DNA from: Eledone cirrhosa
Taxonomy: Eukaryota
Assembly (NCBI GenBank): GCA_964016885.1
Contig: OZ024740.1
Location: forward strand, 201,872,001 to 201,936,000
Direction: 5' to 3'
Length of the DNA: 64,000 nucleotides
The translations under genes were made by a program, and so were the position numbers. Every line of letters begins with the position of its first letter. Position 1 is the stretch's first letter. Under the pieces are notes generated by a model, which saw only the letters and a list, made by a program, of their open reading frames with translations, did not search any database and had not been told where the DNA came from. Of this stretch, positions 1 through 64,000 are shown one piece after another.

Positions 1-192
1 TGTCTTTATCTTTGGCATTGTCGCTGACCGTCCACATTTTTCTCTCTTCAACTCTCCAGAATTCCGTAGTCCATCCATCATATCGAAAAGCAACCAGTTA
101 GGCGGTAGTATGGGCCTCTGACTTATGATTGGTCCACGTAATAATGGTGGTGCGTGGGGGAGGGTGGGAGGGATGATGTGTTGTTAGCGAGA
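1..192 (-). mobile_element. 5' UTR fragment of RTE-clade LINE (body lies left of the window)
   Basis: Closely matches 24609-24865 (tgtctttatctttggcattgtcgctga...gattggtccacgtaata...tagc), which lies upstream of an RTE endonuclease ORF on the minus strand. Confidence 0.8.
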
Positions 193-1934
<1,742 letters not shown>

Positions 1935-2065
1935 GTGAGGTTTTTTTTACAAAATGAAAAATAACCGAGGTGTCCTACACGAGTGGAAGTATAAAGAAAA
2001 AGGGATGAAATCAAAAATGCAACTGAAGTCTTATTTTTTTTAAAAATATATATATTTATTTGGTT

Positions 2066-2103
2066 CCTTTACCGGTTTCGCAGTTCTTCTGCTTTTCAAA
2101 AGG
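2066..2103 (-). ncRNA. Minimal type-I hammerhead ribozyme motif (mirror copy of 2176-2213)
   Basis: Exact reverse complement of 2176-2213. Confidence 0.75.
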
Positions 2104-2175
2104 TGAGTTGAGATGGAGGGTCTGTGGTTTTTCTCACGGATGTGAGAAAAACCACAGACCCTCCATCTCAACTCA

Positions 2176-2213
2176 CCTTTTGAAAAGCAGAAGAACTGCG
2201 AAACCGGTAAAGG
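2176..2213 (+). ncRNA. Minimal type-I hammerhead ribozyme motif, U3-A8 core variant
   Basis: CCTT-TTGAAAA-GCAG aagaa CTGC-GAAA-CCGG-TA-AAGG: helix I CCTT/AAGG, core UUGAAAA, helix II GCAG/CTGC, GAAA, palindromic ACCGGT helix III, GUA cleavage triplet. Confidence 0.75.
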
Positions 2214-2290
2214 AACCAAATAAATATATATATTTTTTTTAAAAATAAGCCTCCAGTTGCATTTTCGATTTCATCACTTTTTCTTTATAC

Positions 2291-5652
<3,362 letters not shown>

Positions 5653-6059
5653 ACATTCACACACACATGCTTCTGCAGTTTCTGGTTACCTAAATTCACT
5701 CAATGTATTAGTCAATCTAAGCCTGTATGTGCCACACAATGGTAATGAACTCAAAAGCAAACTTCTTAACCACACAACTATGTCTATACCTATAAATACA
5801 TATGAAGACTAAAGAAAAAGTGAGAGAAATTTGATATAGTTGATATGAAATATGAAACTGGAAGATACACTAGGATCAAAGGGGATAAGATATATAACAG
5901 TAAAATCATAACATTTTGCAACATGGAGATTAAGGAGATGCTGTGTGAAAGATAAAAATTATGTAATTAGAGCAGGGATAAGTGAAGGGAAACTTGGAGA
6001 AAAAATAGAGAATGCTAACTTTAGGGTAAATGTTGAGAAAAAAAATAGAATGGAAGAGA

Positions 6060-6425
6060 CCTGTCTACTTTACATCACTTTACTAAATATATGTATCATC
6101 CCGTAACTCCTGATAGAGTTGTAGAGGTGCCATACTGATATACGGCATTTCTTCGACACTTTAAGTCTGACAGAGGCCATTCCTCTCCAGACCTGAGCAC
6201 AACAGATTTCTTCCAGAGAAAGATAGAAAGTGAGATAGAGGAAATGAGAAAGAGATACAGAGGAAGAATCCACCCCTGTATTAGACTCCTACTTTTTTTA
6301 TCGACCTTGAAAAGATGAAAAGCAAAGTTGAATTCGGCAGGATTTAAACTCAGAGAGTAGAGAGCCGGAACAAATACCATAAAGCATTCTATCCGATGTT
6401 CTAACAACTGCCAATTTGCCTCCTA
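6060..6425 (-). mobile_element. tRNA-derived SINE copy with extended 3' part
   Basis: tatcgaccttgaaaagatgaaaagcaaagttgaattcggcaggatttaaactcag matches the SINE at 10369-10551; the flank aaagagatacagaggaagaatc recurs next to the same core at 38118-38280. Confidence 0.65.
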
Positions 6426-8962
6426 CTAAATATATACATATATATTAGGTCTGAACATAATGGAATCAAATTCCCATCGTCACTACCTCCGTCTCTCTCG
6501 CTCTCCCCATCTCTCACTAGTATAAGTAAATGGGGACCCATGCAAAGGCTGCCCCGCAGCTCTGGCAAATAGAATAAAGAAGGTGTTTTCTCAAAGGATG
6601 GTGAGGGAGACGCGTTGAAAGAGCCATTCCACCTTGTGAGGCACACACCTGCAGGTAGCCAACTCCATACTGATGGTGGTGAGTAGGGGATAAGGTCCTA
6701 GAGCCAAGAACACCAGATGTCTCCACTGCAACGGGTGCCAATGTGTGAAACAGATAGTCATTCTTTTTTTTTTTTGCTTTCTTTTATTCTTTTACTTATT
6801 TCAGACATTAAACTGCGGCCATGTTGAAGCCCTGCCTTCATTGGGATTTAGTTGATCATATTAGCCCCAGAGCTGAATTTTTTTTCTTCTTCAAGTCTGC
6901 TATTTATCTTATTGATTTCTTTTTGTCAAACCTCTATGAAATGGGATATAATGAACAATTTCTTTTTCACAGTTTTGGACAGAAAGGCAAGACCAGTCCC
7001 CTTGACCCTTTTCAAAGCCTCCAAGACTAATGGGAGCCAGAGAAGATCCTCAGCCATATTTTAAATGCTGCCTTTTGGTTTCGATATTTCTTTAGCATGC
7101 ATACTTTTGTTTATTACATTATTGTTCAGGTAACTATCTTCTATGTCTAGTTATTTTATGTTTATCAGAGAGGCAAGGGCAATGCACATGGCCCTTTTCA
7201 AGTTTTTCAAGGCAAAGAAGAAAGTAATCTCAAACCAGAGAACTGTGTACAAACAGAATAGACTCTGCTAAACGCAATCAAAGACCAAGTGGTGGTGTTA
7301 AACAGGGTAACAGATTAAGTCTACCACCCAGGTAGATTACAGCACGATTTGAACTCAGCAAACAAAGAGCTTGAACAAATACCACAAAGTAACTCATCAG
7401 GTAATCCAACAATTCAACCAAACCACTATCTTGAGTTGGTACTTTTCTTATTGACCTTGAAAGAATGAAATGCAAAGTTGACCTCAGCAGGATTTTAACT
7501 CAAAGCACAGAAAGCTTGAACAAATAGTGCCAGGTATTTTGCCATATACTCAAATAACTCTTAATTCACTTAATAATTTGAAAAAATGAAATGGAATTTA
7601 CAGCTCACACCTATGTCGGTTTAGCTAGTTTCCTATGAGGTTACATCATAGGTTTCTCAAGGGCAATGAAAAGCAATATGAAATGAAGCATCTTGCTCAA
7701 GAACACAACATGCTGCCTGGTTTACAAACCCACAACCTTATAATCATAAGTCTAACACCATAACCACTCAGCAACGTCCTTTTACCTAGTAATTTCAAAC
7801 TGCAGAATAATCAAAATCTATAAATTTTCTGCAGTCATATCTTCTCAAATATTTCAGTTGTTGGTCTAGACTTAGTTGTTAAATATTACTTACCAATTAC
7901 CAATTGTTCAAAGAACTTTCTTGCAACTGAAAGTCTATCATTAATATAACTGGAAGCCATTCTTCATTTCCTCCAATTATTTCACCTTTTTATCTTAAAT
8001 TTATGGAACAAAAAGGCCAGATATGTTTTACAATCCATCACATGATATAAAAAAACAGATAATCAGACTACTTTAAATTTCCCTAGCAGTGAACTCAGAA
8101 ACATTAAAGCATAGCACAAAATGATTTGCAATATTTGTTCCAGCTCTCAACACTCTTGGGTTCAAATCCCTATCAGGTCATTTTTGTAAGATCAATAAAA
8201 TAAAGTATTAATCCAGAGTGGTGGAATGACAGAGTTGTTAGAGCATCGGATGAGATGACTTCTAATATTTTTTCTGTTTTTTTTTGCCTTCTGAGTTCAA
8301 ATCCCATTTTGGCCTACTGGGGAGGTAGACTTAATCTGTTACCCAGTTTAACACCACCACCTGACAGATACTTTAAGCCAACTCCACTCTGTAACAAATG
8401 TTCAGTTCAGATCTCCCATTTGATAATACCTTCCTTCTCTACTGACTTCCTTTCTACCACCTGCCTTAGAGGCCCTAAAAAGGATCATGGACATAGCCCT
8501 TCCCTCCAAGACTAAATCGTCAAAGGAATAGTGTGGACTCATGCTTGGGGTTCAATTCTTGGACTGGGAAGTGCAGTGTTCTTGATCAAGATACTTCATT
8601 TCATGTTGCCTTTTGTAATAGGACTGGGATCCCTATCATTAAAACACCTGAGAAACCTATGAGATGCAACCTTGTAGGAGGTCAGCTAAACTTGCATAGA
8701 TATGAACTGTAAATTTCATTTCATATATACCATCATCATTTTATGTTTGCTTTCAATGCTGGCATAGGTTGAATGGATTGTTACAGTTCAAAATGAGACA
8801 GGTCAGAGTGACCTCATTTCACTCATACACAACATATTTTGGCATGGTTCTATGCCAGAATGCCCTTCCAAACACCTTACAGGGTGTACTGGATGCATTT
8901 TATTATCAGCACTAAAGAGGTTATTACAAGATCGCCCAGGCTGAAGAGTCCTCTCATATACA

Positions 8963-8995
<33 letters not shown>

Positions 8996-9549
8996 TTAAA
9001 TAAATTTGGGCCAACCATCAAGAGACAAAACTTGATTAAAAATAAAACTGTCATTCAACAACACGACAACATAAATTTCTTGTGGAAACAAAATATTTGT
9101 CTGTTTTGGGGTTTTTTTCTTATTATTATGAGAAATGCTTCCAATTCTCCATAGAATGACTACTTCCTTAATGAGGCTTTACTTAGGACAGTTGGCTGAA
9201 TCACAAAGATACTACTGCCAGAAATGGCTGCTGGTTACAGACTATTGTAAATGTCATTAGTTCCAAGAAAAAGACTTTATGAAAATGGCAATAGAAAGGT
9301 CAAATGCATGAACGATAACATGTTGACCTCACAAAGGTTAACCACATAGTTTCATGAAATAAGGCTAAAACATATTTTAGTTACACTCTTCAAAAAACAT
9401 TTTAAGGAAAGAGATTTTTTTGGCTCTTTTTGATACCAAACTGCCTGAAACTACCCCTGTTTCTACAATATGAAACTATTTGTTTTAAAGTGTTCATATC
9501 TAAAAAATTTCCATCATAATTGTATGCTAAGTTATATTCCAAGCACAAG

Positions 9550-10020
9550 CTTCTTCTTCGTCCACTTATTCCTGAGAGGGCCATGGAGGTAAAGTCCTCA
9601 AACACTCCTTCCAGTGGGTCCTGTCAGAAACAACCATCTCAAACTGATCTGGCTGGATCCCCAACCGAGACCAGCCAAGCTCATGGATGTTATCCAACCA
9701 TCTTGCTCAAGATCTGCTCCTGGGTCTCCTGTCGGTTGCTTTTGGCCGTAAAATCCGTCTAGCAATTCTTTCCTGTGACATTCTAACCACATGCTCATAG
9801 TACCGGAGCTGTGACCTCTCAATTTGGAGAAGTAGCAGCTCTACCTAGAGCGACTCTCTGATCTTCAAGCTACACACACTATCGATTAACATTACTCCAA
9901 AAGCCATTTGGAGGAAGCTCATTTCAGTCACTTGTATTCTTTTGGTTATTACCAAAGATTCATGACCATAGGTTAGGGTTGGCACAAATACTGAATTGAA
10001 CAGCTACCTCCCTTCTGATT
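9550..10020 (-). pseudogene. Decayed RTE (Expander/Rex3-like) LINE 3' fragment
   Basis: Minus strand near 9905-10005 translates LFNSVFVPTLTYGHESLVITKRIQVTEMSFL, like the RTE C-terminal PTLTYGxE...EMxFLR motif. Confidence 0.65.
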
Positions 10021-10192
10021 ACCAAGTGCTGAAGCTGGTGCATTACTTTAAAATAAAGTTGTGTATCACAAGACCAGTGGTAGTTTCAGGCAGTTTGGTA
10101 TCAAAAGAGTTAATGTTTTAATAAAATTAGGGTGGTGGAGATTGGCCTTAAAATATAGATATATGTTATCAGCAAAACAATTAAGACATTAA

Positions 10193-10595
10193 CGCTTTAG
10201 TTACCAACCCAGCCAAAACCGGCTCTGGTTCTATAAAATAAAACCACCCATTTTAAAGGTTCCCAATTAAAATTAAAATCTACCAACATAATTTATTACA
10301 TTAAGTTAACATCTTCATAATGAATTAATTTTAGTCACATCCTCGAAAGTCTCCATGAATTAATTAATTGTTTCTACTTTAGGCACAAGGCCAGCAATTA
10401 CCCAGTGCATTACTGGTACTTTATTTTATCGACCCCGCAAGGATGAAAGGCAAAGTCAACCTCGGCGGGACTTGAACTCAGATCGTAAAGGGACGTCACT
10501 ATGCGTCAAAGCATGGCGTCCGTCCCTCTACCGATACTGCCAATCCACCCCTGAATTAATTAATGTATTTAATTAGAAATGTGGTCATGAAAGGG
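10193..10595. mobile_element. piggyBac-type MITE carrying a nested SINE
   Basis: TTAA at 10189-10192 and 10596-10599; termini CGCTTTAGTTACC...GGTCATGAAAGGG; inverted relative of 11749-11978. Confidence 0.7.
10369..10551 (-). mobile_element. Full-length tRNA-derived SINE with 13-bp TSD
   Basis: Minus strand has A box TGGCAGTATCGG, B box GAGTTCAAGTC and core GCCTTTCATCCTTGCGGGGTCGATAAAATAAAGTACCAG; TGAATTAATTAAT at 10356-10368 and 10552-10564; decayed copies near 7430, 11490, 18350, 18970, 19490, 35230, 36170, 38160. Confidence 0.85.
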
Positions 10596-10954
10596 TTAAC
10601 AACTGATATTAGAAGTTTTGAAAAACTTAACACTCTTGAATGTACGGCAATAAAATTTATCAGTTCAAAGTTCTTAAAAAAGATATATTTTGAAAGATTT
10701 TTGCAGTCACTAATTATAGCAAATAAACCAAAATGAACTGATAAATGAATAGCAATTAACTGATAAAGACTAAAGTTGATCTACTTTCAGAAATTTAGAT
10801 CAGTTTACTGTCAACTTTTCCATGCAGATATTAGATGGATTATGTAATAACTTACTTCTGATATTGGTATTATCAATCCCTTTTTTACCAAACAGCTATT
10901 GTTACAGGACACAGACAAACACAGACATCGATGGATAAACATATACATATATAT

Positions 10955-11115
10955 GACAGGCTTCTGCAGTTTCCATTTACCAAGTTCCACTTACAAAGCA
11001 TTGGTCAACCAGAGGCTATAATAGAATATACTTGGCCAAGATACTACAAAGTGGGACTGAACCCAGAACCACAGTGTAGTTAGTTGCAAAACAACTAACT
11101 ACACTGTCATGCCTA
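10955..11115 (-). mobile_element. Second tRNA-derived SINE family (CORE-like), decayed
   Basis: GGGTTCAGTCCC B-box-like on minus; related copies at ~5670-5780 (-), ~37320-37440 (+) and ~43380-43530 (+). Confidence 0.5.
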
Positions 11116-11748
11116 GTTCAAGTTATTATATTTTTTTGTCCAAACCAATGCCAGCATGGAAGTCATCAAATGGTGATGACAATGTGTCCACATCTTATGC
11201 AGCTTTAAACATACATGATTAGGAAATATTTATTTTTAAATTTAAAAAAAGCTGTAAAACTCGTCCTGTTCCACACGAAACCACAATACATAATGTAAGA
11301 GAGAAAACTCCAGCCCCTACTGCTATCATTCTATTCCTGAGTTTTCTTAACTTGAAGAGGAATGTCAGTCTGTGTTTATGTCGAAGTTGTATATTTGATA
11401 GTAGCGATCCCTCAATGATAGTAAGGCCTAGTATTTGTAGTAAACTTGATATTACTTGTTCATATTTAGAAGAAAGTGCAATAATTGTTTCCACTTTTGG
11501 CACAAGGCCATCAATTACCCAGTACATTACTGGTACTTTATTTTATCGACCCCATAAGGATGAAAGGCAAAGTTAACCTAGTGCAATAATGTTGACAGGT
11601 AGTGGTTGTATCTGTGATGTTGAAGGAAACAGGATTGGCATGACCTCACTATTGAAGGATGCTTTCAAGGTGTGTCCGTGGAGTCAGAGCAGGCTCAGCA
11701 TGAGGTGTCTATGTTGCATGTGGATGACACTTAGGTGCAGAATGTTAA

Positions 11749-11978
11749 CCCTTTCATTACCATATTTAAAATGAAATACACTGCCTATGATTTTTAGATA
11801 GTTTTTTTTAAATAATCACAAATTTAGAGGGGGTAATAAAGTGTTTGGAACATAATTTAACAATGGTTCTTACATAAAATTATGATGGAAAGGTTTTTTT
11901 TAGATAAATATATACATTTTAAAACAGTCTTGTATCATAAAACTAGAGGCGATTTCAGGCTGTTTGGTATGAAAAGGG
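11749..11978. mobile_element. piggyBac-type MITE, 230 bp
   Basis: TTAA TSD at 11745-11748 and 11979-11982; TIR CCCTTTCATTACCA / TGGTATGAAAAGGG; partial copies near 9430, 10060, 13905, 17475, 17655, 18590, 19660. Confidence 0.8.
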
Positions 11979-12171
11979 TTAAGGAATAAAGGTGGTTATC
12001 ATCAGCATAGAAGTGAGCATTTCCGGAGGCCAGGGCAAGTAGGTTGTTGGTGCAGAGGAGGAAGAGTATGGATCAGAGAGGGTACCATCGGTATATGCCG
12101 GAATAGTGTGATCTGATAAGACACCATTCCACAATCAAGAGGTGAATGGTGGCTATAGGGACCACAAGTGA

Positions 12172-13084
12172 GTAATTTTGCCAGGCATGGTGGGTGAAAT
12201 ATTTAGGGACCAGAAGTAATTTTGCCAGGCATGGTGGGTGAAATATTTAGGGAACAGAAGTAATTTTGCCAGACACGGTGGGTGAAATATTTAGGGGCCA
12301 GAAGTAATTTTGCCAGGCATGGTGGGTGAAATATTTAGGGAACAGAAGTAATTTTGCCAGGCATGGTGGGTGACATATTTAGGGAACAGAAGTAATTTTG
12401 CCAGGCACGGTGGGTGAAATATTTAGGGAACAGAAGTAATTTTGCCAGACACGGTGGGTGAAATATTTAGGGAACAGAAGTAATTTTGCCAGACACGGTG
12501 GGTGAAATATTTAGGGACCAGAAGTAATTTTGCCAGGCATGGTGGGTGAAATATTTAGGGAACAGAAGTAATTTTGCCAGACACGGTGGGTGAAATATTT
12601 AGGGGCCAGAAGTAATTTTGCCAGGCATGGTGGGTGAAATATTTAGGGACCAGAAGTAATTTTGCCAGACACGGTGGGTGAAATATTTAGGGAACAGAAG
12701 TAATTTTGCCAGACACGGTGGGTGAAATATTTAGGAACAGAAGTAATTTTGCCAGGCACAGTGGGTGAAATATTTAAGAACCAGAAGTAATTTTGCCAGG
12801 CATGGTGGGTGAAATATTTAGGGACCAGAAGTAATTTTGCCAGGCACGGTGGGTGAAATATTTAGGAACAGAAGTAATTTTGCCAGGCACAGTGGGTGAT
12901 ATATTTAGGGACCAGAAGTAATTTTGCCAGGCACGGTGGGTGATATATTTAGGGACCAGAAGTAATTTTGCCAGACACAGTGAGCAAAATATTTAGGGAC
13001 CAGAAGTAATTTTGCCAGGCACGGTGGGTGAAATATTTAGGAACCAGAAGTAATTTTGCCAGGCATGGTGGGTGAAATGTTTAG
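12172..13084. repeat. Minisatellite, 44-bp unit x ~21
   Basis: Unit GTAATTTTGCCAGGCATGGTGGGTGAAATATTTAGGGACCAGAA, head-to-tail with no spacers and few variant positions. Confidence 0.97.
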
Positions 13085-14364
13085 CTGATGTCAAGTTTAC
13101 TGTAGATGACCTATTTAAGTGTGGTCATTATTGAGACAGTAATCAAGGATGTTTGGATATTGAGCAGGTCAATCTGGAATACAGATAGGTGATGATGCTA
13201 TCAAGTGCAGCTGTAGACTGTAGACTGTTCAGAACAACAAATGATTGTACTAGTGCATCAACTGCATAGTGTGGGGAATGAAGAATAGTTGTGTATATTA
13301 AAGTCAGTGGAGTTGGAGACTTCAGTGAAAGATGGAATGAAGTGGGGGACCTCAATGTTAAGATGAGAAACTGTTGTAATGAATGGGAAAGACAGAAGAT
13401 CAAAGTAGAGATATATATAATGAAATAGGTAAGAAGGGGAGAGGGTGGAAGATGAGAGAGGGGGTGAGTGAAAGACTCTACTGATGTATAGACTTCACCT
13501 TTCAGAACAATGCTGGAATATAGAGTATAGCTTAGACAAGAAAGAGGTGAAGGTGGAGTAGATTATACTGATGTACAGACTACCTTTCAGAACAAATATT
13601 GGAATATATAAAGAGTGTAGCTTGGGAAGGAGAGATGAGAGAGAGACAGATAGAAGACAACAGAAAGAGAACAATAGTCAAGAGATTTATTTTCTGAAAG
13701 AGAAATAATATGTGTATTATTCTTGTTAGCAGTAGGAAAGTGATGGTGGGTAATACCAATGTTGAAGTGGAATCCATAGACATTGGTGGAAAGTGATGGC
13801 AGGTAAGACTAATGTTGAAGTAAAATCCACAGACATTGCTGTAGTGGAGAGGAGATTGTTCAGCAGATTAACTTTTTTCTTTCTAGAAAACTTCTTTGTT
13901 CTCTTTAACCCCTTTGTTATCAAATTTCTAATGAAACACACTGCCTATGGTTTACATAAAACTATGAAAGTTTTTAGTTAATTATAATTATTTTGAAATA
14001 GGTGTGGTTTGGTGTCAATGATAGGGATCCCGAATTTTACCATGGAAAGCAACATGAAATAAAGCATCTCACTCAAGAACACAACATAACACTTGCTCCA
14101 TCCATGAATTGAACCCATGACCTTATAATCATGAGTCCAATACACCACCTAAAGGTCACATGCCTTTATTATAAACATGTAAAACCAATAATTGATTTGT
14201 TTTATGTATGTGTTTTTTAATAGAACAGTTTGTAGTAGGTAAATAAAAATAACTGACAACTAATTTTGATATAAGCAGCTGCAACAACAACTAACTGCTT
14301 ACATGCTAGCCTTTGCTGTTAGTTCTGAAGAATCTTTGATGATCACAATACACTTAATGATATA

Positions 14365-15431
14365 GAGAGTAGGAAGTGAGTTTAGTCAGGAATTCAAGAT
14401 ACATGTAGGAATTCACCAGGTTTCAGTCCTCAGCCTACTTCTGTTCATTACAGCTCTCCAGGTCATAACAGAGTGAACTTCTTTATGCAGATGATCTGGT
14501 TCTCATAGCTGAATCCATAGAAGAACTGGAGTTCTGACTGTGGAAACAGGATTTACAATCAAAAGAGCTGAGAGTAAATTTAGAAAAAACTAAAGTGTTA
14601 ATAATTAAAAAAGAGGCAAGACCTCATCAGTGCAGTGGCCCTGTTCGATATGCAGAAAAAGAATAGGCAGAAACTCTATATGATGTATACAATGCAAATC
14701 TTGGGTACACAAAAGGTGTAGTGGGATAGCAGACAGACCAACAGGAAAGGAAGACTTCATATGTAATACATGTACAGGAGTAATAAATAGTAAGAGCTCC
14801 AGTGATATAAACATTTTCTGAACACATGAAGAATCCATAGAAGTGGTTGAGAGCTTCTGCTACCTAGGTGATGAAATTAGTAGTGGAGGAGGATGCTCCA
14901 AAAACATAGTAGCTAGAATAAGGATAGGATGGAAGAAGTTTAGATAGCTACTCCCTCTGTTGATAACAAAAGGTTTCTCCTTAGGAACGAAAGGATGGCT
15001 ATATGACACCTATGTGAAGTGCAATGTTATATGGTAGTGAAACATGGGGAGTGACTACAGAGGATGTGTGTAGATTGGAGAAAAATGAAGCAAGCAAGCT
15101 TTGATGGATGTGCAATGTTAATGTGAGAGAAAGGCAGCTTGGATGAACTGAGAGAGAAACTGGGGTTAAGAAGAATCAGAAGTGGCTTGCAAGAGAGAAG
15201 ATTGCCTTGGTATGGACATGCGATGCACATAGGTGATGATTGCTGAGTGAAGAAGTACCAGGAAATCCCAGCAGAAGGAAGACCTGGGCGCAGGTATTGA
15301 GAGTTGATCCCAAATTGCTGAAACTCACAGAGGAGATGATGAAGAAACACAATGAGTGGAGAGATGCTGTGTAGAAAAGGACCCATCCAACCCATGTAAG
15401 CATGGAAAAGTGGATGTAGAAATGGTAATGA
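14365..15431 (+). pseudogene. Decayed RTE LINE 3' portion (RT motifs, Cys finger, short 3' tail)
   Basis: VGIHQVSVLSLLLF, YADDL, CSIC...HKRC and SFCYLG with stops and frameshifts; ends in the RTE terminal motif cccatgtaagcatggaaaagtggatgt...aatgat. Confidence 0.85.
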
Positions 15432-15743
15432 TTTACCTGCACATCCACCCATGTTATCTATGCCCTCCGGTGTTCCTTTTGCGGGTCTTTATGTATCGGA
15501 CAAACGGCACGCCGTATGGCGAACCGTTTTGCCGAGCATTTGAGAGACATACGACTCGGTTTGGATACTCCTGTCACCCGTCATTTCTGTTCTCCTGGTC
15601 ATTCTTCCCTACATGTTTCAGTCCTCGGTGTCCTTTCACATCATCGATCACAGGCCTCGTGCACCAGAACTGAACAAAGTCTGATTCACCGCCTTGGGTC
15701 CTATTCCCCTCTTGGACTCAACTCACCTCCTCAATTTCTCTAA
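15432..15743 (+). pseudogene. PLE GIY-YIG endonuclease domain (5'-truncated; YIG changed to CIG)
   Basis: VIY...CxxC...(Y>C)IGQT.R...RFxEH and terminal P.GLN motifs. Confidence 0.85.
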
Positions 15744-16141
15744 TACCCCGTCCATTATCACACCCCTAGATTCCTATCGCTTTCTCTTGATCATTAGCAG
15801 CTTCTCTTACAACTAATACAGGCCGACTATATATGCTCACTCCACTTTTCCCTTCACTGCTCTGTATACACACATACACACTCTTATATTAACATACTTT
15901 TGCTCATAGCTTCGTACTTACATGCATACACACTCTTTTACTCACATATACCCACACATTTCTTCTTAGCTTCGTACGGACGTATAATAACACACACACA
16001 CACACACACACATGCACAAAACGCCAGCACCAACAGTTTTGCAAGAGATGTCAACATGAATGGACCTGTTATTTTTATCTAAAGACATTTTTTCCAATTC
16101 CAACCTGCCAGTCCCCTCAATCTATCTTATTTCTCATTCTT

Positions 16142-16177
16142 TCTTCTGATGAAGGACTAGCATCCGAAACGTTAAGA
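16142..16177 (+). ncRNA. Minimal type-I hammerhead ribozyme motif of PLE pseudo-LTR
   Basis: TCTT-CTGATGA-a-GGA ctagca TCC-GAAA-CG-TT-AAGA: canonical CUGANGA/GAAA core, helix I TCTT/AAGA, palindromic AACGTT in place of helix III. Confidence 0.8.
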
Positions 16178-16423
16178 CCTTCTTCCTGCTATTTCAAGCG
16201 TTAACCTAATATATCCCTTCCATATACTGTACCGATTGTGTTGTTATTTGTTTACCTTTTACATACATATATATCTGTGTATACATGTTTAGACATATAC
16301 ACATGTATACACATCCAACACCCATGCAAGCATGAAAAGCTGGTGTAAAATGGTGACGACGATACATGTATATATACACACGCGTATGTATATATACATA
16401 TATATATATACAGCAATGTTACA

Positions 16424-17235
16424 TAGAAGTGAGACCTGGGTGCTATGTGCAGGGGACCTGTGAAGAAATGAAGATGGTATGCTTCAATGGATATGTAATA
16501 GAAATATACATGACCAACAAAGCATAAATGAACTGAGAGAAACTCGGCATAAGAGGGATCAGATGCAATGTACAGGAGAGGAGATTGCATTGGTATGGAC
16601 ATGTGATGTATATGCTGGATGACACCTGTATAAAAGGGTGCAAGGCATTCAAAGTTGTTGGAAGCTATGGAGTAGGAAGACATTGGAAGACTTGGGATGA
16701 GATGATAAAAGCTGACCTTGCACAATTACCCCTCTCAAAAGTGATGACACAAGATTGAGATTTCTGGCGTTATGCAGTAATACAAAAGGCCCACCTTCCT
16801 ATGTGCATAGGTTGAAGCATACATCTAGTATGCACTACTCTCCCTTACCTTCCCTTTTCTATACAACTCCAATGCCTTAACACCTCTCCTTTGATCCACA
16901 CCTCACCTGATAAGTACCTCACCTGATAAGTACCTCACCAATCACCATTCACCTCACCCACCGCCGTCCACACTGTAATGTGGTTATGTAGGTGTCACAA
17001 CAAAAAACACCCAGCCCACACTGTAAAGTGGTCGCGTAGGTGTCACAAGAAAAAACAGCCAGTACACACTGTAAGTGTGGTTGGTGTTAGGAAGGGCATC
17101 CAGCTGTAGAAACCAAGCCAAAATCAGTCCAGTGAGAGCAGGACAGTTATCAGCTCTGGCTTGGCTCACATCTGGACAGCTCGTCTAACCCATGCTAGCA
17201 TGGAAAAATTGATGTTAAACAGTGATAATGATGAA
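16424..17235 (+). mobile_element. Decayed RTE LINE 3' fragment with long 3' UTR
   Basis: SETW..., IRGIRCNVQERRLHWYGHVM; UTR with ggaagggcatccagctgtagaaa and terminal stem-loop plus degenerate (GAT)n. Confidence 0.85.
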
Positions 17236-19908
17236 GATATATATATATATGCACATGTATGTGTGTGTATGATAATGGGAAGATGCAAAAGTAATGTCTG
17301 CTGCACTATGTTGTCACAGTGCCAACATCAGACCTATATGATATCTAATAGACAATAAGACGAATTTAGAAATCATTAGATTTACAATCTAGATACATTC
17401 CTACACAAGATGCTGTAAACAAAGAGCTGAACAAAGGATTGTGTTACTCATTAAGTATAACACACCATCTATTGTTAACTCTTTCATAGCCTTATTTCTA
17501 ATGAAAGACACTACCTATAATTTTCAAATCATTTTGAAAATAATCAAGGATTTGGAGGGATTAAGTAATATCACTTTTTCATTGTATAGCTGGAGTCTGG
17601 AACATAACAGGTTCTTACATAGAATTGTTAGGTGTTTAGATAAATATAAATACTTTAACCATTTCGTTACCATATTTCTAATGCAAGAGACTGCCTCATT
17701 TTGAAGATAATGATGAATTTGAAGGAGTTTCTCATTAAGCTGGGGTTTTGAACATAACTTAAGAACTAAATTCTACAATGAAGAATATTTTACAAACAAC
17801 ATAACAATAATCTCATTGCAATAAATAATACAAATAATATTTATATATTTCTTATATATTTCTTTCAATGTTGTCCTATTTTTTTTTTTACATCTGGATG
17901 TAAAGATACATTATTAATAGGTTGTTTTACTGATCTGTTTCCATATTAGTACCAATAATGTACTGGGTGATTGCTGGCCTTGTGCCAAAAATAGAAACAA
18001 TCATAGTCAACTGCATATATTTACAAACAAAAATCGAGAGGCGGGGAGAATGAAGAAAATGGGGCATGGTGGCTCTGTATTGACTATAATGTTAAACAAT
18101 ACAATAAGTACTAAAAATATGTCAACTGTTTTACTGTTATCAATGAAAGATAACTGGATATATTTCACAAAAAGAATGTACCTTTAATACATTGAGCACC
18201 TGATAAATTGTATTTAACATTCCTATATTGTTGAATTTAGAAGCCTCGGCCAAAGTTTAAGTTTTCAAACTGATAGTTAAAAAAAACAAAAAAAACTCAA
18301 ATGCTTTGGATAGAATGCCTAGCAGTATTCATTCTCATTATCTGTGCTTCGAGTTCAAATTTCACCAAGGTCAACTTTGCTTTTCTTCCTTTCATAGGGT
18401 CAATAAAATACCAGTCCAAAAGAATGGATTGGCAGAATTCTTAGAATGTCTGTTCTAGTTCTTTGCATTTTGAGTTTTAATTTTATACAAGAACCATTTG
18501 TTATGTTACAAATACCATCATAGTGATTTTAGTAGGTTCTTCCAAATTCTTCATTAACTAACTGAAATACATTGCATTTCAGTAGAAATATGGTCATAAA
18601 AGGGTTAATGATAGTGAATACACATGGCCTAGAGGTTAGGCTATTGGACTCGTGATCATATGGCCATGGATTTGATTCCTGGACCAGATGACACATTGAT
18701 TGTATTCTTAAGCAAGACTTAATTTGATGTTTTTCATGAAAACACCTACAAAACCTCTGATGTGATGCAACCTCATAGGGAGCTAGCTAAACCTACAGGG
18801 GCATCAGTTGTCAATATTATTCCATCTCATTGATTGTGGCTTTAGTCCTGTCATGTTAGCATTTCATTGGGAGCAGGAAGTAGGATTTGAACTTAGAATG
18901 CACAGAGCCGAAACTGATACCACACCAATAATTCTATTAATCCAACAATGTTATTTTATCACCCTCAAAATAATTGTTTCTACTTTAGGCACAAGGCCAG
19001 CAATTTGAAGTGGCGGGGAAAATCGATTAAATCAGCCCCAGTGCATTACTGGTGCGTTATCGACCCCGTAAGAATGAAAGGCAAGCTAACCTAGGCAGGA
19101 TTTGAGCTTAGAACGAGGTCGTAACTCTATGCTGCAAAACAGTGTCTGACATAATGAAAAGTAAGTTGAGCTCAGCAGGATTTGAACTCAGAATGCAGAG
19201 AGCTGGAACAAATACCAAAAGGTAATTATTTAATTTGTTGCAAGTCTTCTGTTAAGTCACAGCCAAATGTTATGTACAAAATCCCTGAACACCTGAAGGA
19301 GGTAAATCTTGCTGTACTATGAACTGGCCAAATCATCATTCAACCACACCCCTATAGCAAACAATTTCAGGAGGATAAATTTAAGAGTATCTACCAGTCA
19401 TTGTATCAAATAAGGTCACTAGAACAGTGGATTGGTAGGACAGACAGACGATTTCCAGTATTTCTTCTGGCCCTTTATGTTCTCGTTGCCAAGGTCAACT
19501 TTGCCTTTATCCTATTATGGTTAATAAAATAAAGTACCAGTGAAGCATCAGGTTGATTTTATCAAATTGCTGGCCTTGTGCCTAAATTAGAAACCATTAA
19601 ATCAAATAAAGTCACCCAACGATGGGATTGTAAAAAAAAAACAAAAAAAAAAACAGCATTTCATGACCTTATTTCTGATGGAATACACTACCTATGTATT
19701 TTAAATAATTTTGAGGAAAAAAAATGTATGATGATAGGGTAGGATGATAGGGTGCTTATTTGGGGATGTTACGTTGTCGCGAGGATAAGCCGGTTCAAAC
19801 GATCCAAAAGCACTTCACATCAGTAGTTTATCGCAGCTAAAAGTTGGTGATTAGGAGTGACTGAGTATTAACAACTTTTAATTAATATATATATCATGTA
19901 CTAATATA

Positions 19909-20132
19909 TGGCTTAGTGGTTAGAGCGTCGGGCTTATAATCACGAGGCTGTGAGTTCGATTCTCGGACCGGGCTTTACGTTGCTCCAGTTGCAATGTCAC
20001 TGGTGCCAAGCTGTATCGGCCATTGCCTTTCCCTTGGACAACATCGGTAGCGTGGAGAGGGGAGACTGGTATGCCCGGACTTGCGCATGGGAGGGGAACT
20101 TTCTAGGTTCAAATCCCATGGTCATTCTTTAA
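19909..20132 (+). mobile_element. tRNA-derived SINE (third family)
   Basis: A box TGGCTTAGTGGT, B box GAGTTCGATTC; related heads near 18625 (+) and 7700, 14100, 36790, 43110 (-). Confidence 0.7.
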
Positions 20133-20840
20133 CCATATATATATAATATACTCGAGTAATAGTCGATCTCATGTAAAAGTCGACCCCCTAATTCGGGCGA
20201 GAAAATCTTCGATAGACCTCGTATACAAGTCAACAATTGTGGTTCAAGGTCTCACCCAGTACGTAGAAATAACACTTACAAAATCATCATGATTGCTAGT
20301 TGTGGTGTATTTCAACTTCTTTCAATTTTGCTATTTAAATCCTTAAGTTGCACTGAATTATAAATAAAAACGCAGTACTAATATACTGTATCATAACACA
20401 CCTGTGATGTGTTTATTTTAACGACGAATATGAAAATAATGTGGTTGGAGAGTTGTGATGCGGAACACACTGAACAAGTATCGGCCATGTGCACAGTATT
20501 ATGGTAGGTAGTGGCATACCGGTAGATATATTAGCCATGGTAATATACAGTAATTATGAGATATAAATTGATTGCACTAAGATAGTCTGTTAAGTATGAT
20601 AGATACAAGTAAAAGAGCGAATGTAAATATTTATAAGAGCTCCGCAGCCTTGTTTATGGATTTTCTTATTTACTAGGACGTGTGTTTTGATGCATAGATT
20701 CAGTAATATTACTGTAATGCATTGCTTTTATTCGCTTCGGAATCAGTTGGGATTCTGTTACTGATACGGTACTTTGGATTCCAAGCCCTTCCAAAGTAGT
20801 ATCCATGTAATAGCCGGTCCCATAAATATATATATACATA

Positions 20841-20925
20841 CAGGGTGTCCCCAAAAATGTATACACATGTATTGGAATGCTGTTGAAGAGTGTATACATT
20901 TTTTTTTGGGGGGGGGGGCACCGTG
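20841..20925. mobile_element. Tiny Tc1/mariner-type MITE
   Basis: TA|CAGGGTGTCCCCAAAAATGTATACAC ... GTGTATACATTTTTTTTTGGG...GCACCGTG imperfect TIRs. Confidence 0.6.
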
Positions 20926-21379
20926 TGTATGTATGTATATATATACGATATACACATACACACTCGAAAGACAAGTCATGAGTGATTTTGGAAGATAGAT
21001 ATTTTAAAAAAACAAATGTATAATCCCAGTCTGTTCAGCAAGAAAGAAAAAAAATAATCAAATTATGATTAACAGAACAGCAACAACAACCACCGCTCTA
21101 TATTAACAATGTTATGTAGAAAAGAGTGAGAAACACACACACACGTATATATATATATATAAAATACAAACTGAATAGACCTGTCTACTAAAGTTTGGCT
21201 CCAGTCTATTACAGCAGAGGGAGTGGGCGGAGGGAGGTGAAGGAAGCGGCGTCGGTGGGCGGTGGGCTTTTCGTTATGTCAAGGGAGTGTCTGTGTACTT
21301 TGTGTTAACCGACAGTACGGGGGTGTTTGTGGAAAGAACGTGGCCCTAGGTTTCGACTGAAAGATAGACACTAAGCAGA

Positions 21380-23995
21380 CTACACACACATTTTTTTATA
21401 TATATACGACATATGTATGTGTCGTGTGTATGTGTATATGATATGTGTGTGTGTCATGTGTATATAGTATGTGAGTAGTATACTGTATACAGTATGAGTG
21501 TGAGTATGTGTATACAGTATGTCGTGAGTCGTATGTGTATACATAGTACAGAGTATGAGTATATATGTAGAGTGTGTGTATATATGAGTGTATATATATA
21601 TATACCTCAGTAGTATATATATACACACTAGTGAGTGTATATATAGTGTAGATAGTATATATCATATAGTGAGTCAGTATATATATATACACACAGAGAG
21701 TATATATATATACTCGTGAGTAGTATATATACACACACAGATATATATATACACACACATATATATATACACACACATATATATAGTGAGTACACTCATA
21801 TATATATGTGTGTCGTGAGTATATATATATCGAGCTAGTGTGTGTATATATACTCTCGAGTGAGTGTGTATATATCATATAGTGTGTAGTGTATATATAT
21901 ATCGTCAGTGAGTGTTTATATATATAGAGTAGAGTATATATATACTACAGTATATATAGTATATATATACTCATATATATATATAACACACAGTATATAT
22001 ATATAGAGCTCTCACATATATATATATAGAGACACATATATATATATGAGACGTATATATATATATACTAGAGTATATATATATACACAGAGTATATATA
22101 TATAACAGCATATATATATATATATACACACATATATATATATATACACACTACATATATATATATATACACACTAAGTATATATATATACACATATATA
22201 TATATATACACATATATATATATATATACACATATATATATATATACACATATATATATATATACACATATATATATATATACACATATATATATATATA
22301 CACATATATATATATATACACATATATATATATATACACATATATATATATATATACACATATATATATATATATACACATATATATATATATATACACA
22401 TATATATATATATATACACATATATATATATATATACACATATATATATATATATACACATATATATATATATATACACATATATATATATATATATACA
22501 CATATATATATAGTATACACATATATGTATATATATACACACATATATATATATATATACACATATATGTATATATATATACACATATATGTATATATAT
22601 ACACATATATATATATATATACACATATATATATATATACACACATATATATATATACACACACATATATATATATACACACATATATATATATATACAC
22701 ACATATATATATATACACACATATATATATATACACACATATATATATATATATACACACACATATATATATATATACACACATATATATATATATACAC
22801 ACATATATATATATATACACACATATATATATATACACACACATATATATATATACACACACACACACATATATATATACACACATATATATATACACAC
22901 ACACACATATATATATATACACACACACATATATATATACACACACACATATATATATATACACACACACATATATATATATACACACACATATATATAT
23001 ATATACACACACACATATATATATATAAACACACACATATATATATATAAACACACACATATATATATATAAACACACACATATATATATATAAACACAC
23101 ACATATATATATATACACACACACATATATATATATACACATATATATATATATACACATATATATATATATATACACATATATATATATATACACATAT
23201 ATATATATATACACATATATATATATATATACACATATATATATATATACACATATATATATATATACACATATATATATATATATACACATATATATAT
23301 ATATATACACATATATATATATATATACACATATATATATATATATACACATATATATATATATACACATATATATATATATATATATACATATATATAC
23401 ACATATAGTATATATATACACATATATATATATATATACACATATATATATATATATACACATATATATATATATATACACATATATATATATATATACA
23501 CATATATATATATATATACACATATATATATATACACATATATATATATATACACACATATATATATATATACACATATATATATATATATACACACATA
23601 TATATATATATACACACATATATATATATATACACACTATATATATATATATACACACACATATATATATATATACACACATATATATATATATATACAC
23701 ACATATAATATATATATACACACATATATATATATATATACACACATATATATATATACACATATATATATATACACATATATATATATATACACATATA
23801 TACTATATATACACATATATATATATATATACATACACATATATATATATACACAACATATATATATTTATACACACATATAATATATATATATACACAC
23901 ATATATATTTACACACATATATATATATATACACACATATATATATATATACACATACTCTATACCAATATACACACATCTTATATATATACACC
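21380..23995. repeat. (TA)n/(CA)n compound microsatellite, degenerate at its left end
   Basis: Direct reading; regular (TA)nCACA units from ~22130. Confidence 0.95.
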
Positions 23996-24195
23996 NNNNN
24001 NNNNNNNNNNNNNNNNNNNNNNNNNNNNNNNNNNNNNNNNNNNNNNNNNNNNNNNNNNNNNNNNNNNNNNNNNNNNNNNNNNNNNNNNNNNNNNNNNNNN
24101 NNNNNNNNNNNNNNNNNNNNNNNNNNNNNNNNNNNNNNNNNNNNNNNNNNNNNNNNNNNNNNNNNNNNNNNNNNNNNNNNNNNNNNNNNNNNNNN
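23996..24195. other. Assembly gap (200 N)
   Basis: Run of N. Confidence 1.
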
Positions 24196-24905
24196 AGTTC
24201 TATTGAGGACAAGTCGTATTTTAATTATTCTGTCGTTCACTCTATTTACGTCTATTATCTTATCTGCCCACTTTTCTGCTACCATGATTCCTACTCCACC
24301 CAGCCCATCGTCGTTTCCCACCCAGAAAAGCTTATAACAACGTTTTTACCCCTCAATGAACCTAGCAGACCCACCCCTCCACCTGGTCTCTTGAATACAA
24401 CAAACATCGACCTCCTTACGTTCAAGCATTTCTACAACCTCGTTAGCGCGACCCTTTAGGGTGCCTACAGTTATGGTACCAACTCTGAAGTTTTGGATTG
24501 CGTTTGGGGGTTGGGGGGCGGTGAGGGGCGGGGGGCGATGGGGGTTATGTTAGCCGTCCGCGGTCGAAACAATGAGGAGTGCTCGCATTCTCGTCCAAGG
24601 GGTGAATTTGTCTTTATCTTTGGCATTGTCGCTGAGCGTCCAGATTTTTCTCTCTCACCTCCACTCTCCAGGATTCCGCAGTCCATCCATCCATCATATA
24701 TCGTATATCGAAAGGCAACCAGGCAAGCGATAGTATAGGCCTCTGGTTTCTGATTGGTCCGCGTACTAATACTGGTGATACGTGGGGGCTGTTTTATGAT
24801 TGGTCCACGTAATAGCAATGGTGGTGTGTGGGGGTGGGAAGGGAGGGGTGTTGGGTAGCTAGCAAGAAGGTAATGATTGAGATGGGTCTATGCATTTAAC
24901 AAGCG
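24196..24905 (-). mobile_element. RTE LINE 5' end: UTR plus start of APE endonuclease domain (runs into the gap)
   Basis: Minus strand reads FRVGTITVGTLKGRANEVVEMLERKEVDVCCIQETRWRGGSARFIEG*KRCYKLFWVGNDDGLGGVGIMV..NDRIIKIRL (one stop). Confidence 0.9.
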
Positions 24906-24958
24906 ATTAACAAAAATACAAAATTTGTTCAGTTAAATACGTCCAAAAACCTAAACGT

Positions 24959-29968
<5,010 letters not shown>

Positions 29969-30228
29969 CATCATCATCATCATCATCAGGTTAGTGTCCG
30001 TGTTCCACGCTTGCATGGGTTTGGACGGGAGTTTTCCCACTTGAGGCAAGAGTGATTGTCTTGCTCGCATAGGACTGTCTGGCGGGTTTTCTACAGCTGG
30101 ATGCCCTTCCTAATACCAACCACATTTACAGTGTGGGGCTGGGAGGTTTTTACCGTGTTGCCTACACGGCCACATTTACAGCGTGGACTGTGTGTTTTTT
30201 TGTTGTGACACCTACACGATCTCATTTG
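29969..30228 (-). mobile_element. RTE 3' UTR-only copy with (GAT)n tail
   Basis: Reverse complement closely matches 32279-32542 and 51948-52324. Confidence 0.9.
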
Positions 30229-30231
30229 TAT

Positions 30232-30280
<49 letters not shown>

Positions 30281-30291
30281 TATATATATAT

Positions 30292-30322
<31 letters not shown>

Positions 30323-30765
30323 CACTCATATATATATATATACACATACATACTCATATATATATATATATATACACACACTCATATATATATATACACA
30401 CACACTCATATATATATACACACACATACTCATATATATATACACACACATACTCATATATATATACACACATACTCATATATATATATACACACACATA
30501 CTCATATATATATACACACACACTGATATATATATACACACACACACACTCATATATATATACACACACACACACTCATATATATATATATACACACACA
30601 CTCATATATATATATACACACACACACTCATATATATATATACACACACACACACTCATATATATATATACACACACACACACTCATATATATATATACA
30701 CACACATACTCATATATATATATACACACACATACTCATATATATATATACACACACACATACTC
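30229..30765. repeat. (TA)n(CA)n-CTCA compound microsatellite
   Basis: Direct reading; same variant units resume at 32543. Confidence 0.95.
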
Positions 30766-32184
30766 ATCGACCAGGTCATGAAGGTCACGGAAAAAGTAAT
30801 AGCGCAACTAATCAGAGAGAGAATTGATCTAGATGAAATGCAGTTCGGGTTTGTGTCAGGCAAAAGCACCACAGACGCTCTTTTCATAGTACGACAACTA
30901 CAGGAGAAGTACCTAGCTAAAGGTAAACCCCTCTACTTAGCTTTTGTCGACCTGGAGAAAGCCTTCGACAGAGTCCCCCGCTCCATTATCTGGTGGGCTC
31001 TTAGAAAACTAGGCGTTGACGAATGGCTTGTGAGGGCTATACAAGCCATGTATAAAGAAACAGTCAGCAAGGTTAGAATTAACAACGAATATAGTGAAGA
31101 GTTTAGCGTAAAAGTTGGCGTCCATCAGGGCTCTGTTCTCAGCCCCCTACTATTTATTATTGCCCTTCAGGCTATAACAGAGGAGTTCAAGACAGGCTGC
31201 CCATGGGAACTCCTATACGCAGACGACCTGACACTCATAGCGGAATCAATGGCCGAGCTAGAGAAGAAATTCCAAACATGGAAGCTCGGCCTAGAGTCAA
31301 AAGGACTTAAAATTAACCTGGCTAAGACCAAAGTTCTAGTTTGTAGGAAAGAAAACAAGGCGGCGGTCCCTTCTGGGAAATGGTCGTGCTCGGTATGTAG
31401 GAAAGGCGTAGGTAGAAACTCCATCTTATGTCCTAAATGCAAAGTATGGGTGCATAAAAGATGTAGTGGGATCACAGGTAAGCTAACTAAGAACATAGAC
31501 TTTACATGTGGCCGGTGTTCTGGTGCAATAAGTAGCAGCAAGTGCCCACAAAATACTAGCTCTTTCAATTGCGCAGAGGGTTCTATAGAAATAGTGGACA
31601 GCTTCCGTTACCTGGGCGATAAAATCAGCAGTGGGGGAGGGTGCTCTGAAAGTACTGTAGCTAGAGTCAGAACTGGTTGGAAAAAGTTCAGAGAGCTTAT
31701 ACCACTATTAGCTGCTAAAGGGTTCTCCCTAAAAATGAAAGGCAGGTTGTACGATGCCTGCATACGAACAGCAATGTTGCATGGTAGTGAGACCTGGGCA
31801 TTGTGTGCAGAGGATATACGCAGACTAGAGAGGAACGAAGCTTGCATGCTCCGCTGGATGTGTAACAGTAATATACGTGAACGGCAAAGCATAAACGAAC
31901 TAAGGAAAAAATTAGAGATAAGAGGGATCAGATGTTGTTTACTCGAGAGAAGGCTGCGTTGGTATGGACACGTGATGCGCATGAAAGTCGATAGCTGTAT
32001 TACAAAGTGCAGGGCAATAAAGATAGACGGTAGCCACGGAATAGGCAGACCTAGAAAAACATGGGATGAGCTGATAAACTCCGACCTCACACACTTACAC
32101 CTCTCCAAGACAATGTCACTGGACCGTGACCTTTGGCGGTACTCAGTAACAGAGAAGACCCGCCTTGCCAGTAGGCATCTCTAA
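30766..32184 (+). CDS. RTE LINE reverse transcriptase, partial (no start codon), with internal C4HC3 finger
   Basis: [72 protein letters not shown]; no stops over 472 codons. Confidence 0.9.
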   Translation: MDQVMKVTEKVIAQLIRERIDLDEMQFGFVSGKSTTDALFIVRQLQEKYLAKGKPLYLAFVDLEKAFDRVPRSIIWWALRKLGVDEWLVRAIQAMYKETVSKVRINNEYSEEFSVKVGVHQGSVLSPLLFIIALQAITEEFKTGCPWELLYADDLTLIAESMAELEKKFQTWKLGLESKGLKINLAKTKVLVCRKENKAAVPSGKWSCSVCRKGVGRNSILCPKCKVWVHKRCSGITGKLTKNIDFTCGRCSGAISSSKCPQNTSSFNCAEGSIEIVDSFRYLGDKISSGGGCSESTVARVRTGWKKFRELIPLLAAKGFSLKMKGRLYDACIRTAMLHGSETWALCAEDIRRLERNEACMLRWMCNSNIRERQSINELRKKLEIRGIRCCLLERRLRWYGHVMRMKVDSCITKCRAIKIDGSHGIGRPRKTWDELINSDLTHLHLSKTMSLDRDLWRYSVTEKTRLASRHL

Positions 32185-32542
32185 CAAACTACACCCCGTC
32201 CCGCCACCACCCCCACCCCATCCACACCACCCCGTTCTATGTAAAGTTATGTTGGTGCCGCGCCATCCAGGCCGAAACAAATGAGATCGTGTAGGTGTCA
32301 CGACAAAAAAACACACAGTCCACGCTGTAATGTGGCCGTGTAGGCAACACGGTAAAAACCTCCCAGACCCACACTGTAAATGTGGTTGGTGTTAGGAAGG
32401 GCATCCAACTGTATAAAAACTGCCAGACAGTCCTATGCGAGCAAGACAATCACTCTTGCCTCAAGTGGGACTACCCCCGTCCAAACCCATGCAAGCGTGG
32501 AACACGGACGTTAAACGTTGATGATGATGATGATGATGATGA
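30766..32542 (+). mobile_element. 5'-truncated, young RTE-clade LINE
   Basis: Uninterrupted RT ORF, ~335-bp 3' UTR and (GAT)n tail; acacacatactcat on both sides (possible TSD, ambiguous inside the repeat). Confidence 0.95.
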
Positions 32543-33575
32543 CACACACATACTCATATATATATATATACACACACATACTCATATATATATATACACA
32601 CACATACTCATATATATATATACACACACACATACTCATATATATATATACACACACACATACTCATATATATATATATATATACACACACACATACTCA
32701 TATATATATATATATATACACACACACATACTCATATATATATATATATATATACACACACATACTCATATATATATATATATACACATACACGCATACT
32801 CATATATATATATATATATATATACACATACACGCATACTCATATATATATATATACACACACGCATACTCATATATATATATACAGACACGCATATATA
32901 TATATATATACACACACGCATATACATATATATACACACACACGCATACTCATATACATATATACACACGCATACTCATACATATATACACACACATACT
33001 CATATACATATATACACACACATACTCATACATATATACACACATACTCATACATATATACACACACACATACTCATATATATATACACACACACATACT
33101 CATATATATATACACACACACACTCGTATATATATATACACACACACACTCGTATATATATACACACACATACTCATATATATATATATATACACATACA
33201 CGCATACTCATATATATATATACAGACACGCATATATATATATATACACACACGCATATACATATATATACACACACACGCATACTCATATACATATATA
33301 CACACACGCATACATATATACACACACATACTCATATACATATATACACACACATACTCATACATATATACACACACATACTCATACATATATACACACA
33401 CACATACTCATATATATATACACACACATACTCATACATATATACACACACACATACTCATATATATATACACACACACACTCGTATATATATATACACA
33501 CACACACTCATATATATATATACACACACACTCGTATATATATACACACACACTCGTATATATATACACACACTC

Positions 33576-33648
<73 letters not shown>

Positions 33649-33659
33649 CACACACAGTC

Positions 33660-33690
<31 letters not shown>

Positions 33691-34046
33691 TACTCATATA
33701 TATACATATATATATACACACACACATACTCATATATATACATATATATATACACACACATACTCATATATATACATATATATATACACACACATACTCA
33801 TATATATACATATATATATACACACACACATACTCATATATATACATATATATATACACACACACATACTCATATATATACATATATATATACACACACA
33901 CATACTCATATATATACATATATATATACACACACATACTCATATATATACATATATATATACACACACACATACTCATATATATACATATATATATACA
34001 CACACACATACTCATATATATACATATATATATACACACACACATA

Positions 34047-34142
<96 letters not shown>

Positions 34143-34147
34143 TACTC

Positions 34148-34178
<31 letters not shown>

Positions 34179-34210
34179 TACTCATATATATATATATATA
34201 TACACACACA

Positions 34211-34264
<54 letters not shown>

Positions 34265-34265
34265 C

Positions 34266-34304
<39 letters not shown>

Positions 34305-34305
34305 C

Positions 34306-34339
<34 letters not shown>

Positions 34340-34374
34340 TCATATATATATATATATATATACACACACACTCA

Positions 34375-34428
<54 letters not shown>

Positions 34429-34458
34429 TACTCATATATATATATATACACATGCATA

Positions 34459-34516
<58 letters not shown>

Positions 34517-34525
34517 TATATACAT
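32543..34525. repeat. (TA)n(CA)n-TACTCA compound microsatellite
   Basis: Direct reading of sequence. Confidence 0.97.
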
Positions 34526-34848
34526 GCACATAACATAAATACATGTAGTAGTATTGTTTGAAAGGAAGTGATAGGTGTGAACCATAAAAATATTTTCAGC
34601 CAAGACAAACAACGGGATTTATTCCATAAAATGAAATATGTGATGCTTTGTTATAGATACAATTTATACACATACATAGCTTATATAAAGAGAAACCGCT
34701 AGTTTATTACACACACACACATATATATAATATATATATATATACATATATATATATATTATATAATATATATAATATATATATATATATAGAGAGAGAG
34801 AGATAATATATATAATATATATATATATCTATATATATAATATATATA

Positions 34849-35036
34849 ACGAAGGAGGTGTGGTAAGGGACCAGATGTACCATAACGCACCAGAGTACTC
34901 AATACTTAGGGTAGTAGAGTGGGTAATAGGAAAATTTATAACTCCGACGGCAGAGCTCAAGCCGTTTCGACGGCTATTTCTGGACTGAAATAGCCGTCGA
35001 AACAGCTTGAGCTCTGCCGCCGGGGTTATACATTTT

Positions 35037-35041
<5 letters not shown>
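34849..35041 (-). mobile_element. Short fold-back element in (TA)n (family B, copy 1)
   Basis: 55-bp arms 34926-34980 and 34987-35041 (4 mismatches), loop TGGACT, plus a 77-bp unpaired extension homologous to 58548-58624; (TA)n on both sides; strand assigned by analogy only. Confidence 0.75.
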
Positions 35042-35101
<60 letters not shown>

Positions 35102-35229
35102 AGAGAGAGATCGAGAGTGAATTTGGGGGTAACTACAATTAAAAAGGTACTCAATACATTAGTAGAGTGTAAACATCTTTAATATAGATCCCTGATTATT
35201 TCATACGAATGGAGCATTTCTCTATGAAA

Positions 35230-35365
35230 TAATTGTTTCTATTTTAGGCACAAGGCCAGCAATTACCCAGTACATTACTGGTACATTATTTTATCGACCC
35301 CGTAAGGGTGAAAGGCAAAGTTAACCTCGGCTGGATTTGAACTCGGATCGAAAAGGGACGTATTC
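35230..35365 (-). mobile_element. tRNA-derived SINE, 5'-truncated copy of the 10369-10551 family
   Basis: High identity to 10366-10500. Confidence 0.85.
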
Positions 35366-35410
35366 TATATGAAATAATGATATATATATATATATATATA
35401 GAAACACATA

Positions 35411-35766
35411 CAGTGTACCTCGGCATTCGCAGTTATTCGCAGAATTTTCCTCAAAAGCTAACTAATAATTGTTCGTGGAAACCACCGCATATTCGCGGAA
35501 TCGTAAATATATTCCGCGATTTTTTATGTTTTTTTTTCGAGGCTATATATATATATATATTAAAGCTATATTATTAATAGCAATATACCGTATTTGACTG
35601 GCCTTTTGGAATCCCCTTCGCATAAGACGCTCCCTCTTTTTTTATATTTTACGATATATTTTTAACGTTTATAGGTATCTTTACGGAACACGTCCAATAT
35701 TCGCGGTTTTTCGTTATTCGCGGGTGCTCTAGGAACGTAACCCCCGCGAATACCGGGGGGAAACTG
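35411..35766. mobile_element. Tigger/pogo-like MITE
   Basis: TA|CAGTGTACCTCGGCATTCGC ... GCGAATACCGGGGGGAAACTG imperfect TIRs with internal TATTCGCG repeats. Confidence 0.6.
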
Positions 35767-38719
35767 AATGTGTATATATATATATATAAGCAATTTTAAC
35801 GCTCGTAACTACAATAAACTAACTCATTTTATTTTGTAAACAAATAATCTATATTCTGCTATTGTATTGAATGATCATCCAGTTAACGTATGGATGTTTC
35901 TATGTATCATTATACATAGAAACATCTACAACAATACATTTCTAAACATAGAAATTTGAAATCTCAGTTGATTAATGTATACGTAGATATGCGCGTGTGA
36001 GTGTCTAACTATAGCTGCCCTTTGCTATTGAATGTCTTGGTAATATTTACCATGCTTTCGCTTAAGGGTTTTAGGCACCCATGGTAGTAGTAATCATATA
36101 AGGACCGCTTTCTTCCCTTGATCCAGCGGAACATCCAGCTGGAAGGAGAAAGGGCTGCACTAGCACTGGATTGGTACTTTCTTTATCGACCCCGACAGGA
36201 TCTATGGCAAAATGGACCTCGGGTTTGAACTCAGAGCGACGGAATGAATACCCCAGTGCATGATTGTCAATTCGCCACCCTGATACATAGATAAAAGGTT
36301 TCAACTTGAGCGTGCGGTCTACTTGGTCATTTACACCAACGTGCGGTCTACTTGCACATTTACAGTGTAGTGTGCAGTCTTACCTAAATTACAATCACTT
36401 AATCCTAACGTTTAGAGTACGGTTAATGCGGTAGACCGCTAAAAACGATCTACTATCACAGAACAATGCGGCTGCCATGAAATATTTAACAAAACCACTA
36501 TGTAGTAATGAAGTGCAGTGTGACAAACTGATTTAATGTTTATGTTGGACCTCCGTCGGTTCCGACGACGAGTGATCCAACGGAACAGCCTGATCGTGAA
36601 ATTAACGTGCAAGTCTACTTTCACGTTAATTTCCATACACGTCTACTCTTAATGTAACTCTCATGGAGATTCAGATTAACACAGTATGACAGGGATGGCC
36701 CTTTGAATCCCAAATAAAACTTATTTTCCCCAGCTGAGTGGACTGGAGCAACGTGGAATAAAGTGTCTTAAGGACACAATGCACTGTCCAGTCTCGTAAT
36801 CGAACTCAAGACTTTACAATCGTGAATCGAACACCTTACCACCAGCCCGTTTTGTTCAGTAATTTTAATTTACATTTCTAACATAATGCAATAACTGACA
36901 AAGGGGAAATTTTGAAATGTCCCTAATTCACACACAGTCTCTTTTTACATTCACACACCATCTTTTTTTCAGTCTCATTTCACACACACATACCGTCTTT
37001 CATTTACGCATACAATCTTTCTCACACACATTCATATGAAACTGTCGAAAATATTGCTGATCCAATGTGTGTGTAAACTAGTGATTTCGTTCGATGTATC
37101 GATATAGACAGTGTCAGATTAAACCTGAGGACCTAAGATGTATAAAGCTTGGAGTCCCTCTACAGCAGAAGGCTTCACAAGAAAATGGAAACATGCCTTG
37201 TCATTATTTTGAAGCCCTAAGCCGTGATTATTTTGCTTAATGGTTAATCCAGGATTGGATATAGATGACATATCTATAGAGACAATACATTTAATATCTA
37301 TTTACTTTTGTGGATGCAACATAGCCAAATGGTTTAAGAAATTCACTTTGCAATCACTATTGTCCAGGGTTCGGTCCCACATCTACCAAAGTCACGAGTG
37401 AATCTATGCTTTGTGAGTGAAATTGGATAGGTGGAAACTGTTCGGAATTAACAAGGGCCAACTTAATTTAAACAGGGTCATGCTGAATCAATCACCCACC
37501 CCTGAGAATTATATTACGGGTACATATGTGTATGGAATGATCAACTGCTTGCACGTTAATTTCATACGCAGGCCGTTCCATTTATCAAACAACTGGAACA
37601 CTCCTAAACGATATATCGATATACAGCCGAATTATTGCTCGACTAGAACTCAGTTGACATTTAAAGAGAGTGCCCTTAAGTAAGACGGTTTGGTGGTAAC
37701 AAGCTGGTAGTTAGTAAGATGAGTAATTTAACAGCTAATGTGACAAAATCTCTCACCATAACAAGGGACCAATGATGAGGAATTATTTTAGCCAATCATT
37801 TCTATTTATTTATATTTTATTTCTAGTTACTGACTGCTGAAGAGATGGGAGTTCATTAAAATACACACACACACACACACACTATACACATAAGTATGTA
37901 TGTGTGTGTATATAGATTTATATACATATATATATGCACTCATTATTTAACGCCTGTTCTCCTAACTAGCGTATATATATGGACCCATAACTCCTGTTGG
38001 AGTCATTGGAGTACCAGGATGATATGCGGCGTTTTGTGGGGCGTTTCAAACCTGGCAGGGCTCATCTCTTCTCCAGGTCTGAACACAGCCTATTCTAGAA
38101 AAGGAGAGCAACTGAAAAAGAGATACAGAGGAAGAATCGACCGTAGTACTGGATAGATACTTTTTTTTATATCGACCTCGAAGAGATGAAAAGCAAAGTT
38201 GACTTTAGCAGTATTAGAACTCTGAACACAAAGAGCTTGAACAAATAGTGCTAAGCATTCTTGGCCAATTCGCTGCCCTATGGCAAATATATGTATATTT
38301 ACAACGTTCCGCTCGGTTCGGGAAATGAACTCAACAACCTAACCACTAGGCTGTGCACCTTCACCGACTAAAAGAATATATCATCGTTATCATCTTACAT
38401 CTAATTTCCACATTTACATGAGTTAGACAGGTTGTCATGTTTTGAGGCTAGACATGTCAGATGACTGTGCTTGCTTATTATGTTCCATTTTGGCATAGTT
38501 TCTACAGCTGGATGCCAACCACTTCTCAGTGTGTACTGAGTATTTTTTATCATGGCACCAGCACTTTACAAGTGTGGACTGTATGCATTTTATCATAGCA
38601 CCAGCACTGCCACTTTACAAAGTAGGGTGGGTGCATTTTATTGGGGCACCAGCACTACAGTTTTTCCACACTATGGCATTAATATCATTAGCTCGTCTGG
38701 GAAAGCAGTGACGGGAATA

Positions 38720-38768
<49 letters not shown>

Positions 38769-38771
<3 letters not shown>

Positions 38772-39270
38772 CTTTATTAGCCACAGGGGCACAAAAGAAG
38801 GGGACAAATACAAAGGGGGAAGTTTACATACAATAAAAACGTGTAAAATGTTATCACAGATGGAATTTAAAAGTTAGTCGATTTTCCCCAATAGAGGGAG
38901 ACAGTTTATATGGGTAACACATACCCCCGAAAAAAAATGTGCAACCCTCATCTCCAGGAGTACGAAGAGCTTGTACTCCTTTCCTCTCCTCCTCCTTTTC
39001 CTCAACCTACAGGCTGATATAGAGAGAAGGCCCATTCACTCGGGCCATTCTCGCCACTTTCACCCACCTTTCATAAAACTTGCTGGGGTACAGCACCTCT
39101 CTCTCCATCCTGATTCTTCTTCCAAAGTGGTATTTGAAAAAAAGAATCAGTTGTTGGCCGGAGAGAAAGGTGTCTGACCTCAGCCCTTTCAACCTTGTCC
39201 ACCATACAACCTCTTTCGCCATAGCTATCACACAAAGGAAAACTGCCTCTCCTTCGTTTTTGAAGGAGGG
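38769..39270 (-). mobile_element. Tx1/L1-like LINE 3' fragment
   Basis: ORF end IAMAKEVVWWTRLKGL...ERWVKVARM shared with 47519-47923 and 59623-60252; 3' end GTGGCTAATAAAGAAA joins (TA)n. Confidence 0.8.
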
Positions 39271-40049
39271 TAGATAGATAGATAGATAGATATCATCGTC
39301 GTCATCGTTTAAACGTCTGCTTTCAATGCTAGCAAGGGTTGGACGGGTCTACATAGTCAGTACCGAAGTGGGATTACTCATCTCCCAGTCAAGCCAGGAA
39401 TTTGTCTCACATATACGGTTTCATGTTCTACTGAGTGCACCAGAAAAGTTGTCATGTCTTTAACAAAACTGAGGATCCTCCCAACCCTTTGCTTGGCAAG
39501 CTTTCTACCCTTCCTATCATCAACAACTTTGCAGCATGAACTGGGTGCGTTTATCGTGTAGATCACCAACACTAGGGAGGCGGTCATATGGCATGACTGA
39601 AGGGTCCTCCCAGCCCTCCGGCAAGCTTTCTGCAAATGGATGCCCTTCCTGTCACCAATCACTTCATAAAGGGGCACTAGCTAGGAATGTGTATGTGGGG
39701 GGAAGGGGCATGGGTGTGTGTGTGTGTGGTGAGGGTGGTGTAGAGGTGTTTAAAATAGCTGTTAGTGAGTGGTAGTGGAAGTGGGGAAGGTCAGGCTACA
39801 TAGCATGTTGCAGGTCAGGTCTTTTTCAGCATCACATAGCGCCAGCCCTTGCAGTCTTTTGTCATTTCTGTTATATATAAGTAGCAAATAAGCAGATGTG
39901 TTATAGCATTGGATGAAATACCTCCTAAGATTTATTCCAGCTCCTTGCATTCTGAATTCAAATTCTCCTGAGGTCAACTTCGGGGATAGACACTAAGATA
40001 CTTAAAATATATGGCAGAGTAAGTCACGCACTCGTCACCCTCCTAGTCA

Positions 40050-40465
40050 ATGAGGATAGTACAGGGAGGTGTCATATCCAATGACTTGCATAACAGTATC
40101 ATCATCAACTGCCACAAAGTTAAAGGAGACACTCTACAGAGAGAATGCCACAGGGACAATATATCGGTGGATCAGATTAGGAAAATTACTGAGTTATAAC
40201 TCAATTGATCAGGAAGAGAATTAGGAAATATGAGCAGTTCAGGTTTATGCCAGGAGGGAGTACCACTGATGTTCTCTTCCTAGACAGACAACTACAGGAT
40301 TAAGCCACTTTACCTAGTGTCTTCAACTTGGAAAAGGCTTTTGATAGGATTCAATGCTCTGTAGTAAATGGTGACTAAGGAAGGTAGAAATAGACAGATG
40401 GCTTGTACAAGACATGTAGAAAAGTAATATCGACAAGAAAATTAGTGTATAAGTTGGTATACAAC
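40050..40465 (+). pseudogene. Heavily decayed RTE RT fragment
   Basis: IIINCHKVKGDTL, QFRFMPGGSTTDVLFL, NLEKAFDRI. Confidence 0.75.
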
Positions 40466-40479
40466 TAATGATGAACAGA

Positions 40480-40852
40480 TACTGTTACAAGGACCAAATA
40501 CACTCAGTCTATGTGAACAGATAGCAGAACTAGGACTAAATACAGTTAATGTGAACAGCTACCAGTGCTAGGACCAAATACAGTCAGTCAAATGTAAACA
40601 TGTACTGGTACTAGGATTAAATACATAGTCAATGTAAATAGATAGTGGTACTAGGACCAAATAAAGTCAGTCAATGTGAACAGCTAGCAGAACTAGGACT
40701 AAATACAATCAATGTGAACAGCTACTGGTACTAGGATTAAATACATTCAGTCAGTCAATGTAAATAGATACTGGTACTAGGACCAGATAAATACAGTCAA
40801 TGTGAACCGATACTGGTACTAGGATTAAATACACTCAGTCAATCTGAACACA
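40480..40852. repeat. Degenerate minisatellite, ~38-46 bp unit x ~9
   Basis: Recurring tactggtactagga(cc/tt)aaatac...agtcaatgt(g/a)aa. Confidence 0.85.
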
Positions 40853-43800
40853 TCAATCAATGAGATGTTTACTTTTCACCTACCACTTTGGAGATCATTT
40901 TTCTTTTCATATTTATAATCAAACAAACAAGTACTAAATTGAAAAATATTATGTATACATCCAGAATTAGAAACTTTAACCCATGCAAGTGTGTGTGGGG
41001 GGGGGGGGGGGGGGGGGTGATTTATGGTACCATATAGCTCAGTTACTAATCAATCAAACCTTACACATTCAAAAAATATAGAGAAAAACAGTAAAGAACT
41101 GAGAGAATTTAGTTGTAGTGTTGCTAGTTTACAAGGAAGCCTTTCACAGTATACCATTGTTATCATTTTGTCTGCTTTCCATGTTGATATGGGTTTGATG
41201 GGTCTACACGGTCCAAATTAGTCCTTATTCCGAGAACAAAATGAGCCAGGGGCCATATCTTACTTGGCCCAAGTTCCACAACCATTGCTGTTCAATGGCT
41301 AATCAAGACTAGCTGCACCACTACCAACCAATGATATCTAACATTATACAATATCAAAAAGGCATCTTGCAAGGAATGGCTTGTCAGCACTGCTCTTTAT
41401 CTTCTCACTAAATCTGTTATAATACCAGTTGACAAAACAATGTTTATAGAAAACGAACGCAAAAACATTGCTCACGTTTTCTTTGTGAATGACCTGAAGC
41501 ATAAACACCTTGAAAAGCAATTAGACCTCATTATCCAATAGTGTACAAGCTATGTAGAATGGTAATTTCAGCAAGGTGAGAGATAAAGAGTTCACAAGGA
41601 ATTTAGTGTATGAGTTGGCGTTTATGAGGGCTCAGTACTAAACTCCTATGCCATAGCACCTGTTATCACAAGGAAATCAGTTAAATATCTGAAGAAATGT
41701 CAAAATTGGAAACAATACCTTGCATTGAAAAGCCTCAAATTAAACCTGGTTGAAGGCAAGCTAAACATGGATATTAATGAACTGTAAACTTCATTTCCTT
41801 TCATGTTTTCATCATCATTTAACGCCCATTTTTCCATGCTAACATGGGTTAGAAGAATTGTCCCGTTGTGAGACAAATTAGATCAGATGACCATGTCTTG
41901 CTCATACAGAACTGTTCAGTACAAAATTTTCCACAGATATTGGAATAGAATTTAGGAGTAAAAAATATACATTTTTTGTGGCCAAATGAGGGAAATTTGT
42001 GTCCTGTCAAAAAAACAAAACAATGCAAACATGAATGACTTGACAATACAGCCTATACAACCAACTGAGAATGTTAGGTACCTTGGACAGGGTGAGAATG
42101 TCAAGTATGATGGGTCCATTACAAAGAGAGGGATAGATTGAATACTTCAAGAGAGTAAAGACAATATGGTTACCAAAATTCTTAGAGTAGAACAAATGTC
42201 ACCTATGAAGGGACTATCTTTACACTGGCCTTCCTAATTTGTCATGAGAACTTTGTGAGATGGGCGTAAGGCCTCAGAAACTGCTCGGTATTACTGGAAA
42301 TTTCAATGTCAATGAGGATGTAGGTAATATTTCATATGCAGAGGAGAACCATGGCCTTAAACCTGTATCTACAACATACGAGACCTAGATTTTAATACTA
42401 TAGCGACATCTTTAGCTGAGAAAAAAGGTCAGCAACTTGTTCAAGTTTGCAAATACAAAAATAAAAACACAATTAAAATAACTACTAAACTTGAGAAGAA
42501 ACGTGAAATAATAGCTGACACTGCTCTATCTCTCTCTTTCCAAAGAACATGGAAAAATCCTACTTAACATTAAAGAATACTCCACTGAGAAGGTTGCATA
42601 TGGCTACTTGAAGGAAAAAAAATAACCAAAGACAAAATAAATTACTAAAAGCCTGTCATGAAGTACCAAGTTTTACATCTTACCATGGATATTACCACTA
42701 TGCAATAACTACCAGCAAAGACAGAAAACCTCAACAGACAACAAATGAAGGCTGTACAAAACTAAAACTGAAGACATTAGCCACATCATAACCACTGTGA
42801 GAAAATATACTCTAGATATTACCTTCTCCTGAGGCATGATGTGGTAACCAGAGCAATCTGGAATAAAGAATAGAGGGAGAAAAAAAAAAAACACAGTAAC
42901 AACCAATAACATTGAACACATTGAGGCTGGTGAATCAAAAGAATCTCATCTCATACAAGGTTGCATCTTATAAGAGATTTCACAAGTGTTTGAATGATGA
43001 AGTCCTATCTCTACCCTGAAATGACCAGATACAAATTTGTTGCAGCGATTAACTCCCAGTTACTGCTGGTACTCTTTTTTTCCCTCCAACTGAATGACTG
43101 AAGCAACATGCAGGAATTGAACCCACGATTTTATGACCCAGAGTCCCAAACCTTAAACCACTAGGCCAGACAGAAAAACTAAGTATAAAAACAGCAATCC
43201 AATTAAAAGACAACCAATCCAATATTTCTGTTTGAAATAAAACCATGCTCTGTTGTGAAAGTCAGCTGATTTATAGCAAAATAGTAAGAAAAATATGAGA
43301 GAAAGACAGCTATGGTCTATTCACGAGGAGTCTACAGTCAAAGTATACATTTAGCTTTACACCCATTACTATTACGGGATGCAGTATAACCAAGTGGTGA
43401 AGGAGTTCACTTCCTATTCATTAGGTCCAGGGTTCAATGGTACCTTGGAAAATTATTATTTACCATAGCCAACACAAGCTTTGTGAGTGATACTGGGTAG
43501 AGAGATATGGTAGAAGCTCTTGAATTGGTTTATACCTGTAATTCAAATGGCCAGCCATATCACATACTGTCAAGAACTTAAAATTTAAAAGGTGAATGGT
43601 TGTACAAAGAATGATGAAAATCACCCTTTTCCCCACTTTTATATATCTTTTCTTTACAACCTTGCAACTAAGTAAGTGGCCAGTCAAAATATACTTTAAA
43701 ACCCTAAATAGGAAAGGATGGAAAGGCAGACAGTGTTCCAGCGAATGCGCTCTGTCTGGTCAGCCTCAGTTAACAGCACAGATGCCGAGTTGCCCCTATA

Positions 43801-46265
43801 CAACACCATCATTTTCTCTCAGTGACCTGTGCCTGCAAGACCTGGAAGGACATAGCAAAGATCAACAGAAAACTGAATGCAGTTCATTAAAAGTGCCTCA
43901 GAAAGATTATGATGGTCACCTGGCAAGACCAGATTACAAATGAAGAGATCATGAGGAGAGTAAAGTTATGAACCACTGCAGGAATTAATTATACAAGTAA
44001 TGATTCCATCTGGCTAGCCACACTACCTGATCACCAGTACTTGAAAGCAATGATGATTTGGACTGCTCTTGGAGGCAAAAAGAAAAAGAGCAGGCTGAAG
44101 ATAACCTGGTGATGGACATTTCAAGACAATCTAAAAGCCGTCAGCAACACCTGGAATGGATGTGAAAGGGCAGCAGTGGATCATGTGCATTGAAGGATGC
44201 TTGTTACGCAATGTGCTACTCACCATATAAGAGACTAAGACTAAGATACACACAGGGTTGGATTTAGACCTTGGGGGCCCAGGACACTTCAGATTTGGGA
44301 GGCCCCTCATGCACAAGAAATTAGAATACACAGCAAACACCCCAATTTTACATATCAAAGTTAGCTTGGCACAAGTAATTGCAATTGAAAAGTTATACAT
44401 ACAGGTATTAAATTCAAAAATTCTAACCATCCTAAAACTAAAAAGCCCAGCTGAAGGCACAAATAAATTGCTACAGTCGTAGCTTTATCTTCTTTGTAGA
44501 GGGAAAAGATTAGTATCCATTTGGAGTTTTTTTTATATAGCTTAGTCAGCTTGCAGGGCATTGCCAATGATCCCTTTTCAGAACTAAGACTATTGGAAGG
44601 GAAATAGGAAGGTATCCACAGACCCAGAACACTCTGGCAAAGGCACCCAAAGGACAGGTGGTAATGTTAAACCAGACAACAGATTAAATCTACCACCTTC
44701 ATCAGAGAAAGACTAATTACCTATATTCTGTCATTGAGTGAAGAAGTGCCAAGAGCTGAAGAAGGAGTGGAAGAAGGCCACAGACGAAGATGACCCAAAA
44801 AAAGAAATGGGCAGAGGTGGTGAAACCTGATCTCAAGAAAATGAACCTTACAAAGGAAAGAAACAAGTAGAGAGATGCTTGACTGGTGAGAATTCATCTT
44901 ACCCATGCAAGCATGGAAAAACAATGATAATAATGATGTCCACAAAGAAATTAGCATCTTGTAGCTATTTATAGAGTACATAAACTAAAACATGGATGTG
45001 TGAGCAAATAGCATGCATGCGAGTGTGTGCATGTATATGATGAATAAGGGGAAGGGGGAAGGCTGTGAGGAAGTAAAATGTGTGAAATATGTGGATTTAT
45101 GTATGTGCAAGACATCACAGTGTATGGTGTAGGTGGATGTATGGCAAAATATGTTAGTGTATGGATAGAGAAGACAGGTGGCATGGAGTATGTATGCAGT
45201 ATGTGGGTGTCTGTGTAGAAAAAAGGTGGTGAAATATAGTGTGTATTTGTGATAATTGGGGGAGGAACTTAGAGGAAAGCAAGTAAGTTAATACCAGCAG
45301 GGTAAATGTGTTCAAGTAGAAGATCAGTTGTTGTTCACAATGATGCCAGAAAATGGGAGAGGCATAGTGTTGTATAATTGTACAAACAACCAGATATAGA
45401 TGAGAGTTGCCAGGGAACAGATGTGGCAAACTACAGGCTTGATTGATTTGGTTGTATTGTGACAAATATTCAACAAATGTTCCTAAAAATAATCAGCTAA
45501 TTAACAAGTTTTCTCCTGTGTATGGTAGCTGCTGCTTCTTATTGTGTCCACAAGTGTGTCAGTTACAAAGCTTGGATAGATGTGGTTCCGCCACAGCTGA
45601 ACACATTGCTGTCCTTTCTCATTAAACTCTGCCAAGTCTAACACTGTGCAAGGTGTTCCAGCAGGAGGCATATCAGGAGGTGCTGCGTAGTCTGTGGTTC
45701 GATGTCGCAGTCACACACAACGCCCCCAACCTTTAAATATCCTCATTTGTGGTACCCAGTTATGGTAGCTACAAAGTCGGTACTTAATGCAGTTGATGAA
45801 ATGGTCTATGATAAGGAAAGATGACACAGATGTGTGTAAACTAGTGATGATGTAAACGAAACAGTAACTGTTGCAAACTACCACCAATAAGTCAGTCACT
45901 ACCTCTCTTCCATCTTGACATCAAAACAAGATGGCGTAGGACAGAACAAAGGAGAGGCACAAAAACAAAGAAAAGAATCCCCAGTCACTGAAGAGGTCAC
46001 AGAATGTATGACGAAAGAACTTTGACAATATATGAACAACCGTCTGGTTATGGAACCAACCAACCAACCGGAAATTTATAAATTTAATTTCTAATAAATT
46101 GAAGTGAAAGCAACTGGTGCGTGTGTTTCTTATTGGCAACATGAACCTCCCAAAGTATAACAATATCGGTTTCAACACACGTTTTCAGATAAAGAATCTT
46201 GCTAAACAAATTCAGTAACGAAATACAAATATATACATATATATATATATATATACAAATATATA

Positions 46266-46561
46266 CATCATCATCATCATCATCATTGTTTAACGTCCAT
46301 ATTCCACGCTTGCATGGGTTTGGACGGGAGTTTTCCCACTTGAGGCAAGAGTGGTTGTCTTGCTCGCATAGGAGTGTCTGGCAGATTTTCTACAGCTGGA
46401 TGCCCTTCCTAACACCAACCACATTTACAGTGTGGAACTGGGAGGTTTTTACCGTGTTACCTACACGGCCACATTACAGCGTGGACTGTGTGTTTTTTTG
46501 TCGTGACACCTACACGACCTCATTTGTTTCGGCCTGGATGTTGTGGTACCAACATAACTTT
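46266..46561 (-). mobile_element. RTE 3' UTR-only copy with (GAT)n tail
   Basis: Reverse complement matches 32240-32542. Confidence 0.9.
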
Positions 46562-46980
46562 ACATATATATATATATATACAAATATATATATATACAAA
46601 TATATATATACAAATATATACATATATATATATATACAAATATATACATATATATATATATATACAAATATATACATATATATATATATACAAATATATA
46701 TACAAATATATATACAAATATATACATATATATATATATACAAATATATATACAAATATATACATATATATATACAAATATATACATATATTTATACAAA
46801 TATATACATATATATATACAAATATATACATATATATATACAAATATATACATATATATATACAAATATATATATATATATACAAATATATACATATATA
46901 TATATATACAAATATATACATCTATATATATATATACAAATATATACATCTATATAAATATATACATCTATATATATACA

Positions 46981-47012
<32 letters not shown>

Positions 47013-47251
47013 CAAATATATACAAATATATATATATATATATATATATACAAATATATACATATATATATATATATACAAATATATACAAATATATACA
47101 TATTTATATATATACAAATATATACAAATATATACATATATATATATACAAATATATACAAATATATACATATATATATATATACAAATATATACAAATA
47201 TATATATATATATATACAAATATATACAAATATATATATATATATATATAT
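46562..47251. repeat. (TA)n-CAAA/CA microsatellite
   Basis: Direct reading of sequence. Confidence 0.97.
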
Positions 47252-48226
47252 GTTTCTTTTATTTGCCACTAGGGCATCAAAAGTGGGACAAGTACAAAGG
47301 GGGGAGTTTACACAAAAAGGCGTCCTCAATAAGGAGGAGGCAATAACAAAATATAAAAATAAAATAAGATATAACAAAAAATAAAATTTTTTTTTAACAA
47401 AATCCTCAATAGAGAGGAGGCGCCTTGGGGGGTCGCACACACCCCCGAAAAAAGTGTGCAACCCTTCTCCTCAGGAGCACAGAGAAGGGGTGCTCCCTTG
47501 GTCTTTCATCTTCCTCACCTATAGTCTGATGTAGAGTGAAGGCCCATTCACACGGGCCATTCTCGCCACTTTCACCCATCTTTCATAGAAACGGCTGGGG
47601 TGCAGCACCTCTCTCTCCATCCTGATCCTTCTTCCGAAATGATATCGGAAGAAACGGACCAGTTGTTGGCCAGAGAGAAAGGTGCCCGACCTCAGTCCTT
47701 TCAGACGCGTCCACCATACAACCTCTTTCGCCATGGCTATTACGCACAGAAACACCGCCTCTGCTTCATCTTTGAAGGGGGGAGGCGGCTTGATCATTAC
47801 AATAGACTCGGTGGTCAACCGGATCGGTCCCACCCTTGACAGCAGTTGTTCGACATAGCCCCACAGATCGGCTACGCCCGAGCAGTGTACCAATGCGTGT
47901 GCAACGGTTTCCTCGTCGCACACGCATCTGGGACAGATCTTTTTGGCGGGGTCCCTACCCGGGCGCCCGTGTCTGTAGAGCCTTTCTCGAACGGGTAAAG
48001 CCCCTCGGTAGCACTGCCAGGCCAGGGACTTCTAGAAGTTGTCCATAGGTCCCGGGCTGAATGTCCTACCGAACAGGCTGGCCAGTTCGTCCTCCTCCAT
48101 GTCTAGGGCTTCTCCGAGGGCGTCGTCGCACCTGCTGCGTACCAGCCCTCTATAGAATGTTGCGGTGGAGTCTCCACTGATAACCGGATCCGCCTGCCAG
48201 AGGGCGGTGAGCGCCTGGGCACACTC
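47252..48226 (-). mobile_element. Tx1/L1-like LINE 3' fragment with CCHC (zf-RVT type) motif
   Basis: WQCYRGALP..ERLYRHG..KICPRCVCDEETVAHALVHCS..LW; premature stop at 48032-48034; 3' UTR ends in AATAAA then (TA)n. Confidence 0.85.
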
Positions 48227-48366
48227 ATACAAATATATACACATATATATATATATATATACAAATATATATATATATATATATATACAAATATATACAT
48301 ATATATACAAATATATACATATATATACAAAAATATATACATATATATATATATATATACATACAA

Positions 48367-48397
<31 letters not shown>

Positions 48398-48638
48398 CAT
48401 ACAAATATATACATATATATATATATACATACAAATATATACATATATATACAAAAATATATACATATATATACAAATATATACATATATATACAAATAT
48501 ATACATATATATACAAATATATACATATATATATATACAAAAATATATATATATACAAAAATATATACATATATATATATATACAAATATATACATATAT
48601 ATATATATACAAAAATATACATATATATATATACAAAA

Positions 48639-48681
<43 letters not shown>

Positions 48682-48754
48682 AATATATACATATATATAT
48701 ATACAAATATATACATATATATATATACAAAAATATATACATATATATATACAA

Positions 48755-48785
<31 letters not shown>

Positions 48786-48870
48786 CAAATATATACATAT
48801 ATATATATACAAAAATATATACATATATATATATACAAAAATATATACATATATATATATATATATACAA

Positions 48871-48901
<31 letters not shown>

Positions 48902-48903
48902 CA

Positions 48904-48939
<36 letters not shown>

Positions 48940-48966
48940 TTTTGTATATATATATGTATATATTTG

Positions 48967-49001
<35 letters not shown>

Positions 49002-49034
49002 TTGTATATATATATATATATATGTATATATTTG

Positions 49035-49069
<35 letters not shown>

Positions 49070-49298
49070 TTTTGTATATATATATATATATATATTTGTA
49101 TATATTTTTGTATATATATATATATGTATATATTTGTATATATATATATATATATATGTATATATTTTTGTATATATATATATATATATGTATATATTTT
49201 TGTATATATATATATATATATATATATATTTTTGTATATATATATATATATATATATATATTTTTGTATATATATATATATATATATGTATATATTTT

Positions 49299-49334
<36 letters not shown>

Positions 49335-49505
49335 AATATATACATATATATATATACGAAAATATATACATATATATATATATATACAAATATATACACA
49401 AAAATATGTACATATATATATATATATATACAAATATATACATATATATATACAAAAATATATACATATATATATACAAAAATATATACATATATATATA
49501 TACAA
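48227..49505. repeat. (TA)n-CAAA microsatellite with an internally inverted block
   Basis: TACAAA units switch to TTTGTA over ~48930-49305 and back. Confidence 0.97.
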
Positions 49506-51810
49506 ATCATCATCATCATCATTTTACGTCCACTTTTCCCTGCTTGCAAGGGTGGGACGGGTCTTATTCAGCACAGCATCTCTCCACTCGTCACGGTCCC
49601 TCGTCATCTCCACCGTGAGCTTCAATGATCTGAGGTCTGTTCTCACCACCTCCGCCCATGTTTTTCGTGGTCTACCTCTACCACGTCTTCCTTCAACTGG
49701 CATTTCCTGGCACTTCTTCACCCATCGGTCATCCTCCATGCGCATCACATGTCCATACCACCTCAGTCTCCTCTCCCGTACACTACATTCTATCCCTCTC
49801 AGACACAGTTTCTCTCTCAACACATTTATGCTGGGTCGTTCACGCACATTTACACTGCACATCCAACGGAGCATGTTTGCATCATTTCTCTCCAGCCGTC
49901 GCATATCCTCTGCGGTTGCTGCCCATGTCTCACTACCATGCAGATCGCGCTCCTCACACAGGCATCATACAACCAGCCTTTCGTACGCAGGGAGAAACCC
50001 TTCTTCGTCAACAGAGGAAGCAGCTCCCTAAACTTCTTCCAACCCGTCCTTATTCTAGATACTATGGCCTCGGAACACCCTCCTCCCATGCTAATCTGAT
50101 CTCCTAGTTACCGGAAGCTATCCACCACTTCTATAGCGCCCTTTCGCATTTGAAAAATGTGTCTATCAGTGCGACTTCTACTGTCTAATTTCCCTGTACA
50201 TCTACTGCATACATATTTCTCCCTACCTGTTAGTTTGCCTGCTATCCCACTACATCTCTTGTGTACCCAGGACCTACATTGTGTGCATTTTATAGAATTT
50301 ATGCCAGTTCCTTTTCTGCATATCGAACATGGCCATTTCCCTGACGGAATCAGGGTTTTGTCCTCTTTTCTACTCATCAACACTTTTGTCTTAGCTAGAT
50401 TTACTCTCAGTCCTCTTGCTTCCAACTGCTGTTTCCATAGCCGGAATTTATTCTCTAGCTCCTCTACTGATTCTGCTATAAGAGCCAGATCGTCAGCATA
50501 GAGAAGTTCCCATGGACAGCCAGTCTTAAACTCCTCTGTTATGGCTTGGAGGACTATAATGAACAAGAGCGGGCTGAGGACCGAACCCTGATGTACTCCT
50601 ACTTGTATCTGGAATTCCTCACTAAACTCCATTCCTACCCTGACTTTACTGAGAGTACCTCTGTACAAAGTTTGCACTGTCCTCACAAGCCATTCCTCAA
50701 CACCTAGCTTCCTTAGGGACCACCAGATGACAGATCGGGGTACCCTATCAAAGGCCTTCTCTAGGTCAACAAAGGCTAAGTATAGTGGCTTATTCTTCTC
50801 TAAGAACCTCTCTTGCATTTGTCTCACCAAGAAGAGGGCATCTGTTGTACTCTTCCCAGGCACAAAACCAAACTGCATCTCATCTAGTTTGACCCTTTCT
50901 CTAATTAGTTGTGCTAAAATCCTTTCTGCCACTTTCATAACCTGATCTATCAGTTTTATACCCCTATAATTGCTCCTCTCCAAAGCATCCCCTTTACCTT
51001 TGTAGCAATTTATGAGAATACTGCTGCACCAGTCTATAGGTATGACACCACCATATATAGCCTGATTGATGATGCGTGCAACCAGTTTAGTGCCTACGTC
51101 CCCTGATGCCTTCAGCATCTCAGCAACTATTCCCGATGGTCCGGCCGCCTTACCATTTTTCATTTCCCTAATCGCCTCTTGGACCCTATATTCGTCAATC
51201 TCAATAGCTGGTCCCTCTGTCGGATCTACCAAGGGTAATTTCTCTCTCTCCCATTCGTTCTCCACATTCATCAGTCTCTCATAATGACATTTCCAGGCCT
51301 CCTTTTTCTGGTCATTCGTGACACTAAGTACACCGGCATCATCCCGGACACATTTATCTCCAACAACATCCTGATTTGCATTGACACACTGCCTTGCAAT
51401 GTGGAACACCGCACGCCTCTGATCTTCCCGTCGCAGAACATTGGCAAACCTCCTACTCTCTGCCTCCCTGCGTGCTAAGTACACCTGACGTCTAGCTTCT
51501 CTCTTAGTGGCTGTATATTCTTCCCTACTCCCACCCTTTTTCCAAGCCTTCCATGCTAGTCTTTTGTCTCTAATAGCCTTATCTACTGTACTGTTCCACC
51601 ACCAGGTCACTCTCTGTCTGGTTGGAGCTCTGCTCCAGCCACAGGTTTCATCAGTAGCCTGCAGCAAGTTGTCACGTAAGAACTTCCAGTTATCTATGTC
51701 ATACGTCTCTAAATCGTCTTCTTTTTCGTCATATACATCTTGAAGGGCTTTCCTAAATTTGTATTTTAGTGAAAGGTCTTTTAGCTTCCAGACCTTTCTT
51801 CTCCACCTTA
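49506..51810 (-). mobile_element. 5'-truncated RTE LINE (short-3'UTR subfamily), disrupted near the C-terminus
   Basis: ORF 50108-51667 with WWNS, KNGKAAGPSGI, NYRGIKL, DLEKAFD, YADD and Cys finger; continued by 49850-50089 and 49524-49904 after a stop and frameshift; (GAT)n tail at 49506-49522. Confidence 0.95.
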
Positions 51811-52324
51811 CCTAAATACAAAGTAAAAACCTACTACAGTCAGTAGGCACCTCTATCAAAACACACCCCCGTCCCACCACCTCCACCCCACCCACACCGC
51901 CCCTATCAATGTAAAGTTATGTTGGTCCCACAACATCCAGGCCGAAACAAATGAGATCGTGTAGGTGTCACGACAAAAAACACACAGTCCACGCTGTAAA
52001 TGTGGCAGTGTAGGCAACACGGTAAAAACCTCCCAGCCCCACACTGTAAATGTGGTTGGTGTTAGGAAGGGCATCCAGCTGTAGAAAACCCGCCAGACAG
52101 TCCACGCTGTAATGTGGCCGTGTAGGCAACACGGTAAAAACCTCCCAGCCCCACACTGTAAATGTGGTTGGTGTTAGGAAGGGCATCCAACTGTAGAAAA
52201 CCCGCCAGACAGTCCTATGCGAGCAAGACAACCACTCTTGCCTCAAGTGGGAAAACCCCCGTCCAAACCCATGCAAGCGTGGAACACGGACGTTAAACCT
52301 GATGATGATGATGATGATGATGAT
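51811..52324 (+). mobile_element. RTE 3' UTR copy with internal 113-bp tandem duplication and (GAT)n tail
   Basis: Matches 32170-32542; 51984-52096 is repeated at 52097-52208. Confidence 0.9.
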
Positions 52325-52775
52325 ATATATACATATATATATATATACACAAATATATACATATATATATATATATATATACACAAATATATACATATAT
52401 ATATATATATATATACAAATATATACATATATATATATATATATACAAATATATACATATATATATAAATATATACATATAAATATATACATATATATAT
52501 ATATATATATACAAATATATACATATATATATATATATATATACAAATATATACATATATATATATATATATACAAATATATACATATATATATATATAT
52601 ATACAAATATATACATATATATATATATATACAAATATATACATATATATATACAAATATATACATATATATACAAATATATACATATATATACAAATAT
52701 ATACAAATATATACATATATATACATATATATACAAATATATACAAATATATACATATATATACAAATATATACA

Positions 52776-52875
<100 letters not shown>

Positions 52876-52890
52876 AATATATACATATAT

Positions 52891-53263
52891 ATCATCATCA
52901 TCATCATCATCATCACCGTTTTACGTCCGTTCTTCCACGCTAGCATGGGTTAGACGGGTTGTCCTGTTGTGGGCAGTGTCTGGTCGGCTGACCATGCCTT
53001 GCTCATACAGGAACTGATCTGGCTTGATTTCTACAGCTGGATGCCCTTCCTAACACCAACCTCATTTACGGTGAGTGCTGGGTGCTTTTTCGTGGCGCCT
53101 ACACGTCCACTTTACAGTGTGGGCTGGGTGCTTTTTTGCCGTGGCACCTCCACGACCACCTTGCGGTGTGTGGGGGGGGGCATATTGTTTATATGCTTCA
53201 GCATGTACCCATGGGAGGTCGGGTACCCTGTATTACTGCGTGACGCCAGAAGTCACGGTCGTG
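52891..53263 (-). mobile_element. RTE 3' end copy, near-identical to 53623-53991
   Basis: Direct comparison; (GAT)n tail at 52891-52915. Confidence 0.9.
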
Positions 53264-53428
53264 AACAAATATATACATATATATATATATATACAAATAT
53301 ATACATATATACATATATATACAAATATATACATATATATATATATACAAATATATACATATATATATATATACAAATATATACATATATATATATATAC
53401 AAATATATACATATATATATATATACAA

Positions 53429-53467
<39 letters not shown>

Positions 53468-53622
53468 TATACATATATATATATATATACAAATATATAT
53501 ATATACAAATATATACATATATATATATATACAAATATATACATATATATATATATATACAAATATATACATATATATATACATATATATACATATATAT
53601 ATATAAAAATATATACATATAT

Positions 53623-56600
53623 ATCATCATCATCACCGTTTTACGTCCGTTCTTCCACGCTAACATGGGTTAGACGGGTTGTCCTGTTGTGGGCAGTGTC
53701 TGGTCGGCTGACCATGCCTTGCTCATACAGGAACTGATTTGGCTTGATTTCTACAGCTGGATGCCCTTCCTAACACCAACCTCATTTACAGTGAGTGCTG
53801 GGTGCTTTTTCGTGGCGCCTACACGTCCACTTTACATTGTGGGCTGGGTGCTTTTTTGCCGTGGCACCTTCACGACCACCTTGCGGTGTGTGTGTGGGGG
53901 GGGGGGGGCATATTGTCTATATGCTTCAGCTTGTACCCATGGGAGGTCGGGTACTCTGTACTACTGCGTGACGCCAGAGGTCACGGTCGCGTGTCATTGC
54001 CTTTGAGAGGTGTAATTGGGTAAGGTCGGCTTTTGTCACCTCATCCCAGGTCATCTTGGGTTTCCCCACTCCGCGGTCTCCATCGACTTCTAGTGCTCTG
54101 CACCTTTTTATGCAGCTGTCATCCTTCATACGCATCACATGTCCATACCAGCGCAACCGCCTCTCCTGCACACAGCATTTGATTCCTCTTATGCTCAGTC
54201 TCTCTCTCAATTTATTTATGCGTTGTCGTTCACGTATATTACTGTTACACATCCATCGGAGTATGCAGGCTTCGTTTCTCTCTAATCTACGTAAGTCTTC
54301 CACCTTCAGCGCCCAGGTCTCACTACCATGCAACATCGCTGTTCGGATACACGCATCATACAGTCTGCCTTTCATTCTGAGGGAGAAGCCTTTTGCAGCT
54401 AGCATGGTAGTAGTTCCCTAAACTTCTTCCATCCCGTTCTTACCCTAGTTATTGTACTTTCTGAACACCCACTTCCGCTGCTAATTCGGTCACCTAGGTA
54501 GCAGAAGCTGTCTACTGTTTCTACAGAGCCCTCCAAGAGAGAGATTGGTGGTACTTGTTTCCTGTGGCTGTTTGCTGCTTGCTGTCCCAGCACAGCTGCT
54601 GCATGTGAAGCCTACATTCTTATTTAAGCTTCCTAAAATCCCGCTACATCTCTTGCGTACCCATTGTTTGCATTTGGGGCAGAGAATGGAGTTCCTACCT
54701 ACACCTTTCCTACATACTGAGCAAGGCCATTTCCCTGAGGGATCTGGGTTCTGTTTTCTCGTCTACTTACAAGGACCTTAGTCTTTGTCATGTTGACTTT
54801 GAGACCCTTTCTTTCTAGTACCTGCTTCCAAGTTTGGAATTTATTCTGTAGTTCTACCATAGATTCAGCTATAAGTGCGAGGTCATCAGCATACAGGAGT
54901 TCCCATGGGCATCCGGTCTTAAACTCCTCCGTTATTGCCTGCAGGACTATGATGAACAGGAGGGGGCTAAGAACAGAGCCCTGGTGGACCCCAACCTGTA
55001 CGCTAAATTCCTCGCTATACTCATTGCTAATCCTAACTTTGCTGACTGCTCCCCTATACATGGCTTGTATCGCTTTCACAAGCCATTCATCTACTCCTAG
55101 TTTTCTAAGAGCCCACCAGATTACAGCACGTGGAACTCTGTCAAAGGCTTTCTCAAGGTCAACAAATGCCAAGTAGAGTGGCTTACTTTTAGCTAGATAC
55201 TTTTCCTGTTACAAACCCAAATTGCATCTCGTCTATTTTCACCCGGTCCCTAATCAACTGTGTGCTATAACTCTTTCTGTTACTTTCATGACCTGGTCCA
55301 TCAACTTTATACCTCTATAGTTTCCTCTATCTAGTGCATCACCTTTACCTTTGTAGCAATTGACAATGATGCTACTGCACCAATCTTTTGGTATGACACC
55401 ACCTAGTATTACCTGGTTAACAATACGTGTGGTTATAGTGTGACCTACAGACCCAATGGACCGGTTGCCTTCCCCATCTTCATATCTTTGATTGCCTTAC
55501 TTACTACGTTGCTGCTGACTTGTACTGCTGGCCCCTCTATAGGGTCTACTTGGAGTAGGGTCTCTTCTTCCCATGCATTCTCCTCATTTAGTAATCTATC
55601 ATAATGACTCTTCCATGCATCTTTCTTCTCAGCACTTGTGAGGGCAAGCTCACCTTTATCATTCCGGATACACTTCTCTCCAATGACATCACAACTCTCT
55701 CTGACACACTACCTCGCAATCTTGAACACCTCCTGTTTCTGGTCCTCACGTTGCAAAACATGCTTGAATTTTCTATCCTCTGCTTCCCTCCGAGCTAAGT
55801 ATACTTGTCGCCTAGCTTCCCTCTTGGTCTCTATGTAATGTACCCTGCTCCCCCCATTCTTCCATTCTTTCCATGCCTGTCTCTTGGCCTTAACTGCCTC
55901 ATCTACCTTATTGTTCCACCACCAAGTCACTCTCTTCCTGCTTGAGGTCTTACTCCAGCCACAGACCTCATCCGTCGCCTCTAGTAAATTATTTTTTAGG
56001 AACTCCCAGTTCTCTTCTACATTGAATGTCTCTATCTGTTCTTCTTTACTGTTGTAGGCGTAAGAGTAAAATATCTTTAAATCTGTTACTGGTTGAGGGG
56101 TCTTTCAGCTTCCAGATCTTTCTTCTCCAGGTTCGTCTAGTTCTGACCGTGAGGTCGCTGACAACTAAGTTATGTTGGGATGTACATTCCTCACTAGGGA
56201 AGGCTTTTGTGTTTACGACCGTCCATCTGTCACGTCCTCTGATGAGGATAGAATCTATCTGACTGGAGTGCTCCCCTGATCTATAGGTGATCAGGTGGTT
56301 GTTGGGTTTTTTAAAGTTTGTGTTACATATCGACATGTCATTGGCGTCGCAGAATTCTAGAAGTCTGAATCCTTCCTCATTTCTTGTGCCAACCCCATGG
56401 CCTCCATGTACTCTATTGAAGCCGTCGCAGTGTTGACCTACGTGTCCGTTAAAATCTCCTGCGATGATTAAGAAGTCATTGTCGTCTGTTAGAGCAGTAG
56501 TGTGCATTAGGGACTCGTAAAACCTATCCTTAAGTTCGTCTGGCAGCCCCGATTGGGGTGCGTAAGCTGATATTATTGTGGTAATTGTTTTATTCAGGAC

Positions 56601-56924
56601 TAGTCTGAGTTTAATTATTCTTGCATTTACCCTGTACACTGAGATTACTTTATCTACCCACTTGTCAGCTAGTAGTATACCTACACCACCCATCCCATCG
56701 TCACTTTCCACCCAGAAAAATTTGTAGCACCGACTTTTTCCTACAAGGACTCTAGCAGACTCTCCTCTCCATCTAGTCTCTTGCACACAGCATACATCAA
56801 TTTCCTTTCACTCTAGCATTTCTACGATTTCTCCTGCTCTTCCTTTCATTGAGCCTACATTGATGGTACCAACTCGGAGTTTTTGGGAATTTGTCAACAC
56901 TCGTAGGGAAGGGTCTCTGGATTG
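53623..56924 (-). mobile_element. Near full-length RTE LINE (APE endonuclease + RT), inactivated by frameshifts
   Basis: [41 protein letters not shown] (EN; 56046-56786); [29 protein letters not shown] across ORF fragments 55709-55930, 54699-55172, 54399-54593 and 53926-54405. Confidence 0.95.
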
Positions 56925-57573
56925 TATATATATATATACAATATACATATATATATATATATACAAATATATACATATACAAATATATACATATATATAC
57001 ATATACAAATATATACATATATATACATATACATATATATACATATACAAATATATACATATATATACATATACAAATATATACATATATATACATATAC
57101 ATATATATACATATATATACATATACATATATATACATATACATATATATACATATATATACATATACATATATATACATATACATATATATACATATAT
57201 ATACATATACATATATATACATATACATATATATACATATATATACATATACATATATATACATATACAAATATATACATATATATATATACAAATATAT
57301 ATATACAAATATATATATATATATACAAATATATACATATATATATATATATACAAATATATATATATACAAATATATACATATATATACAAATATATAC
57401 ATATATATATACAAATATATACATATATATATATATACAAATATATACAAATATATACATATATATATATACAAATATATACATATATATATATATACAA
57501 ATATATACATATATATATATATACAAATATATACATATATATATACATACAAATATATATAAAATATATACAT

Positions 57574-57608
<35 letters not shown>

Positions 57609-58547
57609 AATATATACATATATATATACAAATATATACATATATATATACAAATATATACATATATATATACAAATATATACATATATATATATATATA
57701 TATACAAATATATACATATATATATACATACAAATATATATAAAATATATACATACAAATATATATATACAAATATATATATATATACAAATATATATAT
57801 ATACAAATATACAAATATATATATATATATATATATACAAATATATATATATATATACAAATATATATATATACAAATATATATATATATATATATACAA
57901 ATATATATATATATACAAATATATATATATATATATATACAAATATATATATATATATATATACAAATATATATATATATATATATACAAATATATATAT
58001 ATATATATACAAATATATATATATATATATACAAATATATATATATATATATACAAATATATATATATATATATACAAATATATATATATATATACAAAT
58101 ATATATATATATATACAAATATATATATATATATACAAATATATATATATATATATACAAATATATATATATATATACAAATATATATATATACAAATAT
58201 ATATATATATATATATACAAATATATATATATATATATATATATACAAATATATACATATATATATACAAATATATACATATATATATACAAATATATAC
58301 ATATATATATATATACAAATATATACATATATATATACAAATATATACATATATATATACAAATATATACATATATATATACAAATATATACATATATAT
58401 ATATACAAATATATATATACAAATATATACATACAAATATATATACAAATATATACATACAAATATATACACAAATATATACATACAAATATATACATAT
58501 ATACATATCCAAATATATACATATGTATACAAATATATATATATATA
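56925..58547. repeat. (TA)n-CAAA/CA microsatellite
   Basis: Direct reading of sequence. Confidence 0.98.
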
Positions 58548-58719
58548 ACGAAGGAAATGTGGTAAGGAACCAGGTGGACCATAACGCACCAAAGTACTCA
58601 ATACTTAGGGTAGTAGAGTGGGTAATAGGAACGAGTAGGACCCCGACGGCTGAGCTCAAGACTAGTCCAGAATTAGCCGTCGAAACGGCTTAAGCTCAGC
58701 CGTCGGGGTCCTACTCGTT

Positions 58720-58724
<5 letters not shown>
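58548..58724 (-). mobile_element. Short fold-back element in (TA)n (family B, copy 2)
   Basis: 36-bp arms 58625-58660 and 58689-58724 (1 mismatch), 28-nt loop; same left terminus ACGAAGGA and same right terminus TTCCTAT as 34849-35041. Confidence 0.75.
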
Positions 58725-58759
<35 letters not shown>

Positions 58760-58949
58760 CAAATATATACATATATATATATATACAAATATATACATTT
58801 ATAATATATATACATACACAAATATATGCATAGCTTTATATGTTTATATATATATCTTTAAATATATTTAAACACACACACACATAGCTTTATATATGTT
58901 TACATACATATCTTTTAATGTATTTAAACACACAGACACGTGTGTGTGT

Positions 58950-58980
<31 letters not shown>

Positions 58981-59194
58981 AAAGGTAAACAGAAATAACA
59001 ACACAATCGGTACAGTATATGGAAGGAATATATTAGGTTAACGCTTGAAATAGCAGGAAGAGAGTCTTAACGTTTCGGACGCTACTCCTTCATCAGAAGA
59101 AAGAATGAGAAATAAGATAGATTGAGGGGACGGGCGGGTTGGAATTGGAAAAAATGTCTTTGGATAAAAATAACAGGTACATTCATGTGGGCAT
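58981..59194 (-). mobile_element. Solo PLE pseudo-LTR fragment
   Basis: Reverse complement closely matches 16050-16262. Confidence 0.85.
59065..59100 (-). ncRNA. Minimal type-I hammerhead ribozyme motif
   Basis: Minus strand TCTT-CTGATGA-a-GGA gtagcg TCC-GAAA-CG-TT-AAGA. Confidence 0.8.
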
Positions 59195-59354
59195 CGTTAG
59201 TGTTTGACGTCTGCTTTTTCGATTCTGGCATGGGTTGGACGCGACAGCACCTATTGAGGAAATGTTCTATAACTGGGATACACATCGTACAACTACATAC
59301 ATCAACCTTTAACGCCCATTTGGTCTGTTTACACGCACACTAATATATATATAA

Positions 59355-60252
59355 CTTTCTTTTTATTTGCCACCAGGGCATCAAAAGTGGGACAAGTACA
59401 AAGGGAGGAGTTTACATGCAAAGGCGTCCTCAATATGGAGGAGGCAATAACAAGATATAAAAGTATAAAAATAAAATAAAATATAACAAAATAAATTTTG
59501 TAACAAAATCCTCAATAGGGAGGAGGCGCCTTGGGGGGGTCGCACACACCCCCGAAAAAAAGTATGCAACCCTTCTCCTCAGGAGCACAGAGAGGGGGTG
59601 CTCCCTTGGTCTTTCATCTTTCTCACCTATAGTCTGATGTAGAGTGAAGGCCCATTCTCGCCACTTTCACCCATCTTTCATAAAAACGGCTGGGGTGCAG
59701 CACCTCTCTCTCCATCCTGATCCTTCTTCCGAAATGATATCGGAAGAAACGGACCAGTTGTTGGCCAGAGAGAAAGGTGTCTGACCTCAGTCCTTTCAGA
59801 CGCGTCCACCATACAACCTCTTTCGCCATGGCTTTTACGCACAGAAACACCGCCTCTCCTTCGTTTTTGAAGAGGAGAGGCGGCTTGATCGTTACAATAG
59901 ACTCGGTGGTCAACCGGATCGGTCCCACTCTTGACAGCAGTTGTTCGACATAGCCCCACAGATCGGCAATGCCCGAGCAGTGTACCAAAGCGTGTGCAAC
60001 GGTTTCCTTGTCGCACACGCATCTGGGACAGATCTTTTTCGAGGGGTCCCTACCCGGGCGCCCGTGTCTGTAGAGCCTTTCTCGAACGGGCAGAGCCCCT
60101 CGGTAGCACTGCCAGGCCAGGGACCTCTGGAAGTTATCCATGGGTCCCGGGCTGAATGTCCTACCGAACAGGTTGTCCAGTTCGTCTTCCTCCATGCCTA
60201 GGGCTTCTCCGAGGGCGTCATCGCACCTGCTAACCACCAGCCCTCTATAGAA
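59355..60252 (-). mobile_element. Tx1/L1-like LINE 3' fragment
   Basis: Highly similar to 47252-48157; open frame [15 protein letters not shown]...CPRCVCDKETVAHALVHCS. Confidence 0.85.
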
Positions 60253-60689
60253 TGACGAGGATGATATATATACACACACACACACATATATATCATCATC
60301 ATCATGAACATCATTCAACGACCGGTTTCCTTGTTACCAAAAGTTGGAAATATGTATACACAAAAACACACACAATATATATATATGCACATATATATGG
60401 ATATATATATGTACAAACGTTCATCCATATATATATGGATATATATATAAACACACCGAAATATATGCATATATATACCTATGTACAAATGTGTTTAAAC
60501 ATATGTATACAAACATGCAGATATATATATATATACACGCACATACACACAGACTAGGCAGGAACTCATTACTAAGAACTTCATAGCTAAGTATAAACCA
60601 CTTAAAATACACCCATCACCCGTTTCTTCACTGAATATTTTGGCCATCCGAATAAGATGGCAATTAAACATAATACACCTGATATATAT

Positions 60690-60748
<59 letters not shown>

Positions 60749-61070
60749 TTTTATAGTTCTGGTATGTCAAATTAATACCATGGAACAACCACTGTATCAT
60801 AGACACCCTATATAATTCCAGGGGTACTTAGTACCTGTGGGGATATTAATCTCCTTTTATATTTCTCCGTTATGTAGAGAACAAATCCGTTGTTTTATTT
60901 AGCTGCTATTTTTAGTGGCGTGATAGACAACACGTCTATGTTTACTTCTTACTTCTGCTAAGGGCTGGTTCATGCATAGGTCAAGTTTACGGCCTCATTC
61001 GATCCTGTGCTAGCTGTCAGGTGGCAATATATTTTGCCGTTCCTGGGACTTTTGTCCTAGGTAAGGAAAA

Positions 61071-61152
61071 TGCTCTCTGATGATCCGAACATTTCCATTG
61101 GAGGTCCCTAGGATCTCCAATCTTTTGTAAGGTGAAACCGTCGGTAAAAGCA
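61071..61152 (+). ncRNA. Candidate type-I hammerhead ribozyme with extended helix II
   Basis: TGCTCT-CTGATGA-tCC...ATTGGAG gtcc cta ggat CTCCAAT...GGt-GAAA-CCG t CGG-TA-AAAGCA; helix I 5/6 bp; lies in a unique island bounded by (TA)n. Confidence 0.6.
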
Positions 61153-61165
61153 AATGGAATAGGTA

Positions 61166-61206
<41 letters not shown>

Positions 61207-61710
61207 CCTCGAGAGGATTTCTTTATAAAGATAGAGAGAAGATGGGACATTCAAAAAGTTTGTTTTTTTAATTCAAGACGTGTAGTACGATATAAGTTTA
61301 TAATCTAATTCATCATCACTTTCTTCAAGACTGTCTCTAGAGAAATGAAGATTTTTTTTACCAACAACGGTCCTAAAATGGATGGTTGCCTTTTGATTTA
61401 TAATATACATTCCCCTGGTTCGCTTTGTAAATAGATATAAGCACATACGAAATGGGGTGAACGAATGTTGGACTGAAGAAGTGATAGAGAGATAAATAGA
61501 TAGAAAGAGAATTTAGGGTGTAGACATTGAGAGAATCAAAACATTCGTGTGTGTGTCTGTATGTATGTGTGAATATGTCTAAGTGTATGTGTAAACATTC
61601 TGATGTCTTCAATGAATTAAGAAAAAAAAAGAAAGATCAACCCAGATTCAATCCCACCAAAATTACACACACATACATAACGTGAGTGTATCTCTCTATC
61701 TATCTATATA

Positions 61711-61752
61711 TATTTGTCCCCTTCTTTTGTGCCCCTGTGGCTAATAAAGAAA
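61711..61752 (+). mobile_element. Extreme 3' tip of the Tx1/L1-like LINE
   Basis: Reverse complement of 38769-38810; followed by (TA)n. Confidence 0.8.
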
Positions 61753-61756
61753 TATA

Positions 61757-61792
<36 letters not shown>

Positions 61793-62456
61793 TATATATG
61801 TTTGCGTGTGTCTAAGTAAGCATATATATATATATGTGTGAGTGAGAGTGTGTCGCCGTGTGTGTGTGTGTCAAAATATATTTGTGTACATGTGTATCTA
61901 AATGTGTGTGCACCTTAATATGCATATATGTTTGCATGTGTCTAAGTAAGCATATATATATGTGTGCAAGAGAGTGTATCGCTGCATATGTAAATGTATA
62001 TATGTATGTGAGTAAGAGTTTGTAAGAAAGTTGTGAAAAGTGAGGGAGGAAAAATGAAGTAGAATCGACAGCTTCCGTTGGAAACATTTGGCAACAAGAT
62101 AAGGAGGAGAATTAACAAGAAACAACATAAAACTATGAGTGGATGATGAATAAGAAACGGTAGACTGAAATAATAATTGTGGTATATATATATATATAAA
62201 TATGTGTGTGTGTATGAATAAAGAAGGCTGCTTATGTGAAGAGATGTTTGTATGTCAGAAGTATGCGGCAGAGATAGAAGAAGAGGAAATTAGTGAGAGA
62301 TGTAGAAAGATAGAGATGTGTGTATTATATATAATAAAATATATGAAGAGAGTGACAAATATAGATATATATATTAGAGAGGAAGAGAGACAGACTGTAT
62401 GAAAACATGCATATGAAGGGATATAGAGAGGAATGTAGAAATGTACATAAACACAC

Positions 62457-62494
<38 letters not shown>

Positions 62495-62501
62495 GTGTGT
62501 T

Positions 62502-62533
<32 letters not shown>

Positions 62534-62540
62534 TATGTAT

Positions 62541-62583
<43 letters not shown>

Positions 62584-64000
62584 CATGCATACAGGGAGAC
62601 AGAGATGTAGAGGTAATGATATAGAGAGACAGAGATATAGAAAAAGAAAAGTAGATAGGAATGTGTAAAAGAGAGAGAGAAATATAAACACTGAAACAAT
62701 GAATAATGGCAGAGAAGAAATAGATGAAGATGGCTTTTTTTTTCAGTTTTCAGATTTTTTTTTTGTCATTTATAATTTACCTCTCGGGCAAGGACATCTT
62801 TTCGTGTTGTCCAGTATCTTCAGATGTGAGAAAAGTGGCGCCGTCGACACACTCGTATTTCCATTTGTTGGTAATATGAAGTTAAAATGACAGAGGAAGG
62901 TTGGGCAAATTAACTTATGATGAGTAAGACAACAAGTTATACAACCGCTTCCTTAGGAGACTGCTTCAAAGCTGTGAGACTCCACTAAATCCTTGTTCGT
63001 CTTTATCATAGACGGTTAATATTTAGTAGTTTTTTCCTGAATAATAAATCCTCATGGAAGCAAGGCACATTTGTTGATATATTTACACAAGTCTGATATT
63101 TCAGTAATGACAGACAGACACGATCTGCATCACACAGGAGCCGGAATACATTTCTTGGAATTCAGCACTTTAATATTTAGGCCTCCGTGTCAGTTAGGAA
63201 TTCAACCACTAGCAGAATGATTTTGTTGTTGAATTTTCAAAAAAAAAAAAAATTATACGAAAGCATATATTTGTTCACTATGCGCAACACTGAAGACATT
63301 TAACGAAAATATTTCTTATACGTTAACCATTCAGTGTGAACTACTTTTTAAATCGGATGACTTCTTAGTCAGAGTTTGCGACCTACTTTTGAGGAATTTA
63401 AAGTTTCTTAGAGTAAAGTTATAACAATAAAATTAAAGTAATATAAGTGTCATTTTATTATTTTTTTAATTAATACATGAAATTTATATGGTTTAATTTA
63501 ATATTTAGATAAAAAATAAAAAAATACCGAACTAAGATAATTCTAATCCCGCATCTTGATCATGTGATCATATAATGATGGCGTCAGCTAGGAAGGCAGT
63601 TGATTTTACTGTTCCTCTCGGTATTGCATTACTACCATCTACACAATGTATAAATAGAAATAAAGCGTAAGTAACACTTATTCATCACTCTACTACAACA
63701 ATAATAGATAATCTATCAAAGCTGTCAATTAAACAAACTTTGTTTATTGATTTGACACGGTGTTGTTAGAAATTTAGATTTCATTCGATCTTTTTTATGT
63801 TGTTCTGTAAAGAAATGACAGAAATATGAAGTGTCAACCACTTTCCTTTGATTCCAAACAAACATCAAAGCTTGGTGGTGATCCGCAACCAATTTACATC
63901 TTTTTATAACAAACCGCTCCTGGTTCTATGACACTAAGCTATTAACACGATCTTTCGTGTCGAATTCATTGTTTACATTGCATCATAATTCCATGTAAGA

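Follow-up and report, generated by a model that had tools for sequence, protein, structure and literature searches.

A 363-base island at positions 1928-2290 of the 64-kb window (the whole stretch of DNA that was analysed) forms a near-perfect fold-back in which two copies of a high-copy repeat stand head to head. We consider it quite probable that the island consists of two short ends of this repeat, likely pseudo-LTRs (pLTRs) of a Penelope-like element (PLE), that arrived in a TA microsatellite in one insertion event, each with a predicted hammerhead ribozyme with a U3-A8 core. The repeat itself is likely a PLE; its origin and the route by which the island formed are reconstructed by analogy with published elements.

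Anatomy of the fold-back and its TA-rich setting

The two arms (1989-2137 and 2142-2290) pair without gaps across 149 nt in the arm alignment, separated by a 4-nt apex (2138-2141, GGAT), and their inner 96 nt contain no mismatch, exactly as the first-pass annotation had described them. All seven mismatches lie in the outer 53 nt. The 17-mers at 2032-2048 and 2231-2247 are identical on the plus strand and thus represent one micro-inversion, which accounts for three of the seven mismatches (2039-2041 / 2238-2240), so that the arms differ by five events: four substitutions and the micro-inversion. Confinement of all five to the outer 53 nt has p of about 0.006 if differences are distributed uniformly. 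The arm ends are also unequal, the left arm being longer than the right by 61 nt (1928-1988). The features of the island and its surroundings are as follows.

196-1927, no strand: (TA)n array to the left of the island, probably the target of insertion (TRF; ACAGATAT on both sides)
1928-1988, minus: 3' extension of the left arm that the right arm lacks, a putative PLE-type one-sided tail (arm alignment; covered in all four aligned runs)
1989-2137, minus: left arm, a pseudo-LTR-like copy truncated at its 5' end, with the minus strand as sense
2066-2103, minus: predicted minimal type-I hammerhead; U3 = 2099, A8 = 2094, predicted cut after A17 = 2070
2138-2141, plus: apex GGAT; 2139-2141 is right-arm family sequence, and most other copies with coverage of 2138 have A there
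2139-2183, plus: 14 open codons to the TGA of the hammerhead core (2181-2183) (translation)
2142-2290, plus: right arm, a pseudo-LTR-like copy truncated at its 5' end, with the plus strand as sense
2176-2213, plus: predicted minimal type-I hammerhead; helix I 2176-79/2210-13, helix II 2187-90/2196-99, U3 2180, A8 2185, GAAA 2200-03, A17 2209, predicted cut after 2209
2219-2224, plus: AATAAA hexamer 3' of the ribozyme, mirror copy at 2055-2060, putative signal
2231-2247, plus: AT-rich quasi-palindrome, centre inverted relative to the other arm (2032-2048) (17-mer comparison)
2291-5653, no strand: right part of the (TA)n array (TRF)

The TA array that encloses the island extends over 196-5653 (TRF), in agreement with its earlier placement inside a (TA)n tract, and the AATAAA hexamer noted after each ribozyme was likewise found, at +2219 and mirrored at 2055. 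A degenerate unit, ACAGATAT, runs in one orientation at 1421-1887 and then at 2313 and 2397, flanking the island on both sides; this is the arrangement expected if the island entered a pre-existing tract. No target-site duplication is discernible around the island. Across the array the degenerate unit flips, with ATATCTGT at 231-1369 and 4177-5567 and its reverse complement at 1421-2397, a switch of orientation that suggests inversion or patchwise expansion of the tract around the island.

Several other repeats were observed in the window. One, with a short internal duplication, occurs at 1-195 and 24609-24834 (79% alike across 180 nt) and directly precedes two of the longest TA arrays (196-5653 and 24961-29959); it may be the terminal part of an element that targets TA tracts or seeds them. 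A minisatellite with a 44-nt unit (20.8 copies, 93% matches) occupies 12171-13084, and a SINE-like repeat of 200-280 nt is present in at least four copies (29996-30228, 32238-32516, 46288-46566 and 51906-52298), which are 94-97% identical and adjoin microsatellites.

The hammerhead motif and its predicted folding

The first-pass annotation had assigned a minimal type-I hammerhead with a U3-A8 core to each arm and had proposed a descriptor search permitting that pair. The descriptor used here, run over the 64-kb window in loose and strict versions, represents a type-I hammerhead in which any Watson-Crick pair is allowed at 3-8. It returned exactly two matches, +2176-2213 and -2103..2066, both in the arms, and so recovered both proposed motifs. 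The two share helix I CCTT/AAGG, core TTGAAAA, helix II GCAG/CTGC, GAAA, CCGG and TA. In controls for chance, 30 block-wise dinucleotide shuffles of the window gave two loose and no strict matches in total, and among 5000 arm shuffles 13 had a loose match and none a strict one; the hammerhead pattern in the arms is far above chance. Rfam hammerhead models gave no match at the island at E<=10, nor any match at gathering score in the whole window, and the prediction that a CUGANGA search would miss a hammerhead of this kind was borne out. The G10.1-C11.1 pair is present (G2187-C2199), A9 (2186) leads directly to G10.1 so that the extra nucleotide between 9 and 10.1 is absent, and helix III is a very short palindrome (ACCGGT, 2203-2208) that would permit dimer formation.

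Two further patterns of this type were observed in the window. A second repeat, in two copies that are 94% identical (16047-16259 on the plus strand and 58981-59195 on the minus strand), contains minimal hammerhead patterns at +16143-16176 and -59099..59066 that have a canonical C3-G8 core and an extra nucleotide before helix II. Each copy ends 3' at a microsatellite, there is no similarity to the U3-A8 family, and the repeat is likely another PLE pLTR family; the occurrence of an unrelated C3-G8 hammerhead family twice in the window indicates that such motifs are common in this genome. A looser hammerhead-like pattern at 45985-46025 (plus strand; CTGAAGA core, 3-bp helix I), detected with the relaxed descriptor only and present once in the window, may be due to chance.

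In the 51-mer 2170-2220, helix I is predicted with a probability of 0.65-0.68 and helix II with 0.9, and helix III is not formed; in the full 153-nt sense arm, the values for helices I and II fall to 0.01 and 0.21. The 51-mer is not unusually stable compared with shuffles (z -0.68), and the case for a hammerhead therefore rests on the core pattern, not on energy. Two copies of 2170-2220 in trans are predicted to assemble into a double hammerhead (-22.5 kcal/mol) in which helix III reaches 0.92-1.00, helix I 0.77-0.83 and helix II 0.93. The fold model also gives U3-A17 pairing, which the first-pass annotation did not take into account, a probability of 0.52 in the monomer and 0.58 in the dimer, an analogue of the C3-G17 trap that PMC3884650 proposes for minimal hammerheads; such pairing may trap the ribozyme, and its cleavage activity may be low.

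Read-through RNA is predicted to form a duplex of about 149 bp (hairpin, -226 kcal/mol), and the probabilities of the hammerhead helices are 0.0 both when the 363-nt island is folded whole and when a read-through transcript ends immediately 3' of the ribozyme. These folds agree with the earlier suggestion that a transcript sequesters its own ribozyme, as read-through RNA is predicted to do in its duplex. RNAs that start at the apex, a point that the first-pass annotation did not consider, would hold one arm only and lack the fold-back.

The long duplex in read-through RNA, together with the PLE-derived small RNAs reported in rotifers (PMC3846280), might be taken to indicate a hairpin gene selected by the host to supply long dsRNA to Dicer or ADAR, with the ribozyme as its switch. 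We regard this as very improbable, given that the island lies within a 5.4-kb microsatellite, that no promoter or gene context was found at the locus, that the island has private changes relative to the repeat family (1986, 2003, 2013 and 2138), and that the Rfam microRNA matches are below gathering score and reflect any perfect hairpin. A microRNA precursor was rejected as an identity in its own right, the best Rfam match scoring 56.9 bits against a cut-off of 88, with no match at gathering score in the window.

The novelty implied for this motif in the first-pass annotation does not hold. According to the accessible portions of Cervera and de la Pena 2014 (PMC4209133), PLEs of Schistosoma (Cercyon, Schistosoma mansoni) contain about 1,300 minimal U3-A8 hammerheads, and hammerhead pairs on opposite strands, 100-700 bp apart and with palindromic helix III, already occur in PLEs. 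The present motif matches those of Cercyon in its type-I topology, 4-bp helix I, G10.1-C11.1 pair, short palindromic helix III and U3-A8 core, and in belonging to a large dispersed family with opposite-strand pairs about 100 bp apart. It departs from the Schistosoma motifs described there in its 4-bp helix II (7-8 bp in theirs), in having no extra nucleotide between 9 and 10.1, in the A at position 17, and in host and sequence family. The same source reports that minimal PLE hammerheads cleave at a low level and as dimers only, a dimer model that is repeated in the review PMC6765202; for the activity of U3-A8 cores, PMC4209133 was the only report found in the literature as far as it was accessible.

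The repeat family in public sequencing runs

Words of the island were found in 16 of the 21 public runs listed (12 studies), with half or more of the words in three runs and small shares in runs X12-X16. Four runs (X1, X4, X8 and X19) were aligned to 1928-2172 at >=80% likeness, with 2029-2070 left out. The 3,460 contigs in X1 and 2,304 reads in X19 that match the island, both runs being from organism A, identify a high-copy repeat, and the tail 1928-1988 belongs to the family, as it is covered in all four aligned runs. X4 and X8 contribute six and two contigs, respectively, at low depth, one from each being identical to window 2071-2137; for these other organism labels, the few contigs could reflect trace DNA, close relatives or transfer, and the 13 labels carry no conclusion on host range or horizontal transfer.

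The aligned copies mostly continue upstream of the apex. Past 2137, 257 X19 reads, one X4 contig and one X8 contig run into one shared upstream sequence, and before 2139 a further 414 X19 reads and 53 X1 contigs clip into upstream family sequence. Both arms are therefore 5'-truncated pieces of a longer element, and since 2139-2141 belongs to the family sequence, the apex marks a junction, not an evolved loop. The upstream reads account for 671 of the 738 X19 reads at the apex (257 + 414), with 67 counted at 2138, which contradicts any view of the palindrome as the usual form of the family: it is a minority form, for which the 9% of X19 apex reads is a ceiling, because some of the 67 apex-spanning reads may be short overhangs placed end to end. 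A MITE or fold-back DNA transposon was rejected on the same count of X19 apex reads that are not fold-backs, together with the 61-nt difference between the outer ends and the lack of a discernible target-site duplication.

Conservation in the family is consistent with the predicted motif. Variants reach 5% at neither U3 (2099) nor A8 (2094) in any aligned run, and one of the 32 positions in 2071-2102 varies at >=5%, compared with 25 of the 136 flanking positions (Fisher p 0.02, for reads at >=80% likeness), a comparison limited by a likeness filter that favours conserved copies and by the few loci of the RAD library. Position 2103, the outermost 5' base of helix I, is changed in about half of the X1 depth and in most X19 reads; its partner strand falls within the left-out 2029-2070.

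Inversion at or near the apex recurs. Among the X1 contigs listed, six of eight span the apex with at least 31 letters on each side (81-89% likeness, depth 6.8-37.9); three of the six are gapless against the window, with the same spacing, and three have 2-4 gaps. Two joints link other left-arm points (2001 and 2101) to 2139 and 2142, and in 22 and 10 X1 contigs AT-rich sequence directly adjoins 2137/2140. We infer from this that 2138 is a preferred 5' boundary. The nucleotide at 2138 is A, the family state, in 56 of the 67 X19 reads (seven starts) and in the 45 X1 contigs counted there; the island has G.

Fold-back chimeras are a risk in high-copy repeats, and the island's own junction, letter for letter, is absent among the X1 contigs listed. 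Both points would favour a fold-back artefact that assembly or library construction generated from a single copy, were it not for the four substitutions, micro-inversion and unequal ends that distinguish the arms, the six diverged X1 contigs that fold back at about the same place, and the coverage of the apex by X19 reads from another study. An artefact is accordingly hardly credible.

The same contigs bear on whether the head-to-head pair moves as a non-autonomous unit of its own, descended from one founder palindrome with a fixed centre whose transcripts PLE protein re-inserted repeatedly, copying from the 3' tail through the apex. The window spacing of three of the six spanning contigs (among those listed), the A at 2138 in most reads and contigs counted, the greater likeness of the inner than of the outer arms, and the report that pLTRs alone suffice for mobilisation in trans (PMC3846280, in its accessible portions) all point in this direction. 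However, the other three spanning contigs are gapped and joints occur at 2001 and 2101, as would result from separate events at one hot spot; no more than 67 of the 738 X19 reads span the apex, some perhaps only as overhangs placed end to end; and a 149-bp hairpin of such predicted stability would be a poor template for RT. On balance, we hold a mobile palindrome to be distinctly unlikely.

Probable Penelope-like affinity and the proposed origin of the inverted pair

Our preferred reading, one insertion of two truncated PLE ends, draws on three traits of the island that are described for PLEs: an inverted 5'-truncated pair, a one-sided tail and a (TA)n target. An inverted 5'-truncated copy with a one-sided tail is reported in bioRxiv 2021.04.23.441226 and PMC3846280, and a (TA)n bias without a visible TSD in PMC8557442, as far as the accessible text of each extends. 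The island tail (61 nt) exceeds the 30-40 nt of the one-sided tails found in print, which counts against the PLE reading. In the closest parallels, Pen2a_Av of Adineta vaga (PMC3846280) and the scheme of Craig et al. 2021, a 5'-truncated inverted copy similarly abuts a direct copy, with repeats of about 200 bp, a tail at one end only, a microsatellite target and no visible TSD. Compared with those insertions, as described in the portions available, the present locus has no ORF and no second direct pLTR, so that the inverted pair stands alone; its tail is 61 nt rather than 30-40 nt, and its centre seems to recur among copies.

The parallel with retrozymes is looser. Animal non-LTR retrozymes, in the accessible descriptions (PMC7229834; bioRxiv 10.64898/2026.07.22.740005), are likewise short, non-coding and PLE-related, with a type-I hammerhead, but they form head-to-tail tandems with canonical hammerheads and circular RNAs. 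Here the copies are head to head, and no transcript would therefore have two sense ribozymes. The earlier description of a non-coding unit, PLE-derived or retrozyme-like, can be retained for its PLE derivation and for the non-coding nature of the sequence here, and not for the likeness to retrozymes. A non-LTR retrozyme was rejected because the copies lie on opposite strands, with no further copy in the 64-kb window.

No parent RT/GIY-YIG ORF could be tied to the repeat, for which the visible upstream sequence is 30 letters. Pfam analysis of 46 of the 157 window ORFs, chosen by eye as non-microsatellite, detected no GIY-YIG domain; five of the 46 had matches (RVT_1 twice, zf-RVT twice and Exo_endo_phos once), all at least 45 kb away. 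LINE-type fragments, several broken by TA-rich arrays, were observed in 47400-60300, and the matches are listed here.

47522-48031 and 59626-60333, minus: zf-RVT (Pfam)
50111-51811, minus: RVT_1 + PHD ORF (Pfam)
54702-55208, minus: RVT_1 (Pfam)
56049-56807, minus: Exo_endo_phos (Pfam)

The frame at 2139-2183 is open for 10 more codons upstream in X19, X4 and X8 (by eye), and six of seven family codon changes in it are non-synonymous (by eye); the core UGA is a weak candidate for the stop codon of the parent ORF. Hammerhead-pattern scans returned three metagenome-contig loci and 10 viral-contig loci, all 13 of which are attributed to chance as none has both 4-bp helices or a BLASTN match to the arm, and a family-specific 27-letter pattern gave no loci in prokaryote genome contigs and viral contigs.

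The mechanism that we propose borrows from Poseidon PAc of Anolis carolinensis (Frangieh et al. 2024, PMC11167929). In the accessible portions of that work, the PLE protein acts on both strands of AT-rich DNA, which it cuts and extends, two internal RNA start sites for RT define the tail, and the hammerhead lies near the pLTR/ORF border; the protein is a predicted dimer, and cleavage by the PAc hammerhead depends on it. The AT-rich target is common to PAc and the island. PAc differs in its C3-G8 core and in an ORF start inside the hammerhead, no start codon being seen at that spot here. By analogy, an RT/GIY-YIG protein would nick AT-rich DNA on both strands, and two cDNAs would start at two internal tail sites, giving the ends at 1928 and 1989/2290. 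Both would stop near 2138, the preferred 5' boundary and maybe the 5' end of the RNA, and would be joined 5' end to 5' end, with 3' ends facing outward into (TA)n and the tail on one side. The accessible text of PMC2377424 places a transcription start and internal promoter of Penelope within its pLTR, so 2138 may correspond to an RNA end. The ribozyme would serve the cycle of the parent element, acting as a dimer via the ACCGGU palindrome, probably slowly or with help from protein; at the present locus its most likely role is that of a passenger.

A simple two-template insertion alone leaves the clustering of differences in the outer 53 nt unexplained. The perfect inner 96 nt, with all five differences outside, hints at snap-back synthesis or later conversion, that is, at a fold-back in which one arm was copied from the other, by hairpin-primed second-strand synthesis or by arm-to-arm conversion after insertion. 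Both arms also share alleles at 2103/2104 and 2122/2157, sites that are variable in the family. Against such copying, the arms carry two different alleles at 2026/2253, each also present among family members (the right arm's state in 30 of 58 X19 reads), which hints at two templates; the arm ends differ by 61 nt of family sequence; and no private mutation common to both arms was seen in 2071-2137. We judge copying of one arm from the other unlikely, if far from negligible, and it alters how the inversion formed, not the identity of the repeat.

With the reading of one PLE insertion, the island adds one more PLE family with an already published ribozyme variant, and beyond known features there remains the observation that inverted pairs without an ORF recur at one centre. 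Fixed-centre, ORF-less inverted pLTR pairs were not found described in the open-access literature. PLE insertion might generate such pairs in a programmed manner, or they might themselves constitute a non-autonomous element of palindromic form. Two RT subunits would each copy from a start site in the tail as far as the RNA 5' end near 2138, the cDNAs would be joined, and the product may re-amplify as a unit; we put this forward tentatively, as a possibility that is rather improbable.

For the study of these elements, hammerhead searches limited to CUGANGA or to Rfam miss a high-copy family, and the repeat is a natural substrate for asking whether a U3-A8 core with A17 cleaves. The origin of inverted pLTRs and tails in PLEs is named as an open question in the accessible text of PMC8557442, and a family in which numerous short inversions share one boundary makes the two-primer model testable by sequence alone. 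If head-to-head pairs with a fixed centre do prove to be such a product or element, many 150-bp hairpins would have been seeded, with the ribozyme off in read-through RNA and free to dimerise in RNAs that start at the apex, and genomic DNA would, through a high-copy family with a near-fixed U3-A8 core, preserve the positions of the PLE transcription start and of the two RT start sites.

Follow-up and report, generated by a model that had tools for sequence, protein, structure and literature searches.

The closest described systems to the hairpin elements reported here are the EN+ Penelope-like retrotransposons (PLEs), whose insertions often carry an inverted 5'-truncated copy and, on one end, a tail of 30-40 bp (PMC3846280, PMC8557442). 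The way in which PLEs make these inverted-plus-tail insertions is described as open in these papers, self-priming being proposed in PMC3846280 and resolution by the endonuclease in PMC8557442. The PLEs of the Hydra clade insert in (TA)n, and one of them is known from Octopus (PMC8557442). An anole PLE, PAc Poseidon of Anolis, nicks AT-rich DNA, starts reverse transcription at two internal sites that bound its tail and extends both target strands in vitro (PMC11167929). In LINE-1, twin priming leads to an internally primed inverted segment and a small deletion at the joint (PMC2837659).

The window analysed here is a stretch of 64,000 nucleotides from Eledone cirrhosa (contig OZ024740.1, positions 201,872,001 to 201,936,000 of the forward strand), about one third of which is simple repeat and which contains LINE RT fragments and SINEs. 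Two copies, A and B, of a hairpin family are present in it. The family likely derives from a Hydra-clade Penelope-like retrotransposon as a non-autonomous element, and each of the two hairpins likely arose at insertion, when two cDNAs were joined head to head. We consider a PLE origin of the family to be very probable. The features are as follows.

34849 to 35041, minus strand: copy A, the whole insertion, made of a 77-nt tail, a long arm and an inverted short arm, with (TA)n runs on both sides
34849 to 34925, minus strand: one-sided tail of copy A, bounded by two fixed ends that abut (TA)n, as marked by loose ends of reads and contigs
34895 to 34920, minus strand: bulged tail hairpin of copy A, RCTC-TRC-loop-GYA-TW-GAG-YAC, common to Hydra-clade PLE tails when compared by eye with File S7 of PMC8557442
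34926 to 34986, minus strand: long arm of copy A, terminating at the near-fixed head of the family (34983-34986)
34946 to 34968, minus strand: 3' half of a type I hammerhead-like motif in copy A (GAAA, 5-bp stem III, GUC), without the CUGANGA half
34987 to 35041, plus strand: inverted short arm of copy A, which falls 6 nt short of the head at one end and terminates at the inner start site beside (TA)n at the other
58548 to 58724, minus strand: copy B, with the layout of A but of the other subfamily
58594 to 58619, minus strand: bulged tail hairpin of copy B, identical to that of A
58625 to 58663, minus strand: left arm of copy B, which stops 22-25 nt short of the head and is followed by 3 nt (ACT)
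58664 to 58724, plus strand: inverted arm of copy B, complete from the head to the inner start site
58682 to 58704: GAAA, 6-bp stem III and GUC in the inverted arm of copy B
1928 to 2290, minus strand: element C, of a separate family with the layout of A and B (61-nt tail, 149-bp arms, 4-nt loop)
2176 to 2213, plus strand, and 2066 to 2103, minus strand: whole minimal hammerhead of element C, with a U3-A8 type core, one per arm (variant in PMC4209133)
35115 to 35205, minus strand: element E, a more distant relative about 75 bp from A, with approximate limits and a bulged tail hairpin like that of A and B at 35147-35168

The RNA sense of the long arm of A is predicted to be the minus strand, with 34849 as the predicted outer RT start and 34926 as the predicted inner one.

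The two hairpins had been described in the initial annotation, all of whose counts of coordinates, arm mismatches and loops hold. The arms of A (34926-34980 and 34987-35041) pair over 55 bp with 4 mismatches and a 6-nt loop, and those of B (58625-58660 and 58689-58724) over 36 bp with 1 mismatch and 28 nt between them; the fold z-scores are -17.5 and -13.8, respectively, and none of 200 shuffles folds equally well. The unpaired 77-nt extensions, correctly reported as shared by A and B, are identical at 71 of 77 positions, and A, B and C are each flanked by (TA)n runs. The right arm of B shares its last base (34986) with the long arm of A, and the 28-nt 'loop' of B exists because its left arm stops 22-25 nt early, not because the centre is freely placed. 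The long-arm plus inverted-arm layout claimed for 1928-2290 is confirmed: the arms of C (1989-2137 and 2142-2290) pair over 149 bp with 7 mismatches around a 4-nt loop and leave the 61-nt extension unpaired. All 7 of these mismatches (5 events) are located within the outer 53 bp of the 149 and the inner 96 bp are perfect, a pattern which, read post hoc, suggests either later homogenisation or two different templates. In element E, the loop of the tail hairpin is shorter than in A; the element possibly has its own short inverted piece and is located just before a SINE.

These hairpins have the head-to-head inverted copy, the one-ended tail, the microsatellite target and the junction palindrome of EN+ PLE insertions with inverted pLTR and tail (PMC3846280, PMC8557442). 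An inverted 5'-truncated copy adjoins a direct copy, and the one-sided tail has two alternative 3' ends, at 34849-52 and 34926. Since this layout is the one published for PLEs, it was counted for a PLE mechanism. The differences are the lack of an ORF, a unit below 200 bp, a tail of 77 nt (61 in C) that exceeds the published 30-40, and a near-fixed head instead of the random truncation of PLEs. The longest open frame in the long arm of A and B is at most 46 aa, so that they hold no PLE RT/GIY-YIG ORF. Because they have neither an ORF nor a whole hammerhead, the family is not filed as a PLE proper, and we describe it as working like a PLE-mobilised non-autonomous element. Insertion in (TA)n, a feature of the Hydra clade, is present but also found in Naiads, and is thus not diagnostic. 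Members of the clade are recognised by RT phylogeny, a DKT motif and an EN without CCHH, and no ORF is linked to the A/B family.

The tail is the feature that relates the family to a particular clade. In A and B, the predicted sense strand folds, 6 nt past the inner end, into a hairpin of 4 bp, a UU bulge and 4 bp. By eye, its pattern, CTC-TRC-loop-GYA-TW-GAG-YAC, also occurs in File S7 of PMC8557442 at the 3' ends of a coral element, Hydra-2_Amil, and a sea cucumber element, Hydra-2_Ajap, with compensatory changes: A-U to G-C in the outer pair and TAC/GTA to TGC/GCA in the inner stem. The 3' end of Hydra-1_Crog matches loosely, which brings the motif to 3 of the 6 Hydra-clade consensuses of that file (2 exact, 1 loose), a shared 3' signal being our own criterion. 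The motif is absent from the other three, Hydra-1_Obim included; these have less sequence after the hammerhead, which is expected if there are two alternative 3' ends. In the window, three matches (A, B and E) were found versus none in 100 shuffles, and a looser structural pattern recovers the same three sites versus a mean of 0.035 in 200 shuffles. Of the 24 positions of the hairpin, 8 are unpaired, and these contain five of the six variants listed for it; the sixth variant preserves pairing through a wobble (p about 0.02-0.03). The motif, which was defined after seeing the sequences and compared by eye against Hydra-clade ends alone, is what ties the family, as judged from sequence, to the Hydra clade.

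With the Hydra-clade PLEs of PMC8557442 (Hydra-2_Amil, Hydra-2_Ajap, Hydra-1_Crog and Hydra-1_Obim; Files S1, S2 and S7), A and B share the (TA)n target, the bulged tail hairpin just beyond a TAT/TATAT site, and GAAA with a real stem III and an NUH upstream; they differ by being non-coding, by the loss of the hammerhead 5' core and stem II, and by a longer stem III with a 7-9 nt loop. The autonomous partner of the family was not identified: the 3' end of Hydra-1_Obim gives no sequence match by eye, and two 11-nt motifs of the elements are absent from the PLE consensus supplement, in which line breaks can mask matches. The PLE-type origin proposed in the initial annotation is supported by the Hydra-clade tail motif and the two fixed ends abutting (TA)n.

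The initial annotation also pointed to a hammerhead 3' half. In the long arm of A and the right arm of B, GAAAC is indeed followed by a 5-6 bp stem and GUC, but such a half motif arises in about 1% of 20,000 arm shuffles and about 8 times per shuffled window, and was rejected as stand-alone proof because of this chance rate per arm. A and B contain the 3' half alone, with no 5' core, and this half could not self-cleave in cis. A permuted hammerhead of type II or III was discarded, there being no CUGANGA core with a stem II on either strand, and a scan of the window at the Rfam gathering threshold gave 0 matches. The type I hammerhead of the pLTR of EN+ PLEs is thus missing in A and B; C has a whole minimal hammerhead, which points towards the C tail and whose U3-A8 core variant has been described for schistosome PLEs (PMC4209133).

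The abundance of the family was assessed by aligning reads and contigs to the tail and long arm of A (34849-34986) at 80% likeness in four of 11 listed runs: X1 and X9, which are samples from different studies, X1 being possibly the one that the window comes from, and X4 and X8, which are other organisms. In X1, 16,609 of 16.5 million contigs align, the summed contig depth not being read as copy number, and in X9 (RAD reads under the same species label) 20,851 of 12.5 million reads; X4 and X8 give 338 and 4 contigs. A and B belong to a very high-copy family. In X4, over 34870-34935, related families keep the tail core and the GGC-loop-GC stem with a different loop. The (TA)n abuts two fixed places: the outer tail end, listed at 34852 (36 contigs, 990 reads), and the inner end at 34926 (143 contigs, 1,302 reads), two counts that cannot be compared, the reference itself ending at the outer end. 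The inner end with a B-type stem, listed at 34944, accounts for a further 108 contigs and 2,938 reads. The stem depth is 0.83-0.89 of the tail depth and not double, a rough estimate from short-read data, which lose hairpins; it was counted for the two-cDNA model proposed below. A loose end behind 34976 in X9 (974 reads) has a near-palindromic, A/T-rich consensus with an agreement of 0.41, and is perhaps a subfamily with a different, longer head.

The same reads bear on the claim that the inverted arm is re-templated in each copy, which rested on stems that differ between copies and match within them. Within the copies, 33 and 35 of the first 36 stem positions match between arms, versus 28 between copies, and at 6 stem sites both A arms differ from both B arms. 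This observation is correct but a weak argument for re-templating: the stem differences are alleles of high-copy subfamilies and not private to one copy, with B-type and third-type stems common (912 and 1,907 reads) and 34933C and 34940G carried by 61% and 86% of X9 reads, and for this reason two copies cannot show re-templating per copy. At 34940, both arms of A carry a minority allele (14-21%), as expected from one template but also from a small subfamily. The two left-arm mismatches of A oppose alleles at 91-98% of the depth and are ordinary decay; ongoing homogenisation of the arms of A was rejected on the same grounds, all 4 mismatches having persisted.

The joints between the two arms are more informative about the mechanism. 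All 15 listed joints, of 24, change strand, and 10 of the 15 recur in both X1 and X9, so that they are considered genomic. The turn-around point, which had been described as differing between copies, does vary on the side of the tail-bearing arm, but the other side is near-fixed: it lies at 34983-34986, with no letters between, in 13 of the 15. The varying side is at 34980-34983 in 3 of the 15, which are full hairpins (26 X1 contigs, 42 X9 reads), and at 34904-34935 in the other 12, that is -22 to +9 from 34926 (15 contigs, 323 reads). In these 12, the arm with the tail ends close to the start of the short arm, which leaves an inversion with hardly any hairpin and with a small gap or overlap. 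The clustering near 34926 has a p of 0.007-0.025 with the observed window and of 0.10-0.24, not significant, with a symmetric one, the 9 unlisted joints being counted as misses; 5 of the 12 fall at 34933-34935, the point at which the alignment of other subfamilies to A ends. Fifteen contigs share the joint found in A, 34980/34986, a recurrence that inheritance explains equally well. The listed joints amount to about 11% of the X9 depth at the head (280 reads), and longer copies may therefore exist unseen. A possible head-to-tail joint is represented by 2 reads only.

L1 twin priming yields inversions that have a small internal deletion, and the joints were counted for this mechanism. The model we propose, which we regard as moderately probable, combines two RT starts 77 nt apart on opposite target strands, the cDNAs of which are joined head to head. 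A PLE RT/GIY-YIG protein supplied in trans would bind the tail hairpin of an RNA of about 140 nt and nick both strands of the (TA)n. One target strand would serve as primer at the outer end, 34849, and the opposite strand at the inner end, 34926. Of the two cDNAs, the one started at the inner end would extend to the head of the RNA, and the outer one would either stop near the inner primer, giving an inversion with little or no hairpin, or continue towards the head, giving copies such as A and B; the two cDNAs would then be joined over 0-3 shared bases. As a guess, the head could be set in the transcript of a palindromic copy already in the genome, by a cut in the loop or by arrest of the RT.

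The two start sites bounding the tail, the AT-rich target and the in vitro extension of both target strands are shared with PAc Poseidon, which differs in being autonomous and of another clade; PMC11167929 has no discussion of inverted insertions, the word 'inverted' being used there only for a blocking nucleotide. LINE-1 twin and dual priming shares with our model an inverted segment primed internally from the second strand and a small deletion at the joint (PMC2837659), but internal priming is opportunistic in LINE-1, whereas the inner site of the A/B family is fixed and full hairpins are common.

The main rival to twin priming also starts from a PLE-derived element. Its palindrome would have been made once, or copied from palindromic masters, with a zero-length centre, and the loops and one-sided joints would be later deletions anchored at this centre. 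The centre of B reads well as a perfect palindrome with a 22-nt deletion of the left arm, and the differences between A and B are subfamily-wide; nevertheless, the end of the short arm at a PLE-type alternative 3' end is then left without explanation. Asymmetric central deletions are a known fate of long perfect palindromes (PMC8701086), but the palindromes of that review are kilobases long and these are about 60 bp. The commonest X1 joints, 34980/86, 34982/84 and 34983/84 (26 of 41 contigs), are those expected from trimming at the centre, whereas the 12 listed classes near the inner start remove 45-82 nt, and none of the 15 listed joints falls at 34936-34979 or below 34904, although B itself is there. 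The clustering of C's mismatch events in its outer part may hint, again post hoc, at later homogenisation; the 4 arm mismatches of A persist uncorrected. We regard this explanation as rather unlikely.

The self-priming put forward in the initial annotation seems improbable; in the form considered here, one cDNA would fold back to act as its own primer, for example on the long stem II of a parental hammerhead, so that the centre would be fixed, the CUGANGA half lost and the arm recopied each time. It has a precedent in the self-priming proposed for PLE inverted junctions (PMC3846280) and would account for the fact that the 5' core is always lost. Cephalopod Naiads have cores whose halves are 35-50 nt apart, another such core is present at 61077-61138 in the window, and the A/T-rich loose end behind 34976 may be a longer stem; yet no parent with a 5' core, and no longer copy with an ORF, was seen among the reads, which are mapped up to 34986 only. 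In B and in 12 of the 15 listed joints, the short arm holds sequence that is missing from the long arm, so that copying from the long arm could account for it only with an additional deletion. The idea that the inverted arm is generated at insertion is supported by the many different joints, but simple fold-back self-priming fails for these 12.

Helitrons and Helentrons have subterminal inverted repeats and a short 3' hairpin, Replitrons have short direct terminal repeats, and the partner of such elements is an HUH Rep; by eye, neither arrangement of repeats is seen in A and B. A DNA-based element (a MITE of a DDE transposon, or a Helitron or Replitron derivative) or a fold-back artefact of library or assembly, for which the hairpin shape, small size, TA targets and very high copy number would speak, is very improbable in view of outer ends that are not inverted repeats of each other (77 nt unpaired), one arm variably truncated with many different joints where a MITE has a fixed structure, the PLE tail motif, and the 10 of 15 listed joints that recur in two samples from different studies.

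Twin priming of a PLE dependant can be extended to a broader reading, which we advance tentatively. The family may be a self-perpetuating palindromic parasite of Hydra-clade PLEs, of about 140 nt, with a tail hairpin conserved by covariation in corals, sea cucumbers and this genome, two RT starts and a half hammerhead, in which the loop of an existing palindromic copy would set the end of the template and each insertion would rebuild the palindrome by twin priming. If so, the family would be a retroelement in the guise of a MITE, and the inverted repeats of PLEs would generally originate from two-strand priming rather than from self-priming.

Short non-coding PLE dependants are already known as non-LTR retrozymes and non-autonomous Chlamys, e.g. 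MRC1. These form head-to-tail tandems, the retrozymes with whole hammerheads, whereas A and B are single, head-to-head units with a half hammerhead. The layout of the family is known; the family is set apart by its near-fixed head and missing hammerhead core, by its very high abundance, by a covarying tail hairpin of Hydra type and by joints resembling those of twin priming. In the parts of the literature consulted, no paper was found that applies twin priming to PLE inverted repeats, nor any account of the family, including in the available portions of PMC13282606, PMC8967140 and bioRxiv 2026.07.22.740005; subscription journals, Repbase or the O. vulgaris repeat library may already hold it. 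The O. vulgaris repeat paper and its single supplement gave no family-level match, and pattern scans of metagenome and viral contigs gave 0 loci. With very many copies, two fixed ends and a near-fixed head, the models are separable by counting joints in a long-read assembly, and thousands of natural copies would then allow a poorly understood step of PLE insertion to be tested. The RT/EN proteins of the Hydra clade may recognise the covarying tail hairpin; as a candidate signal, it could help to classify orphan repeats which annotation pipelines probably label as MITEs or unknown.

Other elements of the window are of interest beside this family. At 15432-16260 (plus strand), a PLE 3' end comprises a GIY-YIG-like frame (Atlas 0.95 to GIY-YIG clusters, Pfam negative), then a minimal hammerhead at 16146, then a TA/CA-rich run at which it ends, which confirms for this genome that the ORF is followed by the hammerhead and then by the 3' end. 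A truncated copy of the same PLE family, 215 bp long and 94% identical, is present at 58981-59195 (minus strand) beside (GT)n, about 260 bp from copy B; it has a hammerhead at 59096 and no inverted arm. The 428-bp element bounded by (TA)n at 60745-61172 (plus strand) has CTGATGA at 61077 and GAAAC at 61134 with a 50-nt branched stem between them, and resembles the 'half core' hammerheads of cephalopod Naiads. Young-looking LINE copies are inserted in TA-rich microsatellite at 30770-32520, 49510-52320 and 53630-56920; we take them to be RTE-like and to end in (GAT)n, and the last two have RVT_1 by Pfam, plus PHD in one. An assembly gap of 200 N is located within a microsatellite tract at 23996-24195, and a tandem array with a unit of about 44 bp and about 20 copies, counted by eye, occupies 12190-13080. 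Finally, short imperfect palindromes of 34 and 36 bp lie outside TA runs at 35893-35926 and 36598-36633.
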